Of a stretch of DNA of 64,000 nt, positions 1 through 64,000 are shown one piece after another (position 1 is the stretch's first letter; each line of letters opens with the position of its first letter). Both the position numbers and the translations under genes were made by a program. A model generated the notes under the pieces. It was not told where the DNA came from. It saw only the letters and a list, made by a program, of their open reading frames with translations, and ran no database searches. Source of the stretch: a virus; the IMG/VR virus record IMGVR_UViG_3300040856_003015, positions 10,893 through 74,892 of that record. One strand, written 5' to 3'.

Positions 1-174
1 TGATAACTTTGAATTTTGAGTTAAATTTAGTTGAGTAAAATTTGGTTTTCTATCATTATCAATGCGTTCATGAAGTTCTTCATTTTCATCAAAAAAATTT
101 ATTAAAAATTTACAAACATCAGAACTCAAATTATTCTTTTCTATGTGTATAAAATCATTTAATTCAACTACCAT
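1..174 (-). CDS. Partial CDS running off the window edge; probably the N-terminus of a 2OG-Fe(II) oxygenase
   Basis: Not in the ORF track. ATG at 174 overlaps the uvsX end and reads MVVELNDFIHIEKNNLSSDVCKFLINFFDEN...KPNFTQLNL to base 1. Resembles N-termini of cyanophage prolyl-hydroxylase-like oxygenases; catalytic motifs are not in the window. Confidence 0.5.
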   Translation of the reverse strand, partial: MVVELNDFIHIEKNNLSSDVCKFLINFFDENEELHERIDNDRKPNFTQLNLTQNSKLS

Positions 175-1075
175 AACTAAACTCTACTCTAGCGATTTCA
201 TCAAGTTTTTGCATCACTTCATCAGTGAAATATACTTCAGGATCTTTTAGGATTTGTTTTGCGTAAATCTTTTTACCATTCATTTCATAACGACCTGCTA
301 CATTTTTCCAAAGTCCGCCAATCTCACCGAGTTCAAGAAGACCATAATATCTATCAAGACCACGCTCATCATAATAAAGACGAATTTCAACTTCTTTATT
401 CTCCTTGCTCAAGCGCGACTTGTGAGTCTTTGCCTTGATAAGATTGCCGACGACTTCTGTTCCATCCTTCTCTTTCTTTTTGCTGAGATAGATGATTGTA
501 CTTGCTGCATACTTGAGACCAGAATTGTGAGACACGACACCATTACCAAGAATATAATGATGTTCTCCTTCAACTGTGATGTCATAAACATCCTCAGTCT
601 TTATTTTCTTGATAGACTTTACAATTCGTTCCATGCCACCTCTTATACATATAGATTTGATAGTATCTGAAGGTAATAACTCAGTAACGGATTTCCATTC
701 ATAACCATCTCCAGTATCTACTAAAAACTTATGTTCGCCAGAACATCTAATAGTTTCTCCATCTTCCAATTCCAATTCATAAACATCTTTATCGGTGAAA
801 TGGAAAGTGTCAGTAACTGATGAATAACCAAACATAGTTCTCACTTTGTCACCAACTTGAATAGATTCAATAGGAATAGAACCATTTTCTGTTTGTATCT
901 TAGTTCCCGCAACTAAACAACCCCCACCCATTTCCTTTGTAGGGACATAAGAGTTATGAGAAAGTGTCCCATCTTCAAAAATATAGTGATGAGCATCTTC
1001 TATTTCGATATCATAAACATTAGTATTCTTTTTTTTAATTTTTTCAATTTTTTTAATTTTGATGCCAATAGTCAT
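164..1075 (-). CDS. uvsX: UvsX recombinase C-terminal fragment: IntC (41 aa) + 11-aa extein + 132-aa cis mini-intein + 119-aa C-extein
   Basis: Starts with an IntC ending [12 protein letters not shown]...SHN, then extein [11 protein letters not shown], an intein C...SHN, then [21 protein letters not shown]...KSRLSKE typical of UvsX. GGAG lies upstream of the ATG. Confidence 0.93.
   Translation of the reverse strand: [303 protein letters not shown]
524..919 (-). other. Cis mini-intein with no endonuclease domain (132 aa) in UvsX
   Basis: Block A [10 protein letters not shown], block B CSGEHKF, block F [12 protein letters not shown], block G SHN followed by Ser+1. Confidence 0.93.
953..1075 (-). 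other. Split intein C-fragment (IntC, 41 aa)
   Basis: Basic N-terminus ([11 protein letters not shown]), VYDIEI, terminal SHN followed by Ser+1. Confidence 0.92.
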
Positions 1076-1091
1076 TTGAAATTTACTCCGT

Positions 1092-1099
1092 TATAAATA
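1092..1099 (+). promoter_or_regulatory. T4-type late promoter TATAAATA for the antisense HNH gene
   Basis: Exact TATAAATA 28 nt upstream of ATG 1128. Confidence 0.7.
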
Positions 1100-1127
1100 G
1101 TTATAATCATACCTATTATGTAATAGA

Positions 1128-1763
1128 ATGAAGCACATACATCATATTATACCACGACATATAGGTGGGTCTGATGACCCAAGCAATTTAATAGAATTAA
1201 CAATAGAAGAACACGCAAAAGCACATTTTGATCTCTGGAAGAAGTTTGGTCGCATAGAAGATAAAATTGCTTGGGAGTGTTTATCTGGAAGAAATCTTTC
1301 AGAAGAAGAAAGAATTATACTATCAAAATCTGGATTTGAAAAGTTTTTACTAGATGAAAGTAAAGTCACAAAATGGAAAAATAAAATATCAAATACATTA
1401 ACTGGAAAAATTCAATCTGAAGAAACTAAAATAAAAAGATCAAACTCACTAAAATTAGCATATAAAGAAGGTAGAAAAAAAGTTATTGTTAATTCAGATG
1501 ATGCTAGAAGAAGATATTATGAAAATAATATATCTCAATTAATGGCAGAAGGTAGAAAAAAATCTCAAGAGTGGAAGAACTCTGTAACTTCAGAAGAATA
1601 TAAAATTAAAAAAACTTTATCAGACCCAAGATCTAAAAAAGTATCTGTAGATGGAATAGTTTATAATTCAATTAGAGAAGCATCTAAAAAAACAAATATA
1701 AATTATTCCAAACTAAGAAATGTACTAATTTCCAATATTAATAATAATATCTTCTTCTGTTAA
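1128..1763 (+). CDS. Free-standing HNH homing endonuclease with NUMOD3-like and C-terminal HTH-like DNA-binding motifs, antisense between the uvsX halves
   Basis: HHIIPRHIGGSDDPSNLIELTIEEHAKAH (HNH), GKIQSEETKIKRS (NUMOD3-like), KVSVDGIVYNSIREASKKTNI (NUMOD1/IENR1-like). The only convincing plus-strand gene in the window. Confidence 0.88.
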   Translation: MKHIHHIIPRHIGGSDDPSNLIELTIEEHAKAHFDLWKKFGRIEDKIAWECLSGRNLSEEERIILSKSGFEKFLLDESKVTKWKNKISNTLTGKIQSEETKIKRSNSLKLAYKEGRKKVIVNSDDARRRYYENNISQLMAEGRKKSQEWKNSVTSEEYKIKKTLSDPRSKKVSVDGIVYNSIREASKKTNINYSKLRNVLISNINNNIFFC

Positions 1764-2606
1764 TTCAGAAACTTTTTTCCACTCACCCTCTTGAGTCATT
1801 AATTTATGCTCTCCTGTTAATTTATAAATCGACCCATTTTCAAGTTCAACTTCATAATATTCATCAAACGAATATCTATAAGTATTGATGACTTTTTTGG
1901 GTCCGACCATAGTATTCACATAATCTCCAACTTCAATTTCTGAAATATCAATATTTCCATTTGGAGTTTTAATCTTGGTTCCTTTAAGAGCACATCCGAT
2001 AACATCGTAAGTGTGGTTTGTTACTAAAAGTGGAATGTTTGCTTGTCCCAGTTTCAGAGTAAGCATACGGAATGCTCCTTTGACAAGTTGAGATTTGGTC
2101 ATGTCCCTGACTTGCTTATCATCTAAAGCATCACGAATCTCTTTCTCTGTGGAAAGCATACCTAAAGAGTCTAGCACAAACATACAGGGTTTGCGATCCT
2201 CTACAGGTTTTTTTAAGTATATGTCTACTGCCTGTAATGCTTTCTGTCTAAACTGTTCAATCGTAACAACATTGACAACAACCAATCGCTCTAAGTCAAT
2301 GCCACGACTTGCAAGAAGAGATTTGTTAACTGCTGCCTCAGTGTCAAAGTACAAACAGTAACCGTCAGGATTACTATCCAAAAAATTCTTAACCACAGCG
2401 AGACTAAAGAAAGTCTTCCCAGTAGAAGACTCACCAGCAATGGCAGTAATCTTATTCCCAGAAACACCACCAAATATGCTACCTGAGACCAGTGAATTAA
2501 AGATGTAAGAACCCGTGTCCACAAAGGTTTCGGTGTCGTCGATGTCTGATGCGAGTTGGGTGTAGTCATCTCCAATCTCTTTTACAATTTCTTTTAAAAA
2601 ATCCAT
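1725..2606 (-). CDS. uvsX: UvsX recombinase N-terminal fragment (204-aa extein) fused to an 89-aa IntN
   Basis: Walker A [16 protein letters not shown] Walker B, [10 protein letters not shown] then [10 protein letters not shown]. Start set to ATG 2606 ([10 protein letters not shown]). Confidence 0.93.
   Translation of the reverse strand: [293 protein letters not shown]
1728..1994 (-). other. Split intein N-fragment (IntN, 89 aa)
   Basis: Cys1 block A, LTGEHKL block B (TxxH), WKKVSEL, then a stop codon with no blocks F/G. Confidence 0.92.
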
Positions 2607-2724
2607 TTTTTTGTTTCTGGTTAAATTTAAACGACCAAAGTTTAGAGTAGAGATCCTTTTCATTTGTATTTTTAAGGATCTCTATAATTTTATCCAATTC
2701 TTTTTCAGTTATTGGAACTTCCAT
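2566..2724 (-). CDS. Small hypothetical protein between gp43 and uvsX
   Basis: MEVPITEKELDKIIEILK...LYSKLW from ATG 2724, just after the gp43 stop. Confidence 0.55.
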   Translation of the reverse strand: MEVPITEKELDKIIEILKNTNEKDLYSKLWSFKFNQKQKNGFFKRNCKRDWR

Positions 2725-2731
2725 AATACTA

Positions 2732-4078
2732 TCAAATGAAAAATGAATCAAGTGTTGATTTTTTTTCAGATGACCAACCAATAGCATTCAAAATAATTTT
2801 TAATGGTTCCAAGAATCCCTTTTCAAACTGAGTATCGTAATCAATATATTGTTTCAACCCAAGTTCTTTGGGAAACTCTTGAATGAAAGAAATAACATTT
2901 TCATATATTGGATTTGGTTTTTTTAAATAACAAAATTTAAGTTTTTCACCATTTTTAATTAAAGAATATTTTCCTGTAAGTTTATTAAGTTTAATATAAT
3001 GATTAAACAATAATGCACCTCTGGCATGAATTGGAGTTCCTTTATTATAAATTGAATTGTATGATTGATGTTTTACAACATTAGAAACAGATCTTGGGAA
3101 AGAAATTTCTTCTGGTGGAAGTTTTGAAAATGAACTTCTACAACTATCAATATATTTTATAACATCATCTTCAGACCCGTCCATTAAAATTTTAAATGCT
3201 TCCTTAAGCATTTTTCTACATGAAGATGGAGTTGACGATTTAATTGCTTCAATTCCTTTAATTTTTAATTTGGTTTCTTTGTATCTAACCCCTTCACTAT
3301 CCCACACACTTAGAATATATCTCTTTTTTGCAGTCCAAATCCCACGTTCAGAAATACACTCTCTTTTCATGACCATCTTCTGATCATAAGCATTGACATA
3401 CTTTGCCAACTCCTGATAAGAAGACTCAATATATTTTTCAATTTTTTCTTTACAAATTTTATCTAAAAAATCAACAATCTTTTCTGGACTTTTTTCTTTT
3501 CCATCAAATATAACATCAACCAAAGGACCCATATTAATATAAAGAGAATCAGTATCTGATGCAATTACATAATCAATGTCATTGGTTTTTAAAATGCTAT
3601 TTAAATAAGAGTTCATCTTATTCATAATCCATCTAATTGAGACTTGACCAGAATATGTAATGGCTTCGGCAATATCTAGTTTGTAATACCTAAAGTACTG
3701 ATTGCCACAAGCGCCAAATGCAGAATTGAGTTGGATCTTGCGGGCCATCTGAATGTTATTGCATCTTGCAATCTCCTTCTCCAATGCCTTAGTCGGAGTT
3801 TTTTCATAATCTTGTTTTGCAATAAGCATCTTCTTCTTGTAGATGGTGCGATCCTTATAAATCTTCTCCATCAGTTCTGGCAGCATACCTTTCACCCTAT
3901 GATAGAGTGCTCCATTCGCAGTCATAGTGAGATTTACCTTTTGCAAAGGTTCCAAATCCAACTCTTGTTTGATAAGTTTATCTACATTCACCTTTACGGA
4001 AAGTTCTCTTACCTGTTTAAGTGCCTCAAGTTCTTCTACAATTTCCTCACGGGACATTTTACGAACATCTTTCCACAT
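2732..4078 (-). CDS. gp43: Family B DNA polymerase C-terminal subunit (fingers, palm motifs B/C, thumb, clamp-binding tail)
   Basis: KIQLNSAFG (motif B), SDTDSLY (motif C), KKRY, C-terminal STLDSFF. Start set to ATG 4078 behind GGAG. Confidence 0.93.
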   Translation of the reverse strand: MWKDVRKMSREEIVEELEALKQVRELSVKVNVDKLIKQELDLEPLQKVNLTMTANGALYHRVKGMLPELMEKIYKDRTIYKKKMLIAKQDYEKTPTKALEKEIARCNNIQMARKIQLNSAFGACGNQYFRYYKLDIAEAITYSGQVSIRWIMNKMNSYLNSILKTNDIDYVIASDTDSLYINMGPLVDVIFDGKEKSPEKIVDFLDKICKEKIEKYIESSYQELAKYVNAYDQKMVMKRECISERGIWTAKKRYILSVWDSEGVRYKETKLKIKGIEAIKSSTPSSCRKMLKEAFKILMDGSEDDVIKYIDSCRSSFSKLPPEEISFPRSVSNVVKHQSYNSIYNKGTPIHARGALLFNHYIKLNKLTGKYSLIKNGEKLKFCYLKKPNPIYENVISFIQEFPKELGLKQYIDYDTQFEKGFLEPLKIILNAIGWSSEKKSTLDSFFI

Positions 4079-4079
4079 T

Positions 4080-4646
4080 TCAATTCTCCATAATTTTAGT
4101 ATGCTTTTTGCGGTTTTCACTCATAGTAATAATCTGCAAGTTGTCTTCGTGATGCTTTCCTCCTTTTGAAATTGGAATTATGTGGTCCACTTCGTGAGGA
4201 ATACCAGTTTCTTCTGTTAATCGTTTTGCTTCACAATAAATCTTATTTATTTTTTGTTGATTTGCAGTTTCATCAAAAGCATCTCTTATCCTACATCTTC
4301 TGCGAGCAGCAATAGAGTTTAAAACTGCCCTCTTATGCTCTTTACCCAAATATCTAAATTTAGAAGAACAAGAATGAGAACAAAATTGAAGTTTCCATTT
4401 CTCACTTGTTGCTCTAAATCTGCTTACAATAAATGGAGAACCGCAATTTTGACAGTAAAGAGTTTCCTTTCTCTCTTTATTTTTATTCTCCAAATGTTTA
4501 GGTTTTTGGAGTCCATACTTTCGTATTTTCTGCTTAATAAGAGGGTCGGAGCATCCAAAAAAATCAGCACACTCTTTACGACTTTTGTTTTCAAGAATAT
4601 AAAGTTGATGTAGTTGTTCTTTAGTTATGTTGAATTTTGGTTGCAT
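4080..4646 (-). CDS. Free-standing HNH homing endonuclease (HTH + Zn finger + HNH) splitting gp43
   Basis: N-terminal HTH-like KSRKECADFFGCS, CQNC...FCSHSC, HEVDHIIPISKGGKHHEDNLQIITMSEN. Confidence 0.9.
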   Translation of the reverse strand: MQPKFNITKEQLHQLYILENKSRKECADFFGCSDPLIKQKIRKYGLQKPKHLENKNKERKETLYCQNCGSPFIVSRFRATSEKWKLQFCSHSCSSKFRYLGKEHKRAVLNSIAARRRCRIRDAFDETANQQKINKIYCEAKRLTEETGIPHEVDHIIPISKGGKHHEDNLQIITMSENRKKHTKIMEN

Positions 4647-4657
4647 TTGTTTTATTG

Positions 4658-4690
4658 TATCCGCACATTATTATTTATAAGATGTGGATA
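4658..4690 (-). promoter_or_regulatory. Hairpin with late promoter TATAAATA (4672-4679) in its loop, upstream of the HNH gene
   Basis: Minus strand TATCCACAT...TATAAATA...ATGTGCGGATA. Confidence 0.65.
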
Positions 4691-4692
4691 TT

Positions 4693-5964
4693 CTACAACA
4701 TTTTCTCCAATTCTGCAATACGATTATTAAGTTCGTGCTTTTCAACAAGTGTTTCTGGTGAAACTGAATATTGCATAATAAGATGGGGGTATAGAGAATT
4801 AAGGTCAAAACTAACAACCCATTCATATACTCCAGGAATAGGTTCCTTTACGTATGCTCCACCAAATTTCTCACTTTTACTTGTTGATTTTTTTGGTGGT
4901 ATAACAATATTTTTTTTCTTAAGATAATTATATATAATCGTATCCCACATTCTGACCTGAGAAAAAATGTCGGCATAGTTAACCTTAGCGTCATAAGCCA
5001 TAGTGATTGCCAATTCAATCAACTTCATTTTATCTTCAAGACGGTCAACAAGTTCTACGTCAATAATATTATATTCGACAAATTTTTGCCAACCTTTTTT
5101 ATAAAAATCTTGAAAGGTTTCGAACTCGGAGTGATCTAGTTTTTTCTGACCCAACTCAACATTAGCAATATGATCTAAACGATATGATTCTTGGGCAGTA
5201 TACGTAAATTTTTTGTAAAGATCCAAATAATCTAACTGAGTAATTCCACCAACATCAAAAGTTATTTGTTGATTATTATTTACAAATACTTCCCTCTCAG
5301 TAATAAGTCCCCATGGAGAAAACCGTTTCATTCTTTTTTTTCCAAAAATTTTATCAAGTCGTCCACAAATATATGGGACATCATAAAACTGAATATTCCA
5401 CCCAGTAATTACTTCTGGAGTATTATTTTCCCAATACGCAATAAAAGAATTTAACAGATCATACTCAGAGTTACACAAAATATAATTAACATTTTTTTGT
5501 TTATTATTAAATGGTTTTGTCCCCCATGTAGTTATTTCTTTAGTTGTATAGTCTTGAATAGTTATTAGAAGAATTTCTTCATCACAGTTTTTAGGATCTG
5601 GAAACCCATTTTCTGAAGCGACTTCAATATCAAGAGTTACTAATTTAATTTTTGAGATATCAAACTTAATTTCATCTTCTGGGTATTTGTCCGAGATATA
5701 TTGGTAAATAAATCTCTCATTACCATATACTTCAAATCCATCAACATCTTCATATTTTTTATAAAACTCCCTACAATCTTTTACTGTACCTGGTTTTATT
5801 TCTTCTACATACTTTCCATCAAGAGTTTTATATTTTGTTTTTTTATTTGAATTCACATATAATGTTGGAAAGTATTCTTCCTTAAACATTACATGTTGAC
5901 CATCATGATATCCACGGACAAGAAACTTGTTTCCGACCATTTGGATGTTAGTATAAAACTTCAT
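4693..5964 (-). CDS. gp43: Family B DNA polymerase N-terminal subunit (N-domain, 3'-5' exonuclease, palm motif A)
   Basis: ExoI LDIEV, ExoII GWNIQFYD, ExoIII YNIID, motif A SFDLNSLYP; ends SPETLVEKHELNNRIAELEKML. Confidence 0.93.
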   Translation of the reverse strand: MKFYTNIQMVGNKFLVRGYHDGQHVMFKEEYFPTLYVNSNKKTKYKTLDGKYVEEIKPGTVKDCREFYKKYEDVDGFEVYGNERFIYQYISDKYPEDEIKFDISKIKLVTLDIEVASENGFPDPKNCDEEILLITIQDYTTKEITTWGTKPFNNKQKNVNYILCNSEYDLLNSFIAYWENNTPEVITGWNIQFYDVPYICGRLDKIFGKKRMKRFSPWGLITEREVFVNNNQQITFDVGGITQLDYLDLYKKFTYTAQESYRLDHIANVELGQKKLDHSEFETFQDFYKKGWQKFVEYNIIDVELVDRLEDKMKLIELAITMAYDAKVNYADIFSQVRMWDTIIYNYLKKKNIVIPPKKSTSKSEKFGGAYVKEPIPGVYEWVVSFDLNSLYPHLIMQYSVSPETLVEKHELNNRIAELEKML

Positions 5965-6209
5965 TTTGTAAGACTTTCGTACTTTTCAAGAATAGTGCTT
6001 TTAGGATCGCAAATAGTTACAATCTTGTCAGAATGTATCATAAAATTATCCTCAGATGAAAAATATCCCATCCATGATTCTAGTGTAAAATCTTTTTTGA
6101 TTAAAAATGGTTTTATTAACATACAGTCTGGTTCTCCCAACTGAGACTGTATTTCTTTTATTTCGCTTATTAAAATTTCTCCCGTAGATATTTTTAAAAT
6201 TTTAATCAT
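5961..6209 (-). CDS. Conserved small T4-like hypothetical protein, possibly Sm-like fold
   Basis: IKILKISTGEILISEI...IKPF; ATGA overlap with the gp43 start. Confidence 0.7.
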   Translation of the reverse strand: MIKILKISTGEILISEIKEIQSQLGEPDCMLIKPFLIKKDFTLESWMGYFSSEDNFMIHSDKIVTICDPKSTILEKYESLTK

Positions 6210-6229
6210 TTAAAATTCCCATCTGTCTA

Positions 6230-6258
6230 AGTTTAGCATAAAAAAAGTGGGGCGTCAA
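6230..6258 (-). promoter_or_regulatory. Sigma70-type promoter for the gp43 operon
   Basis: TTGACG-17 nt-TAAACT with extended TG. Confidence 0.65.
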
Positions 6259-6281
6259 CTGGTTTTTGCCAGTTTGCCCCA
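6240..6281 (-). terminator. Rho-independent terminator after hsp20, overlapping the -35 box
   Basis: TGGGGCAAACTGG-loop-CCAGTTGACGCCCCA followed by a T7 tract. Confidence 0.7.
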
Positions 6282-6307
6282 GAAGCGCCGACTATATTCA
6301 ATTATAT

Positions 6308-6742
6308 TTATAAGTAATCTTTACGCTTATGATGTTCTGGAACAATCTTCCTTATGTAGATAGTGAGGAGTCCATCTTCAAAGGATACATCTGAGACTTC
6401 TGTATCATCTGCAAGTGTCCATGATCTATTGAAAGATCGTTGTGCCAATCCTTTATGGACGTAGTTGGTATCAGTTTCTTTATCTGCCTTTTGCCCCTCA
6501 ACAAAAAGTTTTCCATCTTGGGTATAGACATAAACTTCTTTCTTTTTAAATCCTGCAAGTGCAAGTTCAAGTCTCGATTCTACATTACTAACTTGAACAA
6601 GATTATATGGAGGGTAATTTGAAGTAGTTTCATGAAGACTAAATAGACGATCAAAATATTCGTCCATCCCAATACTATAATGATTGATTCTATCCATTAG
6701 AGTGGGAAGATCTTCTGCAGTATAACGTTTAATACTAGTCAT
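6308..6742 (-). CDS. hsp20: Small heat shock protein (Hsp20/IbpA family)
   Basis: YPPYNL, LALAGF, HKGLAQRSF, FEDGLLTI alpha-crystallin motifs. Confidence 0.95.
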   Translation of the reverse strand: MTSIKRYTAEDLPTLMDRINHYSIGMDEYFDRLFSLHETTSNYPPYNLVQVSNVESRLELALAGFKKKEVYVYTQDGKLFVEGQKADKETDTNYVHKGLAQRSFNRSWTLADDTEVSDVSFEDGLLTIYIRKIVPEHHKRKDYL

Positions 6743-6747
6743 TTTTT

Positions 6748-6763
6748 CTCCTTTAAAAGCGAG
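6748..6763 (-). promoter_or_regulatory. ROSE-like RNA thermometer hairpin masking the hsp20 SD
   Basis: CUC-G-CUU/AAG-GAG: UCGCU pairs with AGGAG with a bulged G. Confidence 0.5.
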
Positions 6764-6812
6764 TTTGTAAATTTGGATCCATTATGGCATCCATTACTAA
6801 TTATACAATAAA

Positions 6813-6841
6813 ATAAAAAAAATGGGGTGTTGAAACCCCAA
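6813..6841 (-). terminator. Rho-independent terminator after regA
   Basis: TGGGGT-TTCAAC-ACCCCA followed by a T8 tract. Confidence 0.75.
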
Positions 6842-6847
6842 CAAAAA

Positions 6848-7288
6848 TTATTCGGTTTCCTTTACCCTGGTTTTTTTACCAATATTATATTTTTGTTCTA
6901 GAATCCATTCATTTTTTTCTTTGTAAGAAATAACTTTAATTTGATTTAAAGGAGCAACATCAACTACTTTATTATGATCAACAATCGATACCAATCCCCA
7001 ATCAGAAATTAAATGTATAATTCTATTTCTCCTTTGAATATCATTAACTGTTAGATTTGCATGTTTGCCATCAAGGGCAAAAAGTTCTTTAAAATGAGTT
7101 ATATAATATCTACCTTGTTTGTGTAGAATGTGAGCACTCTGATAAAGTTTCTTCTGTTTTCGTGAAGCAACACCAATTCTTGTTAGTGTTTCTCTAACTT
7201 TGAGAAAATCATCAGGTTCATTTAAAACAACCTCCACCATCATATCAGGTGACCAATTTACTTGAGGTTCGTTTACAGTGTTAGTCAT
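6848..7288 (-). CDS. regA: RegA translational repressor
   Basis: DDFLKVRETLTRIG, LYQSAHILHKQGRYYITHFKELF. Confidence 0.95.
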   Translation of the reverse strand: MTNTVNEPQVNWSPDMMVEVVLNEPDDFLKVRETLTRIGVASRKQKKLYQSAHILHKQGRYYITHFKELFALDGKHANLTVNDIQRRNRIIHLISDWGLVSIVDHNKVVDVAPLNQIKVISYKEKNEWILEQKYNIGKKTRVKETE

Positions 7289-7671
7289 TTGTTACCACCA
7301 ATTTCAAATCGTTTTTTAATAAAGTTTATTTGTTCTTCAGATAAAATTTTTAATGCCTGAATAGCCTTTTCATTACTATAACCATAATATTTTTTGATAT
7401 ATTCAAGATCATCAATCTTATCTTTTCGGATCCAAGGAGAAAATCTCTTTTTTTTCCTAAGTGTATTTATATAAAAACAATATTGCATATCTTTATCCAA
7501 ATGATGATTCATATTCATTTGATTTGAATATAAAATAGCATCAATATGAGAAGAAAGACATTTATTGATTATAAATGGATTATATTCTTTTTTTAAATCA
7601 TGGTTTTCATCCATTAAATTTACTTTTGTGGTATTAATAGAATTCAACCAATCTTTCAATTCAATAGTCAT
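7285..7671 (-). CDS. gp62: Clamp loader small subunit
   Basis: LKDWLNSIN, YNPFIINKCLS, YYGYSNEKA. ATG 7671 overlaps the upstream stop. Confidence 0.9.
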   Translation of the reverse strand: MTIELKDWLNSINTTKVNLMDENHDLKKEYNPFIINKCLSSHIDAILYSNQMNMNHHLDKDMQYCFYINTLRKKKRFSPWIRKDKIDDLEYIKKYYGYSNEKAIQALKILSEEQINFIKKRFEIGGNK

Positions 7672-8726
7672 CTGATTATCTCCATATCTACACCAGGTTT
7701 CCAAAGTTCTAACTCTGTTCTAAGTTTATTTTCACTTTTTAATTTTTCATATCTTTTTGATGCCTTTCTTTTCCACCATGATATTACTTCTTCTTTTTCA
7801 TAACCAAATTTAGATATATAGTATCTCTTTTTTTCAGTCAATGATTTTGCACGATCTATGCAATTCTTAAACTCAATTTTCTTTTGATCATCTTGAAGAG
7901 AATTCATAATAATAGAAATCATCTTTGTCTGAATCTTCAATTTTTTAGATGATTTATCTGCAGATATTAATCTTTCCCCATTATTTGCATTATTATTGAA
8001 CCACCAAAACATTTTTCTAAAGTAGTCATCATGAAATAATGGTAAAAAATTACTTTCAGTATCTCCTATATGACGAATATAAGGTTTTAACCCGTCATAC
8101 ATTGATACTCCTTTAGTTGTTCCATATAAAGAAGTCGTCTCAAAATATTGTAAGTTAGTTCCATACTTCATATCAAACTGACGTTTTAATTCATTAGATG
8201 AAGATAATAACGCAAGAAGTTTTCCTCCCAAATAATTATACCCAAAAGGTTGTACTGGTACTATATTAAATCCCATAACAAACTCATGATTTATTTTTGA
8301 TAGTGGGAGAACTTCATCAAAATATTCATTCCTTGGTTTAGAGTTAATAGTCGGAGATCCAAATCTAACAACACCAACTATTTTAGATGTTGTATCTTCT
8401 GTAACTATCCATTTTATGGTTCTTCCAGGAATTGCTTCTTCAATAGGATTTGATGCCGTATCGTTTAAAATTTCAGAATATAAATCTTGATTATATTTTG
8501 TTTTTGGTTTTGAGGAAGTATCAACGACATGAATAGAAAAACTCATATCGTTTGGATGAACATCAAAATTTGAAAATATCTCATCTTCTGGACCAAATAA
8601 TTTACCAGAAGATTGGTTAAGTCTACTATTTTTCACAAACCTTAGATAATCATCAATTCTACTAAATTTTGAATAATATTCAATAAATTGATCTGCTGCC
8701 CATACTGCTTGGTCTGGAGATAACAT
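7668..8726 (-). CDS. DUF4338 / Druantia DruA-like protein
   Basis: PGRTIKWIV, VPVQPFGYNYLGGKLLALL, FETTSLYG, SMYDGL resemble DruA-family motifs as recalled; needs an HMM check. Confidence 0.7.
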   Translation of the reverse strand: MLSPDQAVWAADQFIEYYSKFSRIDDYLRFVKNSRLNQSSGKLFGPEDEIFSNFDVHPNDMSFSIHVVDTSSKPKTKYNQDLYSEILNDTASNPIEEAIPGRTIKWIVTEDTTSKIVGVVRFGSPTINSKPRNEYFDEVLPLSKINHEFVMGFNIVPVQPFGYNYLGGKLLALLSSSNELKRQFDMKYGTNLQYFETTSLYGTTKGVSMYDGLKPYIRHIGDTESNFLPLFHDDYFRKMFWWFNNNANNGERLISADKSSKKLKIQTKMISIIMNSLQDDQKKIEFKNCIDRAKSLTEKKRYYISKFGYEKEEVISWWKRKASKRYEKLKSENKLRTELELWKPGVDMEIIR

Positions 8727-8735
8727 AATAAAAAA

Positions 8736-9290
8736 TTAAATTAAAAATTTTTTTTCATACTCAGTTAAAATCTGAGGTGTTTCGATTATATTTGAACCTA
8801 AAGGAACACTGTTCTTCCATTTACCCTTTTTTGTTGGTCTAAAAAATAACTTAATTCCCAAATGGTTATATTTTAAATGTGTCGGAACTTTTACTTTATA
8901 AGTATAACCATCATTAATTGTTAAGTCGGACAAAGCAATGTTTTCTTCTGCTGTAACGAGAACTGTACTACAAGAAGTCCAAAAGAGTTCCTCGAATTTC
9001 TTATAGTCTGTTAGATAAACATCAGAGTTGTCCAAGATCATTCTCCCTATAAATTGTGGAGACAAGCAGTGATCGTGAACGACTTTTATCCTATTCAATT
9101 TATTCTGCAATGCATTTTCACTAATAAGTCCTGTAAAATTGCACAATCCAGAATCAAATACATTAATGTAATATATTCTAGTAATTGGTCTATAAAACTC
9201 TGGTTTTCCCCAATTATGCAAGTTTGCTTTTAAACTATTAAAAGATGACTCACAATATGCTTTCCAATCCTTTCTAATTTTAATTTCCAT
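8736..9290 (-). CDS. Hypothetical protein, possible His-Me finger nuclease
   Basis: VHDHCLSP...VLVTAEENIAL pattern. Start set to ATG 9290. Confidence 0.55.
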   Translation of the reverse strand: MEIKIRKDWKAYCESSFNSLKANLHNWGKPEFYRPITRIYYINVFDSGLCNFTGLISENALQNKLNRIKVVHDHCLSPQFIGRMILDNSDVYLTDYKKFEELFWTSCSTVLVTAEENIALSDLTINDGYTYKVKVPTHLKYNHLGIKLFFRPTKKGKWKNSVPLGSNIIETPQILTEYEKKFLI

Positions 9291-9300
9291 AAGTAAATTA

Positions 9301-9867
9301 CTATAATTCAATATAAGTTGCAACTAAAACAATTCTCCTATTGTTTTCTGGAGGTCTTATGGAATGTATTCCCTCGAAAATTACAATATCATCTTCCTTT
9401 GGAGAATGTTTATGAATTACGTTTAATTTATCATCATACAAAATAGTGTCTCCTCCAGCATCTGTTAAATATACTATTAAATTTTTATGATCAAAATTAT
9501 GATCAACATGAGGGACTGTTGTATTTTTTGTTTTTAATGGGTGAACACAATTAGCATTAAATCTTAGCAAACAACCAACATGTATATTATTAATTTCAAA
9601 TATTTGCTCCAATAATGGATAATACAATTCTGTTAAATTTGAATTAACTTCTGGGAACAAATATTTGGATTCGCTAGATTTATCCATTCTAGGTCTACTT
9701 ATAAACCTATGACTATAAAAAGGAATATTTTCATACTTCTGAAAGTTATCTAGTCCACTATTAATTGTGGAGTCTTTATTATAGTACCAAGGAAAATCAG
9801 AACTATTAATATGTTGTTTTAGTTTAAAATATAAATTAGTATATGGATTTACAATTGTTTTAATCAT
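9301..9867 (-). CDS. 2OG-Fe(II) oxygenase
   Basis: FPWYY, HxD (PHVD), LIVYL, GGDT, distal His (GIH), RRIVL. Confidence 0.82.
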   Translation of the reverse strand: MIKTIVNPYTNLYFKLKQHINSSDFPWYYNKDSTINSGLDNFQKYENIPFYSHRFISRPRMDKSSESKYLFPEVNSNLTELYYPLLEQIFEINNIHVGCLLRFNANCVHPLKTKNTTVPHVDHNFDHKNLIVYLTDAGGDTILYDDKLNVIHKHSPKEDDIVIFEGIHSIRPPENNRRIVLVATYIEL

Positions 9868-10808
9868 TTGAATTCACACTCACACATAATTTCTGTTAAT
9901 GCTGCTAAAAGATTTATTTCCTGGTCTGCAACAAAAGCACCTTGATATTGATATTTTGCTATGATAAGAACTGCCGCAGGAATAGATCTTGGCAAAATGT
10001 ATTCATAACATGCATCGTAAATTTTCCTAAGTAAACTAGACGCATCATTATCTAAATTAGATACTACCCATTTACGAACTTCCGTAAAATTTTTCTCTTT
10101 AAGATTTTTTACTAAATCATTTAAAGGAACATCTGAAATGGAAGAAAGAATACCTACATCAATTTTTCCTCCAGTAGAATATCGTTGGATTTCATTTAGA
10201 ACACGTCTAAAGTCGGGAAAATGTTTAGATACGAGTTCTACAACTACTTTCTGATCATATTCAATTTTTTCTTGCTCAAGAATGAATTGTAATCTTTTGA
10301 AAAAATTTGCTGCAAGTTGTACACGCTGTTTTCCCTTAATTGTGAAATCAATTACTGCACAACGGGAGTGAAGTGGTTCAATAATTTTGTTCTTATAATT
10401 ACAGGTAAAAATAAATCGACAATTGTTATAAAATGACTCAATATTTGCCCGTAACAAGAGTTGTACGTCGTTTCCTGTATTATCTGCCTCGTCAATGATA
10501 ATGACCTTATGTTTAGATGATCCAATAAGTGAAACAGTAGAAGCAAAGTTTTTTGCTTGGTTCCGTACAGTATCTAAGAAACGCCCTTCATCAGATCCAT
10601 TAATAATATAATAATCTGCACCCAATTCATTACACAACGCTTTAGCGATAGTAGTTTTACCAATACCAGGAGGACCAGCAAGAAGAAGATTTGGAATCTC
10701 CCCCTTTTCTACAAACTCCTTAAATGTTTTTTTAGTTTCATCAGGAAGAATACAGTCCTCAATTACTTGAGGACGATATTTTTCCACAAAAAGAAATTCA
10801 CTAGGCAT
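9864..10808 (-). CDS. gp44: Clamp loader large subunit (AAA+)
   Basis: EKYRP, GPPGIGKT, IIDEAD, SRC. Confidence 0.96.
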   Translation of the reverse strand: MPSEFLFVEKYRPQVIEDCILPDETKKTFKEFVEKGEIPNLLLAGPPGIGKTTIAKALCNELGADYYIINGSDEGRFLDTVRNQAKNFASTVSLIGSSKHKVIIIDEADNTGNDVQLLLRANIESFYNNCRFIFTCNYKNKIIEPLHSRCAVIDFTIKGKQRVQLAANFFKRLQFILEQEKIEYDQKVVVELVSKHFPDFRRVLNEIQRYSTGGKIDVGILSSISDVPLNDLVKNLKEKNFTEVRKWVVSNLDNDASSLLRKIYDACYEYILPRSIPAAVLIIAKYQYQGAFVADQEINLLAALTEIMCECEFK

Positions 10809-10843
10809 GTCAATAATAAAAAAGTTAATTTGATAGGATCGTA

Positions 10844-11509
10844 TTATTCGTAAGTAGAATCTGGTTCTAAGGCAATATAATAAGTCATGTCATAAGTAGT
10901 ATTAACAAATCTAGAAAGAAGTTTGGATGAAATGACTACTTCATAAGTTCCAGGAAGAATTTTAATATTTTCTACTTTAAAATTGAAAGTAAACTCAGAA
11001 TTAGTTTCCCCTACGATTTCACAAAATTCATCTGAAGTGTCATTTTTTTTATCTCTAACGACAAGTTTTACAACACCAGACTCTCCAACAACACAAAGAT
11101 CTGGAAGTTGGTAAATTGAAGATGCTTTAAGTAATTTTGTTAATTGATTTGTATCAAGTTCAAAGCAAGCATCTTCACTTGGTAGAACAAGATTTTTATC
11201 CGGCGGAGTAATGATTACATTTTCGTCAGCGAAAAAATACTTAGACCGAGATTTCCCTTCTTTAATTAATACAAAACTATCGTTACTAAAATCTAGTTCC
11301 GGATTTTTGTGCAAATAAAGTCCGTTTAAAAATCTATTGAGATCATAAATTGCAAAGTCTTTAGGGAACTCTTCTTCAATATTCGCTTCAACTAGAATAT
11401 TTCTCATTACAGAAATAGTCCTAAGATGACTCCCTTTCTTAATTAAGATAGACTGATTAATATCAGAGAAGTTTTTTAGAATTTTAAGAGTTTTATCTGA
11501 AAGATACAT
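10844..11509 (-). CDS. gp45: Sliding clamp
   Basis: LSDKTLKILKNFSDINQSI, FAIYDLNRFL, YYIALE. Start set to ATG 11509. Confidence 0.93.
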   Translation of the reverse strand: MYLSDKTLKILKNFSDINQSILIKKGSHLRTISVMRNILVEANIEEEFPKDFAIYDLNRFLNGLYLHKNPELDFSNDSFVLIKEGKSRSKYFFADENVIITPPDKNLVLPSEDACFELDTNQLTKLLKASSIYQLPDLCVVGESGVVKLVVRDKKNDTSDEFCEIVGETNSEFTFNFKVENIKILPGTYEVVISSKLLSRFVNTTYDMTYYIALEPDSTYE

Positions 11510-11510
11510 A

Positions 11511-11906
11511 TCAATTATTTTCAATAAGATTGAGGTGATTAATTAGAAGAATAGTATAATGAAGCACTTTAAAGAGATCTGCTCGGGGGGTTCCTTTGGT
11601 GTCATATCGATCAATGTATTTTGTTACATTGCCTGCACAGAATCCTTCACGACGATTATGTTTGATTTTGTCGAGTGTTTGTTCTGTTCCACCACCAGTT
11701 CTATCTACATAATGTTGACTATAGGTACTAGAGATATATTCTTCAAGTTGTTTGAGAATTTTATCTTCATTATACTTCCAAAAATGATTAGTTTGTTGAT
11801 TCATATTTATTAATGTCTCAAGATCAATTAGTTCTTCTTTGTTTGAGGACATATTGTATGTTTGCATTATTCCAGAGAGTATATCTGGATCTTGGTCTTC
11901 ACCCAT
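11511..11906 (-). CDS. Conserved phage protein (DUF3310-like)
   Basis: STYSQHY, GFCAGNVTKYIDRYDTKG, DLFKVLHY. Start set to ATG 11906. Confidence 0.7.
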   Translation of the reverse strand: MGEDQDPDILSGIMQTYNMSSNKEELIDLETLINMNQQTNHFWKYNEDKILKQLEEYISSTYSQHYVDRTGGGTEQTLDKIKHNRREGFCAGNVTKYIDRYDTKGTPRADLFKVLHYTILLINHLNLIENN

Positions 11907-11937
11907 AATAAAAAAGACGAGATATTTATCTTTCCAT

Positions 11938-11966
11938 ATTCTATCAGGATTGAGTCTGCTGGTCAA
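11938..11966 (-). promoter_or_regulatory. Sigma70-type promoter in the 3' end of the HNH gene
   Basis: TTGACC-17 nt-TAGAAT with extended TG. Confidence 0.65.
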
Positions 11967-12453
11967 GTTGTTGTTGAATGAGTTTTTGTCGTTCTTCAAA
12001 AGAAAGATTTATCCAATAAAGGTGTTTTGCTGCCATTTCAGCATCACTATGTTTTTTGTGACAGATCTTACAAAGAAGACGGCACTTTTCAACTTCTTTC
12101 CACCAATTTTCTAACGAACAAGGAAACGCACTTATAGTAAACTGTTTTTGTGCTGGGTCTATATGGTCAAATTCAAGATTTTCTGTTGTTTCGCACCATA
12201 CACACTTTCCACCAAGTTTTTGTTTTGCTTCTTCTTTCAGAAGATTTCTTCTCGTATTGAAATAAGGAACTCTTTTTTCATTTATTTTTTCTTTATTTTC
12301 TTGATAATAACGCATATTGCGTTCATCAACTTTTTCTTTGTTTTTGTAATAATACTCTCTATCAGAAAGTCTTTTTGCTTCTTTTTGTTCTTCCGTCATT
12401 TTTTGACGGTATTTTTTGTTATATTCAATTTTTTGTTCTTTTGAATAAGGCAT
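11944..12453 (-). CDS. Free-standing HNH endonuclease
   Basis: CVWC...LEFDHIDP...EVEKCRLLCKICHKKH, with a helical YY-x-(K/E)NKEK repeat N-terminus. Confidence 0.87.
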   Translation of the reverse strand: MPYSKEQKIEYNKKYRQKMTEEQKEAKRLSDREYYYKNKEKVDERNMRYYQENKEKINEKRVPYFNTRRNLLKEEAKQKLGGKCVWCETTENLEFDHIDPAQKQFTISAFPCSLENWWKEVEKCRLLCKICHKKHSDAEMAAKHLYWINLSFEERQKLIQQQLDQQTQS

Positions 12454-12459
12454 AATGAA

Positions 12460-12501
12460 CTGAAAAGTGTTATTACTATTTATACGAATAACACTTTTCA
12501 G
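12460..12501 (-). promoter_or_regulatory. Perfect 15-bp hairpin with late promoter TATAAATA (12477-12484) in the loop
   Basis: ctgaaaagtgttatt / aataacacttttcag; the stem ends 6 nt before the HNH ATG. Confidence 0.8.
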
Positions 12502-12513
12502 AAAAAAGCACTA

Positions 12514-13641
12514 TCAGAAAGAAACTTCGTGACCACCCTCAATAGTCAATTCAAGTTCAGGTTTTTCTTCTTTGGGAAGTTCAAAGTTTGCATCAATTTT
12601 ATCATAAAGTTCAAGAAATGCTTGTTTAGTTTCATCATCAAAACGGTTTACACACACTTGAATTGCTTTTGCTTTATCGTTAAAGATAGAATAAGCACGA
12701 ATGATGTGAACCAATCGACGGGTGCTGATGATTTCTTCAATACCACCATCATAGAAAGTTTTCCTAATAATATCAGACCAATTCACCAATTGCTTGCAGA
12801 AGTCACGATCTTCCACGCCAAGGTCCAGAGCAACACCTTCAATAATTTTTTTCTCAATGGAGGGAGAAGGATAAGACTGCTCAAAGGTTACAGGGAAGCG
12901 TTCAAGAAATGCTTCATTGAGAACATTAGTGCCGATGAAGCGACCATCATCAGAACCCTTGCCTTTGGTGTTTGCTGTAGCGATAACATTAAATCCCTCA
13001 GCAGGTTGAACCCACTTACCAATCTTCTTCAGAAATACTCCTTTACCCTCAAGGATAGACTGAAGACAGAGAATCTTATTGGAGGCAAGGTCAATTTCAT
13101 CCAAGAGGAGAATAGCACCACGCTCCAGTGCTTCAATCACAGGACCATTGTGCCAGGCAGTATTTCCATCGACAAGACGGAAACCACCAATCAGGTCATC
13201 CTCATCAGTTTCAATTGTGATGTTAACACGGATCAGTTCACGCTTGAGTTGAGCACACGCTTGCTCCACAGAGAACGTTTTACCGTTACCCGAAAGACCC
13301 GTAATGAACGTCGGATAAAAAAGACGGGACTGAATAATTTTTTTAATATCCGAAAAGTTACCAAAGCGGACGAAGGTATCATCTTTTTCAGGAATGAGAT
13401 TTTGTTCTACAGAAGGAATGGCAGCAGGTGCTTGGAAAGTACGTTCAATTTCTTCCACCTTTTCTTGTGTCACTTCAAGATTCCAACGACCACGGGCAGT
13501 TTTGTACTGGGCAAGTTTATTGGTTACGGTCTGATAGTTACTATCATTCAAGTTACACCAGGCACGAATGTCAGCACCAGTCACAATATTTCCGTAAAGA
13601 GACTGAAGAGAAGTGCGGATGTAATCAGAAGAGAAAGTCAT
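12514..13641 (-). CDS. cobS: MoxR/CobS-like AAA+ ATPase
   Basis: GLSGNGKT, LLLDEID, TANTKGKG, NEAFLERF, ISTRRL. Confidence 0.88.
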   Translation of the reverse strand: MTFSSDYIRTSLQSLYGNIVTGADIRAWCNLNDSNYQTVTNKLAQYKTARGRWNLEVTQEKVEEIERTFQAPAAIPSVEQNLIPEKDDTFVRFGNFSDIKKIIQSRLFYPTFITGLSGNGKTFSVEQACAQLKRELIRVNITIETDEDDLIGGFRLVDGNTAWHNGPVIEALERGAILLLDEIDLASNKILCLQSILEGKGVFLKKIGKWVQPAEGFNVIATANTKGKGSDDGRFIGTNVLNEAFLERFPVTFEQSYPSPSIEKKIIEGVALDLGVEDRDFCKQLVNWSDIIRKTFYDGGIEEIISTRRLVHIIRAYSIFNDKAKAIQVCVNRFDDETKQAFLELYDKIDANFELPKEEKPELELTIEGGHEVSF

Positions 13642-13667
13642 AATGAGGTGTTTGTTTCAACGAAGTA

Positions 13668-13723
13668 ATTATAGATCAGAATCCCAAGGATTCTGTGGTT
13701 GGTTGGACAGTTCATCAACTGTC
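13668..13723 (-). promoter_or_regulatory. Compound early promoter: GACAGTT-N4-AACTGTC palindrome, hairpin, then TATAAT
   Basis: Inverted repeat 13706-13723, stem CAGAATCC/GGATTCTG 13677-13695, -10 at 13668-13673. Confidence 0.65.
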
Positions 13724-13857
13724 ACATTGTTATGTTTCTTCCGACAGAAAGCACGGGCATATGCTCGTGCCATACTAGTAATTTCGGAACATGGTTCACC
13801 CATTTTACCACAATAAGGACAAGTAGATAAAGAATCTGGGTATGTAAACTTAGACAC
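13669..13857 (-). CDS. Small Cys-containing hypothetical protein
   Basis: CPYC...C...C; GTG start abuts the upstream stop. Confidence 0.5.
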   Translation of the reverse strand: MSKFTYPDSLSTCPYCGKMGEPCSEITSMARAYARAFCRKKHNNVTVDELSNQPQNPWDSDL

Positions 13858-16040
13858 TATGCGATCAACTCTACAAATTCAGACAATACTTTTTTATTTA
13901 ATTTTTTAGTCTTGAGAGACTTAACAAAAGCAGACTTAATCTGAGTCTTTGTAGCATTCTCATCCACATCAAATGCACTTTCCTGAGACAGTGCTGAAGA
14001 AGAAATACCAAAGTAAGCATCATATCCAGAAGTAGTGATAACAAAACTTCTTAGTTTTTTCCAATCATCATTAATTTTAGATCGCTCCTTAGATCTAAAA
14101 TTAGAAAAGTTTGACACAAAATTAGAAAAATTACGACTTTCAAGAACACGAATTCCAATGAAGTTCATGTGAGGAAAATTATCCTTCAAGTTTTTAACAA
14201 TAATATTAGTGAAATCTGTATAATTGCATCCGAATTTATAAGTTGTTCCCAGTTTACGATCTCTCAAAAATGTAGTAATTGGATGAACATATCCAGTTCC
14301 AAGATAAGTTTCATCTTTACTAATTATTTCCCTATGACGAAGGAGTTGCCCTGCCTCACCATCAGTGAGGACAATACACTGAACTTTTTGTAGTTTATTC
14401 TCTTTCTGAAATTTAGGAAGAATTTCATGAAGACAAACCAGTGCTTCATTCAAAGGAGTACCAGAAAGTGATAGGCGGGATGGGTAAGTATATTGAACAG
14501 AATAATACCTACCAAAAGAATAGGCAAGACGCCAGACATTCATCATCTGGTGTTCAAGTACAGAAGCAGAGACCTTACTAGTAAGAATGTTCATCAATGA
14601 AAACGATTCATGGATGTGTAGTAATCCATCCCTTTTTTCATAATGTGGTTTGATGTTGAATGGAATATATTCACCTTTATCATAGTCATAGGAAATTTTA
14701 GCCCATTCATTGGTAAAAGCATATACTTCAAATGGGATAGAAACTTTTCTACAGAACCAGATTAGATTAAAGAGTTGCTTACAAGTATCTGTCATTACAT
14801 CACACATAGAACCACTCCAATCCAGTACAAATACCAGACCATGATTCTTACCATCAGGAATTACAGATACTTTCTTAAAAAGATCATCATTATACTTATA
14901 GGTATAAAGACGAGCAGTATCAAGAATACCAGTTCGAGCAGTTGATGCACGAGCATACTGATCTGCTGCTTTACGACATTCAAACTCTTTCACAAGGTAA
15001 TTAACTTCCTTTTGAGTTGATGCCTTAAACTTTTTAAATTCAGAATCTGGTTTATCGAAGACATTATCAGAACTTCTGCAAGGATTATTTTTATATAACT
15101 CTTGCTGCCGATTAAAAAAGGAATCAATCTCACCGTGAACATCACTATTTTTAGCAATGATCGTTTCAAGATTAACCTTGGGAATTTCTACATATACGTT
15201 TTCTTGATCAAGGTTATTTACAAGTTCACGAATCTTGTCTTCAAGGGCATCAGCAGTACGAACTTCTGGTTCTTCATCATTATTGTCATCACCAGCAGTT
15301 TTATTGTCTTCATAGATATCACTACCTTGCGATGTTCCACCATAAGATTCGGAGTTTTCTTCATTTTGAGAATCTCCATCATCACTATCACTATCACTTT
15401 GCTCAAATGGAGTTGATTCCGGGGTCTGACTACCAGAACCCGAAATAATAGTACCTTGATCTTGAGAATCATCAATCTTCTCAAGATTCTCTGGTTTATT
15501 TTTACAATACTTGTACAGTTCTTCTGCGGCAATCAAAACGTCCGCAAAGGTTTCACAGGCATCAATGAGACGAATAATTTCCTTCTCTTCCTGAGTAAAA
15601 TTAATGATGATGTAGTTACCAATCTTGAAATAAAGATTGGTACGATCAGCAAGGTTAAACTTATTCACATCGTCCTCACCAATTTGGAAAAAGTCCTCAT
15701 CACTGAGTTCTCTATATCCATTATAAAAAGTCTTAGCAAGTCCAGCATACTTACGCTTCATCAACTTTTCGATGCGAGCATCCTCAACAATGTTTACGAA
15801 CTGTTGGGGAACTTTCACAGTTTCTGTCCAGTCTTCATCTGGAGTAAACAGCGCATGACCTACTTCATGACCCACTAGAAGGTCATATACAGTATTGCTT
15901 GCCTTTTCCCACATAGGAAGGGTTAGGACGCGAGTATGGACGTTAAAACAAGCAGTGGGGACTTTCTTGTGCTCTACCACAATATCCTCTGTGGCAAGCA
16001 GTTTAGCAAGTTGTGATTTAATTTCGTGTGAAACTGACAT
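13857..16040 (-). CDS. CobT-like protein: N-terminal HExxH metallopeptidase-like domain and C-terminal VWA domain
   Basis: HEVGH and NIVEDARIE; MIDAS DWSGS, SGTPL, LTDGE; adjacent to the MoxR ATPase. Start set to ATG 16040. Confidence 0.85.
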   Translation of the reverse strand: MSVSHEIKSQLAKLLATEDIVVEHKKVPTACFNVHTRVLTLPMWEKASNTVYDLLVGHEVGHALFTPDEDWTETVKVPQQFVNIVEDARIEKLMKRKYAGLAKTFYNGYRELSDEDFFQIGEDDVNKFNLADRTNLYFKIGNYIIINFTQEEKEIIRLIDACETFADVLIAAEELYKYCKNKPENLEKIDDSQDQGTIISGSGSQTPESTPFEQSDSDSDDGDSQNEENSESYGGTSQGSDIYEDNKTAGDDNNDEEPEVRTADALEDKIRELVNNLDQENVYVEIPKVNLETIIAKNSDVHGEIDSFFNRQQELYKNNPCRSSDNVFDKPDSEFKKFKASTQKEVNYLVKEFECRKAADQYARASTARTGILDTARLYTYKYNDDLFKKVSVIPDGKNHGLVFVLDWSGSMCDVMTDTCKQLFNLIWFCRKVSIPFEVYAFTNEWAKISYDYDKGEYIPFNIKPHYEKRDGLLHIHESFSLMNILTSKVSASVLEHQMMNVWRLAYSFGRYYSVQYTYPSRLSLSGTPLNEALVCLHEILPKFQKENKLQKVQCIVLTDGEAGQLLRHREIISKDETYLGTGYVHPITTFLRDRKLGTTYKFGCNYTDFTNIIVKNLKDNFPHMNFIGIRVLESRNFSNFVSNFSNFRSKERSKINDDWKKLRSFVITTSGYDAYFGISSSALSQESAFDVDENATKTQIKSAFVKSLKTKKLNKKVLSEFVELIA

Positions 16041-16209
16041 AGGATTTGTTTCGAATGAACCCATCATAAAACGAAAGGTCGCCCTTCGGACGACCCATGT
16101 GCCTCTTTTTGAACTGTCTGAGGCGTGCTTTCGCTTGCCTCAGTGCTTGTGGTTTCAACTTCCGCTTCTGTTGTTTCTTGCTGTGATGGTATCTATTTGG
16201 TACTAACAT
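16018..16209 (-). CDS. Small basic hypothetical protein
   Basis: PNRYHHSKKQQKRKLKPQALRQAKAR; AAGG upstream of the ATG. Confidence 0.55.
   Translation of the reverse strand: MLVPNRYHHSKKQQKRKLKPQALRQAKARLRQFKKRHMGRPKGDLSFYDGFIRNKSYVSFTRN
16063..16118 (-). promoter_or_regulatory. Second copy of the compound early promoter
   Basis: GACAGTT-CAAA-AAGAGGC, hairpin 16077-16095, TATGAT; same 50-nt spacing as the 13668 copy. Confidence 0.55.
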
Positions 16210-16301
16210 AACCTTTTTCCTTTAGAAGTAATAATGCTTCCTCGTATTTTTCAGGAAGAACTGGAAGGTAAAGGTGTTTTCCAACCTTATCTCTATTATT
16301 A

Positions 16302-18014
16302 TCAGACCACCATATAGGAAAAGTTTTTTCTTTTTTCAAACTTTATGACACTTCCAAATTTGTCCTTTAAAAGTTCTTTATGTGATATCACAAAAACATT
16401 AGCATCTTTAATAACATACCTAATTATTTTTAAAAACTCATCTGCTCCAAATTCATCGAGTGAAGAATCAAAGGTTTCATCAAAAATAATTAAATTACAA
16501 CTTAAAGAATTTTTAAGTTTTGCGACTTCTCTCCAAGCAAATAGTAAAGCAAGATTTATTCTAGATTTTTCACCCTCACTAAAAGATGCATAAGAAAAAT
16601 CTTCATGAATCGGTGATTGTATTGTTTCATTAAATTCTTCATCAAGAGTGAAGTTTATATAAAAATCCATCATCTGAAGATACCGATTAACTTGTTGATT
16701 TATAAGTGGTAAATATTTTTTAATAATTTTAGTTTTTACTCCACCATCTTTTAATAAACTATAAGAAAAATCATAATAATCAATTTCTTCTTTTTTTGAA
16801 ATTAATTCTTCGTATGTATTTTTTAAATTTTCATTGAATAACTCTAACTTTTCATGTTCAGTATTTCTATTTTCAAGTTGTTTGGTAATTGTTTGAATTT
16901 CAGATTCAAGATCTCGGATTTGTTTTTGATATCCAGATATCTTAGTATTATTTTGAGAAATGTCATTAGTTAGTTTAGTGATTTCTTTCATAAACAAAGA
17001 AAATTGACTCTCTCTTTTTTCTTCATCTCTAATTGCTTGCTCTAGATCATCGTAACCAGATTGCAATTCTTTTGCTTTATTTTGAGCGTCTTCAATTTTA
17101 TTGATTCTAAAATCTTCATCTATTTCTTGAGTGCACGTTGGGCAAATCTTATTACTATTGAAAAATTGATGTTCTGATACAATAGTAGATATTTTCTGGG
17201 ATATTTTACCTTTAAGATTTCCCAATTTTCTAAGTTTTTCAGTAGATCCGCTATAACTTTCTATTTCGATTTTACTTTCATCTAATTTATTTTGAAGATT
17301 ATTATTATCCAACATCAAAGAATTAATTTCATTGTTTAATTGCAATATCCCCTCATCTTTTTGTGCTATATTTTCCTTTCCACGATTTTCCAACTGTAAG
17401 ATGAAGTTTTTTTGCATCTTAACTTTATCATTTAAAGATTCTTTTTTAAGTTCTAATACATTCACTTCATCTTTTGAAGTTTTCATTTGATCTTTAATGA
17501 TCGAAGTCATTGATGAAAATATTTTAATATCAAGTAAATCTTCTATTACTTCTCTACGACTAGATGCTGACAACTGCATAAATGGGATGAAATTACTACT
17601 TCCAAGAATTACAAGTTGTGTAAATGATTTGTAATTCATTTTTAATATACTTTGCTCAAGTAACTTCTGTTGGTCAGAAGAAGAAGAATCTTGGTTTAGT
17701 AACTCTCCATTTTTGTATATTTCAAATATAGATGGTTTTATTCCCCGTATAATCTTCCAATTAACTGATCCAATTGAAAATTTTAACTCTACAACACAAT
17801 CTTTTTCATTTATAGAATTTATTAACTGTGGTTTATTAATTCCTCTATAGGATTTCCCAAAAAGAGAGAAAGTTATAGCATCAAGGATCGTACTTTTACC
17901 AGAACCATTATTTCCAACTATTAGAGTAGTAGGATTTTTATTAAGATTTATTTCAATAAAATAATTTCCTGAACTTAAAAAGTTTTTATATTTTACTGTT
18001 TCAAATGTAATCAT
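16302..18014 (-). CDS. gp46: Recombination endonuclease ATPase subunit (Rad50/SbcC-like)
   Basis: GNNGSGKS, CPTC hook, FSEGE, IFDE. Confidence 0.96.
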   Translation of the reverse strand: MITFETVKYKNFLSSGNYFIEINLNKNPTTLIVGNNGSGKSTILDAITFSLFGKSYRGINKPQLINSINEKDCVVELKFSIGSVNWKIIRGIKPSIFEIYKNGELLNQDSSSSDQQKLLEQSILKMNYKSFTQLVILGSSNFIPFMQLSASSRREVIEDLLDIKIFSSMTSIIKDQMKTSKDEVNVLELKKESLNDKVKMQKNFILQLENRGKENIAQKDEGILQLNNEINSLMLDNNNLQNKLDESKIEIESYSGSTEKLRKLGNLKGKISQKISTIVSEHQFFNSNKICPTCTQEIDEDFRINKIEDAQNKAKELQSGYDDLEQAIRDEEKRESQFSLFMKEITKLTNDISQNNTKISGYQKQIRDLESEIQTITKQLENRNTEHEKLELFNENLKNTYEELISKKEEIDYYDFSYSLLKDGGVKTKIIKKYLPLINQQVNRYLQMMDFYINFTLDEEFNETIQSPIHEDFSYASFSEGEKSRINLALLFAWREVAKLKNSLSCNLIIFDETFDSSLDEFGADEFLKIIRYVIKDANVFVISHKELLKDKFGSVIKFEKRKNFSYMVV

Positions 18015-18273
18015 TTTCTATCGGCGGAACTACAATATCATTTTTAGTTATTACAAAATACTCATAATTATGCATATCACAAGATTCTAATAAAATTTGA
18101 TCATCAACTTCTTGCACCTGCATTTGTGGATATTTTTTAGACTCATTTAATTGAAGTGCATATCTTTCAGCATCATCTTTTTCTTCGAAAATGCAAAGTA
18201 TTTGTGAACCCCTTTCATCTCTTAAGGAAAATGCTCCTTCATTTATTTTACCTTCTATAGTGATGATATACAT
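18001..18273 (-). CDS. Hypothetical protein (DUF3110-like)
   Basis: IFEEKDDAERYALQL; lies between gp47 and gp46. Confidence 0.65.
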   Translation of the reverse strand: MYIITIEGKINEGAFSLRDERGSQILCIFEEKDDAERYALQLNESKKYPQMQVQEVDDQILLESCDMHNYEYFVITKNDIVVPPIENDYI

Positions 18274-18274
18274 A

Positions 18275-19315
18275 TCATACTAGTTCGCACGCTTCTTTGT
18301 AAGTTTTATAAAGAATTTTTTTAATCTTTGATTTTTTTAAATCTGTCTTAGATTCTTCAATGTATTTATCAACTATAGACATAGTATGTTCTGTTTCAAA
18401 CTCACACGAAATATCTATATTATCTACATTAAAATTTTCTACTATTTTTAGTTCAGAGATATCCGAAGAGTAAAGTTCATCTATAAATTTTTCATATCTA
18501 TTTTTATCAGTCTTTTTCTTGACTATAACCTTTACTATTTTATTTTTATATTCCGAAAAATCTATATCATCAATATCACTATCTTCATAATATATCTGAT
18601 AGTGCATCTTATAAGGATTTTGAATAAAATTTAATTCAAGTGTGCTTGTGTCAAATAAATGAAATCCCCTCCTATCATCAACATCATTCCAATATATTTC
18701 GTAAGGATTACCTAAATAAAATATTTTTTTATTGTCAGATTTGGTATGATAATGTCCAGAAAATACTAACTTGCAATTGTCAAATAGAGATCTATCATAA
18801 CCTTCCTGCATAACATGCCCTTTGTATGCAGTAAACCCCGAAAGTTCAAGATGTCCCATTGCAACTTTGCATTTGGAGTTTTTTATTGCGTTAAAAGTCT
18901 TTTGTTCATTTTCTTGATTAATCCACGGAAGAAATAAAATAGATAAATCTCCTATTTGAAGTACTTGAGGATCTGAGATTATTTTTACATTATCATACTC
19001 TCTCAAAAGCAAATCTACTGCATTAAGATTATTTGAATTTTTGTAATATGATGTATGGTTTCCAACTACAGTATAAACTGTACATCCCATATCTCTGAGT
19101 TTATCATAATAATTTGTTTTAGACCATTCTAATGCAGCAAAATCTATTGACTTTCTGTTATCAAAAGTATCTCCAAGATCAATAACAGTTTTTATATTAT
19201 TTTTTTCGAGGTTTGGAAAAAATATATTATTGTAAAAATCTAAAAAATAATCATGGAATAACTTAGAATTTTTTCTACATCCAAAATGTTGGTCCGTAAT
19301 AATTGCTGTTAACAT
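18275..19315 (-). CDS. gp47: Recombination endonuclease nuclease subunit (Mre11/SbcD-like)
   Basis: TDQHFG, LGDTFD, GNH, GHYH. Confidence 0.96.
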   Translation of the reverse strand: MLTAIITDQHFGCRKNSKLFHDYFLDFYNNIFFPNLEKNNIKTVIDLGDTFDNRKSIDFAALEWSKTNYYDKLRDMGCTVYTVVGNHTSYYKNSNNLNAVDLLLREYDNVKIISDPQVLQIGDLSILFLPWINQENEQKTFNAIKNSKCKVAMGHLELSGFTAYKGHVMQEGYDRSLFDNCKLVFSGHYHTKSDNKKIFYLGNPYEIYWNDVDDRRGFHLFDTSTLELNFIQNPYKMHYQIYYEDSDIDDIDFSEYKNKIVKVIVKKKTDKNRYEKFIDELYSSDISELKIVENFNVDNIDISCEFETEHTMSIVDKYIEESKTDLKKSKIKKILYKTYKEACELV

Positions 19316-19812
19316 TAATGTCTAAGTTTCGAATGAACATTGTCTTTGATAGAATTATAGTCGCTATAGTTATTTCCGTCAACACCCCCATCATCGAAAA
19401 ATACTTCATCAAACCCAGTTTTTTCTATGATTTTATTTTTTATATCTAGTTGACGTTTTTCTTTTTGAATTCTTCTCAAAAAAGCGTAGTGTATAATTTG
19501 AGTAAAATAAGCAAAAGGATTTTGCGACTTTTCAGGATTGAAATTATGAATATACTGAACACAATTTTCAATACCATCAGAAATCATATCATCTTTAAAG
19601 ATATAATTAACAAAATTTGGTTTGAATGATAAATGCGTTGCAATTTTGAGAAAGCACTCACCTAGATAATTAGTAATTCTTGGTTTGGGTAAGTTATTTT
19701 TTTCAGCATCATCAATAGATTTTTTATATTCTATAATTGCTGCTAGAAAATCTTTATTATTAACATAATGAATGGTTCTCTGTCTTTTTGGCATTTTACT
19801 TACTAATGACAT
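19315..19812 (-). CDS. gp55: Late-transcription sigma factor
   Basis: HYVNNKDF, DMISDGIENC, NPFAYFTQI. Start uncertain; set to ATG 19812. Confidence 0.94.
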   Translation of the reverse strand: MSLVSKMPKRQRTIHYVNNKDFLAAIIEYKKSIDDAEKNNLPKPRITNYLGECFLKIATHLSFKPNFVNYIFKDDMISDGIENCVQYIHNFNPEKSQNPFAYFTQIIHYAFLRRIQKEKRQLDIKNKIIEKTGFDEVFFDDGGVDGNNYSDYNSIKDNVHSKLRH

Positions 19813-19838
19813 GAATTTCTTGAACTTACTATCTATCA

Positions 19839-19847
19839 ATTATACCA
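19839..19847 (-). promoter_or_regulatory. Extended -10 promoter (TGGTATAAT) for gp55
   Basis: TGnTATAAT upstream of the gp55 ATG. Confidence 0.55.
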
Positions 19848-19860
19848 CATATACCCACAC

Positions 19861-19889
19861 TTGACACACTTATGGATTCTGTGTATAAT
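19861..19889 (+). promoter_or_regulatory. Perfect consensus sigma70 promoter, antisense, with no downstream gene
   Basis: TTGACA-17 nt-TATAAT. Confidence 0.75.
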
Positions 19890-19942
19890 CGTGCTTGTCA
19901 CCCTTTGGAAATTACTTAATAGCTATAGGTACTTAAAGATAC

Positions 19943-20335
19943 TTAAAAATCATTATATATCCTTTCTAGCATATCCTTTGCTATATCTACTGTAGATATA
20001 TACCCCATCTTTCTAGTTAATTTTGGTTTATCATCGTATTTTCTATTACTAGATTTTACAAATGTTTGATACATCATTATAGTCTTAGGATCAAAGCATT
20101 CAGATATTAATAATATATCATCAAGTTTTAAAATGAATAGATCTTCATCAGTAGTTTTTATCCAGGGTTCTATTTTATAACCCATTTGTTTTCCACGTAC
20201 ACTCATTTCTGTAACTATAACTGGGTTAAATATTAATACTATCATTTCATCATTTTCTTCAGAAGGTAGAACCTTACAGAATATTTCTTCCCCAGTTTTT
20301 AATTTTACAGTTGCATAAAAATCTTCTTCTTTCAT
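19943..20335 (-). CDS. Conserved T4-like hypothetical protein between uvsW and gp55
   Basis: FYATVKLKTGEEIF...EPW...KMGYISTV; conserved position. Confidence 0.75.
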   Translation of the reverse strand: MKEEDFYATVKLKTGEEIFCKVLPSEENDEMIVLIFNPVIVTEMSVRGKQMGYKIEPWIKTTDEDLFILKLDDILLISECFDPKTIMMYQTFVKSSNRKYDDKPKLTRKMGYISTVDIAKDMLERIYNDF

Positions 20336-21795
20336 ATCTTTAAATTAATAGGTATAATTTCATAATTAAATTTTTCTTCGTTATAAATTTTTATTCTTTC
20401 TATTAAATGATTTAGAGTATAATTTTTTCTACCTTTAAATGTACAATCATCAGAAATATCATAAAGTTTTGCTTGACTTTTATTTGATGATTTTCTCAAT
20501 ACTCTTCCTATAGATTGTAAATTTCTTATTCTAGACTTACTTGGTGATGCAAATACTACATTATGCAAATTTTTAATGTTTATTCCTGTTGAAAAAACTC
20601 CATATGATGCAATTATTATTGCATTACTTTCTTTTTCAGTAATTTCTCTTACTTGCTCTCTTTCAGAAGTTTTTATTCCACCATGAACAAAAAATACCTT
20701 TCTTTTATGGTCAATACTACTATTTATTAAATCATACAATGGTTTACCATGAGTTTCTACTCTAGAAAATAAAATTAAAGTATTTCCACTCAAATCTAAA
20801 GATAAATTTTTAATAAAGTTATTCCTTTTATCATTAGTTATTAAATATTGAATTTCATCTTCATATGTGCTAAATTGCAATGGTTTATGCTTCAAAAGAA
20901 GACATTGTATGTCTAATTTTGATAGATAACCTTTTTCCATTAATTCTGATGTATTAGTCACTTTATATGAAGGTCCAAACAATCCTTCAAGAACCCACTT
21001 ATGAGTCTGAGATCCATCTAGAGTTCCAGTAAAACCAAATCTATACTTAGTATGATGTAACTTTGTCATTATAGAGATTAAAGATTTACTTTTAAATAAA
21101 TGTGCTTCATCCCCAATTACTACATTATATTTTTCAAAAAATGATTTGGGTAATTTGTAAATACTTTGCCAAGTAGTTATTGTAACTGGCATATCATTAT
21201 ATTTTTCCCTACCAGAATATATTTTATGACAATAGGAATCAGAGTCCCACCCATAGTCATTAAAATCTTTAGACATTTGCTCTACTAGACTAGTTGTGGG
21301 AACAACTAATAAAATTTTTTGTTTCTTATGAACATAATATCTAACAATAGAATATATCATCAAACTTTTACCGGATGCTGTTGGACTTAGTAAAAGTTTT
21401 CTATTATATCTTAATGCGTTATAAATCCCATCAAGTTGATAATCTCTTGGTTTAATTCTAGAAATAGAATTTATATAGTCTTTTAATCCCTCTACTGATA
21501 TTTCTTCGTTTACTTCGAATGGTAACCCATAATATGGATTATTTTTAAATTCATAACTATAATTATATTTCTTTAATTTTTCAATAACTTTATCAAGCAA
21601 CCCCACATAGATTTCTCCAGTATGTGTACTTAATAATCTTATTTTTCCATCCCAATATTTATTTCTCATCTGAGGCATAAATTTTGCACCTTCAACATCA
21701 AAAGTAAAATGTTGTTGAAGTTCATACAAAATATGAGGTTCACATTCTAACTTAATGTAAACCTCATTCTTTTTAGAAATTATTACATCAGACAT
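20332..21795 (-). CDS. uvsW: UvsW SF2 helicase
   Basis: PRDYQ, SPTASGKS, DEAH, TGT, QSIGRVLR. Confidence 0.96.
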   Translation of the reverse strand: MSDVIISKKNEVYIKLECEPHILYELQQHFTFDVEGAKFMPQMRNKYWDGKIRLLSTHTGEIYVGLLDKVIEKLKKYNYSYEFKNNPYYGLPFEVNEEISVEGLKDYINSISRIKPRDYQLDGIYNALRYNRKLLLSPTASGKSLMIYSIVRYYVHKKQKILLVVPTTSLVEQMSKDFNDYGWDSDSYCHKIYSGREKYNDMPVTITTWQSIYKLPKSFFEKYNVVIGDEAHLFKSKSLISIMTKLHHTKYRFGFTGTLDGSQTHKWVLEGLFGPSYKVTNTSELMEKGYLSKLDIQCLLLKHKPLQFSTYEDEIQYLITNDKRNNFIKNLSLDLSGNTLILFSRVETHGKPLYDLINSSIDHKRKVFFVHGGIKTSEREQVREITEKESNAIIIASYGVFSTGINIKNLHNVVFASPSKSRIRNLQSIGRVLRKSSNKSQAKLYDISDDCTFKGRKNYTLNHLIERIKIYNEEKFNYEIIPINLKI

Positions 21796-21797
21796 AG

Positions 21798-21824
21798 AAA
21801 TATGTTCAACTGAACATATTTATA
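21798..21824 (-). promoter_or_regulatory. Late promoter TATAAATA (21817-21824) overlapping an 11-bp inverted repeat just before the uvsW ATG
   Basis: aaatatgttca-ac-tgaacatattt. Confidence 0.7.
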
Positions 21825-21826
21825 TC

Positions 21827-22261
21827 TTAAAAACCAGATTGAAATTTCATATAGTCTATTGCATTTTTTATCTGATAATTTCTGTTATGAATCATTTTTA
21901 TAATATCTTCAAGATATTTTAACATAACGTCATAATATTCAACTTTCAAAGAAATTTCTGATAATTTTTCATCTGCATCCATATATTTTTGCATAGTATC
22001 CTTATCTCTGATTTTCTTAGGAAACGGATTTTCTAGATATACATCAGGATCTGCTTTTCCGGAATAATATTCATATCTTTCATGTCTTATTGTTTTTTTT
22101 AATTGCTCTGCTCTCTTTCTTAGGAGAATTATATTATTGTATATTTCAAAATATTTTGAATGTAGTATTGAAGAATTTAATGATTCTGTATGCAAATTAT
22201 CAGGATCTATTTTAGAATCTTCTTCCCACATACTTTGAATTTTTTCAAGATCTAATATCAT
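21827..22261 (-). CDS. uvsY: UvsY recombination mediator
   Basis: MWEEDSKID, LHSKY, YYSGKA, RNYQIKNAID. Confidence 0.93.
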   Translation of the reverse strand: MILDLEKIQSMWEEDSKIDPDNLHTESLNSSILHSKYFEIYNNIILLRKRAEQLKKTIRHERYEYYSGKADPDVYLENPFPKKIRDKDTMQKYMDADEKLSEISLKVEYYDVMLKYLEDIIKMIHNRNYQIKNAIDYMKFQSGF

Positions 22262-22836
22262 AATGGGTGTAGAGGTTCATCAACTTTATCTACTATATTA
22301 TACATCATATACTTAAATTTTACTTCTGCAGTCAAATATTCAATATCGTCTGATGTGGAATCAAATCTTAATGAGGATAACTCGTATGGAAATAGTCCTT
22401 TGAATATAACTTTAAAATTTGCATTCTCGGAACTAGTAAGAACAAGTAAAGTTCCATCAGAATATAAATTCATCTCCGACCTTGAGAATCTGGTATAATC
22501 AACATTTGTTTTCTGCAATTTATATATTTCACCCAAAGACTCTGGAAATCCTAATCCCCTCATCCAATTTTGTATTTCCATGTAATTCTCTAAATTTTCA
22601 TCGACCAAAAATCTAAATGTAAAATCATCAAACTCCATCTTATCCCCAGGAACTGGTATATCTCTTAAATAATTTGGATGATTTGCTATTCCTAAAGATA
22701 TACCAGGTATTTCTGCGGTATTTGCAAAAAATGCAGTTTTTGGTGATCTATTTAAAGTTAGTTTATAACCAAGTGGAGATAGAAAATTTCTATTCTGTAT
22801 TTCATTTCTGAAAATATTACTAGTTTGATTGCTCAT
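22258..22836 (-). CDS. gp3: Tail completion / tube terminator
   Basis: NFLSP, PGISLG, FLVDENLENY..I.NWM, FP..LS. Confidence 0.88.
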   Translation of the reverse strand: MSNQTSNIFRNEIQNRNFLSPLGYKLTLNRSPKTAFFANTAEIPGISLGIANHPNYLRDIPVPGDKMEFDDFTFRFLVDENLENYMEIQNWMRGLGFPESLGEIYKLQKTNVDYTRFSRSEMNLYSDGTLLVLTSSENANFKVIFKGLFPYELSSLRFDSTSDDIEYLTAEVKFKYMMYNIVDKVDEPLHPL

Positions 22837-22859
22837 TATACTTTTTTAAATATTTAGAT

Positions 22860-22887
22860 AAAAAAAGAGACCCCATAAGGAGTCTCT
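22860..22887 (-). terminator. Rho-independent terminator after gp23
   Basis: AGAGACTCC-TTAT-GGGGTCTCT followed by a T tract. Confidence 0.85.
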
Positions 22888-22909
22888 GTACAACTTTTGT
22901 GATAAGTGA

Positions 22910-24316
22910 TCACATGAGGTTCTTAACTTGAACTCTTCTGTAATAGCGGTTGCTATTAATCTTAAGTGCTCCAAGACCCTTATCTGGACCTTCTGCGAAT
23001 GGATTAGCAACAAGACCATAACGAGTCTTAAATCCAATTTTTGGCTGGAAGGTGTTCTCACCAACTGCACGTACCATCTGGAGAGGTACATATGGGCAGT
23101 AGAAGATACCAGCATCATAAGGAGAAGAACCCTTGTAACCCACAACGTAATACTGATTAGCAGATACGTTAGCAGCATAAGGATCAATATAAACGCGGAA
23201 CTTACCGAGAAGAACACCAGCAAAGGTATTGCCAGTATCATCAACGCTAAGATTTGCGTTAAGTGCAGGAGTATAGTCGAGAACACCTGCCATGCTTAGC
23301 GCAGAAGCAACGTCTGCGGAACACATGATGGTGTTGCCCTTTCCTCTACGAGTACGCTGTGCGATTGCATTAGCATCACGCTCGATTTGGAATAGTAGAC
23401 CCTTGAACTTCTCAACGCTCCAACGACCGTTAGAATCGATGTCAAGGTCAAATACACCCTGGGTTGCCACATTAGCGGCAGCACCCTGCTCAGCGACCTT
23501 GTAGATGGTTCTGATGACCTCACGGTTGATCTCTGCAAGAATCTCGCTAGAAAGGATATTAGCGAGTTCTGCTTCAGCATTCAGACCGTGAATTGCCTTA
23601 AGGTCTTGAGCAAGTTCTAGACTGTACTCAGCTTTCAGTGCTCTGGATTTTGCTTCAACGAGGACTTTCTCGATAGAGAATGCCATTTCGTTGAACTGGT
23701 TACCATCAGCATTACCAAGAGATTCTGATTGAGTGGTCTTCATCCCTTGACCGACATTATATCCGGTTGAGGATGCAGTACCAACTGGGTTTAGAAGTCC
23801 TGGATTATCGCCAGTCTGAGAAGTAGTACCCATACCTGCTGCAGCATCGCTAAATGCTGAGGTAAGGTTATTACTATCATTCTGACCAGAGAATGCGGTA
23901 TTTACTTCATCATAGAAGGTTTCTGGTCCAGTCTGATTCTCGTATCTGGAGCGCATAGCAAAGATTAGTCCAGTAGGACCAGTCATTGGTTGAACCCCAG
24001 CGAGATCATATGCTACCAGGTTAGGCATTGCACGTCTGATCAATGAAATCAGAACGGGATCAAAACCTGATACTGGACCACCAGCATCAGCACCACCGCT
24101 GAAACCGGCGGCACCACTTGCGGTGCTAGTATTTACAGTTGGGGTCTCAGTTAGAAGACCACCTTGTTGGAAAGCAGTTTGCTCTCTTAAAAATTTTTCT
24201 TGATTTTCGAGCAGGACAGCGGTTACAGCCTTTCTGTGTGAATCCTTGATTGGATCAAGACCTTCATAATTTAGTAAAGGTGCCCACTTTTCCTGCAGAT
24301 GCCCGGATTGGAACAT
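22910..24316 (-). CDS. gp23: Major capsid protein
   Basis: KWAPLL, VQPMTGPTGLIFAMR, KSRALKAEY, FQPKIGFKTRYG. Confidence 0.98.
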   Translation of the reverse strand: MFQSGHLQEKWAPLLNYEGLDPIKDSHRKAVTAVLLENQEKFLREQTAFQQGGLLTETPTVNTSTASGAAGFSGGADAGGPVSGFDPVLISLIRRAMPNLVAYDLAGVQPMTGPTGLIFAMRSRYENQTGPETFYDEVNTAFSGQNDSNNLTSAFSDAAAGMGTTSQTGDNPGLLNPVGTASSTGYNVGQGMKTTQSESLGNADGNQFNEMAFSIEKVLVEAKSRALKAEYSLELAQDLKAIHGLNAEAELANILSSEILAEINREVIRTIYKVAEQGAAANVATQGVFDLDIDSNGRWSVEKFKGLLFQIERDANAIAQRTRRGKGNTIMCSADVASALSMAGVLDYTPALNANLSVDDTGNTFAGVLLGKFRVYIDPYAANVSANQYYVVGYKGSSPYDAGIFYCPYVPLQMVRAVGENTFQPKIGFKTRYGLVANPFAEGPDKGLGALKINSNRYYRRVQVKNLM

Positions 24317-24363
24317 TTGCGTTTACCTCTTAAATGCGTTTTTTGTTTGATTTAATATTGAAT

Positions 24364-25596
24364 TCAGCGTTTTGCAACTGCTGAAAGAGTTCTCAAGTAA
24401 GTATTCATCGTATCTGAATGGTATTCAGGTACAACATCTACTCCTTCAGAAAGTGTTTCAGTTATTGCCTGTGGAGAAGTTACTCTTGAAGAAAAATATG
24501 CTTCCTTCAATGTCTCCAGTTTTTCACGATAAGTTGACTCACTTTCAAACTCAACACTTTCGGCAAGTGAAGCGAGCTTCTCTTTCTGAGTGACTGCTAA
24601 TCCTTCAGAAATTTCATCAAAAATTCTATCTGCAACCGACTCGGAGAGACGCTTGTTTATAGAGATATTTTTTTCAATTTGCTCGTTGAGTTTTGTCTCC
24701 ATATCATCAAGTTTTTCTACCATGCTCTCAAGTACATCATATTTATCTTCAGGGATTGATACATAATGTTCTTCAAAAAGTCCTTTTAGACCAGTCATAA
24801 AGGACTCAGTTAGTTCTTCTTTAAGTCCAGTTTCAATGGAAAGAGTATTTTCTGCCATCCATTCACTTGCAACATATTCTAGATAAGTATCGACACGTTC
24901 TTGTAGATCCGATTTAATTTCTTCAATTTCTTCTACAAGTCTTTGCTCATAAGATTCTTCTAGTTCTTCACTAATTTCATTAACTTTTGAACGTAGAGCA
25001 GATTCAAAAATAATTTTTGCTTTTTCTTGGAATTCTTCGGAGAGTTCTTCATTTTGAAGAAGTGCATTAACATCTTCTTCGATGTCAAATTCTTCTTTCA
25101 TTTCATCATCATCTTCTTCATTATTCCTTTTCTTTTTCTTTTTTTTATCACCTTTTCCTGAATAGTCATCATCATCATCATCATCATCATCTTCATCATC
25201 TCCACAACTTTCTTCATCTAGAAGATCATCTTCATCTATATCTTCATCTGCATCTTCATCTAGATCTTCATCTTCATCTAGAAGATCTTCATCATCCAAA
25301 TCTTCATCTTCTTTAACTGCTAATTTTTTCATAGAGTCGGCAGACTTAGCACCTCTGTTTACAACATCAGATACTGTTTTTAAAGATGGTTCTTTCAACT
25401 TAGATGAATCATCATCAGATTTATAATTTTCTGGAGTAGGACCACCAAGATCTTCCCAGCCAGTTGCACTTTGACCATCAGGAATACCTGTACTCAAATG
25501 TGCCATTGGTTCTGCTGAACTTGCCTTAGCATTTACAGCAGTTCTGGATTGCTTTGTGCCTGCTTCCATTTCCTGTAATTTTTTGCCACGAGACAT
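24364..25596 (-). CDS. gp22: Prohead core scaffold protein
   Basis: EDLGGPTPENY, LSEEFQEKAKIIFE, YLEYVASEWM; synteny. Confidence 0.92.
   Translation of the reverse strand: MSRGKKLQEMEAGTKQSRTAVNAKASSAEPMAHLSTGIPDGQSATGWEDLGGPTPENYKSDDDSSKLKEPSLKTVSDVVNRGAKSADSMKKLAVKEDEDLDDEDLLDEDEDLDEDADEDIDEDDLLDEESCGDDEDDDDDDDDDYSGKGDKKKKKKRNNEEDDDEMKEEFDIEEDVNALLQNEELSEEFQEKAKIIFESALRSKVNEISEELEESYEQRLVEEIEEIKSDLQERVDTYLEYVASEWMAENTLSIETGLKEELTESFMTGLKGLFEEHYVSIPEDKYDVLESMVEKLDDMETKLNEQIEKNISINKRLSESVADRIFDEISEGLAVTQKEKLASLAESVEFESESTYREKLETLKEAYFSSRVTSPQAITETLSEGVDVVPEYHSDTMNTYLRTLSAVAKR
25085..25312 (-). repeat. Low-complexity GAT/GAA acidic tract in gp22, including a (GAT)n run and a poly-Lys patch
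   Basis: EDEDLDDEDLLDEDEDLDEDADEDIDEDDLLDEE...DDDDDDDDD...KKKKKK. Confidence 0.85.
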
Positions 25597-25654
25597 TTGA
25601 ACTCTCCGTTTAACCTTAGTTAGTTTAACTATATTTATTTATTAAATTATTAAA

Positions 25655-26305
25655 TTACAACGAATTCAAAAATTCGTTAAATAAGTTTAATTTATGTTCT
25701 TCTAAAACTCTTTGATCTACTAATGTATTAATTCTTCTTTTAGTTTGCTCAGCAATCTTTTCTCTCAAAATACCACCATCCCATACCCACTCCTTTCCTT
25801 CCATAATTCCAGATACAAACGCATCAGGTGCAGAAGGATCTGCTACAATATCAGCAGCAGTTGCTAGCATGAAATCTTCGCCAACTTCCTTATAACCTTT
25901 TTGGTTTTCTCTAAGTGAACCAATACCCCTAGAAGACACTCCAAGAGTTACTCCATCTTTGAGTAAAGATTCTGCAATCTTACCCATAGGAGTAGATAAA
26001 ATTTGTGCTTTACCTACAAAGTTATTACCTACTTGATTTAACTCAGTAATTTTATGTGAAACACGATCAAGATTTACAGTTGGTCCATCTGGATGACCAA
26101 GTTCTCCAAGAGCACGACCTTTTTGAACATATTGCTCATTATAACGCTTTACTTCCTTTTCCATGATTGAAAGAGGATACATTCTTCCATTTCTATTAAC
26201 ACATTCTGCTTGTAGAAATGGTCCTTTAATGTAAAGTTTTTGGTCTTTTCCAGTTCCTTCTTTAAGAACTTCTACCTTTTCGATTTCTTCTCTGATTAGT
26301 TTCAT
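25655..26305 (-). CDS. gp21: Prohead protease
   Basis: NRNGRMYP, GELGHP, VSH, GVSSRG, DIVADPSAPDA. Confidence 0.97.
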   Translation of the reverse strand: MKLIREEIEKVEVLKEGTGKDQKLYIKGPFLQAECVNRNGRMYPLSIMEKEVKRYNEQYVQKGRALGELGHPDGPTVNLDRVSHKITELNQVGNNFVGKAQILSTPMGKIAESLLKDGVTLGVSSRGIGSLRENQKGYKEVGEDFMLATAADIVADPSAPDAFVSGIMEGKEWVWDGGILREKIAEQTKRRINTLVDQRVLEEHKLNLFNEFLNSL

Positions 26306-26310
26306 TTTTC

Positions 26311-26577
26311 TTAGTTGGTAAATCCTACTTTTGCTGCTTTAATTGAAGATGAAGTCCAGATAACTTCGGAAGGAAGTTTTTCCAGAAATTCCACAGAATT
26401 TGCTGGCATAGTAAAAAATACTGTTGTTGCTGCTCCAACCGTGGCATTAATTGCAACTGTAGTAACACCTTCAGTATTATTATGAAGTCTTACGCAACTT
26501 GCACTACCAATGCTTGTAGCAGCACCAGCACTTGCACCAGTTGAAACTTCAGATTCAATTATTTTAGTTCTTTGCAT
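26311..26577 (-). CDS. Small virion-associated hypothetical protein
   Basis: Beta-rich, in the head cluster; late promoter TATAAATA at 26602-26609. Confidence 0.7.
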   Translation of the reverse strand: MQRTKIIESEVSTGASAGAATSIGSASCVRLHNNTEGVTTVAINATVGAATTVFFTMPANSVEFLEKLPSEVIWTSSSIKAAKVGFTN

Positions 26578-26618
26578 TGGTATAATAAAGACTTTATTAG
26601 TTATTTATAAATTACAAA

Positions 26619-28076
26619 TTACCTACTAATTTCTTCCCAGTCCAGTGAAGCAAAAACATTAGCACCAGAAGTATCAGTGGCACAAACAAGTGTTAATTCA
26701 TAAGGAGTTCCAGTTAATCCATTTCTTTCTAACTGGAACTTAAAGAGTGCTTCTTTGAGAATATCTACTGATGCTTGTGATTGATTATTTGATGCGAAAA
26801 ATCCAGATGCTAATATTCTTCCACCACTCACAGTTCCACCATCAATCTTATATTCAACTGCACTATCAACCCCAGCACTTACCCAAGTTCCACCTGATGT
26901 AGTTGTAGATGCTCTCACCTGCCAATTATATAATGGTCCATTTCCCGTTCCCATAATTGATAATGCAGTCAAAATAACAATTGCATCTAATCTATTTGGA
27001 GAAGATTTGAGACGAATTGAAAGTACTGGATAATAAGTTCCTGCTGGTGAAGGTAACTCTACTGGTGCCGTAATTGGTGTTTGTACTGCCTGTTGTAATC
27101 CACGAAGTTCATAACCACCTTCTGAAATCACAGAAGAACAAACCTGTTTGAGTGTGCTTGAACTTGTAGTAATTCCAGTATTACTAATCTCATATCTCAA
27201 AGGTAATGATGCTGTTGTAATATAAGTTGATTGAATAATATTTGCGTGATGGAATGAATGGCAATGAACAAATTGACCGTTAATCACAAAACCAATTCTT
27301 ACAGTTCCAAGTCCCAACCACTCAATATCCATCCAAAGTATTTGTGCTTTATCTTTGGATAGTGTAATACCAGATGGACCAGTTCCATCTAACTTATCAA
27401 TATTCCAAGATGATTGTGATACTCTTGTTTCTATTCCAGTTGATAAACTTCTTTCTACGAAATATGCAGTAGTTCCATCAATCTCAAAATACATTCCATT
27501 GTCTGCACCAAAATATCCAATTCTTTGCCTTAGATTTGCTTTTGGTGTTGCAGGAACAAAAGTATTCAATACTAATAATGACTTTCCTGGTTGATATGAA
27601 AATACTTTTGTGGTTTCTCTAATTGCAGAACACCCAGCAGTTGTTCCAATACCAATATTAACTAATCCTTGAGTGGTTGCAAATTCAACTGTAGAACCTG
27701 TTCCTACTAACAAACTATCCCAAAGATTATTATCTCTATATCTGTGAGAACTATCAAAAAGTGTGAGAGGATTTGATACTCTTGTTCTTCCAAAAGCATC
27801 TGTAGTTCCTGTTGGTGGACTAGTTGCGACTGTTCCAGTTATCGGAATTGGATTTCCAGTATCATTTTTAATTTCAACTTCTGGGATTGTTCCAATATTG
27901 ACAGTTCCACTGATGGATACTGTATTTCCTATAGAAACTGTAGTATTTCCAATAGATACTGGAAAACGATTTGTTTCTGTTACTTGCTCACCATCACTAG
28001 TTGCAACATTAAAAACCTCAAAGAGACTTCTTTCTTGATTTAGAAAGTCCTGTGTATTTTTATTCCACTGTGCCAT
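26619..28076 (-). CDS. Putative virion structural or decoration protein
   Basis: 485 aa, Thr/Ser/Gly-rich; VSIGNT repeats, DAFGRTRVSNP; in the head cluster. Confidence 0.65.
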   Translation of the reverse strand: MAQWNKNTQDFLNQERSLFEVFNVATSDGEQVTETNRFPVSIGNTTVSIGNTVSISGTVNIGTIPEVEIKNDTGNPIPITGTVATSPPTGTTDAFGRTRVSNPLTLFDSSHRYRDNNLWDSLLVGTGSTVEFATTQGLVNIGIGTTAGCSAIRETTKVFSYQPGKSLLVLNTFVPATPKANLRQRIGYFGADNGMYFEIDGTTAYFVERSLSTGIETRVSQSSWNIDKLDGTGPSGITLSKDKAQILWMDIEWLGLGTVRIGFVINGQFVHCHSFHHANIIQSTYITTASLPLRYEISNTGITTSSSTLKQVCSSVISEGGYELRGLQQAVQTPITAPVELPSPAGTYYPVLSIRLKSSPNRLDAIVILTALSIMGTGNGPLYNWQVRASTTTSGGTWVSAGVDSAVEYKIDGGTVSGGRILASGFFASNNQSQASVDILKEALFKFQLERNGLTGTPYELTLVCATDTSGANVFASLDWEEISR

Positions 28077-28079
28077 AAA

Positions 28080-28409
28080 TTAAATCCATTCTAGTTTTGA
28101 AGGATGATATCTTTTAATATCTTTTATATTTACTTGATTGTTTTTTTCTTGAATTGGGTATATATTGTGAACTATGGAACCTGGATAATCACTTTGAAGC
28201 ATTTCTCCCAATTCTCTACGAGACGGTAGTGTATAACTGTCCAATTGAAGTTCAATTCGATAAATCTGCCCTTCCCAAAGAAAGTCCGCAAAAAAACTTT
28301 TAGTTTCTTTTACATCTTCTGGGAAATCGCTTTTTACAATAATTGTCCCAACTGACGCATTGCCAGAAATATTTACAGATTCTGATAAAAAGTTTTTAAA
28401 AGTTTTCAT
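28080..28409 (-). CDS. Probable internal head protein with a capsid-targeting sequence
   Basis: N-terminus MKTFKNFLSE resembles the T4 CTS MKTYQEFIAE. Confidence 0.65.
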   Translation of the reverse strand: MKTFKNFLSESVNISGNASVGTIIVKSDFPEDVKETKSFFADFLWEGQIYRIELQLDSYTLPSRRELGEMLQSDYPGSIVHNIYPIQEKNNQVNIKDIKRYHPSKLEWI

Positions 28410-28426
28410 TGCGGATTTTCCTTTGA

Positions 28427-28582
28427 TTAGTCTTCGGTTTCCATATTGAAAACTGAGTTATAAACATGTGGTCTATAATTATTGATTTTTTCTGCAGATT
28501 TTGCGTATAAAATTTCTTTTATTTTATCGCTTACTTGTAGAGGCGATCTATCAGATGCCATTAAATCCATTAGTTCTTCCAT
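28427..28582 (-). CDS. Small prohead core protein (gp67-like position), 51 aa, not in the ORF track
   Basis: MEELMDLMASDRSPLQVSDKIKEILYAKSAEKINNYRPHVYNSVF; late promoter at 28606-28613. Confidence 0.72.
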   Translation of the reverse strand: MEELMDLMASDRSPLQVSDKIKEILYAKSAEKINNYRPHVYNSVFNMETED

Positions 28583-28616
28583 AAAATTAAATTAAATTCT
28601 TTATTTATTTATAAAT

Positions 28617-30242
28617 TTATTTTAGTGGTTTATCTTCATAATCAATTGGAACTTTTCCAGAATCACCTTCAATATTATTACCTTGATCTAAAGGTAATCC
28701 AGTTGCAGGATCTATTGGAGCATTAGGATCTGTTATAACTCCATCTTCGATTTCCTTTTCAATAATTATATCTTGATCTATTATTTCTTGATCGGTTTGG
28801 CGTAATATTTTATTTCTAACATAGTTTTGTGAAAAATATTTTCCAATATAAGGTTCCGCAGTTGCTGCTAAATTCAGTCTTTCAGTCATTAATTCTGCAT
28901 CTTTTAATTCTGAAAAATGATTATCATATAAGAAATCGTATTGTATGTGTTCAGAAATGATCTCCCAATCTTCTAAAGTAATAATATTTTTTAAAATTAA
29001 TTGAGTTTTTAATAAATCATTAAATAAATTTGCAAATCTTTTTCTTAATCTACCAACAAATTTTGTAAATTTGAGTTCATCTCTTAGAATTTCAGAAGAT
29101 CTACCTAAATTAAATCCACCTTCACCATCCATTCTTGATGGTGGTACATTTAATGAGCGATATAATTTTTTTCTAAAATACTCAATATCAGTAATTTCTC
29201 CAAGATTTTGTCCCCCAGGAAGTGTAGTAATTTCAGTACCTCTACCACCCTCTCTTCTAGGTAACCAATAATCTTCGAGCATGGACATAAATTTTTTGTC
29301 ATCTCGAATTTCGCCTGTTGTTGCATCATACACTAATTTGTTACGATACCTCGTCATAACATCTCTAAGATATTGTTCCGCTTTAGTCTTAGGTAAATTT
29401 CCTACATCAATATAAAAAATTCTCCTCTCTGGTGCGCGAGATAATCTGTAAATAACTAGACTATCCTCAATCATACGTAATTGATTGAGAGATTTAATTG
29501 CTTTATTTAAATATGATAAAACTATATTTTTATTTCTATCAATAAGTCCAGAATTGCAATATGCAATAGAGTCTTTTGCCATTTTAATTCCAGCAGACAT
29601 ATCTGTATTATTCAATCCAGTACCAGAAGTAAATGATTTTGGATTGTAGATAAAATATTCTTCTATATCTGGAAAAGTTTTATTTATATCTTCTTTTCTA
29701 CTAGTTATTATATTATCTTTTTTTTCTTTTTTTTGATGCCTTACATATTTTATCTTTAAAGAATCTATATATCTTAATTCTTGTATCCCTAAGTGAGGAT
29801 TTTTCATATCAATCATTTTATGGTAGTATAATCTACCATCAATGTACCAATTTCTGCATATTTCATGGCATTTTTTATCAAAATCTAATAAACGAAGTAT
29901 ATTTTTAAATTCTTCTCTTATTTTAGATTTTATACCATCACTAGCATTTAAATTTGATAATTCTATTTCAACTGGACTATCATTAGAATCTGATACTATC
30001 GCTTCATTTATAATATCTTCTATTGCACTATCAACTTCTGGATGTAGAGACATTTCTCTATATCTCTTTATTAAATCAAATTCAGTTTTATAGACTCCTT
30101 CTATATCTACGTATGATCCAAAAAAACCACTAGTAAGATAATGATCAACCCCGTCCTCATTATTTTGAGGAACAGGGGAGACAACGTTTTTGGATTTTTG
30201 TGTGGAAGAATCGTCAATAGAAAAACCAAATAATTTAGCCAT
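28617..30242 (-). CDS. gp20: Portal protein
   Basis: LFGFSI, RAPERRIFYIDVGNLP, EDYWLPRREGGRGTEI. Confidence 0.98.
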   Translation of the reverse strand: MAKLFGFSIDDSSTQKSKNVVSPVPQNNEDGVDHYLTSGFFGSYVDIEGVYKTEFDLIKRYREMSLHPEVDSAIEDIINEAIVSDSNDSPVEIELSNLNASDGIKSKIREEFKNILRLLDFDKKCHEICRNWYIDGRLYYHKMIDMKNPHLGIQELRYIDSLKIKYVRHQKKEKKDNIITSRKEDINKTFPDIEEYFIYNPKSFTSGTGLNNTDMSAGIKMAKDSIAYCNSGLIDRNKNIVLSYLNKAIKSLNQLRMIEDSLVIYRLSRAPERRIFYIDVGNLPKTKAEQYLRDVMTRYRNKLVYDATTGEIRDDKKFMSMLEDYWLPRREGGRGTEITTLPGGQNLGEITDIEYFRKKLYRSLNVPPSRMDGEGGFNLGRSSEILRDELKFTKFVGRLRKRFANLFNDLLKTQLILKNIITLEDWEIISEHIQYDFLYDNHFSELKDAELMTERLNLAATAEPYIGKYFSQNYVRNKILRQTDQEIIDQDIIIEKEIEDGVITDPNAPIDPATGLPLDQGNNIEGDSGKVPIDYEDKPLK

Positions 30243-30274
30243 GAATATATTTCCTATTTAATTATTACTATTTA

Positions 30275-30922
30275 TTATCTAATAATAGAACCTGTTTGAT
30301 CTTTATCGTCATTGTCACCACCTGCTTCCCAATATTGAACTTGGAATTCAACCGTATATTCTTCTATATTATCTCCAGTATCGTATGAAAGATCAATCTG
30401 AGATACGTTAGTTGGGAAAATGTCAAAGAATTTGTAAGTTCTTAATGGTTTAATACCATCTTCAGAACCATCGACTCCGTTGTTAGAGTTACTTTCAATA
30501 CCTTTTCCAGCACCTCTACCCAATTGATAAACATAAGCATTCTTCATATATGAAGATGGATTTGTCGCACCTGAAGAATTATCTAACTTATTAATCCCAT
30601 TCATCCACTGTTCAAATGCTGTTCTCAACAAAAAGTTTTCATCATTTATAATGGTTACAGTCCATGTGTCAAATGTTCTATCTCCAGCAACTTTTAAAAT
30701 CCTCCCTCTAAAAGGAACATCAATTGGTGCTATATTTGAAGCAGGAAGTGCTGCTGCCTTGCACAAAAATCTGAAGTTTAATTGTGCTTCAGAATCCCAT
30801 GTAGCACCTGCTGTAGTAGCTGCTTCTGGAAAATCTGGAATGTTTACTTCAAATAAATTAGGTCTTGCACCCCCTCCAGATAGATTTGATTTAAAATCTG
30901 AAATTGTTCTGAGAGTTGCCAT
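30275..30922 (-). CDS. gp19: Tail tube protein
   Basis: GGARPNLFEV, AGDRTFDTWTVT, FPTNVS. Confidence 0.96.
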   Translation of the reverse strand: MATLRTISDFKSNLSGGGARPNLFEVNIPDFPEAATTAGATWDSEAQLNFRFLCKAAALPASNIAPIDVPFRGRILKVAGDRTFDTWTVTIINDENFLLRTAFEQWMNGINKLDNSSGATNPSSYMKNAYVYQLGRGAGKGIESNSNNGVDGSEDGIKPLRTYKFFDIFPTNVSQIDLSYDTGDNIEEYTVEFQVQYWEAGGDNDDKDQTGSIIR

Positions 30923-30958
30923 TTTTTATTCCTCCTTTGGTTAATAGATTAAAAATAA

Positions 30959-33379
30959 TTAAACAGTACCAGCAACTTCTTCAAAACTTATGCCAGTTCT
31001 AGTTGCCACAAAAGTGAGAGTTACATAATTAATTGATTTTGTTGGTTTCAGATAAATATCTGCCCTAAATTCATTATTGTCAATTATGTCTGGAGTATTA
31101 TTAGAGGAATCACAAACGAGCAAGTAATCATATACACCTCTCTTTGATTTTACTTCTCTTAAATATGGTTCAACTATATTGATAAAGTTTGAACGAGTTA
31201 TTTCGTCATTAAGCTCAAACAGTTGTGCCTTTGCAGCAGATTCTATTGCCTGCTCTACAGTTAAGAAAAGTCTTCTTACATTTATTCTGTCAAATGCTGA
31301 AGGATAACTTAAACCAGTTTTATCACCAAATAATAATGTGCCAACTCCACTTTGAGTAATTATTGGGTTAATTCTCTGACTGTAGAGCCTATCTCTTTGC
31401 ACTTTAGAAGGATTGTACGCAAGTTTTACTGCATTATTGATTATTCCTCTTTGTTGACCAGCAGGTGAGAACCATGGATAGAAATTAATTCCTGTTCTGA
31501 CCATTAATCCAGCAACATCTGGATTGCATGGTACATAAGTAAATTGAGAATTGAATCTATCATAAGTATACTTGTATCCAGAATCAAAAACTGCATAAGA
31601 AGAACTTGGTAATGAAGAGTAGAATGATATTATATTGTTAGTTTGTGTTTCAGATGAAGTTATATTGATAACATCATTTGAAAATGGTGATATTGTAGCA
31701 ATACAATCTTTTCTACTTTCTGCTATACTTATGAGATATTTTGCTTTTGCTTGAGTTTCAACTTTAGTATTTAAACTTGGACCCATGATCAAGTGGTCTA
31801 AAGAAATTTCATCTTTATTTTCAAATTTTCTATATCCTGAAATTATGGAATCCAAACCTGCGGCATATCCACCGGATTGGTTATAGTTTTCTCCACCTTT
31901 AAGTTTAAAGTTTACAGAACCAATACAAGTGAAAGATTTATTTTGAGCATCTTGATTCCAGTCATCTGATATTGGAATAAATCCTGTAGAATTTATTGCA
32001 GATGGAGTTATATTCCAGAATAAATCTGGTTGTCTTGATAAATCTCTTCCCCCATATACTAATGTAGAATATCTTGATAGATATTCTTTCCACCATATTT
32101 TTAGTGGGGCATTTTGTGTAGACTCTGCATCAGAAGCTTTTGATAAGAATAAATGCTTTTCTAAAAGGTTTGATTTTATTCCACTAATCTTCCCACTATT
32201 ATCAAACACTGCTATATGCATTGAGTCGCCAACACAACCCCTTTCTAATGCATAGTTTGTTGACACTGGCTTTGGTGCTATATTAGACCAGTATATCTCT
32301 TGATTATCTAATATAATTTTTTGATTTCTATACCAATCTTTTACAGATAGAATAGAATTTGATTCAGATTCTATAGAACCATTGATAGCAACTACATCAA
32401 AGTTTTCTGATGTAAATGAAGTAAGATCATCTAATTCCTTATAAGTAACTTTTGTTTCTACTCCACCAGAGTAAGATTTTGTTTTTATTTGTATGGAGTC
32501 TCCTGAGTTTATAGTTGATGCCGGACCTACATTAATATCTATATAATCCGATCCAATTCCAGTTATGGGTATATCTATTAAATTAGCAGAAGGTATTGAA
32601 ATTATATTTAAAGATGTACTTAGACCAACTGGAACTGAATCCACATAAACTCTAGTACTAGATATTCCAACATCTAGAGTGATTATTTGAGTATTGGTCA
32701 AATTATATGATGTAGTATATCCAACTACAGTAGAGAGTATTTTAACTCCAACTTCTGTTTGTGTACCATTTGTAGTAATTCCCGTAACTATAGATTTCAA
32801 ATGACCATTAAAAAATAATTGCTCCCCGGAATCAGAAGCATATGATGTTGATCTTTTGGAAATAATATGATTTCCAATCTCTATACCAAGAGTTGAAACT
32901 GATCCTGAAGAAATTGTTAATATCTGATCAGATTTATCATCAATGATAGAAACTACCATATCATTAGCCCATCTCCCAGGAGTTTGTGAAGCAAAACAAA
33001 ATCCTGGTTCTGAGTCTTGATATGTATCTACATAATTTTCATAATTTTTTATTTTTAAATTAGTTGTATTCGCATATCCTACAGCAGCGTTAGCATTCTT
33101 TAAATCTGGATCATCTACTCTAACAACCTTTATAATTCCACTGTATGATAAAAATGAGGATGCTGATAACCAATATTTATTCTGACTATCTGTTGATATT
33201 GGTTTACCAAAAGTCTTTAGTAAATCATTTTCGTTTGTCACTTCAATAACTTGGTCTACTGGACCCAGTTCAAATGGTCCCGCAATAGCTCCAACATTAT
33301 CTAAAACATTATCAACTCTACCTACAGTTAAGTCAACTTCTCTGACGAGTACGCCTGGAGATAATTGAGGAGTTGCCAT
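30959..33379 (-). CDS. gp18: Tail sheath protein
   Basis: SPGVLVREVD, PWFSPAG, FDRINVRRLF. Confidence 0.96.
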   Translation of the reverse strand: MATPQLSPGVLVREVDLTVGRVDNVLDNVGAIAGPFELGPVDQVIEVTNENDLLKTFGKPISTDSQNKYWLSASSFLSYSGIIKVVRVDDPDLKNANAAVGYANTTNLKIKNYENYVDTYQDSEPGFCFASQTPGRWANDMVVSIIDDKSDQILTISSGSVSTLGIEIGNHIISKRSTSYASDSGEQLFFNGHLKSIVTGITTNGTQTEVGVKILSTVVGYTTSYNLTNTQIITLDVGISSTRVYVDSVPVGLSTSLNIISIPSANLIDIPITGIGSDYIDINVGPASTINSGDSIQIKTKSYSGGVETKVTYKELDDLTSFTSENFDVVAINGSIESESNSILSVKDWYRNQKIILDNQEIYWSNIAPKPVSTNYALERGCVGDSMHIAVFDNSGKISGIKSNLLEKHLFLSKASDAESTQNAPLKIWWKEYLSRYSTLVYGGRDLSRQPDLFWNITPSAINSTGFIPISDDWNQDAQNKSFTCIGSVNFKLKGGENYNQSGGYAAGLDSIISGYRKFENKDEISLDHLIMGPSLNTKVETQAKAKYLISIAESRKDCIATISPFSNDVINITSSETQTNNIISFYSSLPSSSYAVFDSGYKYTYDRFNSQFTYVPCNPDVAGLMVRTGINFYPWFSPAGQQRGIINNAVKLAYNPSKVQRDRLYSQRINPIITQSGVGTLLFGDKTGLSYPSAFDRINVRRLFLTVEQAIESAAKAQLFELNDEITRSNFINIVEPYLREVKSKRGVYDYLLVCDSSNNTPDIIDNNEFRADIYLKPTKSINYVTLTFVATRTGISFEEVAGTV

Positions 33380-33437
33380 TTCTTTCTCCGTAATAAGTCT
33401 CAGTTTAATCTAAGAAATATTTATGAAAAATCATATT

Positions 33438-35090
33438 TTAATTAATATAGTCCCACATATATGACATATCACCATATTCATCAGTAAACCATCTATCACC
33501 TTCTTTATCGACAAAAGTTCCGTCCTGAGTTAATCCATCCGATATAAATCCAAAAGGAGACATATCTTGCTCTATTTGATTTTTTTGCTCTTGATAAAGT
33601 CTTTTTCTTATATCCTGATCCGTAAGTTCTTTGAAATAATCTTCATTGATCATCCAAGAGTACATAACTAAACACATTACCAAATCATCATTTCTACCTT
33701 CTTCAGCCTCGAAAGAATTTCCTTTTTGTATAAAAGTTGTTAATTCGTTTATAATATCAAAATCTTCAAATACTAATTTACTTTCTTCAATTAGAGTTTT
33801 TAAATTTAAACATCCGACTTTTTTTATAGTTTTGGACATTTTTACTCCCAACTGAACTTTTTTTCCAGAAAATCCTTGGCCCAAAACTTGTCCAGCTCTT
33901 CCTCTCATGGAAGTCATGAGTAAATTTGAATACTCTAATTCATAAAATAATCCCGCAGCAACCTGATCACCAACATCATTAACCTCACATAAAACATGTG
34001 CTTTATTATATGATAAAGCAACATTTCTTATAATTTGTGGGAAAAATAGTGGTCTTATTTGATTATTTCTATACTTTGCAACAACTTTATGTGGAAATTG
34101 TGATACATCAAAAACAACAAATGCGGAGAAATCTTTTTCTACTCCTCTAGCAACATCGACAGTTACTGCATATGTATGATCATCTACAGGATCTTCATAC
34201 ACATCTAACCCAGCATTTGATGTTATTGGATTACTAAAGACTAATGAATTCAATTTTGGACCAGAAATCAGTGTATCTGCAGATCCTAAAAACTGGCACT
34301 CAAATTCTTGTCTCCATTGTGCTTCAGATGTGTTTGCAATAGTAGTCTTTTTGAAGTTTTCATCTCTACCAGGAACATCTGTCCAATGGACCTCTAATGG
34401 TACATATTCATTCTTCCCCTTTTGGGCATCACTCCATAGTCTATAGAAATGATTCATTCCAAATGGAGTTGAAACAACTATAACTTTAGATGAACTACCG
34501 GAAGTAATAGTTGGATATACCGAACTGAAGAAATTATCTGCTACCTGATTTGGTACGAAAGCAAATTCGTCTAGGAATATTATATTGTAAGTACCACCAC
34601 GAACTGATGATGCAGAAGTTGATGATGCAAATATTTTGGATCCATTTTCTAATTCTAGAGAACCTTTATTCCATGATAATATACCCTGTTGCAACCATCT
34701 TGGTAGATTTTCATACCCAGTTTGTAATCTAGCAAGCAAATCTCTTGCAGTATTTGCTTTGTTTGCTAGAATAGCAACATTAACATTATCATTAAATATT
34801 GCATAGTGTAGTAGATATGAAACTACTGTGGTTGATTTTCCACTCTGTCTCGGTAACTTACATATATTAAATCTATTATCATGAAAACTTCGTAACATAT
34901 TTTTTTGGAATGGGTACATAGTAAAAGGTTGTAACCCATGATCCAAAGTAACAATTTTTATGTAATTATTGGCAAAATATACTGGATCTCTGGAACAATT
35001 TATAAATTCCTCAATTTGGTTTCCACTAAATTCATGTTTTGTGTTTGCCTTTTTTAGTAACGGATTACCGAGGTAAAATTCTTCAGACAT
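33438..35090 (-). CDS. gp17: Terminase large subunit
   Basis: PRQSGKST, IFLDEFAF, STPFG, DVARG, DDLVM; no intein. Confidence 0.97.
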   Translation of the reverse strand: MSEEFYLGNPLLKKANTKHEFSGNQIEEFINCSRDPVYFANNYIKIVTLDHGLQPFTMYPFQKNMLRSFHDNRFNICKLPRQSGKSTTVVSYLLHYAIFNDNVNVAILANKANTARDLLARLQTGYENLPRWLQQGILSWNKGSLELENGSKIFASSTSASSVRGGTYNIIFLDEFAFVPNQVADNFFSSVYPTITSGSSSKVIVVSTPFGMNHFYRLWSDAQKGKNEYVPLEVHWTDVPGRDENFKKTTIANTSEAQWRQEFECQFLGSADTLISGPKLNSLVFSNPITSNAGLDVYEDPVDDHTYAVTVDVARGVEKDFSAFVVFDVSQFPHKVVAKYRNNQIRPLFFPQIIRNVALSYNKAHVLCEVNDVGDQVAAGLFYELEYSNLLMTSMRGRAGQVLGQGFSGKKVQLGVKMSKTIKKVGCLNLKTLIEESKLVFEDFDIINELTTFIQKGNSFEAEEGRNDDLVMCLVMYSWMINEDYFKELTDQDIRKRLYQEQKNQIEQDMSPFGFISDGLTQDGTFVDKEGDRWFTDEYGDMSYMWDYIN

Positions 35091-35096
35091 AATAGA

Positions 35097-35558
35097 TTAC
35101 CATTTTACTTTATTTGCCCAATAAGCTGCAGACATTTTTCCTTTTTTGATATTTTTTGCGTGTCTTGACTTAAATTTTTCACGTCTCTTGGCATATTCTT
35201 TTGACTCACCTTCTTTTTTAGGAGAACCTTTTACTCCAAGTTGACCAAACCTTATAATTTTTTCTTTACCACCCTCACATGCTTTTACTATGTGGGATTT
35301 TCCAGATTCTCCAGACCCATGTGCTTGTACTTTAGGTTGATTACATTTCATCTTATTTTTATCAACAGATTCATTTTTTACTCTTAAATCTGTATATAAT
35401 TTTCCTTTACCATCAACTGATGGTATGAATGCACCATATGGTCCAGATTTTTTGTCTTTATCGTCAATAAATCCATCAATATTCGAATCACTGCGTTTAA
35501 TAGATTTTTTTATTTTATTGAGAAGTTCCTTCTTAGATCTAGGAGGAACTTCTATTTC
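35097..35558 (-). CDS. -1 frame extension of the upstream gene: EF-hand-like loop plus DUF5754-like basic domain (includes the track ORF 35097-35351)
   Basis: Frame open from the slippery site to 35097; DSNIDGFIDDKD; IRFGQ...KRREKFKSRH...SAAYWANKVKW; no SD before ATG 35351. Confidence 0.7.
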   Translation of the reverse strand, partial: EIEVPPRSKKELLNKIKKSIKRSDSNIDGFIDDKDKKSGPYGAFIPSVDGKGKLYTDLRVKNESVDKNKMKCNQPKVQAHGSGESGKSHIVKACEGGKEKIIRFGQLGVKGSPKKEGESKEYAKRREKFKSRHAKNIKKGKMSAAYWANKVKW

Positions 35559-35564
35559 TTTTTT
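35521..35564 (-). promoter_or_regulatory. Programmed -1 ribosomal frameshift signal
   Basis: A_AAA_AAG at 35564-35558, 4-nt spacer, perfect stem AGAAGTTCCT/AGGAACTTCT. Confidence 0.78.
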
Positions 35565-36877
35565 TCTTCCTTTATTTCAACCCCCTCACCAATTGTATTA
35601 TTATTCATGAGATAATTTTTAGATTTTGAGTTTTGAACCTGTACGAGAGGTTGATTAGGATCAAGATCTGCAGTATTATATGTAACTACTCTTGATCCAG
35701 GATAAACTTTTTGGACTTCGGCAGTAACTTCTTTTCTATTTGGCATTCTAACTTGTGGGAAGAATAATCTCATAGAGTAATATTTTCCCCTCCAAGATAT
35801 CACTACTGATATTATATTTCCATTTTGAGCTTGGAGGCGAACTGATTCACTGACATTTTTTTTCTTATACCCCTTTGCCTTTTTCACTCCCTTTTTAACT
35901 GGTACGCAATTTGGAACTTCTTTCCCATTCTTCATTTTCATACCAACTTGAGTATATCCTTTCCAACAAGGATTTTCTTCTTCAATAGAACCTGGCTTTA
36001 TCAGATCTATAAACTCTGCATAAACATTTCCATCACAATCTCTTACAATATTACTTTCATTTTTAGACTCAACTTTTTTTAATTTGCTATAATAATTTGG
36101 AACTTCATCTAAATGTTGTAGGGCAGTTATTCTTGCATCTTTTCTATTTGATGTATGCTCTAATTCAACTTTAATGCCCATTTCCAATTGATTTTTTATA
36201 ATATCTAAAGAAACTCCATGTTTTTGTGCTATTTCTTTAGGTGATTTATATGGTTGAACTGGACCTTTTGGGTCTTTTTCTTCACCCATTGGGCAGGACT
36301 CTTTATTATGCACTGGACAATATTTACCTTTTTTGGTATGATTACAAGATGATTCCTCCATCATCTTCTTAGATAAAGGTTTGCATACTTTATCTGTCTT
36401 GCACCAGTACATTCCCTTTCCACACTTTTCTTCACCAAGAATTTTTTCAACTAAAGAAACCTCCTCTTTATTAAATTTTGGGGGAAGACTAACCTTGGAC
36501 ACTTCTCTTTGCCTAAGTTTTTCTGCTTTGGGACCAAGAGCTTTTGCAGCTTCTGGTCCTAGTGCCTTTGCCCCAGTTCTTGGAGCAATTTGACTCCCTG
36601 TACTTGTTAAAATTTTAGTTCTAGGTATGCGATTACTTTTAGTATTTTCATCGATACTTTCATCGCTCTGAAGATATTCTGAAGCGGTATCAATGTAATC
36701 CGCAGCTTTAGTTATTTTAGATTGAACCCATGCTGGGAGTTGTTGATTTCCGGATTTAATTTGTTTCCTGAGATTTTTAATTGATCTCTCTATTGAATCT
36801 AATTCATTTCTAGCCATATATCCTTCATCATCTTTCTTTTTTCCTGAAGAAATTTCTTTATGATCTTCCCTAATCAT
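35552..36877 (-). CDS. Modular head-associated protein (putative internal polyprotein) with a DUF5661-like module
   Basis: Short modules separated by Glu-rich junctions; GIKVELEH...HLDEVPNYYSKL; CWKGY...PNCVP. Confidence 0.75.
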   Translation of the reverse strand: MIREDHKEISSGKKKDDEGYMARNELDSIERSIKNLRKQIKSGNQQLPAWVQSKITKAADYIDTASEYLQSDESIDENTKSNRIPRTKILTSTGSQIAPRTGAKALGPEAAKALGPKAEKLRQREVSKVSLPPKFNKEEVSLVEKILGEEKCGKGMYWCKTDKVCKPLSKKMMEESSCNHTKKGKYCPVHNKESCPMGEEKDPKGPVQPYKSPKEIAQKHGVSLDIIKNQLEMGIKVELEHTSNRKDARITALQHLDEVPNYYSKLKKVESKNESNIVRDCDGNVYAEFIDLIKPGSIEEENPCWKGYTQVGMKMKNGKEVPNCVPVKKGVKKAKGYKKKNVSESVRLQAQNGNIISVVISWRGKYYSMRLFFPQVRMPNRKEVTAEVQKVYPGSRVVTYNTADLDPNQPLVQVQNSKSKNYLMNNNTIGEGVEIKEEKKK

Positions 36878-36906
36878 GGTTATAATACTAGTCTTTATTT
36901 TATTTA

Positions 36907-37686
36907 TTAAAAACCAAGATTTTTAGATCGAACATAATCTAAATCATATGAAGTATATGTTATTGGAATATCTTCTTTTCCATATGGATTTTTTGTTGGA
37001 CTACAATATCTCCACTCATCACCCCATTTTTCATACATATATGAAAAATTTTCTTGATTAATTTGATCTAGTCTTTCTTTTAGTAATGGATCAGTTTTTG
37101 TTGTCTGACTTCCATGCTCATAATATTGATCTTTATTACCTAGTCCGTGGTAATAGTTACTTTCCAAAGACAAAATTTTCTTTATTGGTCTATGTATGAA
37201 TCTCATAATATAATCTGCATCTTCACAATATGCTGGATATAAATTTTCATCAAAAAGACCAAATTTTGATATAACCCAGTCTTTAATCAAAAAAAGATCC
37301 CAACTGCCAACTCCAAAATCTCCAGGATTGCCATGAATTAACCCAATTTCATTATCTTGAGCATAATCATACATTTCTTTTAAAAGTCCTATCCCAAAAG
37401 AAACGTCATCATTTACTATAATCCAATAAGGACAGTTCATATAACATTTTATAATTAAATTCCATGCACCAGAAACACCTATATTTCTAGGCAGATTACA
37501 AACGGTAATTTTTTTTATAAATTTATGATTAATTTTCTTTATTTTTTCTAGGTCATCATCTAATTCACCTTTTCCATTATTATTAATAATCACAAATTCA
37601 TCTACTGGATAATCAACACTCATAATTAATCTCATTACCCAGAATGAACTATTAACAACTGCTGTTCCAATAACAGGTATACTCAT
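36907..37686 (-). CDS. GT-A (family 2-like) glycosyltransferase
   Basis: VIINN, NIGVSGAWN, IVNDD, GLFDENLYPAYCEDADY. Confidence 0.85.
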   Translation of the reverse strand: MSIPVIGTAVVNSSFWVMRLIMSVDYPVDEFVIINNNGKGELDDDLEKIKKINHKFIKKITVCNLPRNIGVSGAWNLIIKCYMNCPYWIIVNDDVSFGIGLLKEMYDYAQDNEIGLIHGNPGDFGVGSWDLFLIKDWVISKFGLFDENLYPAYCEDADYIMRFIHRPIKKILSLESNYYHGLGNKDQYYEHGSQTTKTDPLLKERLDQINQENFSYMYEKWGDEWRYCSPTKNPYGKEDIPITYTSYDLDYVRSKNLGF

Positions 37687-38930
37687 AGTAATCCCAACAT
37701 ATAGTGCTCAGATTTTTTAACTTTATCACTAATACATGTCATCTTGTTTAAAATTTCTTTATCCACCAAATCTGGGTGAACCCACCAATCTTCGTAAGAT
37801 CTCCATTCATCTGGAGATATATTATTAACAACTCTCACGTACCCGTATGATTCTAAGTATTTTTTAGATTTTTCCTGGAATTGTTTTGTTTGATCACAAT
37901 AATAATCATGTTCATAAGTAATTACAGCAAATTTAAATTGTTCAAATGGGATACTAAGAAGTATTTTATAAGTTACATCTGGAGGATCACAATCTAATTG
38001 TAGATAGTCTATTTCATTATAAAAACCAAATCCTTGCAAAAAGTTTTCATAATTTATTCTAGTAGCATCTTTTAATAAACAAAGGTTTTTTCTTTCTTTT
38101 GAAAATATTTCTACAAATTTTTCATCAATATCTAAAGAAACTCCATCCCATCCAAATTCAGTCTCTAGAAGTGCAGTGTTATTTCCATAAAATGGATTTG
38201 CTGATCCAATTTCTAGATATTTTCCTCTTTTTTTGCCATTCAACATAGAGAGGACGAACATATCCTGATAAGATTCAGAATAATTTCTTTCAATTGACTC
38301 TAAACCTGGGAATTTGAACTTATAAGAATCATACTTAGATTTATTATAATTTGTTAATTCTCTAGAGGTAGATGTAATCTTACAAAGATTTTCTATAGAT
38401 TTCGATCTATATTCTTCATTAATATCTTTACTTTGTACTAACTCTATAAAAGTTTTTCTAGAATCGTCACATAGTCCACACCACCAACCAGATACTGCAC
38501 GCATGAATTTTAGACTAAAAAATCCGGGATAATCTAATTTTGTCCTCAGATTTTCGGAATTTGGGTCTGATACATCTAATCCTATGCTTGATATAAGATA
38601 ACACTCATGCCAATCAGATGTAAATTCGTAGAATCTACTCATATAAAAATATGCTTCAGGCCTTTTAGGGCATGTCGCTATAGCATGTTGTATTAATCCT
38701 TTTACAGTGAAGTTTCTAGATCCTTGTTTACTAAAGCATGTTGATGCACGCAGAAGACCCTCATATTTTAACAAATCATTATCTGTTCTTTCAGCAGACC
38801 TTAAATAATATGAAACTGCAGACGCTAACTGTCCAATATTATCATAATATAAGGCAAGGTCAAAATTTACTTCAGCATTATTTGGGTCAAAAACATATTT
38901 TTTTATTAATTCATTTATTTCAGTTTGCAT
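37683..38930 (-). CDS. TPR-repeat protein with a C-terminal FkbM-like SAM methyltransferase domain
   Basis: N-terminal TPR helices (PKRPEAYF); SESYQDMFV, YLEIGS, IDYLQLDCD, ITYEH. Confidence 0.75.
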   Translation of the reverse strand: MQTEINELIKKYVFDPNNAEVNFDLALYYDNIGQLASAVSYYLRSAERTDNDLLKYEGLLRASTCFSKQGSRNFTVKGLIQHAIATCPKRPEAYFYMSRFYEFTSDWHECYLISSIGLDVSDPNSENLRTKLDYPGFFSLKFMRAVSGWWCGLCDDSRKTFIELVQSKDINEEYRSKSIENLCKITSTSRELTNYNKSKYDSYKFKFPGLESIERNYSESYQDMFVLSMLNGKKRGKYLEIGSANPFYGNNTALLETEFGWDGVSLDIDEKFVEIFSKERKNLCLLKDATRINYENFLQGFGFYNEIDYLQLDCDPPDVTYKILLSIPFEQFKFAVITYEHDYYCDQTKQFQEKSKKYLESYGYVRVVNNISPDEWRSYEDWWVHPDLVDKEILNKMTCISDKVKKSEHYMLGLL

Positions 38931-39909
38931 AAAGAAATTCCTCTATTACTTTTTCTGGGGTTTTTAATAAGTATGCACAATTGTCTTGGAAACCAAAAGT
39001 TATTAAGAAATCGTTATTGTATTTTGCCATACCTATGCAAAATTCTACATGACCAGACATTATTGAAAAATCATTGGAATATTTTACCATATTCCAATTT
39101 TTATCCCATAAAATTAATCTATGTCTATAAATTGCATCTTTTCTACCCACTTCGCTATTAAATAAATCAACTTCATGAGTTATTGCGAGATAGTGATCAT
39201 TCCAAGAAACTACCTGAGATCCTCCTCTAAGGTCTCTAGGGAGACTTATATGGTCTGTTAAAACCTCTGTAGTACATATATTAGTTATTGGATCTACTTT
39301 TACCAACTCAGTAGGATTAGACCACTTAATGTAATGATATGGAATATCTAAAACAGGCATCCAATTTTTTTCACAATATGAATCTGGATATTTTGGTGGG
39401 GGAATTCTTAATCTAGAAACTTCTTCTACTGAATTATCTGTAACAATTATTTCAGAAAGTTCCATTCTTCCCTGACCATTTGTTGTAGTATCCCTCCTTA
39501 CACCAGATATATACAACTTTTCATCCCATTTAAAAATTCTAGCATCTTCTAGACCCACAAAATCCCACATAGGTTCGTATGTGTCAAATTTAGAAGTGTC
39601 TATCTTATTATATCTTACAACATTAAAATTGTTATCTAGTTCACAATAATAATTATCTGTCCTTAAGTACATATCATGCTCTGGATGAACATATGTCAGA
39701 GGACCATATTGATGCTGATATAATTTTTGTTCTGAATGATAAAATGTATAATTTACATGCCTAATATTTACTAAAATTTTTCCACCATCTATAAAAATAG
39801 ATGGATTCATTATACCAGTACCTGATGTTATATTACCAGGAATTATTAGTGGATGTATGTCTCCACCACATTCTAAAGATCTTCTAGAAAGAGAATATAA
39901 AAATTCCAT
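38920..39909 (-). CDS. Beta-propeller glycoside hydrolase/phosphorylase-like protein (GH130/DUF377-like)
   Basis: NPSI, GLEDARIF, EKNWMP, RGGS, EFCIGM. Confidence 0.7.
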   Translation of the reverse strand: MEFLYSLSRRSLECGGDIHPLIIPGNITSGTGIMNPSIFIDGGKILVNIRHVNYTFYHSEQKLYQHQYGPLTYVHPEHDMYLRTDNYYCELDNNFNVVRYNKIDTSKFDTYEPMWDFVGLEDARIFKWDEKLYISGVRRDTTTNGQGRMELSEIIVTDNSVEEVSRLRIPPPKYPDSYCEKNWMPVLDIPYHYIKWSNPTELVKVDPITNICTTEVLTDHISLPRDLRGGSQVVSWNDHYLAITHEVDLFNSEVGRKDAIYRHRLILWDKNWNMVKYSNDFSIMSGHVEFCIGMAKYNNDFLITFGFQDNCAYLLKTPEKVIEEFLYAN

Positions 39910-39924
39910 AATATAATTAAAATA

Positions 39925-40137
39925 TTAATTTTCTTGATCTGCTTTTTCTTCTGAGTCTAAATCTTCCGAAATATTTTCAATACTTACTCCAATTCCAGTA
40001 AGATATTCATAAATTCCTTGTAATTTTATAGAAATTTCTTTTTTTATTGATAATTGATTATTTAATTCTTTAATTTCTTTGTATAGTTGTTCTTGCTGCT
40101 CTATAACAGACTTTAAATGCTTTTGTTGCTCAGTCAT
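39925..40137 (-). CDS. Small coiled-coil hypothetical protein
   Basis: Heptad-rich 70-aa ORF inside the operon. Confidence 0.65.
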   Translation of the reverse strand: MTEQQKHLKSVIEQQEQLYKEIKELNNQLSIKKEISIKLQGIYEYLTGIGVSIENISEDLDSEEKADQEN

Positions 40138-40167
40138 TTTGCAATACTTTAATCAATAATAACTCAA

Positions 40168-40626
40168 CTATTTATTCATGTTAGAATCGGATTTAATTTG
40201 AGATTTTAAAAATTTAGATAATTCCGCTGTAGATCCAACAAATAATGCATTGGTTACATTAGTCTGGTTTGAGGTTTTACTCTTTTCCCCAGTTAAATCA
40301 TTAAGTTTTTTTTGAACATCTAATAATTTTTCTGTTGCATCAGTAACGCTTTTAATCAGTTGCCCTGCAACTTCATATGCTCTAGGTTGTTCAGTTTCTT
40401 GTGCTAATTCTAAAACTCCATTTAATGCTTCTTGCCCCCTTTCTATTATAGAATATAAATTACCTCTAGTATAATTGTAATCTTTTTCAAGATCACTATT
40501 TTGTTTAGTTACATTCATGGTATCATTTTTTACTATTTGTGTTTCAACTTTCTCAATATTTTCCATATTATTCTCAGCATAATCAGTATCAAAAATAGAA
40601 TTTAATTCTTCGAATTTATCTGCCAT
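40168..40626 (-). CDS. gp16: Terminase small subunit
   Basis: DYNYTRGNL, PRAYEVAGQL, FVGSTAEL. Confidence 0.93.
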   Translation of the reverse strand: MADKFEELNSIFDTDYAENNMENIEKVETQIVKNDTMNVTKQNSDLEKDYNYTRGNLYSIIERGQEALNGVLELAQETEQPRAYEVAGQLIKSVTDATEKLLDVQKKLNDLTGEKSKTSNQTNVTNALFVGSTAELSKFLKSQIKSDSNMNK

Positions 40627-40630
40627 TTAT

Positions 40631-41653
40631 CTAAAAATCTATACTGAATCCAAAATCATCACCAGGTTCTATCAATACATCATCTTCAATAGTAATTTTA
40701 AATATTTCTGATCCTAAAGTATGTAAAGTTGATTTTGTATTATATTGAGATCTTTCAACTACAATAGTATCATCTTCAGATGTATTAGGATTTAATTCAA
40801 TTTTTTTAATTAACATAGTTTCATTGTCGATTGTTACATAAGAATTAATTTCTAAAGAATCAGCACTATTAACCTTAAACCTTGTAGTATTCTCTAATAT
40901 GTCTTCTGCTATAATAGCACTAGCATTTCCAGTATAATTTTTAGTTGCTGTAGGTGTTATGGAATATACAAGTTCTCTATTTTTAGAACCAGGATCTCCA
41001 GATAAGTAACCAATCGAAACCTTTTTTATAATATCGTTTGAAATTCCCTTTGTGTTTATAGGTCCGAAAAGATATGCCTTTGCAGTAAATTTTAATGTAT
41101 AAATTAATGCTCTTCTTGTAGAAAAATCCCCTTCATAATCATCTTGCATACTAATATTATTTAAAGTTATTGGAATATCTCTTTTTTCCCCTATTTCTTC
41201 TAATACTTCTATAGAAACTGTATAGGATGGTTGAAAATATGGTAAAATCTGCTCAATAATTTGAAGCATATCATCATTATTCTTGCACATAATAGACAAT
41301 TCAAACTCAATATTATATGGAACTGGCATATATGTCTTTGTCACAACTTTAGAGTTCTCTAAAGATTTTGATCTAAAAGTTTGAGTTGTTGTTACTTTTC
41401 TGGAAGAGTCATATGTAAGACCTATTAATTCAAATGACATTCTAGGTAAGGTCATTTGAATTGGTCTATTTAAATCTGGAGATTGTTCTAGTCGTGCTAA
41501 AAATTTTTGAGTGGGTCCATATGATATTGGAACATCTATAATAGAAAAAGTATCTCCGGTAGAAGTTTTCTTCTTTATTTTTATATTATTAAATAAAGAT
41601 CCGAAAGATATAACAGTTTTTCTTATAATTTCGTGGTAAAAATACTCAAACAT
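40631..41653 (-). CDS. gp15: Tail sheath stabilizer / terminator
   Basis: YFYHEIIRK..FGSLFN, LPRMSFE, QIIEQILPYFQP. Confidence 0.94.
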   Translation of the reverse strand: MFEYFYHEIIRKTVISFGSLFNNIKIKKKTSTGDTFSIIDVPISYGPTQKFLARLEQSPDLNRPIQMTLPRMSFELIGLTYDSSRKVTTTQTFRSKSLENSKVVTKTYMPVPYNIEFELSIMCKNNDDMLQIIEQILPYFQPSYTVSIEVLEEIGEKRDIPITLNNISMQDDYEGDFSTRRALIYTLKFTAKAYLFGPINTKGISNDIIKKVSIGYLSGDPGSKNRELVYSITPTATKNYTGNASAIIAEDILENTTRFKVNSADSLEINSYVTIDNETMLIKKIELNPNTSEDDTIVVERSQYNTKSTLHTLGSEIFKITIEDDVLIEPGDDFGFSIDF

Positions 41654-41667
41654 TTTATTTGACCTTA

Positions 41668-43050
41668 TTATGGATTACCAAATGGATTACTCTCACTAAA
41701 ATCTACAATGTTATCAAATTCTTCTTGTATTTCACTATTATCTGCAAATCCATTACTAGTATCGTTACTATTTATTGATTTTATTTTATAAGATGCATTA
41801 GATTTATCTCCATAAACAACTTCAGATCCTAAAAATTCTCCACTCATTTGATATATTTGCATCTCTAAAGTACTTATATCCCATGATTTAACATATGCTG
41901 TAGAACCACTTATAGATCCAGTTATTTTTTCATTTTTTATAAATGATCCATTACCAATCAAAACTGGGTCGGATATTATTATTGTTGGTGCTTGTGTATA
42001 ACCTATTCCAGAACTAACTATTCTTATATCTGAAACTGATCCATTTTCATCTATAATTGCTCTTGCTTTTACTTCACCCTCTACTGGTTGTGGAGATATT
42101 ACGACATTTGGTTCAGATGCATACCCACTTCCGGGATTATTAACTGTTATTTTTTGTATAATTCCGTCCCCAATAGTTGCTATAGCATATGTTCCCGAAC
42201 CAGTATTACTGATGAAAGAAACTAAAGGTGCTACTGTGTAACCATAACCAGCGTTAACTATTTCAACTCCCTGAACCCTTAGTAAACTGGAATCTGGTTC
42301 GCAAAAATCTACTATATTTGAAATCATAGTAGCAATTCCTACTGCAGTAAGTCCTCCGTATGGTGGAGTTGAAAATTTAACTTCTGGAGGTGTCTTATAA
42401 CCACTACCTCTTCTTACAACTGTTACAGATTTAACTCCACCATTTACAATACTCGCAGTAGCAGTAGCAGTTGTCCCAGAACCAACTAATTTTAGCGTCT
42501 GGAAATAACCAACAGAATCTGATACATCATCTATTATATCTACACCAGTGTTTATAAATTCATCTTCATATCTGAATAATTCACATTTGAGTTCATATAC
42601 GTAATTTTTCATTAGTTGATAAAATGGTTTTTCATGCTCAACATATTTTATTTCAAAGATTCTATCGCCCAAAGGAAAATATATTAAATCGCCTTCTTTT
42701 GGTCTATCTATCAGTTTTGAACCTTGGATATTTTTTAACAGAGGTGCTATGTAAACTTCATATCTTTCTTTTGATATTGTTAATGTTAACTCATCAATAT
42801 CTTGAATACCAAATTTTGACATCAATGTTCCTTGTCCGCTATATCCTTCATAACTATTAACATATGCTTCAATAGGTACTGAAAAATTAAATTCCGATTG
42901 TATGACCTCTTTAATAACAGTATTTTCAGTTAAATATTGTCTCGGGATATAATATACATCTATCCCATACATTCTTATCTGTTCATTTATTAAATCCTGT
43001 ACTAAATTTTGTTCTCCTGGAGAACCTTGTAGAAAAAATGGATTTAACAT
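41668..43050 (-). CDS. gp14: Neck protein with inserted GSGY-repeat domains
   Basis: EQIRMYG, PKEGDLIYFP, DFSESNPFG. Confidence 0.93.
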   Translation of the reverse strand: MLNPFFLQGSPGEQNLVQDLINEQIRMYGIDVYYIPRQYLTENTVIKEVIQSEFNFSVPIEAYVNSYEGYSGQGTLMSKFGIQDIDELTLTISKERYEVYIAPLLKNIQGSKLIDRPKEGDLIYFPLGDRIFEIKYVEHEKPFYQLMKNYVYELKCELFRYEDEFINTGVDIIDDVSDSVGYFQTLKLVGSGTTATATASIVNGGVKSVTVVRRGSGYKTPPEVKFSTPPYGGLTAVGIATMISNIVDFCEPDSSLLRVQGVEIVNAGYGYTVAPLVSFISNTGSGTYAIATIGDGIIQKITVNNPGSGYASEPNVVISPQPVEGEVKARAIIDENGSVSDIRIVSSGIGYTQAPTIIISDPVLIGNGSFIKNEKITGSISGSTAYVKSWDISTLEMQIYQMSGEFLGSEVVYGDKSNASYKIKSINSNDTSNGFADNSEIQEEFDNIVDFSESNPFGNP

Positions 43051-43051
43051 A

Positions 43052-43882
43052 TTAACCTATCATGTCTAAAGGTGGTAATTCATAGTAAGAACTCATTTTA
43101 TCCATCAAAACATCAATTTCTCTTTGGGCATCATCATATATTTGTCTACCGTTTAATTCTATACCACCGGGTAATTTAACTCCACTAAATTTTATTAAAT
43201 TTTGTCCCCATTGTCTTTTTATTAGAGAAGTTAGATATTGTTTTAAAAAAGAATCATTCCAGACTTGTTCATTATCATTTGGATCTAATATTCTATAACA
43301 ATCAATTACTAAATATTGACCAACAGATAAAGATCCCCAATCAATATCCAAATAAAGTCTATCTTGCCTTTGATTAAATCTTATTTGTTTTTGTGTAGTT
43401 AATAAGAAATTAATATCTTCAAGATATGATTTTGTCATAGCATATGTAAGCAACTCAGTAGAACCCCAAAAATAAATATCATTTAAAAATAATTGATATT
43501 TTATACTAAACATTCCGCTAGATATACTATTTGATCCTTCAAATTGAAAAACTTTGTTGATTCCTATAACATGAGATGGTACTTGTATATAATTTGAATT
43601 TTCTGTAAAATTAAATGTAGTTGGAATACCACTAATATCCGCTGTTGCCGAAGAAGTTTCTATTCCAACTTTACCCCTACCTCTATCAATATCATCTTTT
43701 GTTATTTCATATTTTAAAAATGTTGGATATACTCCATTAAAATGCCTTTCTTGAAAAAATTGGATGGCATCATCAACCAAGTCATCTATTTGTTCTTCGG
43801 CAACATTAATTTCTAATACTGGATAACCAAGTTTCCTTAAACAGTAATCTACCAATTCTTTTTTTGATGATGGTTTTGCCAT
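43052..43882 (-). CDS. gp13: Neck protein
   Basis: YCLRKLGYPVLEIN, QWGQNLIKF, LPGGIELNG. Confidence 0.94.
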   Translation of the reverse strand: MAKPSSKKELVDYCLRKLGYPVLEINVAEEQIDDLVDDAIQFFQERHFNGVYPTFLKYEITKDDIDRGRGKVGIETSSATADISGIPTTFNFTENSNYIQVPSHVIGINKVFQFEGSNSISSGMFSIKYQLFLNDIYFWGSTELLTYAMTKSYLEDINFLLTTQKQIRFNQRQDRLYLDIDWGSLSVGQYLVIDCYRILDPNDNEQVWNDSFLKQYLTSLIKRQWGQNLIKFSGVKLPGGIELNGRQIYDDAQREIDVLMDKMSSYYELPPLDMIG

Positions 43883-43896
43883 TTTTTTAAAAAACC

Positions 43897-44130
43897 TTAT
43901 GTGTTAGAACTATTTACAATCATTTTTAATAGAGATTTTATTTCATCAATATCATCTTTTAATTTTGTAATTTCTAAACTAACATCATCAATTTTTTTGT
44001 CTTTTTTCAACATAGATTCTCTTTTTTTCAAATAATTTTGATATTCATCAAAGTTATTATTGATAATTGCATTAGTACTTTCATCTCTAAATAATCCCAC
44101 TCTATCTTTTACAGGTTTTAAATTTCTCAT
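43897..44130 (-). CDS. Small conserved coiled-coil protein
   Basis: LFRDESTNAIIN...IDEIKSLL; usual position after the VrlC-like gene. Confidence 0.75.
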   Translation of the reverse strand: MRNLKPVKDRVGLFRDESTNAIINNNFDEYQNYLKKRESMLKKDKKIDDVSLEITKLKDDIDEIKSLLKMIVNSSNT

Positions 44131-47100
44131 TAGATTGATCCCAATGCTATCGCTCTTAGATTTTTAATGATAGGTACAAAAGAACTGTTTGATGAAGTTC
44201 CAACTATTTTTATTCTATATGATTTAAATGATGTTAAATTATCTATTGTATATTCATGCTCAATATATTCTACTGGTAATGGATTAAATGTATTATGATC
44301 AGTTTTACTTATAAATTTATCAGTAGTTCCATTATTTTGGGAGAAATCTATTATAGATCCATCAGCATTTATGTTTGAATAACCTGGGAATAATGTAAAT
44401 ACCTGACTGTCTCCAATAGAATATAAAACTCTAACATTAGAATCTATGTTAATGTATGCATCAAATATTACTTTTAATCCTGATGCTGGAACTTCGAGAT
44501 TTATTAAATTGGTTACATATTGGAAAAGATGAGGATCTTCATATAAAGTATTAACTCTATAATCATTAACATAATCTATAGTATTGTCACTAATTACATT
44601 AGATATTAATACAACATCTGTTTGTGATAAGTCTATTGCTGGACTTACTCTACTGTCAAGTGTAGTAAAGTAGGTATTTAATGAAATAGACTTATTAAAT
44701 GAAACATCATCCAACCATTCAACTTGATTTATTGGAGAAGCAATTAATCTTGGAGTATCAAAATAGTTAATTGAAATATTTTCAATATTTTGTGCTCCAG
44801 CATCTACAAAAGAAACTTCATTTCCACCAATAGTTGTTCCAGTAACAGTATTTATTTCATACTTTATACTGGTGTTAGTTGGTGAAATTGCCTTAATATT
44901 TGGATTGACTGCGTTAAAAGGTATATTATAACTTGCTATGCAACTCTTACCACCAACTTCTTTAGTTTCATTAAATTTTAAATCTGTTCTTGTTCCAGTA
45001 TCAATTTTTACATAGTAATGATTCACACCAATCTTATCTTTAATATTTGTATCAACATTAGATAAATCATGATCAGTATTTATTCTTCTTAAAGAAATTC
45101 CTCCAAGTTCGTATTTTCTAACAAGATCTTCATTAAAATGTTTAACTGGAGTTGTACTATCAACACCTCGTGTAATTCCAGTTAATGTAGTTGCAGTAAC
45201 TCCAGTGTACTCTATAATCTCTTTATTAATAATCACATAACCTGGATTTAGTACAGAAACACCAAGATTTTCAAAGGTTTCAAAATCTGATGTATCCGAA
45301 ACTGGTAATGCATCCGTAGAAGATGATAAGTAGTCGGATGTCAATTTAGATGAATTGATATCAGTCTCAACATTTTTAATTGTCACAAAATTGCTTTCAG
45401 AATACATTCCATGATTTCTATGAAATACTTTAATATGTACACCATCAGTTAATTTTTTCACTGGAGAATTAATATATATGGAAGTTCCATTTAAATCAAC
45501 TACTTGATTGGAATTATTAACATATTGAATTTTATCAGTACCAGATTCTTTAAATTCACCTTGGACTTTATCTATGATTAATTGGTTGTATCCCTCTATT
45601 TCAGAGACTGATAGTATCATTCCAACACCTAGGTTATTATTACCAATAGAAACTGGTTCTAAAAGATCTCCTATAGAATAACCAGACCCTCCATTTGTAA
45701 TTGTTGCAGAACTAGCAGAACCATTTTCTATAATAATGGTTGCCTTTGCATTCAATCCATCACTATTGATATTTTTTAAGTCAACATTTGTATAAGTATA
45801 AGTTCCTGATGATGGGGTAAATCCAATTCCAGCATTAATTACTTGTAGAGTACCAGTAGCACTTCCACCATATCCAACAAGAACACCTTGCGCCGTTGCA
45901 AATCCTACGGGAGATTGAATAATTCTAGTTCCAAAATCTATAGAACTTGTAACTGTAGAAGATAGTGATACTTTTACTTTTTGAGATTCAATAAGTAATG
46001 GATTTTCTCTCATTAATCCAAAAGTATCAGGTAAATTTTGGTTGAAAAATTGAGTAAATCCAGAAGATTTAAAGTCCGCTCTAAAAAGATTAAATGTTAG
46101 GTCTTCATATTGACTTGGAGTCCAAGTAGATGCATTCTGAGACTTAAATAGTGATCCTAATAATCTTTGAGTAGTAACTAGGATTTGATTTTGCTCATTT
46201 TCTAAAGTAGCTATATCTGGTTCACCTAACCTCGATATCCAAAGATTATATTCATTTGAGTTGGAAATAATAATTATTGCGTATTCTCTTTGCCCTTCGA
46301 GATAAACTGGTGATGGGAAAATAAATGATGTTGCTACTGATGCATCCTCGGATAAATTAACTTTATCTGGGGTAAGTTCTACTTCAGAGAATGCCAATAT
46401 TTTTTGTGATGGTATTCCTAACTCAATTTCCCTAATCTGAACAGTAACAGGAAGAGATTCATCTTTTGTTCTAAAGTATATATCAACTTTAGTTACAAAT
46501 ATTCCAGTTTCATCATCAACAATGAATGATTGGGCGAGTGGATCTCTATATTCTCCAGTTAATCTTGTGTTTGAATTTGTAGATGATGAAACCGTTGTAG
46601 TAGAATCTATAATTGCTTCATCAGATAATGATTTAGTTTCAACAAAACTAGTATCAACTTCAACTCTTGCATTCCTTAGTGATAAAGTAGTTGCTTGAGA
46701 TATATCTGAATCTCCTTGACTGTAGAAAGTTTCCTCAGCATAAGTAGTAACTACTCCCGGCACTTGACTATTTGTAGAACTACTGGTTAATCTGAATCTA
46801 GATCTTCCAGTCTCGAATCTTGGAGATTCTTCTATTCTATTGTTTGGTACTCTATAAGAACCTATTAAAGTTCCTACTCTGTCGGTAACTAGATCTACAT
46901 TGGTAACTATAGCTTGTGCACCACTAGATTCCCCATAGATAACCATATCAACTCCAACATATCCAAAGAAATCTGAATTAACTTCTTCAGATAAAGAGAA
47001 AGTATCTATATTTAAAATTGTACTTGTTTGATTATATTCTGTTGACAAAACATTATCTCTATCAAATGGATTTCTATCATATACATCAGTTGGATTATTA

Positions 47101-50100
47101 TATGGACCGTACTTATGATTTAAAGTCGCAACTCTAAATCTTCCAGAGATATCAAATGTTCCGCTAATACTGTAATTATTAATATATGCAGTCACCGATT
47201 CACCAACTTCAAAAGTTCCAGAAATCATTTCAATTTCTATCAATTTATTAAAACAGTAATCAGATACATTAACATTATCAAAGAATGGATATACCTTAGT
47301 GAAAGGTTTCATTCTTCTAGCAATAAATTCAATGTTTCTGGATCTCATATAATTTATGAGTTCCCTACTAACTATACGTTCACCTAAAGATTCTGTGTTT
47401 ATTTCTTCATTTACGGTATATTGAGTACCTGATCTAGATTGATCTAAGCCAACGTTTAAAAATTCATTCGTAGTTGTAACAGTTGTAGTTGTAGTTCCAG
47501 AAGTCTCTGTTCCAACTGTAAATGTATTTGGGACTCCTCCTGAAGGAACTTCCCCTACAAACTGGGCAAACTCTGCATCATTACCTTGTCTAGAACCTGT
47601 GTTAGTAAAATTTGATGTTGATGATGATGAATTTACTTCTGTTCTAACATTTACATCAATTCCAGTCGTTTCCCAAGAATCCCAAATTACTGGACTTACG
47701 CCAGTCCTGGATCCATCATTATTATCAGTTATTTCTGCTTGTAAAGATTCTGCTACACCTGTGAAAGAACCTTCCATCACAACATTATTTGGTTCAATTA
47801 TTGTAGTGTCTATCCAAACATCTACAGTAGGGTTCAATTCTATAGAACCTTCATATAAGGTGACAAAATAAGGGGTTACGTTTTCAGTTCTAGTTGCAAA
47901 TGGTTGTCTTAACCAAGACACTTCAGTATAATCTAATGTAATTATATCTCCAGAACGTTTTATATTTGATCCAATAATACTTTCGTATCTATAGTCCGAA
48001 TCCGACACAGAAAGTGGATTGTTTAGTACATCGTTACTCGCAATTTGTAACTTTATATCTGTTGTATAGTGTGATGGTCTTAATAGTCCTCTTTTAACAT
48101 CAATACTATTTTTAATACCAATAGGGAATTGTGTTAATAAAGATGTGAAATTATCTACAAAAAAACCAGATTTAAATCTATTAAGTCCTGTTCCATCATC
48201 AACAAATAATGTTTCAGTTTTTGTCTCTAATAGAGATAGAGAAGTTGTTCGTTCTAGTCTATTAAGTCTACTTTCAATTTTTGCGATATCTTTCATCTGA
48301 TATCTTTTATAACTTACAAAATCAATTATTGCGTCTTTAGTTGAGTACAAATATGGAGGCAAATATATATTAGCAATATTCATTGATCCAGATAAGACAT
48401 CTGGTAATTTTGGATCATCAGATGCTACTCCATTTTTAACTGAAAATGTGCCATCCCTATTTAAATATATTCTATCATATCTAGGAAGATAGTATGAATA
48501 ACCCAATGTTAATGGATCAGAGTTAGATATTATATGTTTTGAACTATGATTTGATCCAGAAAAATCTCTACCATCAAATTCAAAAGGTGATCTTGACCCA
48601 ACAGATACCGAATAATCTTTTACTCTAGGTCTTAAATCTATTATATCAGTTACTCTTATAGATTTTATTGTTGGTATTTCATTTGCGTAATCAAATGAAT
48701 TATAGGATTCTTTAGTTGTTATGTCACCAGAATCAGATCCATCATAGTATCCCCTCATATAATAAACTTTCAATTTTTTAGATGATGGAGAAGTGGAAGG
48801 ATTTCTAATTAATTTTGAATAATCATAATAAGATGGTTTTTGTCCATTGTATAAAGAATATTTTGAGGTTACATTTACACTAATTTCAGTTACTGACCCA
48901 ATATTTGCAGAAACATTAGATCTTTCAAAATCTATTATTTCACCCAAAGAAAATCTATTTTCATTCAAATATATAAACCCTATAGAAGTATCACTCTTCT
49001 TTTCTATAAATATTCCTCTTGCTTTACTAAATCTACCTTGGAAATATTCTCCTATAATCAAGTCATTAGTTGTTGAAGTTGCTCCTGTCATAGATGATAA
49101 AGATGTTACAGGAGGCTCAGGATCATTTACATTTTTTGATTCGAATATGCCGTATATTAGATTAATATCTGGTTTATTAAGACATATTTGCGAATCTTGA
49201 GTTCTTGTCCCATAAGGATAATCACCATATATTAATCCATCTTCCAATGTCGTTGAGCCTATTCCAGATGAAGGATTATTTGATTTATTAATTATTAAAG
49301 ATTCAACTATAACTTTATTTTTTGTTTTTGATGTTAAATTAGATTTTCTAATAGTTGTTATTAAGCGAGAACCAGTATCATTAGAACCTAAATTATCTAT
49401 TCTTAATTTTGTAGATCCGTCAATAAATGTAAATTTATCATCAGTTAAATTTTCTAATTGACCATTACTTCTAATTAATGTATATCTTTCTTCATCAAAT
49501 GGTAGAAAAATTTCATCAACCCCAGCAGATATAACTCCAGTAGAATTTGAAGTTATATCCACAGAAAATTCCTTTCTTATTGTTATTTGTGATTCTGTTA
49601 AATCAATTTCACTAATATTTGCTTTTGGAAGAGCACTAAATAAACCGTTATTATCTGAAGGATTTCCTGTATATTCGGTTTCGGATAACTTGGTTTCTAA
49701 TATATTAAAATCACTAACGGTTATCTGTGAAGGAGGTAATATACCATAGTTTACACCGGAGATACTTTGTATTTCTATTAATTCTATTTCTTTTGATGTG
49801 GTGTTTACTGATGTTACTTTCGAATATGTTATTGTACTTATTCCTGGAGATGAAAAACTTACTATATCACCAGATTTTACTTTATTTGATATATTTTCTG
49901 TAACCGTTGCAGTAGATGCTGTCCCAACTTTTGGTGATATTGTTGCAGAACCTATTTTTACTTTTATCTTTTGTACTGTATCACAATTAAATTTCTTACT
50001 TCCAGATGATGAATATATTGACTTTACATCTGATATGCCATAGTTTTTAACATCACTTATAACTCTTTTTGATTCGCTATCTGAAACATCACCTTCAAAT

Positions 50101-51674
50101 AATATTACTTCTTTATCCGAAAATTTACCATTTACTTGATAAACAGTAATAGTTGATGACGAACTAACATTAGATTTTAAGTGACCAGTTGCTCCGGTTT
50201 GTTGTCCTGTTACATACACTGGTGTATTAAGTGTTACTGGAGAATTCAGTGTAATTACACTATACATTTGTATATCAAATACACTTAAATTCCATAAATT
50301 AGTATTTAAATTATTTGGAGAATATGACCCATTTTCTAGGTAGAAATCATATGCTCTAGCTACACCAATTTCATTCCCAGATGCAACGGATTGATCTGAA
50401 CCAGTTCTAGAATCTCTTAGTGATAGGATTGACGAAGTGTTAAATCCAAATTCTGGAGATCCATAAACCCTATTTACATTAAATTGTGGTCCAAAATCAA
50501 AATTTATTGCCTGATAATCTATTTTTTTAGTTGTTCTTGGTTTTAATACATCTAAAAATACTGGAGAAAATGTTTCTACTTCATAACCCTTAACATATGC
50601 TTTACCAGCAGAAATTTTATATAAAGCTAATTCTGGTTTGGGTGTTGAACCGGATTGAGTTTTTTCATTTTTTGAATGTATACCACCATTTCCAAACCCA
50701 CTATTTAAACTCTCCTTTAACGAAACATTAAAAGATTTCACATAGTAATCTCCAGACTCATCATTAGTTCTTCTAGCAAACTCATCCATTATAAAAGAAT
50801 ATTCTGTTTTAGATTTTTTATCCCTTATAACACCATCTTTTATTGTAGTTAAAAGAATAAAATTCTTATCTTCAAAATCATCAATATCTTTTTTTGCTAA
50901 CTGTGTGGAGATTTTGAGTCTATCTGCCCCAGGAGCGGAAAAATTATTAAATCCTCTAGCATTATCTGTCAGAGATTCATCTTCATAGTAATTAACTATT
51001 GATTCTTCAACTAATAATCCAACTCTACAACTAGGAGTATTACTATATTGACTCAATACTACTATATCATCATATACTTTTACGAAATGTCCTCTAATAT
51101 AATAAATTCCTTCTGTTATACCAAACCCAGATCCTATAGAATTGCAATTTAAATTTATAGTTGAAAAAATACCTTCTCCTGGAGATATGAAAACATTGGA
51201 AGAAATCTCTACGGATTTTGTAGTTTCAATTATTTCATTGTCAATAAATTGTGATTTAGATCCATCTGTTGAAGAATTTATATAGTCAATATAAATTGTT
51301 ATATTATTTCTTTCAGATTCGTTTGCATTCAATATTTTTATTATTTTTGCAGTAACACCAGAAGATCTACCTTTTACGACTAGACCAATCAGTTTATCTG
51401 TATATGAACTTACTGGTATGCCACCAAAAAAAGAATTAATCTCTATACAATTAAAATTTTTAATGTATGTTGTTTGACCGGGTATTACTACAGAACCTTC
51501 CTTAAAAATGTGGTCGCCAAAGTTTTCGATTTGGTTTTGCAAAATGGACTGAATATTATTCAGTTCCCTTGCTTGTACAGGATATGAGGGTTTGAATAAA
51601 ACCCTATAAAAATTTTTATCGGAATCAAAGTCATCATAATATGGTGATACATTGAGATTTGTTTCTTGAGGCAT
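44130..51674 (-). CDS. vrlC: Large virion structural protein (VrlC/DUF4815-like)
   Basis: NLNVSPYYDDF, VQARELN, RFKSGFFVDNF, DPLAQSF, LFKSQNASTW. Confidence 0.85.
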   Translation of the reverse strand: MPQETNLNVSPYYDDFDSDKNFYRVLFKPSYPVQARELNNIQSILQNQIENFGDHIFKEGSVVIPGQTTYIKNFNCIEINSFFGGIPVSSYTDKLIGLVVKGRSSGVTAKIIKILNANESERNNITIYIDYINSSTDGSKSQFIDNEIIETTKSVEISSNVFISPGEGIFSTINLNCNSIGSGFGITEGIYYIRGHFVKVYDDIVVLSQYSNTPSCRVGLLVEESIVNYYEDESLTDNARGFNNFSAPGADRLKISTQLAKKDIDDFEDKNFILLTTIKDGVIRDKKSKTEYSFIMDEFARRTNDESGDYYVKSFNVSLKESLNSGFGNGGIHSKNEKTQSGSTPKPELALYKISAGKAYVKGYEVETFSPVFLDVLKPRTTKKIDYQAINFDFGPQFNVNRVYGSPEFGFNTSSILSLRDSRTGSDQSVASGNEIGVARAYDFYLENGSYSPNNLNTNLWNLSVFDIQMYSVITLNSPVTLNTPVYVTGQQTGATGHLKSNVSSSSTITVYQVNGKFSDKEVILFEGDVSDSESKRVISDVKNYGISDVKSIYSSSGSKKFNCDTVQKIKVKIGSATISPKVGTASTATVTENISNKVKSGDIVSFSSPGISTITYSKVTSVNTTSKEIELIEIQSISGVNYGILPPSQITVSDFNILETKLSETEYTGNPSDNNGLFSALPKANISEIDLTESQITIRKEFSVDITSNSTGVISAGVDEIFLPFDEERYTLIRSNGQLENLTDDKFTFIDGSTKLRIDNLGSNDTGSRLITTIRKSNLTSKTKNKVIVESLIINKSNNPSSGIGSTTLEDGLIYGDYPYGTRTQDSQICLNKPDINLIYGIFESKNVNDPEPPVTSLSSMTGATSTTNDLIIGEYFQGRFSKARGIFIEKKSDTSIGFIYLNENRFSLGEIIDFERSNVSANIGSVTEISVNVTSKYSLYNGQKPSYYDYSKLIRNPSTSPSSKKLKVYYMRGYYDGSDSGDITTKESYNSFDYANEIPTIKSIRVTDIIDLRPRVKDYSVSVGSRSPFEFDGRDFSGSNHSSKHIISNSDPLTLGYSYYLPRYDRIYLNRDGTFSVKNGVASDDPKLPDVLSGSMNIANIYLPPYLYSTKDAIIDFVSYKRYQMKDIAKIESRLNRLERTTSLSLLETKTETLFVDDGTGLNRFKSGFFVDNFTSLLTQFPIGIKNSIDVKRGLLRPSHYTTDIKLQIASNDVLNNPLSVSDSDYRYESIIGSNIKRSGDIITLDYTEVSWLRQPFATRTENVTPYFVTLYEGSIELNPTVDVWIDTTIIEPNNVVMEGSFTGVAESLQAEITDNNDGSRTGVSPVIWDSWETTGIDVNVRTEVNSSSSTSNFTNTGSRQGNDAEFAQFVGEVPSGGVPNTFTVGTETSGTTTTTVTTTNEFLNVGLDQSRSGTQYTVNEEINTESLGERIVSRELINYMRSRNIEFIARRMKPFTKVYPFFDNVNVSDYCFNKLIEIEMISGTFEVGESVTAYINNYSISGTFDISGRFRVATLNHKYGPYNNPTDVYDRNPFDRDNVLSTEYNQTSTILNIDTFSLSEEVNSDFFGYVGVDMVIYGESSGAQAIVTNVDLVTDRVGTLIGSYRVPNNRIEESPRFETGRSRFRLTSSSTNSQVPGVVTTYAEETFYSQGDSDISQATTLSLRNARVEVDTSFVETKSLSDEAIIDSTTTVSSSTNSNTRLTGEYRDPLAQSFIVDDETGIFVTKVDIYFRTKDESLPVTVQIREIELGIPSQKILAFSEVELTPDKVNLSEDASVATSFIFPSPVYLEGQREYAIIIISNSNEYNLWISRLGEPDIATLENEQNQILVTTQRLLGSLFKSQNASTWTPSQYEDLTFNLFRADFKSSGFTQFFNQNLPDTFGLMRENPLLIESQKVKVSLSSTVTSSIDFGTRIIQSPVGFATAQGVLVGYGGSATGTLQVINAGIGFTPSSGTYTYTNVDLKNINSDGLNAKATIIIENGSASSATITNGGSGYSIGDLLEPVSIGNNNLGVGMILSVSEIEGYNQLIIDKVQGEFKESGTDKIQYVNNSNQVVDLNGTSIYINSPVKKLTDGVHIKVFHRNHGMYSESNFVTIKNVETDINSSKLTSDYLSSSTDALPVSDTSDFETFENLGVSVLNPGYVIINKEIIEYTGVTATTLTGITRGVDSTTPVKHFNEDLVRKYELGGISLRRINTDHDLSNVDTNIKDKIGVNHYYVKIDTGTRTDLKFNETKEVGGKSCIASYNIPFNAVNPNIKAISPTNTSIKYEINTVTGTTIGGNEVSFVDAGAQNIENISINYFDTPRLIASPINQVEWLDDVSFNKSISLNTYFTTLDSRVSPAIDLSQTDVVLISNVISDNTIDYVNDYRVNTLYEDPHLFQYVTNLINLEVPASGLKVIFDAYINIDSNVRVLYSIGDSQVFTLFPGYSNINADGSIIDFSQNNGTTDKFISKTDHNTFNPLPVEYIEHEYTIDNLTSFKSYRIKIVGTSSNSSFVPIIKNLRAIALGSI

Positions 51675-51679
51675 GATGT

Positions 51680-53236
51680 TTAAAATTGAAGTATAACTTT
51701 AATAAGTTCTTTCTGATTTAAAGACCTAGTTATTGGAGGTCTATTGTCAACATACACTATATTTCCAGAATATTTTTTAACTTCTGGATTCGCAATTCCA
51801 TTATTAAAAACCTGGCCTAAATTATATGTTTTATTATTTATTTGAAGAGATGACCCATCAAATGAGTTATCTATTTGCAAAGTCACGGTGCCATTATTTC
51901 CAACAATATTTAAAGATCCTCCTGCATTGGGGTTTGATGTAAATTGGATAGGATTGAATCCATAATCCGGTGTTGTATCTAATGTATCATCATAGTTTAT
52001 ACCATAAAGATGTCTATCCTGCCAATACTTTAATACTCCAGTTAGCTTATTGTAAGATATAACTCTACCTACCGCAGTAGAACCAGTCCCAACTGTTTGA
52101 TAAATTAAACTATTTTGGTCAAATGAAACAATATTATATTCAGTTCCTTTAAGTTTTAGAGCACCAACTGCACTTGATTTGTCTAAATCCAATAAATCTG
52201 TAGAATCATATGCCTGAGGATTTTCAATTATTCCTATTCTTGAAACTTTATTTTCTAAAATAAAATCCGGATTTTCTAAATCATTTTCAATATTAGAAAA
52301 TATCATAACATTATAAGCACCTAGATCTTTGTATATATCAAATCCATGTCCGTCTTTTGGTGGAATTATTACTTTAAATTTTGGTGCAATATTTATTGGA
52401 AATCCTGCAGATTTATAATCTAATATTCCATAAGTATACCCAGATCCTCCATTAGTTACTACAACGCTATCAACTCTAGAGTCATTTCCAATAATTATTG
52501 AAGCTTCTCCATTTATACCATCACCCTTTATAGGAATATTTGTATAAATTGAATTAGCAGTTCCTAAACCAACTCCCCTATTTTCTATTAAAATAACTTT
52601 TAATTGTCCCGATGTTTGAGCATTTGTTCTTACTGCAGAGGTATCAATATTAGTCTCCCATGAATCTGGTATTGGTATATAATCTTTAGAATCAAATTTT
52701 ACGATATCACTTGGTTTTATTGTAAAGAGATATTTCCATATGTATCCATCTCCACTTAACCCAGCAGATTTTGGTTCTAAATCAGTAAATCTAGGTTGAT
52801 CTAAAGATGGTCTCCCCTCGGGGTGTTCTGGGTCTGTTCCATTATTTAAACACATATAAACTCTATAATCTTCATTTAACACATAAAAATTTGATGCGTA
52901 TAAATTAGTTGCTTTTGAATAATTTGAAACGTTTGTTCTACTAATATCATGTCTATACATGTCATACACAGTTTCTTCAGACCATGTAATTTTTCTAATT
53001 ACATGTCTAACATCAGATGCTGTTATTTTTTTTAATGATATGATAGTCTCCCAGAATTTATTTTGTTCATCCAGGTTGTCTTTTGGGGATGGTGGAGTAA
53101 CATTCCAATTACTATCATAATCATATGGATTAGTTAATCCAATAAATGAATAAAAAGAATTATTGGCATCTTTTAATGCACTAACAAAATTCTTTGAATT
53201 TAATATTCTTAGTTGATCTGTTATTATTGCCGCCAT
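51680..53236 (-). CDS. gp8: Baseplate wedge subunit
   Basis: AAIITDQLR, YRVYMCL, DGYIWKYLFTI, YVDNRPPITR. Confidence 0.92.
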   Translation of the reverse strand: MAAIITDQLRILNSKNFVSALKDANNSFYSFIGLTNPYDYDSNWNVTPPSPKDNLDEQNKFWETIISLKKITASDVRHVIRKITWSEETVYDMYRHDISRTNVSNYSKATNLYASNFYVLNEDYRVYMCLNNGTDPEHPEGRPSLDQPRFTDLEPKSAGLSGDGYIWKYLFTIKPSDIVKFDSKDYIPIPDSWETNIDTSAVRTNAQTSGQLKVILIENRGVGLGTANSIYTNIPIKGDGINGEASIIIGNDSRVDSVVVTNGGSGYTYGILDYKSAGFPINIAPKFKVIIPPKDGHGFDIYKDLGAYNVMIFSNIENDLENPDFILENKVSRIGIIENPQAYDSTDLLDLDKSSAVGALKLKGTEYNIVSFDQNSLIYQTVGTGSTAVGRVISYNKLTGVLKYWQDRHLYGINYDDTLDTTPDYGFNPIQFTSNPNAGGSLNIVGNNGTVTLQIDNSFDGSSLQINNKTYNLGQVFNNGIANPEVKKYSGNIVYVDNRPPITRSLNQKELIKVILQF

Positions 53237-53249
53237 TTTTATTTTTTAA

Positions 53250-56200
53250 TTATTTATTATAGAATTTATACGCCAATGAATTTTTTCTCCATAAAGTAGG
53301 ATTATTATTTAAGTTTGAAAAATTGTTATCAAAACCAACATCAAAATTCTTTGGACTTGTCCTCTTAGTTGCGATAATTCTTCCCCAACTATAATCACCA
53401 ATATAAGTTGAACTCAAAGTACTTATATCAGATATTAATCCATTGTAATCACTAACACTTACCAAAACTTCCAAATTATTAAATTCGTTTATTGTAAGTT
53501 CCGCACCATCATCTATTGTTAAAGAAATAGAATCTGCTACTTGTGTTGGAGAATCAAATTCTGATATATCTATCACCGTTGTATCAGAATTAATAATATT
53601 ATCTATATTAAAAGTATCTATTACTTTATAAACATTATCTAAATATGAACTTCCAACAGAAACAGTATTTCCATTTTTATCGAGAGAGGTAACACCAGAT
53701 CCAATATTAGAATTGAATACTTTAAAATAATAATTTTTCTTCAATTGAGATGTATTAACAACATCATAAGAGTAAAGATCGTCTTTTAGCAAAGAATCTG
53801 AAGATATTTGTAGTTGGAATATTATTCCTTTATTTGCTTCAGAAACACTTGTTGTAGATATACCAACAATAGTTCCATAATCTCCTTGATAAAAAACATC
53901 ATCTATAGTTTCCACAAGAGATTGTGGTGGTTGTATTGTTACTGATGGTATACTTGAGAATTCAATTGGGGAACTTATTATGTCAATAGATGTGAGTTTT
54001 CCTAAAATGTTTATATTTGATTTTAATACAGGTCTAAAAGATGCTGCAATACCAACTGGAATATCTACAAATAACTCTGGTGGAGATGAATATGCATATC
54101 CCTGATTTGTTATAATAAATGATGTCAAAATTCCAGAAGCATTCAGTACAGCAGTAGCAGATGCTTGTGTTGGTTGAACATTAGAAACTATCTGAATTGA
54201 TCTACTCTTTTCATTTGAAATATTTTCTTTTTTGTTGTAGAAAAATGGTAATAATGAATCCACAAATATATGTGTTGATCCAACACCAACTCCAGAAATA
54301 ATTTTTGTTGATGGGTGTATGTTGGGTTCATAAATTGCCCTGTCTTTTGTTATATAACCATCACTAGAAACAATATCATCACGCTGTTTACACCATATGA
54401 TAGGTCTTTCAATATTAAAGTCTGAACTTATTCCAGGTCCTGAGTATGGGTTAGTGATTATAGAATCTATAGATTTTATATCTTTAACATTCCTGAAATC
54501 TTGATTATAAAATATATCAGAACTTTCTAATCTGACATTATCTCCTATTTCTATAGATTCTGTTATATCTTTAAATACAACATCAACTCCAGGAGTTCCT
54601 TTGTAAAATACTATTTCACATCGATCACCTTTCTTAGGAGGTTCAGAGAATGTTATGAAACTTCCTCCCTCAAAAGTGTATCCAATATCCGGTCTTTGTA
54701 AAATATTATTAATGAATACAAGTAAAGTCATTTTAAGATCAATACTAGATCCCATTTTCGTTGTAATAGGATATATTTCACTATCGATAGATAGAGGGAA
54801 AGTTTTTCTCTGAGAATTAAATAGATTTTCTATGTTATCCAAGGGGGTAAATTCACCCATGGTCCACCCAGAGAACTTATCATTATAAACTTTTTCTATT
54901 TCTATAGTAAATTCATTAAAATTAGATTGATCTGTAGGTATTCCATAACCATCATCAATAGGAATTGTTAAAATTTCAAGATTATCGTATGAATATCCAT
55001 AATTTTTAATATTGAAGGATTGTATGGATCCATCTTGACTAACAATTAAGTCTACAGTGGCTTCAGTACCAACTCCAATATTAGGAGATGATGAACTATA
55101 AATTAGAGGAATGTTTGAATATGGTAGGGGGTCATCAATTAATACTTTTGGAGGATTGTTTGGATCCAAATTTGAAACAGGATTATTAATTGTTACTGAA
55201 TCAATCTTACCATCTACTATGTTTGCAAATCCAACTGTAATTGTTTTATATTTTTCAGTACTTGATGATGATATTATTTTTACGTTTACTAAAGGTTGGA
55301 TATTTTCTCTATAACCAGATCCATAAGATTCTACAGATACTCCCTGCAATACTCCTGGCAGATTTATAATTGCTGTACCACCAGCACAAACTAATGGTCG
55401 ATATCCAGATCCTTCAAAACTTTTTACAGATTGTATTACTCCACCTACTGGTAAACTAAATGAATTTATATCATATGTTTGAGAATTTTTAGAACCAGTA
55501 AAATAAATTGTACCTATTCCGGATTCTCCAAAGTAGTAAGAACCCTCTATATCGGGAGTTCCAAGTCTTCTTGGAAGTTGATAAACATCTTTTATTAGAA
55601 TTATTCCACCATTAAACTCATTAATATCACTAATATTTTTTTCATCAGATTTTAATAAGTAATCAGTTTGTATATTTTTAAATTCGGATGAAATATCATC
55701 AAAAACATAATTATTAGCATATGTTGTACTTGATGAACCAATAATTCCAGACCTAAGGAATACTCTACCATAAAATGATGAACTCGTTTGTATTTCACTA
55801 AAATCAACTTCATCCGGATCATTAGTTTCTACTGGAACATCTTTAATAATATCCCCAACAAAAGTTAAAATATTTCTGTGAATATTATAATTTCCACTAT
55901 ATTTTCTTACTTCGGAATTAGAAGAATGAGTTTGAATTCCAGTATTCATCCAATTACGTCTTACGCGACATAAATATAGATCTGTTCCAATACCTACATC
56001 ATCTATCAATAAAAACTCATCATCTATTTTTACTAAGTCTCCAGTAAATATAGATCCTATTCCAGTAAATTTTATCAGTGTTTGAGTATCATTCACATCC
56101 CCATCACAATAAGTAAAATACTTTGTTTTTGACAATGGAGATTGTATTACATTATCTATTGTTATTAAACACTTTTCATTTTGTTTTGTTGCTAAAAGAG

Positions 56201-59200
56201 TGTGTGTTGAACCGATACCAACAGAACTTATTGGTAATATATTTGGTATTGGTTTTAGTGCATCTTCTGCAGATGCTGCCAACCTTATTTGAGATTTGTT
56301 AAGTTTTACTGCATATACTTCTGATGGCAATATATCAGTTACTCCTATTCCGGGTATATTTGTTGGATTTATTTTTATTGGGATATTTCCATTTTCATAA
56401 TAATACTTCAGTTTTTCTCCTGTTGAAAAATTATGATCGTATGAATATATTGAACTATTTGCTATACTTACTATTCTTGGATCGCTAGCATCAAATGTTC
56501 TTCTAAAAATTGGTTGGAAATTATTATAAAGTTCAAAACTCCTATTTAAAGTTACACTATATCCACCATAGAAGATATTTGATCCACTGATTGAAATATT
56601 TCCTAAATTGATTTCTTCTACGCTTGAATTAGTATTTGGTTCACCTAAAGATATTACAAATGATCTACATTCTAGATCATCTAATACAATTGGAGTAAAA
56701 ATTATAGATGTTATGTCACCAGAAACTTGTGCACTAAAGTAACCTAATCTTTCTTTAAATACTGATCCATATTCTGTAATATTAACATCATCATTTTTAG
56801 TATCCGTTAATACAACTAATTCAGATACTTGATGATTATTATTAGATTTATTTTCTATCGTAACTATTAAATAAGCAGAAAATTCCGTGGTATTTGTATA
56901 TTGCGCAATTACGGTATTTTCTGTAGTTGATATTGGAATATCAGTATAGTAAGAATTTAATTTTCCAGTATTAATTTGAGTAGATCCTGTAGAAACACTA
57001 TTATGATTTGAAAATATAATGCATGATGTATCAACATCAACATCAAATGGAATTGAAGAATCTGGAATGAAATTAATTTTTATATTATCATCAGAAGAAT
57101 CATAATAAGCAGAATATGTTCCCAATCCAATGGGATAATCATTTCCAGTTACTATTTTTCCATAATCTAATAAGTTTATTGTTATTGGGTCGGTAGGAGA
57201 TGAACTTATATAATCATTAACGACAAATGTTAATTCATTTATTTGTAAGAAATTATTATCTTCACTACTTATACCAACCAAAAGTTTTCCAGACCTTATA
57301 GTATTTTTTTCTATAGAAATAACATTAGAAGACTGAGTGCTTCCAATACCAATATTACTGTGGAATCCCTGCATATTAACAATAGATCCCAAAGACAAAG
57401 TGCTTATTCCACTAATTGTATTAATGTCAAATGAAACTACTGTTGTACTAAAGTCTATCGGAGAATAATTAATATTATCTTTTGGTTCAAATTTTAGAGT
57501 TGCATTGTTATAATTTATATCTAAAGAATAATTTCCTATAATATCCTCGTATGTCGATAAAGTTGCATATTCATTTACAAAAGAATTAGTTTTATCATGT
57601 GCAGCAGATAATAAAGAAATTTGCTTTATATCCTCATCAGAATTTAATTGTGTAAAAACTATATACTTTTTGTATTTCTTATCATTAACATTAAATTCAT
57701 CTAAGAATGATACCTGAACATTACTGCCAACTACTTGAGATGAATCATCTGGTATTTGTATTTCAATAACTCTATTGCCTATAGACTCAAAATGATCTCT
57801 CAAAATTCTAGAATTAAAAACTATTTCATTAGAAACATACTGACCCGATAAGTCATATGAAATCTCTTTAGATAGGTCAAAATCTGGATAGCACTCCAAG
57901 TCAATAGTACTAGTTAATTCTGATATTCCTTCAAAATAACCTTTATTTTGATCTGTACATATACCAGAAACCAAATTACAATCTGCTTTGACAATAGTAG
58001 GTTCAGATTCAATATTTAATTCGGAAAAATCTTTAAATCCTGCAGGATGTATTAATGAGTTTACTGGATCATTCCAAGTATCATATGAAATTTTTGAATT
58101 TATAGCGTATGAAAAGTATTGATAGTAAAAGTTATCATGCAATCTTTGTAATCCATTATTCAAAAATCCCTTTTCATCTATCCAATTATTATTAACAATT
58201 GAATAAGAATCTAATATAAATTCTGATTTCTGTATATTATTATTAATAACATTTGATATATTACCAGAAGAATTTCCGTAAATTTTTATATTATTAGATA
58301 TTACATTATTTGAAACTACTTTTAAGGTTCTATTAACTTTATTCCAACTTATGACTTTTGCCAAATAAATTGAATTATCATCAAATATTTTTTCACCAGT
58401 TTTAAAGTCTGGGTAGTTTATTTCTACAATAAACTTTGGAAAATCTTTGTAGTTTACAACCTTTCCAAATGATAACTGTGGTAGAAATTCTCCAACAATA
58501 TCAAATTCATCTAAGTATGAACTTAAACTATATGAAATAGTTGGTAAAAATCCACCTATATTTGGATCAATTTCAGTTATAGTAAATAGATTGTATTGAT
58601 AATCTGAACTATTAAAACTATTATTACCATCATTAATAATATTTTCAACGTAAATTTGATCATTTACTTGAAATGGAAAATCTAAAATATCACTGTAAGA
58701 TTTGCTTAATTGTAATTTAACTGTTTGTGTTTTATTATCGTAGGTTGCTGAAGAGATTCCCACACCATTTTCATTATTTACAGGAATTAATATTGGTCTA
58801 GATCCTTTTAGTGATTGTGTATTTGAAACTATATCGACAACTTTTTTTATAGGATCGTATTTTAGTTTTATTGTGGGATTTAAAGTATTATCATAATTAT
58901 CAATTACAATTAGATCATGTGGTATCGTATATCCAGATCCTATATTTTCAACTTTTACAGACCCTATTTCATACAATGGTCGTATGTCTAGTGTTTGTGG
59001 GAAAATGCAAGTTGGTCTAAATGTAATATCTGAAGGATATTCAAAACCATAATTTATTATTTTTATATTATTAATTTTTCCAATGTTATTTGTTAATGGC
59101 AACAAAAAGGCACCATAACCAGTAGTTGTTCTTATAGAACTAATTATTGGAATTTTATAATAGTACTTTTTAAATGAATTTAGTAAGAACCCTGATATAC

Positions 59201-62200
59201 TTCCTTTGGATGTTCTAGAGTTTGTTGTATAACTTATTTTAGAGTTAATTTTTAAATATTGATTTTCTTCTGGTATTATTGTTAATGGCAAACTAAATGT
59301 TTTATCAGTTACATTAGAAACTAAGTAGTTTCCATTGTAAAGACTATTTTTTAATACTATTGTACTTCCATCTGATATGTTATCGTAATCTATAATATAT
59401 TCTTTTTTTGAGACGGACAATAAATCATTATTTACGGTAGATAAACTATAAAATAAATTTTTAGGTGTATTTTCATTTATGGACAATTCTACCCTAGCAT
59501 CAGAAGTAATTCCAACTTCTCCATACTTTTTAACTGAAAATTGATTTGAATCTTTAGAAGATAAAAACTCTATATTATTCTCTAAATCTGAGAATAATTT
59601 AAATTCAAATGCACTTATGATTGTTCCAAAATAATTGCTTGAAAGTGAAGTATCTGATAAATCAAATACTACTTTAGAATTCTTATAAATTTCTAATTTT
59701 GGATTTATTTTTCCAATATAACCACTAAATGTGGAAATGAAATCTATTGGAGTTTTAGTAGTTGAAATAGATTCATTATACTTTTCAGATAAAGATATCT
59801 TATCTTTATCTACAGAAATTACATAATATATTGAATCAGAACTTGTTCCTTTTATTGGAACATTAGTTTTACAAATAACTTTATCGCCAGTAATAAAATT
59901 ATGATCTGTTATGTTAATTGTATTGGTTGTTATATTCACATCTCCAGTATTAAATGTTACTGGATTTAAAATTAATCTTCTGTTTGAATCATTATATACA
60001 ACTTTATTGGTTGTGCTACCAGTAGAAATTACATTGAGATTTATTTTATCCCCAACACTTAATTCATGATTTTCTTCTGTAGTTACTTTTAATTCACTTT
60101 TTGATAATGATATAGTTAATATATCATCAAATGATGTTGTAAATTTGTGATTATTTCCTGTCCCAACAGTAGAAAAATAAACAGTATCTGCAATAGATGA
60201 GGGATTTTCAAGTGCTATATAAGTTCCTCCGGAACCCACAGAGAGTTTTACTGTAGATAAACCAATAAAATTATCAGTCAATTTTACTGCATATAATATA
60301 TCATTATCATTAAGATCAAAAGAATTAGTTCCATCTATAGAAATAGAAATTGGATCACCACTACCATTAGGACTATAAATTAGTTTATCCCCAGTTTCAA
60401 GAGTATGATTTTTTAAGTATATTGTTTTTGTGGGAACAAATATTTGTGTAGTTCCAACAGAAACATTTGGTAAATTTAATGTATTTCCAATACCAACTCC
60501 AGAAACTAATCCAGTAGAGACACTTTCTTCGGGATTAAAATATATGTTATAGTTTAACCTGGTTGGTGTAGTATAATCTATACCGAAATCAACGGTAAAT
60601 TTTCTTGGAATTTCCTCTATTACGGAAGAAATTGTGTGAGAAACTCCAACAGTTCCATCATATGATCTTTGTATTTTTAGTATAGATTTATTCCTATCAA
60701 TATCTAATACTTTAATCTTTTCTATACCTATTTTTAAAATATCATCTACTGATAAATTGGGGAAAGATAAATCTCCAGCAACTTTAATATATGCAATATC
60801 ACCAGTAACAAGTGATGTTTGTAAATTAGATTGGAGAATGAGTATGGAAGATTTTGTATTAACTGGAAAAATTGTTTTATTCCCTATAGAATTTTTTAAC
60901 TCTTCCGATAGTCCAACAAAATTGAAATTTTTGTTGTATCCTAATTCTATAGGAACAGATGAAAATCCTACAAAACTCTTTCTAGTTAAAGGATATAACT
61001 GTATATTATCAAAAGTTGTATTAATATACAGTATATTATTTACTTCTTTACCAGTTATTGAATTTATTTCAATACTTTCTACTGGATCTTTATCATTTTC
61101 TATTGATATTAATATTTTATCTCCACACTTATAGTTTTCTCCAGCATCTAGAATATTAAAATCAATAATCTCACCAAAATCTGATGAATTTACAATTCCC
61201 AACTGCTCATTCACAGATTTTCGTGGATCTTTAATATAGTCATAGAAAGTATTATTCTTGAAAAATCCATAATTTTTTGTATTTTTTATTAAATTATTCG
61301 ATATTGGATCAAAAACTGATTGATCGGATTCATAATCAAAATTAAATTGGTCCGGAGTATTTTTATAACTTTCTCCTATGATGTAAGGGAATACTGGTTT
61401 TTTAAATTTATTAAATTGTGATTGGGAGTTGCTTTCTGGTGTTTCATTAATTGTCATGAAATATGCATATACTCCATTAGGATATTCTGGAGTAACACAA
61501 AATCTTCCATTATGTTGATCTAAATCACCATCTCCATTATAATAATAATCACTAATAAAAAATCCACCAGGAAATCCTGAAGGTCTATTATTTTCATAGA
61601 CACTTACTTGCTTATATCCAGACTTTAACGATTTTATGCCACCAGTTCCATCAGGATTTTTAAATCCATAAGGTCCATATATTGGATTACCATCGTATGC
61701 ATAACCTAGTATTGGAGAGTGTCTATCCGAATCTATTTCAATTCCATCAGAATTTAGTGATAAATCTTCCTTATAATTTAATTTTCCTGCAATGAATTTT
61801 TTAGCGAAAGATATTTTTCTTAATTCTCTTGGGGAATATAGGTAATTGTATTGAAGTCCATATCTACCGCTTTTTATATAACCATCATCACTTACAATCA
61901 AACCTTGATATATTAGTCTTTCAACTTCATTTATTCTCCATTCTTGCACTTTTGCTTTAAATGAAGATCCACTTCCATTTGGTTTTACAACTATATAAGT
62001 TTTATTTTTACTGTAACCAATGCCAGTATTGTTGACTACAACAGAATCTATTCTTCCATTTTTTACTTTAGGAGTAAGAATACAACCAACTCCGTCTCCA
62101 ATAACAATTAAATCTGGTGGAGAATAATAATTTTGTCCAGAATTTTTTATCAATACATTTTGAATTTTTCCATCCAGTATAAGTGGTTCTAAATCTGCAT

Positions 62201-64000
62201 CAGAACCTGCAATTACCTCGATGGATGGTTGTCTGTTGTAATTAATTATGTCATTTACTCCGTATAGATTTCCTCCATTAGAGATAAAGATGTTTTTGAT
62301 TTCACCCCTAAAAATAGGTTGGAGTTCTGGTTTTCTCGTTGTTGAAGAAATTCCGGTTATTTCAATTTCTATTGGCTCATAATCAAATCGGTGATTTCCA
62401 GAACCTTTTGAGGTTATTTCGATATATTCTTTTAAATTGTAATAATATTCTTTACCTAAAGTAGTATTTCCAATACTAACTAATCTAAAGTTATCATCAT
62501 CCAAAACTTTGACATAATATTTTTCACCACTAGTCAATCCTCCTATAGAAGATCCTCCAGGCGTAAAAATAACTATTTCTTTGTCCTTATAATTGTGATT
62601 TTTAGCATAAAAACTATTATTTGCAACGTTAACATTTTCAAAGTTAACTAATATTCTTTTTGATTTATATCCACTTCCTTTATTTGTTATTGTTATAGAT
62701 CCTATAGTATTTTTATTAGAAAAAGATTTTATTCTATGGAGACCCTGACCATAAGATGTTATTCCAACAACATTAGTTTTTAACAAACTATCGGAATAAG
62801 TATTATGTAATTTTATTGAATAATAATCTATTACGGATACATAATAAATTTTGTCTGTTGTTAGTCCTACTATTGCTGGTTGTGTTTGAGTATCATATAT
62901 TACTTTTTCACCATCTAAAAATCTATGATATGTTGAAAATGCAATTATATTATCCTGAAGTTTAACATTTATGTTACTTGAAGAATTAAATGTCAATATA
63001 TTTTCTACTACCGAAAGATTGATAACGGCAGAAGCACCACTTCCATTACCACCTGTAATTTTTACTTCAGGTTTTACATAAAAATCAAAACCTGAATCTA
63101 TTATATTAATCTTTTCTAGTCTTCCCTCCACCTCACAAAAACCAGTTGCACCAGTGCCTACTACATCTCGTATTAGTAATTGTGGTGGATTAATTACATC
63201 GTATCCTTCTCCACCAGACAAAACTTCTATTTTATCTATTGATCCATAAAAAATAGAATCCTGGGATTTATAATGCGAAACCTCAACACCGTCATTTAAA
63301 ATTCCAATATTATTTCCTACAGGAATTTCGTAAGAGGGACTATCAATTTGATCAGTTATTCTTCTTATTAATTTTTGGGTAGATAATGTAGAATTGGCAA
63401 ATTTTTTAAGAACTAATTTATTATCAAATATTTGACCTGTTACTGTAGTAATTCCAGTTACAGAATCTCCAGTTTCGTAAGATGATTCTGAAGAATTTAT
63501 TTTTACATATTTTTGAGCATACAAGTTTGCTCTACTATTAGAGAGTTGTATTCCATTAGAATCTAATACCTTTACATAATAGAATCCTGGGGGAAAACTT
63601 AAAACATTATTTTCACCTTCACCCTTTATATACTGAACATAATCTCCAGTTAAAAATCCGTGATTTGATATAGTAATTATATCACTAAAAAATGTTCCTG
63701 ATAATGTGAATTCAATATTTTTTACATTTGTTGGGTAAATTGGTAGTGATGTTGATGAGATATACAAATTATTTTCATCATCATAAAAAGTATCTTGTAT
63801 TGCCGTAATATTAGATGAAGAACCTGGATAGTTTATAGCATTTAGTCTTTTAATATTTGTTTTTATATAAAGAAATTCTTTATTGTTTATAGGAGAAATT
63901 AATGAAGAATTTAATTGAGTTAAAAACGTAGTTTTGCTTTCAATTTTAGTTACATTTAATTTATATTCTCTATTATTCGTAAACAATAGTGTTATACTAT
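53250..64000 (-). CDS. gp7: Very large baseplate wedge initiator (gp7-like), 5' end outside the window; contains a YHYH-like domain
   Basis: Frame open to 64000; YYQYFSYAINS...HPAG gp7 motif, HSPILGYAYDGNPIYGPYG, GxGY repeats; upstream of gp8. Confidence 0.8.
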   Translation of the reverse strand, partial: SITLLFTNNREYKLNVTKIESKTTFLTQLNSSLISPINNKEFLYIKTNIKRLNAINYPGSSSNITAIQDTFYDDENNLYISSTSLPIYPTNVKNIEFTLSGTFFSDIITISNHGFLTGDYVQYIKGEGENNVLSFPPGFYYVKVLDSNGIQLSNSRANLYAQKYVKINSSESSYETGDSVTGITTVTGQIFDNKLVLKKFANSTLSTQKLIRRITDQIDSPSYEIPVGNNIGILNDGVEVSHYKSQDSIFYGSIDKIEVLSGGEGYDVINPPQLLIRDVVGTGATGFCEVEGRLEKINIIDSGFDFYVKPEVKITGGNGSGASAVINLSVVENILTFNSSSNINVKLQDNIIAFSTYHRFLDGEKVIYDTQTQPAIVGLTTDKIYYVSVIDYYSIKLHNTYSDSLLKTNVVGITSYGQGLHRIKSFSNKNTIGSITITNKGSGYKSKRILVNFENVNVANNSFYAKNHNYKDKEIVIFTPGGSSIGGLTSGEKYYVKVLDDDNFRLVSIGNTTLGKEYYYNLKEYIEITSKGSGNHRFDYEPIEIEITGISSTTRKPELQPIFRGEIKNIFISNGGNLYGVNDIINYNRQPSIEVIAGSDADLEPLILDGKIQNVLIKNSGQNYYSPPDLIVIGDGVGCILTPKVKNGRIDSVVVNNTGIGYSKNKTYIVVKPNGSGSSFKAKVQEWRINEVERLIYQGLIVSDDGYIKSGRYGLQYNYLYSPRELRKISFAKKFIAGKLNYKEDLSLNSDGIEIDSDRHSPILGYAYDGNPIYGPYGFKNPDGTGGIKSLKSGYKQVSVYENNRPSGFPGGFFISDYYYNGDGDLDQHNGRFCVTPEYPNGVYAYFMTINETPESNSQSQFNKFKKPVFPYIIGESYKNTPDQFNFDYESDQSVFDPISNNLIKNTKNYGFFKNNTFYDYIKDPRKSVNEQLGIVNSSDFGEIIDFNILDAGENYKCGDKILISIENDKDPVESIEINSITGKEVNNILYINTTFDNIQLYPLTRKSFVGFSSVPIELGYNKNFNFVGLSEELKNSIGNKTIFPVNTKSSILILQSNLQTSLVTGDIAYIKVAGDLSFPNLSVDDILKIGIEKIKVLDIDRNKSILKIQRSYDGTVGVSHTISSVIEEIPRKFTVDFGIDYTTPTRLNYNIYFNPEESVSTGLVSGVGIGNTLNLPNVSVGTTQIFVPTKTIYLKNHTLETGDKLIYSPNGSGDPISISIDGTNSFDLNDNDILYAVKLTDNFIGLSTVKLSVGSGGTYIALENPSSIADTVYFSTVGTGNNHKFTTSFDDILTISLSKSELKVTTEENHELSVGDKINLNVISTGSTTNKVVYNDSNRRLILNPVTFNTGDVNITTNTINITDHNFITGDKVICKTNVPIKGTSSDSIYYVISVDKDKISLSEKYNESISTTKTPIDFISTFSGYIGKINPKLEIYKNSKVVFDLSDTSLSSNYFGTIISAFEFKLFSDLENNIEFLSSKDSNQFSVKKYGEVGITSDARVELSINENTPKNLFYSLSTVNNDLLSVSKKEYIIDYDNISDGSTIVLKNSLYNGNYLVSNVTDKTFSLPLTIIPEENQYLKINSKISYTTNSRTSKGSISGFLLNSFKKYYYKIPIISSIRTTTGYGAFLLPLTNNIGKINNIKIINYGFEYPSDITFRPTCIFPQTLDIRPLYEIGSVKVENIGSGYTIPHDLIVIDNYDNTLNPTIKLKYDPIKKVVDIVSNTQSLKGSRPILIPVNNENGVGISSATYDNKTQTVKLQLSKSYSDILDFPFQVNDQIYVENIINDGNNSFNSSDYQYNLFTITEIDPNIGGFLPTISYSLSSYLDEFDIVGEFLPQLSFGKVVNYKDFPKFIVEINYPDFKTGEKIFDDNSIYLAKVISWNKVNRTLKVVSNNVISNNIKIYGNSSGNISNVINNNIQKSEFILDSYSIVNNNWIDEKGFLNNGLQRLHDNFYYQYFSYAINSKISYDTWNDPVNSLIHPAGFKDFSELNIESEPTIVKADCNLVSGICTDQNKGYFEGISELTSTIDLECYPDFDLSKEISYDLSGQYVSNEIVFNSRILRDHFESIGNRVIEIQIPDDSSQVVGSNVQVSFLDEFNVNDKKYKKYIVFTQLNSDEDIKQISLLSAAHDKTNSFVNEYATLSTYEDIIGNYSLDINYNNATLKFEPKDNINYSPIDFSTTVVSFDINTISGISTLSLGSIVNMQGFHSNIGIGSTQSSNVISIEKNTIRSGKLLVGISSEDNNFLQINELTFVVNDYISSSPTDPITINLLDYGKIVTGNDYPIGLGTYSAYYDSSDDNIKINFIPDSSIPFDVDVDTSCIIFSNHNSVSTGSTQINTGKLNSYYTDIPISTTENTVIAQYTNTTEFSAYLIVTIENKSNNNHQVSELVVLTDTKNDDVNITEYGSVFKERLGYFSAQVSGDITSIIFTPIVLDDLECRSFVISLGEPNTNSSVEEINLGNISISGSNIFYGGYSVTLNRSFELYNNFQPIFRRTFDASDPRIVSIANSSIYSYDHNFSTGEKLKYYYENGNIPIKINPTNIPGIGVTDILPSEVYAVKLNKSQIRLAASAEDALKPIPNILPISSVGIGSTHTLLATKQNEKCLITIDNVIQSPLSKTKYFTYCDGDVNDTQTLIKFTGIGSIFTGDLVKIDDEFLLIDDVGIGTDLYLCRVRRNWMNTGIQTHSSNSEVRKYSGNYNIHRNILTFVGDIIKDVPVETNDPDEVDFSEIQTSSSFYGRVFLRSGIIGSSSTTYANNYVFDDISSEFKNIQTDYLLKSDEKNISDINEFNGGIILIKDVYQLPRRLGTPDIEGSYYFGESGIGTIYFTGSKNSQTYDINSFSLPVGGVIQSVKSFEGSGYRPLVCAGGTAIINLPGVLQGVSVESYGSGYRENIQPLVNVKIISSSSTEKYKTITVGFANIVDGKIDSVTINNPVSNLDPNNPPKVLIDDPLPYSNIPLIYSSSSPNIGVGTEATVDLIVSQDGSIQSFNIKNYGYSYDNLEILTIPIDDGYGIPTDQSNFNEFTIEIEKVYNDKFSGWTMGEFTPLDNIENLFNSQRKTFPLSIDSEIYPITTKMGSSIDLKMTLLVFINNILQRPDIGYTFEGGSFITFSEPPKKGDRCEIVFYKGTPGVDVVFKDITESIEIGDNVRLESSDIFYNQDFRNVKDIKSIDSIITNPYSGPGISSDFNIERPIIWCKQRDDIVSSDGYITKDRAIYEPNIHPSTKIISGVGVGSTHIFVDSLLPFFYNKKENISNEKSRSIQIVSNVQPTQASATAVLNASGILTSFIITNQGYAYSSPPELFVDIPVGIAASFRPVLKSNINILGKLTSIDIISSPIEFSSIPSVTIQPPQSLVETIDDVFYQGDYGTIVGISTTSVSEANKGIIFQLQISSDSLLKDDLYSYDVVNTSQLKKNYYFKVFNSNIGSGVTSLDKNGNTVSVGSSYLDNVYKVIDTFNIDNIINSDTTVIDISEFDSPTQVADSISLTIDDGAELTINEFNNLEVLVSVSDYNGLISDISTLSSTYIGDYSWGRIIATKRTSPKNFDVGFDNNFSNLNNNPTLWRKNSLAYKFYNK

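Follow-up and report, generated by a model that had tools for sequence, protein, structure and literature searches.

The DNA polymerase gene gp43 of an uncultured marine T4-like cyanophage consists of two genes, and a nuclease gene lies between them, in the turn of a two-helix hairpin. The window that we analyzed, a stretch of 64,000 nucleotides, covers positions 10,893 to 74,892 of the IMG/VR record IMGVR_UViG_3300040856_003015; the record is only ~39% complete, and the N-terminal half of the polymerase (N-half) was found in it once. The features of the locus are collected in Table 1.

Table 1. Features of the split gp43 locus, with positions counted within the window
Feature	Position	Strand	Description
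gp43 N-half (gp43A-like, 423 aa)	4693..5964	(-)	ORF; N-terminal domain, 3'-5' exonuclease domain, and the beginning of the palm, including motif A
N-tail VEKHELNNRIAELEKML	4696..4746	(-)	First hairpin arm, terminated by KML and stop
46-nt spacer, N-half stop to HNH start	4647..4692	(-)	Contains TATAAATA within an imperfect hairpin at ~4658-4690
Free-standing HNH homing-endonuclease-like gene (188 aa)	4080..4646	(-)	Intact; N-terminal HTH-like module
Shine-Dalgarno GGAG for the C-half	4086..4089	(-)	In the 3'-terminal part of the HNH gene; 7 nt upstream of ATG 4078
gp43 C-half (gp43B-like, 448 aa)	2732..4078	(-)	Fingers, remaining palm and thumb; Pfam DNA_pol_B 7e-13
C-tail MWKDVRKMSREEIVEELEALKQVRELSVKVN	3986..4078	(-)	Residues 15-31 form the second hairpin arm
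VRKMSREEIV, C-half residues 5-14	4037-4066	(-)	Present in split forms only

Organization of the Locus

In alignments, the two cistrons are collinear with the contiguous gp43 of P-SSM2, S-SRM01, and S-CAM7, and all the motifs of a T4-type family B polymerase are present (DIEV, FDLNSLYPH, KIQLNSAFG, and DTDS). The N-half, which matches the Pfam families DNA_pol_B_exo1 (8.5e-26) and DNA_pol_B (2e-12), holds motif A (FDLNSLYPH) with the catalytic aspartate D387 at 4804-4806 and ends in ...FDLNSLYPHLIMQYSVSPETLVEKHELNNRIAELEKML with the stop codon TAG; D112/E114 and D387..P393 are invariant across 15 relatives. The C-terminal half (C-half) begins MWKDVRKMSREEIVEELEALKQVRELSVKVNVDKLIKQELD...ANGALY and contributes motif B (KIQLNSAFG) in the fingers and motif C (DTD) at 3548-3556, with K114, N118, S119, G122, D175, T176, and D177 invariant across 25 relatives. 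A single base separates the TGA stop of the HNH gene from the C-half ATG at 4078, a start codon that we favor over the upstream GTG at 4120 because most of the 120 listed relatives start with MWKD; the others carry short, nonconserved upstream extensions. The initial annotation, made from the letters of the sequence, had described gp43 as broken after palm motif A by an HNH gene, the C-half as having a Shine-Dalgarno sequence of its own, the catalytic aspartates of motifs A and C as lying on separate chains, and the neighboring uvsX as containing an intein; all of this agrees with the reading frames, the Pfam match of the HNH gene, the GGAG at 4086-4089, the positions of D387 and DTD, and the matches of the uvsX pieces to intein families.

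The HNH gene matches PF01844 (E 7.4e-8, 32.9 bits, cut-off 21.4) as well as PHROG HNH families, its match to HTH_28 being weak, and its product is a putative endonuclease, probably the mobilizing enzyme. The spacer upstream of it has a predicted RNA fold of -13.1 kcal/mol (z -2.3) and may act as a late promoter or a translational switch.

Tails and the Unbroken Hairpin

The tails at the break had been taken for new ends, expected in homologs only where the gene is split. Contiguous genes speak against both ideas: the same helix-loop-helix insert, with both arms, is found unbroken in the contiguous gp43 of S-CAM7, in 12 metagenomic clusters of 863-866 aa, and in the IMG/VR locus L053, and by homology the tails are for the most part not new. 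The contiguous gp43 of S-CAM7 is 66% identical to C-half residues 15-70 (alignment, tblastn), and the N-tail is homologous to residues 407-421 of the L053 protein, whose junction reads ...NNRIAELESNGKNDEELEALKQVRELS..., with SNGKND connecting both helices. In an AlphaFold2 model of L053 (pLDDT 95.3, pTM 0.91), built from a 140-row alignment where a 21-row alignment had given a mean pLDDT of 57, the hairpin is modeled as a helix at 409-422 (pLDDT 96-97), a 3-residue turn, and a helix at 426-441 (pLDDT 91-97), and the fold compares with RB69 gp43 at a TM of 0.88-0.90. What does set the split genes apart is the stretch VRKMSREEIV (~10 residues) together with the KML end, which all split forms have and all contiguous forms lack.

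Tails and core are both under purifying selection, with pN/pS of 0.42-0.47 for the tails vs. 0.25-0.32 for the core. Among 150 diverse T4-like gp43 representatives, both the SPET and the ANG anchor were located in 31, and the region between them measures 37-67 aa. An internal duplication, suggested by eye from WKDVRKMS and LKQVRELS, was unconvincing, as about half of the bases match. The cassette is flanked by a 6-nt repeat, AAATGT, which is too short to be distinguished from chance; the fusion that it predicts occurs in no contiguous form.

Decay and Movement of the Cassette

The arrangement is real and widespread. Copies of the HNH gene, 86-97% identical, occupy the same position in ~30 IMG/VR loci, and the relatives make up a series of decay and replacement that comprises the full HNH gene, HNH remnants, another endonuclease, an HNH gene together with a Dam methyltransferase, and a mere 47-96 nt. 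The tails are retained in loci with HNH remnants or without a nuclease, and the comparison of these loci indicates that the split persists after the nuclease has decayed. The second nuclease matches PHROG 314, "homing endonuclease"; by eye it resembles GIY-YIG enzymes (YVYQY...FYVGMGQGYR), but Pfam gave no such match and we term it only another endonuclease type.

Judging from sequence identities, arm, nuclease, and arm move as a unit between diverged gp43 backgrounds. In locus L005, flanks that are ~92% identical to insert-less contiguous genes surround a 436-nt cassette in place of 142 nt, and this cassette is 98.75% identical to that of loci L039/40/42, whose cores are far apart. On the core tree, the AU test rejected a single clade of split forms (p 1e-4). 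All split forms have one cassette origin, and the perfect association between the extension and the split therefore counts as one event and not as repeated adaptive evidence. In marine metagenomes, at least 163 protein clusters have the C-half N-terminus of the split form, some of them on contigs of up to 255 kb; among 50,697 cultured phage records, neither the split form nor the C-tail found a match, except for the C-tail in the contiguous S-CAM7.

Predicted Assembly of the Halves

Prediction of the heterodimer, proposed in the initial annotation, gave an ipSAE of 0.88 for the N-half with the C-half and 0.00 for the best control. Of 80 solved complexes, 58 reach this ipSAE mark, as do 2 of 110 mismatched pairs. 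At least 97% of contacts recur between runs, and the partner pLDDT is 89. RB69 and T4 gp43 have been solved as single chains, so the pass may merely mirror the likeness to them, and such a prediction does not tell memory of the single-chain fold from real binding. The predicted interface includes N-half residues 412-423, and from the other side, C-half residues 1, 2, 5, 8, 10, 13, 14, 16, 17, 20, 21, 23, 24, and 27 are predicted to contact the N-half; the tails nevertheless make up just ~10% of the predicted interface residues (~14 of 143 in the C-half), and the palm supplies most of the rest. The proposal that the tails act as a zipper rebuilding a composite active site is thereby upheld in part: both helices fall within the predicted interface and the active site would be composite, but the contribution of the tails to it is small, and in Aeh1 NrdA, the one precedent that has been tested, the tails are dispensable for binding. 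By this model, the halves probably bind each other and are active, with the arms paired.

Discussion

We consider it likely, with a probability of nearly four in five, that a mobile nuclease cassette sits in the hairpin turn and that gp43 is made as two polypeptides, without splicing, that reassemble noncovalently. In detail, a mobile homing-endonuclease cassette would occupy the turn of a two-helix hairpin, the hairpin itself being inserted in the variable surface loop that follows directly on motif A in the palm of this T4-type family B polymerase. With its KML-stop, the cassette would close the upstream frame, and it would provide the downstream frame with a ribosome-binding site and a start codon, and gp43 would yield two polypeptides with neither RNA nor protein splicing. 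The halves most likely rejoin noncovalently, mainly by restoring the contacts that palm, fingers, and exonuclease make in the one-chain form, and the two hairpin arms may serve as an extra local clip next to the break; in the resulting composite active site, one chain would provide the motif A aspartate and the other the motif C aspartate pair. Arms and nuclease gene travel together between diverged gp43 alleles, a pattern fitting homing with co-conversion of the flanks, and the gene remains split once the nuclease decays. We infer that the unbroken hairpin preceded the split.

Endonuclease-bearing group I introns are frequent in phage polymerase genes, and the interruption might accordingly be eliminated in the transcript, through a group I intron with the HNH gene inside it or through other recoding, to give one polypeptide; a cyanophage example has been described (PMC3428280). 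At this break, however, noncoding DNA totals just 46 + 1 nt, and across positions 1-8000 of the window, no Rfam family matched at E <= 1 and no group I intron core was found. The stop, Shine-Dalgarno sequence, and ATG are conserved, both tails are under purifying selection, and the relatives without the nuclease are still split, with their short spacers. Moreover, contigs from RNA libraries cross both junctions unspliced and without joints, although such contigs drop rare spliced forms and may include DNA; we do not take holes in their coverage as evidence either way. Hint and intein families had no match on either gp43 half, and the ends at the break (...ELEKML and MWKD...) lack split-intein blocks. 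The annotated absence of an intein and a group I intron at the break is borne out by these matches and by the short spacer, and we regard removal in the RNA as extremely improbable. It is also very improbable that the split gene no longer encodes a working polymerase and the phage is replicated by another enzyme: with so incomplete a record, a second, intact polymerase gene may lie elsewhere in the genome, but the catalytic motifs are all invariant in both halves, pN/pS is well under 1, the N-half occurs once in the record, and the metagenomic clusters are numerous and lie in part on long contigs.

Other explanations concern the history of the hairpin and the role of the tails. The hairpin may have arrived with the mobile element, as the tails of MobA and MobE did, with the contiguous hairpin-bearing forms being secondary fusions after loss of the nuclease. 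Arms and nuclease do enter insert-less backgrounds; the core tree places L053 within the split forms (95 support), and the arms of L053 hardly differ from those of particular split forms, such that secondary fusion, which has been reported for the MobA element (bioRxiv 10.1101/2022.08.31.505936), could explain its contiguity. We nonetheless find this history rather unlikely, as no contiguous form has VRKMSREEIV, which a simple deletion between the AAATGT repeats would keep; the S-CAM7-like clade is diverse in loop and arms and has its own long branch, suggesting age; and the loops TGVYKDE, NDPSADPE, and SNGKND line up with the beginning of the C-half (WKD), as would fit a break within a preexisting loop. 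That the tails are instead new sequence gained at the break, forming a zipper required to rebuild the enzyme, would agree with the extension and KML end confined to split forms, with the predicted contacts of C-half residues 1-14, and with Aeh1 NrdA, where the tails are essential for activity (PMC3045599). Yet, both helices lie within one chain in L053, S-CAM7, and the 12 clusters, the tails are a minor part of the interface, the halves of the Aeh1 enzyme bind each other without them (PMC3045599), and extension and split became linked in one evolutionary event only; we hold a required zipper to be distinctly doubtful and keep to a cassette inserted in an existing hairpin, with halves that reassemble without splicing.

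The principle is already published for Aeh1 NrdA/mobE, for the T4 MobA topoisomerase, and, at another split site, for gp43 of phages 25 and 44RR, and the idea of a splicing-free counterpart to inteins is likewise in the literature (PMC3045599; bioRxiv 10.1101/2022.08.31.505936). The gp43A and gp43B halves of the Aeromonas salmonicida phages 44RR2.8t and 25 (Petrov, Ratnayaka and Karam 2010, cited in PMC2988022) co-purify and are active (PMC2988022); there, as here, a T4-type gp43 is encoded by two cistrons with no splicing at the split, which in phage 25 holds a free-standing endonuclease gene and in 44RR just a short untranslated spacer. The endonuclease of phage 25 is of the seg type (GIY-YIG, PMC2677866) and ours HNH, and the hosts of the split genes are Aeromonas phages in one case and a cyanophage in the other. 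The sites differ, as the initial annotation held: the 44RR2.8t split lies ~75 residues further downstream, in the fingers, and the cyanophage split follows motif A. For gp43 of phages 25 and 44RR, we know of no report of a hairpin also existing unbroken.

A close parallel in another enzyme is nrdA-a/mobE/nrdA-b of Aeh1 (Friedrich 2007; Crona et al. 2011, PMC3045599), where the tails are needed for activity via dimerization of the heterodimer and not for binding between the halves. As in gp43, an HNH endonuclease gene splits an essential enzyme beside active-site residues and overlaps with the start of the downstream cistron; both new ends have tails, and the unspliced halves share a composite active site. 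The Aeh1 tails, however, have no database matches, whereas those of the cyanophage are homologous to a contiguous hairpin, and the role of the former has been shown experimentally, while the latter are known from sequence and prediction. The MobA element, which splits the T4-type topoisomerase gene 39/60 (Manning and Atkins 2022, bioRxiv 10.1101/2022.08.31.505936), shares with our locus conserved N- and C-terminal extensions, repeated insertion at one site, and a nuclease that decays, disappears, or gives way to other families without loss of the split and the tails; secondary fusions are a feature of MobA. Here too, the tails travel with the endonuclease between alleles (L005) and outlast it, but the target gene is another and the 50-nt translational bypass cassette of MobA was not seen in gp43. 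From marine cyanophage-like DNA, Dassa et al. (2009, PMC2677866) described fractured genes that combine split inteins with a free-standing endonuclease. The order of half, endonuclease, and half is the same, and the adjoining uvsX in the window is of that kind, but the products of such genes are ligated by protein trans-splicing and the gp43 break has no intein domain. Split family B polymerases also occur in archaea, with split sites other than that of cyanophage gp43. Examples cited in PMC2677866 are Methanothermobacter PolB and, with a split intein, Nanoarchaeum equitans PolB. As in gp43, two genes encode the polymerase, but no endonuclease gene is known to lie between them, and the parts of the N. 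equitans enzyme are spliced. For split gp43 in cyanomyoviruses, an incomplete literature search found no paper, which is weak evidence of absence.

Overall, with this locus, a third site in an essential phage enzyme joins the few genes known to be split by homing endonucleases and kept working without splicing, and it is one that is abundant in the ocean. Unbroken hairpins, split genes with an active-looking, a decayed, or no nuclease, and insert-less alleles form a natural comparison set, and the need for the tails is therefore directly testable. The split site also suggests a tolerated cut position in a family B polymerase for split-enzyme engineering. For annotation and phylogeny, it is a warning that gp43, a common cyanophage marker, is often split in two around a middle part that moves laterally. 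More tentatively, and as a possibility that we do not favor, hairpin and nuclease might together form a self-contained mobile unit with its own noncovalent repair, which would invade a hairpin-less allele and leave a working two-chain polymerase after one conversion; the extension that adds three turns to the second helix in split forms would then have evolved to offset the lost covalent turn. If true, such a self-repairing unit would provide a natural design rule for polymerase splitting and, beside introns and inteins, would represent a third general strategy by which selfish elements hide in essential genes.

Organization of the broken polymerase gene

In the window, the gp43 DNA polymerase is encoded in two halves on the minus strand, N-terminal and C-terminal, which form three closely packed genes together with an HNH nuclease gene between them (see table). 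The N-half extends through palm motif A (FDLNSLYPH) and terminates in SPETLVEKHELNNRIAELEKML before a TAG stop, while the HNH gene (Pfam score 32.9 bits; cut-off 21.4) ends in a TGA separated by one base from the ATG of the C-half, with a GGAG within the HNH gene 7 nt 5' of that ATG. The C-half begins with MWKDVRKMSREEIVEELEALKQVRELSVKVN, after which come motif B in the fingers, motif C with its DTD, and the thumb. The Hint and intein families match neither half, whereas they do match both pieces of the neighbouring uvsX, and no Rfam family matches window positions 1–8000 at E ≤ 1. The initial annotation had described a gp43 broken by an HNH gene with no intein and about 46 nt of non-coding DNA, and every observed detail of that description was borne out by the ORFs and by the Pfam and Rfam searches.

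Coordinates and identifiers of the gp43 features and of related elements at other IMG/VR loci (L) and in relatives of the C-half (P)
Feature	Location or identifier	Strand	Description
gp43 N-half	window 4693–5964	−	423 aa; N-terminal and exonuclease part, T4-type family B polymerase
Non-coding spacer, N-half to HNH gene	window 4647–4692		46 nt
HNH gene, intact	window 4080–4646	−	188 aa; Pfam HNH
gp43 C-half	window 2732–4078	−	448 aa; ATG at 4078
Dam-type DNA adenine methyltransferase gene, between HNH gene and C-half	L045, L047, e.g. L047:3026–3481		PF05869, 2e-31
Second endonuclease-like ORF	L012, L015, L016, L020, L024, L027, L032, e.g. L015:2972–3499		175–181 aa; PHROG 314
Relatives with intein as N-fragment only, at C-terminus	P0063–P0066, P0039, P0097, P0099, P0101		308–311 aa
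Relative with complete intein	P0113		625 aa; ending VHN|S

RNA folding predicts an imperfect hairpin in the spacer (−13.1 kcal/mol, z −2.3), with TATAAATA, a T4-type late promoter consensus, in its loop; the arrangement recalls published cases of phage endonuclease genes controlled by hairpins. Each end of the inserted cassette carries the hexamer AAATGT (4698–4703 and 4075–4080); the expected product of a deletion between its copies, ...ELEKMWKD..., was found in none of the contiguous relatives.

The neighbouring uvsX (164–2663, minus strand) is fractured too, with an HNH/NUMOD gene on the opposite strand (1128–1763) between its pieces: an N-intein fragment closes the upstream piece, and the downstream one opens with a C-intein fragment, followed by an 11-residue extein and a complete mini-intein; Pfam Intein_splicing and Hint match both. 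In some relatives, an intein beginning SVVG breaks the gp43 C-half a second time, directly after the motif C DTD. The relatives with only an N-fragment suggest a split intein, so that gp43 may in some phages be the product of three genes, with both strategies combined.

Abundance of the split form

The source record is 74.9 kb long and about 39% complete (IMG/VR), and contains the N-half in a single copy. Among cultured phages its closest relatives belong to the Kyanoviridae (P-SSM2, P-SSM5 and S-SRM01, for example), with nucleotide identity of about 72%, and in all of these gp43 is one contiguous gene. The MWKD... N-terminus of the C-half is shared by at least 163 clusters (90% identity), most of them exactly 448 aa long, found in marine datasets that include Tara, JGI and ENA, on contigs of up to 255 kb. 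The catalytic residues are invariant among relatives of both halves, and pN/pS is 0.42–0.47 in the tails (the end of the N-half and the start of the C-half) and 0.25–0.32 in the core. Judged from these sequences, the split form is common and under selection. Codons 2–14 of the C-half have an unusually low pS, 0.21 versus 0.5–0.7 elsewhere, which would fit a recently spreading flank.

The tails are the arms of a hairpin also found unbroken

The tails had been taken for new sequence, which for the most part they are not, and a proposed check was whether homologs bear them only when split; contiguous homologs carry them as well. While the majority of cyanophage gp43s read SPETL-RETRHPSVT-VDKILNQEL...ANGAMY at the split site, an in-frame insert homologous to both tails is present in contiguous proteins from three sources: the 867-aa gp43 of Synechococcus phage S-CAM7, twelve metagenomic clusters of 863–866 aa, and the 860-aa gp43 of IMG/VR locus L053 (...SPETLVEKHELNNRIAELESNGKNDEELEALKQVRELSAKVSVDKLL...), where six residues join the tails in a single chain. 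S-CAM7 was the sole match (66% identity over residues 15–70) when the first 70 residues of the C-half were searched with tblastn against 50,697 phage records. The AlphaFold2 model of the L053 protein (140-row alignment; pLDDT 95.3, pTM 0.91; TM 0.88–0.90 to RB69 gp43 as a whole) renders the insert as a helix (409–422), a three-residue turn and a second helix (426–441), at pLDDT 91–97. The break in the window therefore falls in the turn of an existing hairpin. Among the T4-like polymerases in which both anchors could be located (31 of 150 diverse representatives), the loop bearing the hairpin spans 37 to 67 residues. Split and contiguous hairpin forms differ in just two respects, the KML at the end of the N-half and a ten-residue extension, VRKMSREEIV, that lengthens the second helix.

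The unbroken hairpin may be ancestral: in the contiguous clade the loops line up with the WKD at the start of the C-half, and the ten-residue extension occurs in no contiguous form. Alternatively, it may be the product of re-fusion of a split form, as the L053 protein is nested among split forms and its arms are nearly identical to those of some of them.

Movement of the cassette

Across about 50 IMG/VR loci, what separates the two halves is the same HNH gene as in the window, HNH with a 54-aa zinc-ribbon-like ORF, HNH with a Dam methyltransferase, the PHROG 314 ORF, HNH remnants of 100–170 nt, or 96 or 47 nt alone; stop, start and both tails are retained in all variants, even as the nuclease decays. 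The PHROG 314 ORF has only an HTH-like module in common with the HNH protein, C-terminal in the former and N-terminal in the latter, suggesting that nuclease families aimed at one site have shuffled modules.

In the tree built from the C-terminal core, split forms occupy at least three separate positions, and one group is nested within contiguous genes that lack the insert; an AU test rejects a single clade of split forms (p 1e-4), although the group was named after the tree had been seen, which weakens the test. Transfer is clearest at locus L005, where the flanks are about 92% identical to contiguous genes without the insert, with a 436-nt cassette in place of 142 nt, and the N-tail and spacer are 98.75% identical to those of L039, L040 and L042, core similarity being only about 73%. 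The hairpin arms thus move with the nuclease gene, even into hairpin-less alleles.

A probable two-chain enzyme

The two gp43 proteins would probably be made from one read-through transcript. Metatranscriptome contigs from three studies match each of the three genes with 99% identity and span both junctions (3948–4237 and 4570–4774) without joints; being assembled contigs that may include DNA, they lend weak support. When each half was given its own alignment, complex prediction yielded an ipSAE of 0.88, versus 0.00 for the highest-scoring control of three; 58 of 80 solved complexes attain that mark, as do 2 of 110 mismatched pairs. Runs share at least 97% of their contacts, and partner pLDDT is 89. 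Because RB69 and T4 gp43 have been solved as single chains, the pass may reflect mere likeness to those structures.

The proposal that the tails act as a zipper fared unevenly. Both lie in the predicted interface, with N-half 412–423 and, in an i+3/i+4 pattern, C-half 1–27, but the interface is mainly palm (N-half 367–409 against C-half 57–71, 115–152, 171–187 and 230–256), and the C-tail contributes about 14 of the 143 C-half interface residues. In the model, the arms are therefore best read as a local clip next to the break rather than the main glue.

Relation to known split enzymes

The split gp43 is real and, in principle, ordinary. Phages 44RR2.8t and 25 have a split gp43, with halves that purify together and show activity (PMC2988022); the break there lies in the fingers, about 75 residues downstream of that in the window. 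For Aeh1 NrdA, split by mobE, experiments by Crona et al. (2011) demonstrated that tails matter for the activity of an enzyme split by a homing endonuclease, being essential for activity and dispensable for binding of the halves (PMC3045599). T4 MobA represents a mobile element with such tails, and in that element nuclease decay with the split kept, nuclease replacement and secondary fusions have been described (Manning and Atkins 2022, bioRxiv 10.1101/2022.08.31.505936). The gp43 cassette repeats the pattern of the MobA and Aeh1 type at a new gene site and in another group of phages; all that truly sets it apart is the homology of its tails to a hairpin also present in unbroken form. Its interest lies chiefly in providing a well-populated natural series for testing the need for tails.

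Follow-up and report, generated by a model that had tools for sequence, protein, structure and literature searches.

Programmed -1 frameshifting at the heptamer A_AAA_AAG is documented for dnaX in two layouts, one in which the shift truncates the product and one in which it extends the product past a stop codon directly after the site; the second is reported in a minority of bacteria (PMC5009743). The heptamer shifts with high frequency only if both lysine codons are decoded by one and the same tRNA-Lys(UUU) (PMC5009743). T4-like phages, according to a report cited in PMC10885494, make their tail-chaperone pair without frameshifting. Our literature search found no described frameshift in T4-like cyanophages, in agreement with the initial annotation of this DNA, which knew of none at the present locus in T4-like phages.

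Here we analyze a window of 64,000 nt (the whole stretch of DNA under study) from an uncultured T4-like (Kyanoviridae-type) marine phage, an ocean cyanophage. A late gene located before the large terminase gene very probably makes two proteins, of 441 and 593 residues. The sequence favors a real programmed -1 ribosomal frameshift at this place, to which we assign a probability of about 0.8.

Results

A proposed slip site before the large terminase gene

The 441-residue ORF occupies the slot between gp16 and gp17. The features that enter into the argument are listed below in the direction of translation.

35552..36877, minus strand: 0-frame ORF of 441 aa, the predicted short product (DUF5661 match, E 3.7e-13)
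35581..35587, minus strand: Shine-Dalgarno-like G-rich element GAGGGGG, 16 nt 5' of the heptamer (stimulatory role uncertain)
35558..35582, minus strand: conserved connector GGTTGAAATA nnn GAR nnA AAA AAG (one match in the window, 0 expected)
35558..35564, minus strand: slippery heptamer A_AAA_AAG in the X_XXY_YYZ frame, the proposed -1 shift site (phase confirmed)
35552..35554, minus strand: 0-frame stop codon TAG, one codon past the heptamer (from the sequence)
35521..35553, minus strand: 3' stem-loop with a perfect 10-bp stem and a 13-nt loop (from folding)
35370..35558, minus strand: -1 segment of 63 codons without a start codon, a conserved "linker" domain (EIEVPP...NIDGFID...GPYGAFIPSVDGKGKLYTDLRVKNE; from dN/dS)
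35097..35351, minus strand: phrog_7595, a basic module at the C-terminus (84 aa and a stop codon) that shares the -1 frame and was called as an ORF of its own (E 1.8e-27)
33438..35090, minus strand: large terminase subunit (gp17-like), directly downstream (Terminase_6N and Terminase_6C)

The 441-residue protein is a mosaic: a helical block at the N-terminus is combined with DUF5661 (residues 213-272), blocks rich in Cys and a beta domain at the C-terminus. Some isolates have homologs whose annotation is virion or structural protein. The nearby genes include one for a prohead protease, Peptidase_S77 (25655-26305). Also in the neighborhood is a small ORF (28080-28409) that starts MKTFKNFLSE, resembling the T4 capsid-targeting sequence. 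No tRNA genes were found in the 64,000-nt window.

Every sequence detail given for the slip site in the initial annotation is confirmed. The 441-aa ORF ends GAA GAA AAA AAG AAA TAG on the minus strand, with the heptamer in frame and enclosed by an A7 run (35565-35559). A spacer of 4 nt (AAAT) separates the heptamer from the stem, whose arms lie at 35553-35544 and 35530-35521, and the -1 frame stays open into ORF 35351-35097. The stem-loop folds with -13.8 kcal/mol (z = -3.67), and none of 200 dinucleotide shuffles is equally stable. Is such a combination expected by chance? Among the 20,094 codons of the window there are 10 in-frame A_AAA_AAG sites; at nine of them the -1 frame is shut after 1-12 codons, and only the site at 35564-35558 has 153 open -1 codons and a 0-frame stop one codon away. 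The coincidence of a slip site with a long open -1 frame is more than chance.

The upstream element fits the proposed picture less well. GAGGGGG had been taken for a dnaX-type stimulator, and at 16 nt from the heptamer it falls outside the published 5' Shine-Dalgarno spacing for -1 stimulation (9-14 nt). Relatives use only GAG or GGG at this codon, with a third base that is always G; the element encodes conserved residues too. The connector as a whole encodes (E/G)VEIxExKK, read as VEIKE in the window, and the I-x-E within it may be a cleavage motif of the T4 prohead-protease type, a short motif.

A coding segment without a start codon

Between 35576 and its stop codon at 35099-35097 the -1 frame has no interruption, which amounts to 159 codons from stop to stop and 153 after the slip. 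The predicted products are thus 441 aa and 440 + 153 = 593 aa, the latter with the junction EEKK-EIEVPPR. In the window, ATG, GTG and TTG are all absent from the first 69 codons of the -1 frame after the slip, and relatives have no conserved start codon. The peptide SDSNIDGFIDDK lies in the start-less segment, as does EIEVPPR. A profile search for the linker retrieved few loci; scans with back-translated patterns gave five metagenome and two viral loci. Comparisons among the window and loci L205, L206, L208, L004 and L099 give a linker dN/dS of 0.05-0.35 with dS of 0.5-1.7. Judged by these substitution rates, the start-less segment is coding and under purifying selection. Public gene calls across the -1 region start at an arbitrary internal TTG, which yields "hypothetical proteins" of 136-146 aa. 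One of the proteins in this region, P0022 ("MATKR..."), was considered as a candidate for an independent ATG start and rejected: the equivalent codon is TTG in the close relative L205, and the start is probably that of a gene caller.

What does the -1 frame encode? The phrog_7595 module has 666 representative clusters and is C-terminal in nearly all of them. Neither the linker nor the module could be assigned a function by searches of Pfam, of PDB sequences and with Foldseek. An AF2 model has a mean pLDDT of 60.8, with moderate confidence in the module part only and values below 50 in the linker. Two family assignments made earlier found no support. The module had been called DUF5754-like (PF19058). 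It has no Pfam match at E <= 1, none of 44 homologs matches at E <= 0.01, and the only trace of DUF5754 is a feature-space neighbor cluster in the Atlas with 46% DUF5754 members. The peptide DSNIDGFIDDKD, read as an EF-hand-like loop, is present, but the 156-aa -1 product matches no EF-hand or other Pfam family at E <= 1. The loop also departs from the PROSITE EF-hand pattern at two positions. D-x-N-x-D-G is conserved in relatives, so a DxDxDG-type loop in the -1 product is possible.

Gene callers see two ORFs here, and a rival account would involve no recoding at all: a broken ancestral fusion gene, or two ordinary neighbors, from which only the 441-aa protein and an 84-aa protein (from ATG 35351) are made while the 200-nt linker stays untranslated. 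The module does occur as a stand-alone gene in many podoviruses, e.g., SIO1. However, purifying selection on the linker in the -1 frame is strong across lineages with nearly saturated synonymous sites, and yet the linker has no start codon; furthermore, no Shine-Dalgarno sequence precedes ATG 35351, as had been stated.

The junction in related phages

An unbiased scan in which any Lys codons were allowed returned 55 unique homologous junctions, and 54 of them have NNA AAA AAG. The codon before AAA AAG encodes seven different amino acids, yet its third base is A, and other invariant Lys positions in the same sequences have AAA/AAG counts of 26/14, 23/20, 28/16 and 16/28. GTT GAA ATA together with NNA AAA AAG is invariant in 44/44 in-frame relatives. 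Frameshifting leaves part of this nucleotide invariance of the connector (GTTGAAATA) unexplained.

The junctions come in two layouts. Fourteen of the 55 (approximately seven distinct sequence types) are split, with the downstream part in the -1 frame in 14/14 and in the +1 frame in none; the 0-frame stop follows AAG directly in 12 of these and comes one codon later in the window and L205. The remaining 41 are in-frame fusions with the same heptamer, most of which meet a -1 stop one codon on (AAG TCT GA). Many homologs are in frame and keep the heptamer; they do not contradict a shift, since the two arrangements seen here are those known for dnaX, the usual and the reversed one (PMC5009743). 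Conservation of the heptamer together with the hairpin had been proposed as a check. It holds at 54 of 55 junctions for the heptamer and in part for the hairpin: of the 12 split sequences compared, the window among them, nine have a hairpin that begins 3-9 nt past the heptamer, these hairpins being unrelated in sequence, and the other three (L004, L030, L124) have no convincing one; the in-frame junctions have no conserved hairpin downstream.

The segment added in the -1 frame varies among the split loci. It consists of the linker and phrog_7595 in the window, L205 and L206; of the linker and DUF6321 in L004, L099 and L208; of DUF6321 alone in L007 and L097; and of phrog_7595 alone in L030, L035, L121, L124 and L189. 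In L008 and L031 the core is connected to DUF6321 through another slip site, G_GGA_AAG, which is of the lambda G/GT type; the connection is colinear with an in-frame protein of S-SM2. A natural in-frame protein of 653 aa, P0004, reads ...EEVEKK-VETPPS..., which matches the prediction for the trans-frame junction of L004 and L206; its upstream context, like that of the 136-146-aa gene calls, was inferred from the similar loci L205-L209. Loci L050-L058 had been candidates for in-frame carriers of the linker, and inspection shows that they have the N-terminal block and the module only. The split layout was not found among the cultured phages of the phage collection; the cultured phages B3, DSL-LC02 and S-SM2 have in-frame fusions without the heptamer.

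How does the absence of recoding fare against these data? Plain in-frame fusions are the majority of relatives, and in the short split relatives the ATG of the module lies 14 nt past the heptamer, in some cases with AGG-type motifs nearby, so the short split variants could be two ordinary genes. Against this, the breaks are always in the -1 and never in the +1 direction, always at the heptamer, and always with a stop within 0-1 codons, and in L121 and L189 the hairpin buries the ATG of the module. We regard an absence of recoding as unlikely.

Reproducibility of the A7 run

The A7 run is reproduced at the contig level. Three studies (2018, 2024 and 2025; three DNA runs, depth 8-47) yield contigs that are identical to region 35441-36000 without gaps, and so does one RNA library, whose contig likewise has A7, although a comparison of contigs would hide minority A8 variants. 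The shares of k-mers in RNA libraries were considered as proof of expression and dropped, because DNA carry-over is possible.

Polymerase rather than ribosome slippage would lead to the same protein. If RNA polymerase added one A to A7, as is known to happen on bacterial A/T runs (PMC5009743), the A8 transcripts would be translated normally into a fusion with the identical EEKK-EIEVPP product. However, most relatives carry only A6 (e.g., GCA AAA AAG, GTA AAA AAG, GGA AAA AAG), and the runs in the cited cases are of approximately 9 (PMC5009743). Moreover, polymerase slippage does not require the invariant terminal G or the codon phase of the heptamer, and the sole RNA-library contig over the site has A7, though contigs hide minor species. 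Transcriptional slippage is in our view quite improbable. A sequencing or assembly indel, with A8 in the true genome and a plain fusion gene for 593 aa, is hardly credible. Some platforms do make errors in such runs, and an additional A would restore the frame, but the independent contigs agree across the site, the 31-mers sampled from the window are all present in 14 seawater runs, and the layout recurs at 13 further split junctions from different samples, some of them with A6.

Discussion

The initial annotation proposed a programmed -1 shift with products of 441 and 593 aa, and this reading is strengthened by the selection on the start-less segment, the near-universal heptamer and the uniform direction of the splits, with further backing from the P0004 junction and the agreement of independent assemblies. 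We infer that shifting occurs at the heptamer, in the following way. Ribosomes translating the 441-aa ORF would arrive at A_AAA_AAG (35564-35558), where the 10-bp hairpin and the close 0-frame stop probably slow them. In a fraction of them both Lys tRNAs would slip back by one base and pair with AAA AAA, and 153 more codons would be read in the -1 frame, giving a 593-aa protein that consists of the first 440 residues, the 63-residue linker and the very basic 84-residue C-terminal module; unshifted ribosomes would stop one codon later and give the 441-aa form. With these two outcomes at the heptamer, the slip site would therefore set the ratio of the core protein with and without its C-terminal add-on.

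The protein may be head cargo that is cut by a gp21-type prohead protease at I/L-x-E sites, in which case the module would become a small basic capsid-internal protein. More tentatively, and at somewhat less than even odds, we suggest that the connector of approximately 25 nt, G[AG]G GTT GAA ATA nnn GAR nnA AAA AAG, is a portable recoding cassette that joins interchangeable N-terminal cores and C-terminal add-ons in marine phages. It would serve both layouts, the shift truncating the product at the 41 in-frame junctions and extending it at the 14 split ones, and lineages would toggle between mostly with and mostly without the add-on by small indels that keep the slip site. If true, the two dnaX layouts would have a counterpart across phages, one that is tied to the shuffling of modules of capsid-packaged proteins.

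The frameshift would add a well-supported recoding event to the T4-like cyanophages and correct a systematic error in the public gene calls of the -1 region, namely their internal TTG starts. It would also place a very widespread and uncharacterized basic module, together with DUF6321, at the C-terminus of a protein that probably belongs to the virion or the head cargo, in a position where dosage is controlled. With one invariant heptamer shared by both layouts, these phages form a natural series in which to study the co-evolution of frameshift efficiency and gene architecture.

Comparison with known systems

Frameshifting has no known involvement in the T4 internal proteins. Our protein resembles these (IPI-III) and other gp21-processed head cargo in its T4-like context with a prohead protease nearby, in the I-x-E of its connector, and in the small size and lysine richness of the add-ons. 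Unlike the T4 internal proteins, to which it has no sequence homology, the 441-aa protein has no clear 10-residue capsid-targeting sequence.

With phage frameshifts of the lambda G/GT type the locus shares a late gene, a shift within the last codons of the upstream ORF, a minor longer product with an extra C-terminal domain (here predicted), and a site conserved over divergent relatives; the lambda heptamer itself is present at the equivalent junction of L008 and L031. Unlike those, the proposed shift has its position between the two terminase genes of a phage of the T4 type, would affect neither a capsid protein nor a tail chaperone, and would lead to an add-on that is interchangeable (phrog_7595 or DUF6321, with or without the linker).

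The bacterial dnaX frameshift (tau/gamma) combines, in E. coli, A_AAA_AAG with a stem-loop on the 3' side and a Shine-Dalgarno element on the 5' side. The gene here is unrelated, since its protein is of a phage late or virion type and a mosaic, whereas dnaX encodes a subunit of the clamp loader; the distance from the Shine-Dalgarno-like element to the heptamer is 16 nt instead of 10; the stem follows after a spacer of 4 nt; and the in-frame relatives have no conserved hairpin. On the other hand, the heptamer is identical, a simple stem-loop lies a few nucleotides downstream (10 bp here, 11 bp in dnaX), and two products (here predicted) share an N-terminus and differ in their C-terminal part. 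The -1 stop of the in-frame relatives, AAG TCT GA, parallels AAG AGU GA in dnaX, and the split relatives, with their 0-frame stop directly after the site, resemble the reversed dnaX layout (PMC5009743).

Genomic context of the probable frameshift site

The region has a T4-like gene order, with all genes on the minus strand:

40168-40626, minus strand: small terminase (Pfam DNA_Packaging)
38920-39909, 37683-38930 and 36907-37686, minus strand: three genes after the small terminase
36877-35552, minus strand: 441-aa ORF
between the 441-aa and 84-aa ORFs, minus strand: 200-nt "gap"
35351-35097, minus strand: 84-aa ORF
35090-33438, minus strand: large terminase
beyond the large terminase, minus strand: genes in the sheath, tube and portal positions (portal: Portal_T4 match)
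then, minus strand: Peptidase_S77 prohead protease, scaffold protein and Gp23 major capsid protein

Gp23 shares 81% identity with its counterparts in Synechococcus phages B3, B23 and relatives. The window, with a G+C content of 30.6%, belongs to a contig fragment of 74.9 kb from IMG/VR, and its source is therefore an uncultured Kyanoviridae-like marine myovirus. The large terminase is uninterrupted in the window, whereas in many related loci (L001, the phage B3 terminase, L003, L013, L028, L040-L044, L047, L066) inserts of approximately 0.4-1.5 kb break it up at two or three sites that recur among relatives, following residues 86-90, 207 and 264 or thereabouts. The B3 insert is in frame and intein-like in appearance, and the B3 terminase has 880 amino acids.

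Frameshift signals and the coding nature of the gap

The initial annotation had proposed a programmed -1 frameshift at the end of the 441-aa ORF, and all of its statements about the sequence proved correct on rechecking. The ORF ends GAA GAA AAA AAG AAA TAG, and the phase of its A_AAA_AAG (35564-35558) is X_XXY_YYZ. Next, after AAAT, the segments 35553-35544 and 35530-35521 pair in a perfect stem of 10 bp, and GAGGGGG lies 16 nt 5' of the heptamer, as against the 9-14 nt published for -1 stimulation by Shine-Dalgarno-like elements (review, PMC5009743). The -1 frame, open from 35576 onward, continues through the 84-aa ORF and closes at 35097; a trans-frame product would have 440 + 153 = 593 amino acids, in agreement with the predicted size of approximately 593. 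The stem-loop folds at -13.8 kcal/mol (z = -3.67), a stability equaled by 0 of 200 dinucleotide shuffles. In-frame A_AAA_AAG occurs 10 times in the 20,094 codons of the window, and at the nine other sites the -1 frame is shut within 1-12 codons.

The first 63 codons past the slip site (the linker) specify a domain, …NIDGF[IV]D…GPYGAFIPSVDGKGKL…VKNE, which is found again, likewise in the -1 frame, in L004/L209, L099, L205, L206/L207 and L208, with pairwise dN/dS of 0.05-0.35 (dS 0.5-1.7). This recurrence and the dN/dS values show that the gap is coding sequence. Over its first 69 codons, the window's -1 frame lacks ATG, GTG and TTG; in relatives, TTG or GTG codons are scattered inside the conserved domain at non-conserved positions. 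Public gene calls for the linker-containing ORF are 136-146-aa proteins that begin at such an internal TTG and are therefore truncated. One natural homologous protein, P0004 (653 amino acids), carries the linker in frame (…EEVEKK-VETPPS…), and its junction is the one expected of a -1 slip at A_AAA_AAG in L004 and L206.

Conservation of the junction in relatives

We scanned IMG/VR with the peptide E-E/G-V-E-I-x-E-x-K-K fixed and every synonymous codon allowed; the matches, together with loci from protein and linker searches, gave 55 unique homologous junctions. NNA AAA AAG is found in 54 of them. The codon ahead of the two lysines encodes A, S, V, G, E, L or T, yet ends in A. In a codon-by-codon analysis of 44 in-frame sequences, the junction AAA and AAG are each invariant (44/44), while the other invariant lysine positions are split between AAA and AAG (26/14, 23/20, 37/7, 28/16, 32/12, 16/28) and Gly, Val and Ser codons are free to vary. 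Also invariant are GTT GAA ATA and the third-position G of the second codon. The connector, the conserved block of approximately 25 nt that ends in the heptamer, is thus constrained at the nucleotide level, beyond the protein level.

Within the connector, GTTGAAATA (35573-35581, minus strand) has identical nucleotides in 44/44 in-frame relatives and also at those split junctions that were inspected, unlike Val, Glu and Ile codons elsewhere. It puts TGA into the -1 frame five codons ahead of the heptamer. Frameshifting alone is insufficient to explain this invariance.

Split junctions, with the downstream part out of frame with the upstream protein, number 14 unique cases of about seven sequence types, from different samples and behind different upstream proteins. 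Past the site, 14/14 continue in the -1 frame and 0/14 in the +1 frame. The 0-frame stop follows AAG immediately in 12/14, and one codon further in the window and L205.

Add-ons in the -1 frame at split junctions
linker + phrog_7595 module (the basic 84-aa C-terminal part in the window): window, L205, L206
linker + DUF6321: L004, L099, L208
DUF6321 alone: L007, L097
phrog_7595 alone: L030, L035, L121, L124, L132, L189

Plain in-frame fusions, which the initial annotation named as counterevidence if they lacked the signal, do exist (41 junctions), but the heptamer is retained in them. The usual sequence there is AAG TCT GAR, where a -1 shift would end after one codon (GTC TGA); TCT is used at 41/44 in-frame junctions versus 24/44 at other serine positions. 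Some relatives, including the cultured phages B3, DSL-LC02 and S-SM2, have in-frame DUF6321 fusions without any heptamer. On two contigs from different metagenomes (L008:4190-4260, L031:2310-2380), G_GGA_AAG lies at the junction of upstream protein and DUF6321, six codons before the 0-frame stop; DUF6321 runs on in the -1 frame, and a shift there would yield colinearity with the in-frame S-SM2 protein. Hairpins of 6-10 bp, unrelated in sequence, start 3-9 nt past the heptamer in 9 of the 12 split sequences folded (window included) and are absent from L004, L030 and L124; a conserved hairpin was sought at the in-frame junctions and none was found.

Slippage during transcription rather than on the ribosome is an unlikely source of the -1 product, since the run in most relatives is no longer than A6, and both the phase of the heptamer and its terminal G are conserved. 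Two ordinary genes, or a broken gene, without recoding would explain neither why an ORF that lacks a start is under selection nor why the geometry is strictly -1 and always at the heptamer. An assembly indel (A8 misread as A7) is very unlikely, since independent assemblies reproduce A7: 14 DNA runs on seawater, belonging to 13 studies, contain all sampled 31-mers of the stretch, and contigs of three such runs (2018, 2024, 2025; depth 8-47) and one RNA-library contig (35441-36000) show 0 differences and 0 gaps, although contigs could hide minority A8 molecules.

Possible role of the proposed frameshift product

The 441-aa core is a mosaic of DUF5661 and uncharacterised blocks. In cyanomyoviruses its homologues are likewise found between gp16 and gp17, and some carry an annotation as virion or structural proteins. 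The phrog_7595 family (666 representative clusters) takes up the extreme C-terminus in nearly all cases, in proteins of 92-2276 amino acids; Pfam, PDB and fold searches with the module gave no match. Weak DUF6321 matches (E 0.003) in 2 of 44 module homologues (alignment A2) hint at a possible remote relationship between the two add-ons. In every DNA run, dozens of unrelated short contigs match the module over its final 40-50 nt only (35097-35144, minus strand; KMSAAYWANKVKW-stop) and diverge beyond; many different phage genomes of the same samples therefore have this 3' end in common, in near-identical nucleotides.

L/I-x-E is the cleavage motif of T4-type prohead proteases. The connector peptide V-E-I-x-E fits this motif, and the window contains a prohead protease gene. 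Head cargo is the most likely functional frame; on this reading, frameshifting would set the amount of a small basic add-on destined for the capsid interior.

Between the portal and prohead protease genes, a 109-aa ORF (28080-28409, minus strand) begins MKTFKNFLSE, which resembles MKTYQEFIAE, the capsid-targeting sequence of T4. Its homologues (MKTYKQFISE..., MKSFNQFLSE...) directly follow the frameshift-family gene in L012 and Synechococcus phage DSL-LC02.

Comparison with known frameshift systems

Full-text literature searches found no frameshifting described at the gp16-gp17 locus or in T4-like cyanophages. According to work cited in the PRFect paper (PMC10885494), no frameshifting is involved when T4-like phages produce their tail-chaperone pair. 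The mechanism itself is textbook; what is new is the gene family, the interchangeability of its add-ons and the occurrence of both layouts side by side. The G_GGA_AAG of L008 and L031 is a lambda-type heptamer. In dnaX, shifting usually truncates the product by bringing in a stop one codon later, and in a minority of bacteria the layout is reversed, with the 0-frame stop directly after the site and the long product made by shifting (Atkins et al. review, PMC5009743); these two layouts exactly match the in-frame and split junctions of the phages.

Follow-up and report, generated by a model that had tools for sequence, protein, structure and literature searches.

The gene at 35552-36877 on the minus strand (ORF1, 441 aa, TAG stop at 35552-35554) of the 64,000-nucleotide stretch of viral DNA analysed here, referred to as the window, belongs to the large cyanomyovirus family T4-GC119 and is probably a late gene in a T4-like myovirus. 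Taken as a whole, its features are best explained by a virion polyprotein that is made in two forms and processed by gp21 in the prohead, a reading to which we give somewhat better than even chances. Few ocean viruses are as abundant as the T4-like cyanophages, nearly all of which have a member of this family; thousands of metagenomic proteins belong to it as well. Its sole annotation to date has been 'structural protein'. If the reading is true, tailed phages could use polyproteins to package small proteins in changeable sets, the extreme variation in gene length within the family (276-2985 nt) would be explained, and a conserved -1 frameshift would be added to a class of genes with none known. 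The question of which non-DNA cargo marine phages deliver to cells also becomes testable.

Genomic context and family

The polyprotein gene lies upstream of the adjoining gene for the large terminase gp17, and the gene order in the window is gp16, three glycosyltransferase-like genes, the polyprotein gene and gp17. The same place in the hypervariable region between gp16 and gp17 was found in DSL-LC02, B23, S-SM2 and P-TIM68. The putative late promoter (Table 1) agrees at 7/8 positions with the T4 late-promoter consensus TATAAATA. The phage probably infects Prochlorococcus.

A protein search gave >4391 matches for the family, and the identical 441-aa protein is recorded on 20 contigs. Analysis with tblastn placed ORF1 in T4-GC119 through SSM2_109 of S-SM2 (annotated 'T4-LIKE GC: 119'), with which it has modules H, C1, C2, C3 and W in common. 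T4-GC119 is present in 15/16 genomes according to Sullivan et al. (2010).

Table 1. Features of the polyprotein gene and of related genes in the window (positions in the window; residues of ORF1).
Feature	Position	Strand	Details
gp21 prohead protease homologue, proposed processing enzyme	25655..26305	-	Peptidase_S77, 5.7e-38
Stand-alone W-module protein, 109 aa	28080..28409	-	between gp20 and gp21; leader MKTFKNFLSE
-1 frame extension, 153 aa	35100..35558	-	stop 35097-35099; predicted trans-frame product 593 aa
Basic C-terminal K module	35100-35369	-	phrog_7595, 1.8e-27
Acidic D-x-N-x-D-G loop module	35367-35558	-	loop 35454-35489
Candidate stimulatory hairpin	35521..35553	-	10-bp stem AGAAGUUCCU/AGGAACUUCU; dG -13.8 kcal/mol, z -6.4
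Slippery heptamer A_AAA_AAG	35558..35564	-	0-frame codons GA-A AAA AAG; stop one codon later
ORF1 modules	35552..36877	-	in order H, linker, C1, C2, DUF5661+F, C3, W, slip-site linker
Module W, residues 345-431	35585..35845	-	SVRLQAQNG...WRGKYY...YPGS; pLDDT 75-84
Module C3, residues 301-344	35846..35977	-	CWKGY...NC beta hairpin and basic tail; phrog_9737; closes at V-S-E
DUF5661 module and small beta element YAEFIDLI	35978..36280	-	closes at I-E-E; pLDDT ~88
Cys/His module C2, residues 176-199	36281..36352	-	C-x8-C-P-x-H-x4-C; between M-M-E and M-G-E
Cys module C1, residues 150-175	36353..36430	-	CGKGMYWCKTDKVC; between L-G-E and M-M-E
Low-complexity linker, residues 78-149	36431..36646	-	tandem AKALGPEA/AKALGPKA repeat and conserved helix EEVSLVEKILGE
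Module H, residues 5-77	36647..36865	-	helical hairpin DHKEISSGKK...LPAWVQSKITKAADYIDTA; phrog_32745
AATAAATA, T4 late-promoter-like	36901..36908	-	24 nt upstream of ATG, read from sequence; function putative

Modular organization of ORF1

The AlphaFold model of ORF1 has a pTM of 0.23 and consists of confident islands parted by linkers with pLDDT <50, which make up 45% of the residues. An earlier note on this DNA, made from its letters and translations, had proposed a protease-processed polyprotein and named folding as one unit among the outcomes that would speak against it; the model instead shows beads on a string. The discrete modules claimed in that note proved to be real evolutionary units, as separate segments of the protein match separate PHROGs in a profile search and are found in other orders in the homologs. 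Shuffling among homologs, which had been suggested as a check, was extensive, with 78 module architectures across 242 relatives. These observations support the view of the polyprotein as a cassette of separable, shuffled mini-modules.

Module H is predicted to form helices at residues 17-41 and 49-70 and is flanked by I-R-E and I-D-E. The conserved Cys/His columns are C152 and C159 in C1 and C178, C187, H190 and C195 in C2, all of them invariant. The proposed DUF5661-like module was recovered with Pfam (3.7e-13, residues 213-272, nt 36062-36241; 50 bits, above the gathering score of 27). It is the only Pfam domain in the window protein, and relatives add DUF6321, DUF192 and DUF5872. Several modules have low-confidence AlphaFold folds and could simply be disordered. 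A Foldseek search of the model against the PDB gave no match at E<=0.001, and neither effector or enzymatic domains nor a MuF-type head-packaging domain were found in the polyprotein with Pfam or with Foldseek against the PDB.

A hydrophobic-x-Glu motif at the module junctions

The eight junctions on which the proposal was built (IRE, IDE, LGEE, MMEE, MGEE, IEEE, VSE and IKEE) are all present in ORF1, and 11 of its 12 hydrophobic-x-Glu (phi-x-E) tripeptides fall in AlphaFold linkers with pLDDT <50. The -1 extension has no phi-x-E anywhere, and the junction before the K module in the window is K-N-E, which is not of this type.

Counted globally against shuffled sequences, phi-x-E is enriched (z=6.8). 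This enrichment is real yet does not discriminate, because the reversed E-x-phi is equally enriched (z=8.2), and the global count was therefore replaced by position-specific tests. The six fixed junctions are represented by 263 distinct contexts, of which 246 have Glu and 2 have Asp at P1; M, I, L, V or F occupies P3 in 246, and P2 is variable; Met and Val are as frequent at P3 as the Leu and Ile of the T4 motif. With the contexts being phylogenetically related, so that the percentages describe non-independent trials, 98-100% of the distinct contexts have phi-x-E at a fixed offset ahead of modules H1, C1, D5661, W and D6321 (background 2.1% per position), phi-x-E lies within 16 aa upstream of the module anchors in 89.5% of 484 distinct contexts as compared to 25.5% of random 16-mers, and phi-x-D shows no enrichment upstream of the modules (10.7% vs 13.2%). 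The junction motif is above chance only once position is taken into account.

The gp21 protease of T4 is reported to recognize L/I-x-E and to be blocked by Asp at P1 (PMC9026906); L/I-x-E is the same motif as in the cleavage after (L/I)-x-E that the note had taken as established. The window also encodes a gp21 homologue (Table 1), and its gp23 has LLTE|T aligned with FLTE65|A66 of T4. L-T-E is thus kept at the site where T4 gp23 (521 aa) loses 65 residues to give the mature chain of 456 aa. The junction motif, specific in both its position and its Glu, fits the specificity of gp21, and cleavage of the gp21 type may take place there.

The frameshift signal and the C-terminal extension

On the minus strand the open -1 frame runs from 35576 to 35097, and its homology to in-frame relatives begins at EIEVPP. 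The candidate hairpin starts 4 nt past the slippery heptamer, within the canonical spacing of 4-9 nt; hairpins are found at the slip site of most relatives and are absent from some. Termination at the same ..E.KK site is shared by 75 of the 242 relatives. Where the last module is in the -1 frame, NNA AAA AAG followed by a stop was found in 13/13 loci, and where the K module is in frame 9/10 loci keep the heptamer and have a -1 stop two codons later. Two loci (L009 and L032) have an independent variant, G_GGA_AAG with a GC hairpin. Judged from this conservation, the -1 frameshift is real and almost certainly programmed. Such a conserved signal must give two products, and the 'frameshift-tuned dosage' of the earlier note is therefore reasonable. 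Searches of the literature for cyanophages together with programmed frameshifting, and for DUF5661/DUF6321, returned no earlier description.

Transcriptional slippage is an unlikely origin of the extension because most relatives have merely six A residues. Re-initiation at an internal ATG was also considered and rejected for the window, where the conserved module upstream of the ATG has no start codon. Extensions of the EF and D6321 types likewise have no start codon ahead of the conserved module. In relatives with only the K module an ATG lies 5 codons past the slip site, and re-initiation is possible there.

Two labels given earlier to the extension found no support in profile searches, since neither DUF5754 nor an EF-hand was matched in Pfam at E<=1; the C-terminal module instead corresponds to phrog_7595. 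Conservation in the loop DSNIDGFIDDKD follows D-x-[DN]-[VI]-[DS]-G-x-[VI]-D, and the PROSITE EF-hand pattern bars I/V at position 4, the residue type found in this loop. The AlphaFold model of the extension is of low confidence and uninformative. Outside the family, non-T4-like marine podoviruses and siphoviruses encode the K module on its own as a small free protein, and some of these free copies sit outside head gene clusters.

Virion association and the capsid-targeting leader

Published mass spectrometry of two relatives supports an association of the family with the virion. T4-GC119 was detected in S-SM1 virions (13 counts, 'Structural protein'; PMC3037559, Table S8), and in a second proteome it was annotated and undetected (PMC3037559). 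ORF29 of S-SCSM1, a family member, was reported as a 'virion protein' by mass spectrometry of CsCl-purified virions, a type of data that distinguishes neither head from tail nor cut from intact protein.

Module W is homologous to a stand-alone protein encoded between gp20 and gp21 (BLASTP 4e-6). The N-terminus of this protein, MKTFKNFLSE|SV, resembles the MKTYQEFIAE of T4 IPII and IPIII, and within the polyprotein NVSE|SV precedes the W module. T4 gp67 and gp68 were considered as homologs of the stand-alone 109-aa protein and rejected, as the translated sequences are dissimilar by eye. The leader of the IP type is found only in this paralogue; the N-terminus of the polyprotein, MIRE|DHKE, has no 10-residue capsid-targeting sequence of the T4 type. 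A literature search for cyanophages together with capsid-targeting sequences gave no earlier description. The idea of a cassette that loads small proteins into the head thus stands in part: shuffled modules, junctions of the gp21 type and virion-associated relatives speak for it, and the absence of a targeting sequence of its own at the N-terminus speaks against it.

Alternative explanations

The polyprotein might instead stay uncleaved in the virion, as a beads-on-a-string protein for decoration or associated with the neck or fibres, in which the acidic linkers are only flexible spacers, phi-x-E is a shared capping or linker feature, and the frameshift makes a C-terminal domain optional, a device also seen with some capsid and tail proteins. 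A modular protein with low-confidence linkers fits this, as do the missing N-terminal targeting sequence, the global enrichment of the reversed E-x-phi, virion detection that is silent on processing, and the fibre-like proteins among the neighbour genes of the hypervariable region in relatives. A generic acidic spacer would not, however, yield Glu so consistently over Asp, with a hydrophobic residue two positions before it, ahead of unrelated folds; phi-x-D is not enriched, and a stand-alone paralogue of one module bears a cleavable leader of the T4 type. We therefore consider an uncleaved protein rather unlikely. Cleavage by gp21 could also serve assembly only, with the polyprotein as an accessory of the prohead core or scaffold, or as a source of basic DNA-condensing peptides, like T4 gp22, gp67 and gp68; most fragments would then be lost from the head and play no part in the next host cell. 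In published work the T4 core proteins are cut at L/I-x-E into several fragments that are mostly expelled. Many of the fragments predicted here are tiny (about 25 aa), the modules at the C-terminal end are strongly basic, and none of the modules matches known effectors or enzymes. Yet high variability, shuffled modules and a place in a known hypervariable region, as seen in this family, are atypical for core assembly proteins, peptides persist in mature virions, and the same modules are free small proteins in unrelated marine phages. A purely assembly-related role is unlikely in our view.

The two forms themselves would disappear if the frame change were a sequencing error in a homopolymer, the mark of a pseudogene, or the start of a separate gene re-initiated at ATG 35351. 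The shift does lie within a run of seven A residues, and that ATG opens an 84-aa ORF equal to the K module, which is a free protein in other phages and has its nearby ATG in the K-only relatives. Sequencing error and pseudogene are rejected because the stop site and the heptamer are conserved in divergent relatives, and the identical 441-aa protein on many contigs also stands against them. From the slip site to the ATG run 69 open codons that include no start codon and are homologous to modules lying in frame elsewhere, and the canonical heptamer with its stop at every locus with a -1-frame module, the hairpin at canonical spacing and the second slippery motif in another branch all argue against the absence of programmed frameshifting, which we regard as very improbable.

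Proposed working of the polyprotein

According to the two-form polyprotein reading, the majority of ribosomes would end at the TAG and give the 441-aa protein, while some would slip -1 on A_AAA_AAG, aided by the hairpin, and add 153 aa comprising the acidic loop module and the basic C-terminal module. The polyprotein would be taken into the prohead, where a gp21-type protease may cut after the Glu of the phi-x-E linker ahead of almost every module. About eight small products, peptides or mini-proteins with lengths of roughly 25-100 aa, would be released in this way, and some of them at least might remain in the head with the DNA like the T4 internal proteins. With a common cut site round the modules, each could be swapped, lost or gained without harm to the rest, which would explain the many architectures. 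Points that weigh against this reading are the missing N-terminal targeting sequence, the frequent Met or Val at P3, the lack of phi-x-E in the -1 extension and before the K module, the free K proteins of phages that are not T4-like, the second proteome without T4-GC119 and the modules that may be disordered.

Injection or an effector or anti-defence role, as well as a role for the C-terminal module, can be envisaged from here. The polyprotein may be an evolvable loading cassette, in which any mini-protein inserted between two phi-x-E linkers would be packaged, released by the protease and delivered ready-made to the next Prochlorococcus or Synechococcus cell. The frameshift, or in relatives its dnaX-like inverse, would determine what fraction of the molecules have the basic C-terminal module, which would act as an anchor or DNA-binding end; the same mini-proteins have free genes in marine podoviruses and siphoviruses. 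We put this forward tentatively, as a possibility with the chances clearly against it.

Relation to known systems

A close parallel is with T4 IPI, IPII, IPIII and Alt, small accessory proteins of a T4-type head with a hydrophobic-x-Glu motif and an encoded gp21; the leader of the W paralogue in the window is also close to that of the T4 internal proteins. In contrast to the T4 system, which has one protein per gene, the polyprotein has many unrelated mini-modules, each behind its own site. It furthermore differs from the T4 proteins in its lack of an N-terminal targeting sequence and in a frameshift that governs the C-terminal modules, with cleavage and injection only putative. T4 gp22, gp67 and gp68 are similar in that maturation of the head breaks them into small fragments by cuts at several L/I-x-E sites, but they are conserved core genes without apparent sequence similarity to the polyprotein, whose family is hypervariable and modular.

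In the giant phages phiKZ, 201phi2-1 and SPN3US a gp21-related protease trims many of the proteins inside the head after Glu, and some of these proteins are ejected into the host. They are large, each a separate protein, and have propeptides and an S/A-x-E motif, unlike a chain of mini-domains with a frameshift. The polyvalent proteins described from phages and conjugative elements (Iyer et al., 2017; PMC5512222) are alike in concept, with several modules per packaged protein, co-delivery with DNA and domain shuffling. They are, however, very large, with enzymatic or anti-restriction domains that can be recognised and with head anchors of the MuF type; none of these was found in the polyprotein, and cyanophages and frameshifting are unmentioned in that work.

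The frameshift signal resembles those of dnaX and lambda G/GT, which use the same -1 heptamers (A_AAA_AAG in the window, G_GGA_AAG in relatives) with a downstream hairpin and give products with a shared N-terminal part. The resemblance to dnaX extends to the in-frame relatives, which keep the heptamer and the -1 stop at the K-in-frame loci described above. Whereas dnaX encodes a clamp loader and lambda G/GT a tail chaperone, the two products predicted here would be those of a virion polyprotein.

Module Composition and Predicted Fold

ORF1, the 0-frame part of the gene, encodes a helical H module, three Cys modules (C1–C3), a DUF5661 module and a W module, and its -1 extension adds an acidic-loop (EF-type) module and a basic C-terminal K module. 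DUF5661 gave the sole Pfam match in the protein (residues 213–272, 3.7e-13), which bears out the DUF5661-like module proposed in the earlier note, and the three Cys mini-domains proposed with it are real, with C152, C159, C178, C187, H190 and C195 conserved. The labels "DUF5754-like" and "EF-hand" gained no such support, as the profile search of the protein gave no match to either; the C-terminal module is phrog_7595. In PHROGs almost every segment of the protein is assigned to a different family.

The order and combination of the modules vary among the positional orthologs between gp16 and gp17 (DSL-LC02, B23, S-SM2, P-TIM68 and S-SCSM1), and metagenomic relatives likewise carry the same modules in other arrangements. 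With 78 architectures counted in 242 family proteins (family size more than 4391 hits), the suspected shuffling among homologs does occur. A single folding unit, which had been named as a finding that would speak against a polyprotein, is not what AlphaFold2 predicts: with a 100-sequence alignment the pTM was 0.23, and confident islands (DUF5661 ≈88, W ≈80, H ≈65) are split by linkers below 50.

The linker after module H holds a short tandem duplication (AKALGPEA/AKALGPKA). Two relatives, S-SCSM1 ORF29 and a protein of S-B43, have an extra zinc-ribbon-like module (YCPKC...C-AYG) that is absent from the window, and other metagenomic relatives have a hydrophobic, transmembrane-like module (MAPxxAALGR).

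Coordinates of the features in the window and in relatives
Feature	Position	Strand	Remark
ORF1	35552-36877	-	441 aa
-1 open frame	35576 to 35097	-	overlaps ORF1 end
Slippery heptamer A_AAA_AAG	35558-35564	-	one codon before stop
0-frame stop	35552-35554	-	TAG
Tandem duplication	36524-36571	-	residues 103-118
End of K module	35097-35190	-	last ≈90 nt
Late-promoter-like sequence	36901-36908	-	24 nt before ORF1 ATG
Three genes upstream of ORF1	36907-39909	-	259, 415 and 329 aa
Free W-module gene	28080-28409	-	109 aa, phrog_1742
Zinc-ribbon-like relatives	L102:2418-3971; L103:3012-4295		S-SCSM1 ORF29; S-B43
G_GGA_AAG frame change	L009:4221-4290; L032:2341-2410		different family branch

Hydrophobic-x-Glu Junctions

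All eight junctions listed in the earlier note were found in ORF1, and 11 of its 12 hydrophobic-x-Glu tripeptides lie in low-confidence linkers, which make up 45% of the residues. The global count of the motif is unconvincing because the reversed motif is enriched equally. Position-specific tests, unlike the global count, are convincing. The 16 aa preceding a module anchor hold the motif in 89.5% of 484 distinct internal contexts, compared with 25.5% of random 16-mers, and it stands at a single fixed offset before H1, C1, D5661, W and D6321 (the DUF6321 module of relatives) in 98–100%, compared with 2.1% per position; these contexts are related by descent, so the counts are not independent trials. 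Across 263 contexts at six fixed junctions, P1 is Glu in 246 and Asp in 2, P3 is M, I, L, V or F in 246, and P2 is variable. Hydrophobic-x-Asp was not enriched upstream of modules. The Glu motif precedes unrelated folds, whichever module sits upstream.

Frameshift Signal

The frame changes at GAA GAA AAA AAG AAA TAG, and homology of the -1 frame to in-frame relatives begins exactly there (EIEVPP vs. EVELPP). A 10-bp hairpin lies 4 nt downstream (dG -13.8, z -6.4). The 441-aa protein is recorded, identical, on 20 contigs, and the ..E.KK end site is common to 75 of 242 relatives.

A linker scan of IMG/VR, with the heptamer left unconstrained, turned up 44 family loci. At 13 loci the C-terminal module is in the -1 frame, and all 13 have NNA AAA AAG followed by a stop. 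The K module is in frame at 10 loci, all of which keep NNA AAA AAG TCY GAR, while the D6321 module is joined directly and in frame (I-x-E|DWQ) at 21; a second upstream site in L097 is one further row of the 44. Where the K-in-frame loci have TCT (9/10), a stop lies two codons on in the -1 frame (GTC TGA). These relatives have a dnaX-like, inverse layout, in which a -1 slip would also yield a long and a short product. In-frame K with NNA AAA AAG kept was noted at L113, L119, L120, L129, L130, L143, L159, L163 and L168, and also at L004, L006, L034, L035 and L062.

We rejected the EF-type and D6321-type extensions as separate genes because no ATG, GTG or TTG precedes their conserved module. Two loci of a different family branch change frame at G_GGA_AAG, the same heptamer as in lambda G/GT, and a GC-rich hairpin of 11 bp follows after 5 nt. 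No description of frameshifting in this family was found in a literature search.

Head Protease and Virion Association

T4 gp21 is reported to cleave after the Glu of L/I-x-E, and Asp in its place to prevent the capsid-targeting sequence from being processed (PMC9026906). A gp21 gene is present in the window (Peptidase_S77, 5.7e-38), and LLTE|T of the window's gp23 aligns with FLTE65|A66 of T4, whose gp23 has a mature chain of 456 aa in the PDB and a full length of 521 aa. The gene between gp20 and gp21 encodes the W module as a free protein (BLASTP 4e-6). Since its N-terminus, MKTFKNFLSE|SV, closely resembles the capsid-targeting sequence MKTYQEFIAE of T4 IPII and IPIII (from NC_000866), this protein is likely an internal head protein of the phage. 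Within the polyprotein NVSE|SV precedes the W module, and at five IMG/VR loci a family gene is closely followed by a free gene of similar kind (MKSYKQFISE|SV...).

T4-GC119, the cyanomyovirus protein family of ORF1, is listed as "Structural protein" and was detected in S-SM1 virions with 13 counts (Sullivan et al., 2010, Table S8); 15 of the 16 genomes encode it, and the gene measures 276–2985 nt (Sullivan et al., 2010). SSM2_109 of S-SM2, a match of ORF1, carries the GC119 annotation. S-SCSM1 ORF29 is a clear family member annotated "virion protein"; mass spectrometry of CsCl-purified particles of this phage gave 45 virion proteins (PMC9602691).

The best reading of the gene product is a late-expressed virion polyprotein. 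Frameshifting to -1 would yield a short form of 441 aa and a long form of 593 aa; the polyprotein would enter the prohead, where cleavage by gp21 in the linkers would release about eight small pieces. What is shown is the modularity, the motif, the presence of gp21, the frameshift signal and the detection of relatives in virions. We infer the cleavage and the head-internal location, and likewise what the basic C-terminal module does and any role in injection or as effectors. Against this reading speak the absence of an N-terminal targeting sequence from the polyprotein, the frequent Met or Val at P3, the non-canonical K-N-E junction before the K module in the window, and the free K protein of phages that are not T4-like. 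Processing by gp21, packaged internal proteins, dnaX-type frameshifts and polyvalent proteins are already known; for the combination of a shuffled mini-module chain, a protease-type site before each module and a conserved frameshift ahead of the last modules, the searched literature held no description.

K Module in Other Phages and Genome Setting

Many marine podoviruses and siphoviruses also encode the K module as a free protein (≈88 aa). Its end has 75–77% nucleotide identity to genes of unrelated marine phages, among them Roseobacter phage CRP-1 and cyanosiphovirus KBS-S-2A, and this identity suggests a recent exchange of the K mini-gene between phage groups.

The window comes from a 74.9-kb contig of ≈30% GC that belongs to a T4-like myovirus, whose large terminase has the Prochlorococcus phages P-TIM68, P-SSM2 and P-SSM5 as its closest isolates (≈70% nucleotide identity). 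All genes of the window are on the minus strand, in the order gp13, gp14, gp15, gp16, three glycosyltransferase-like genes, the gene under study, gp17, gp18, gp19, gp20 ... gp21, gp22, gp23. The three genes, which look like glycosyltransferases or methyltransferases, fall in the known gp16–gp17 hypervariable region. The sequence AATAAATA, which resembles the late promoter of T4 (TATAAATA), shares nucleotides with the stop codon of the gene upstream of ORF1.
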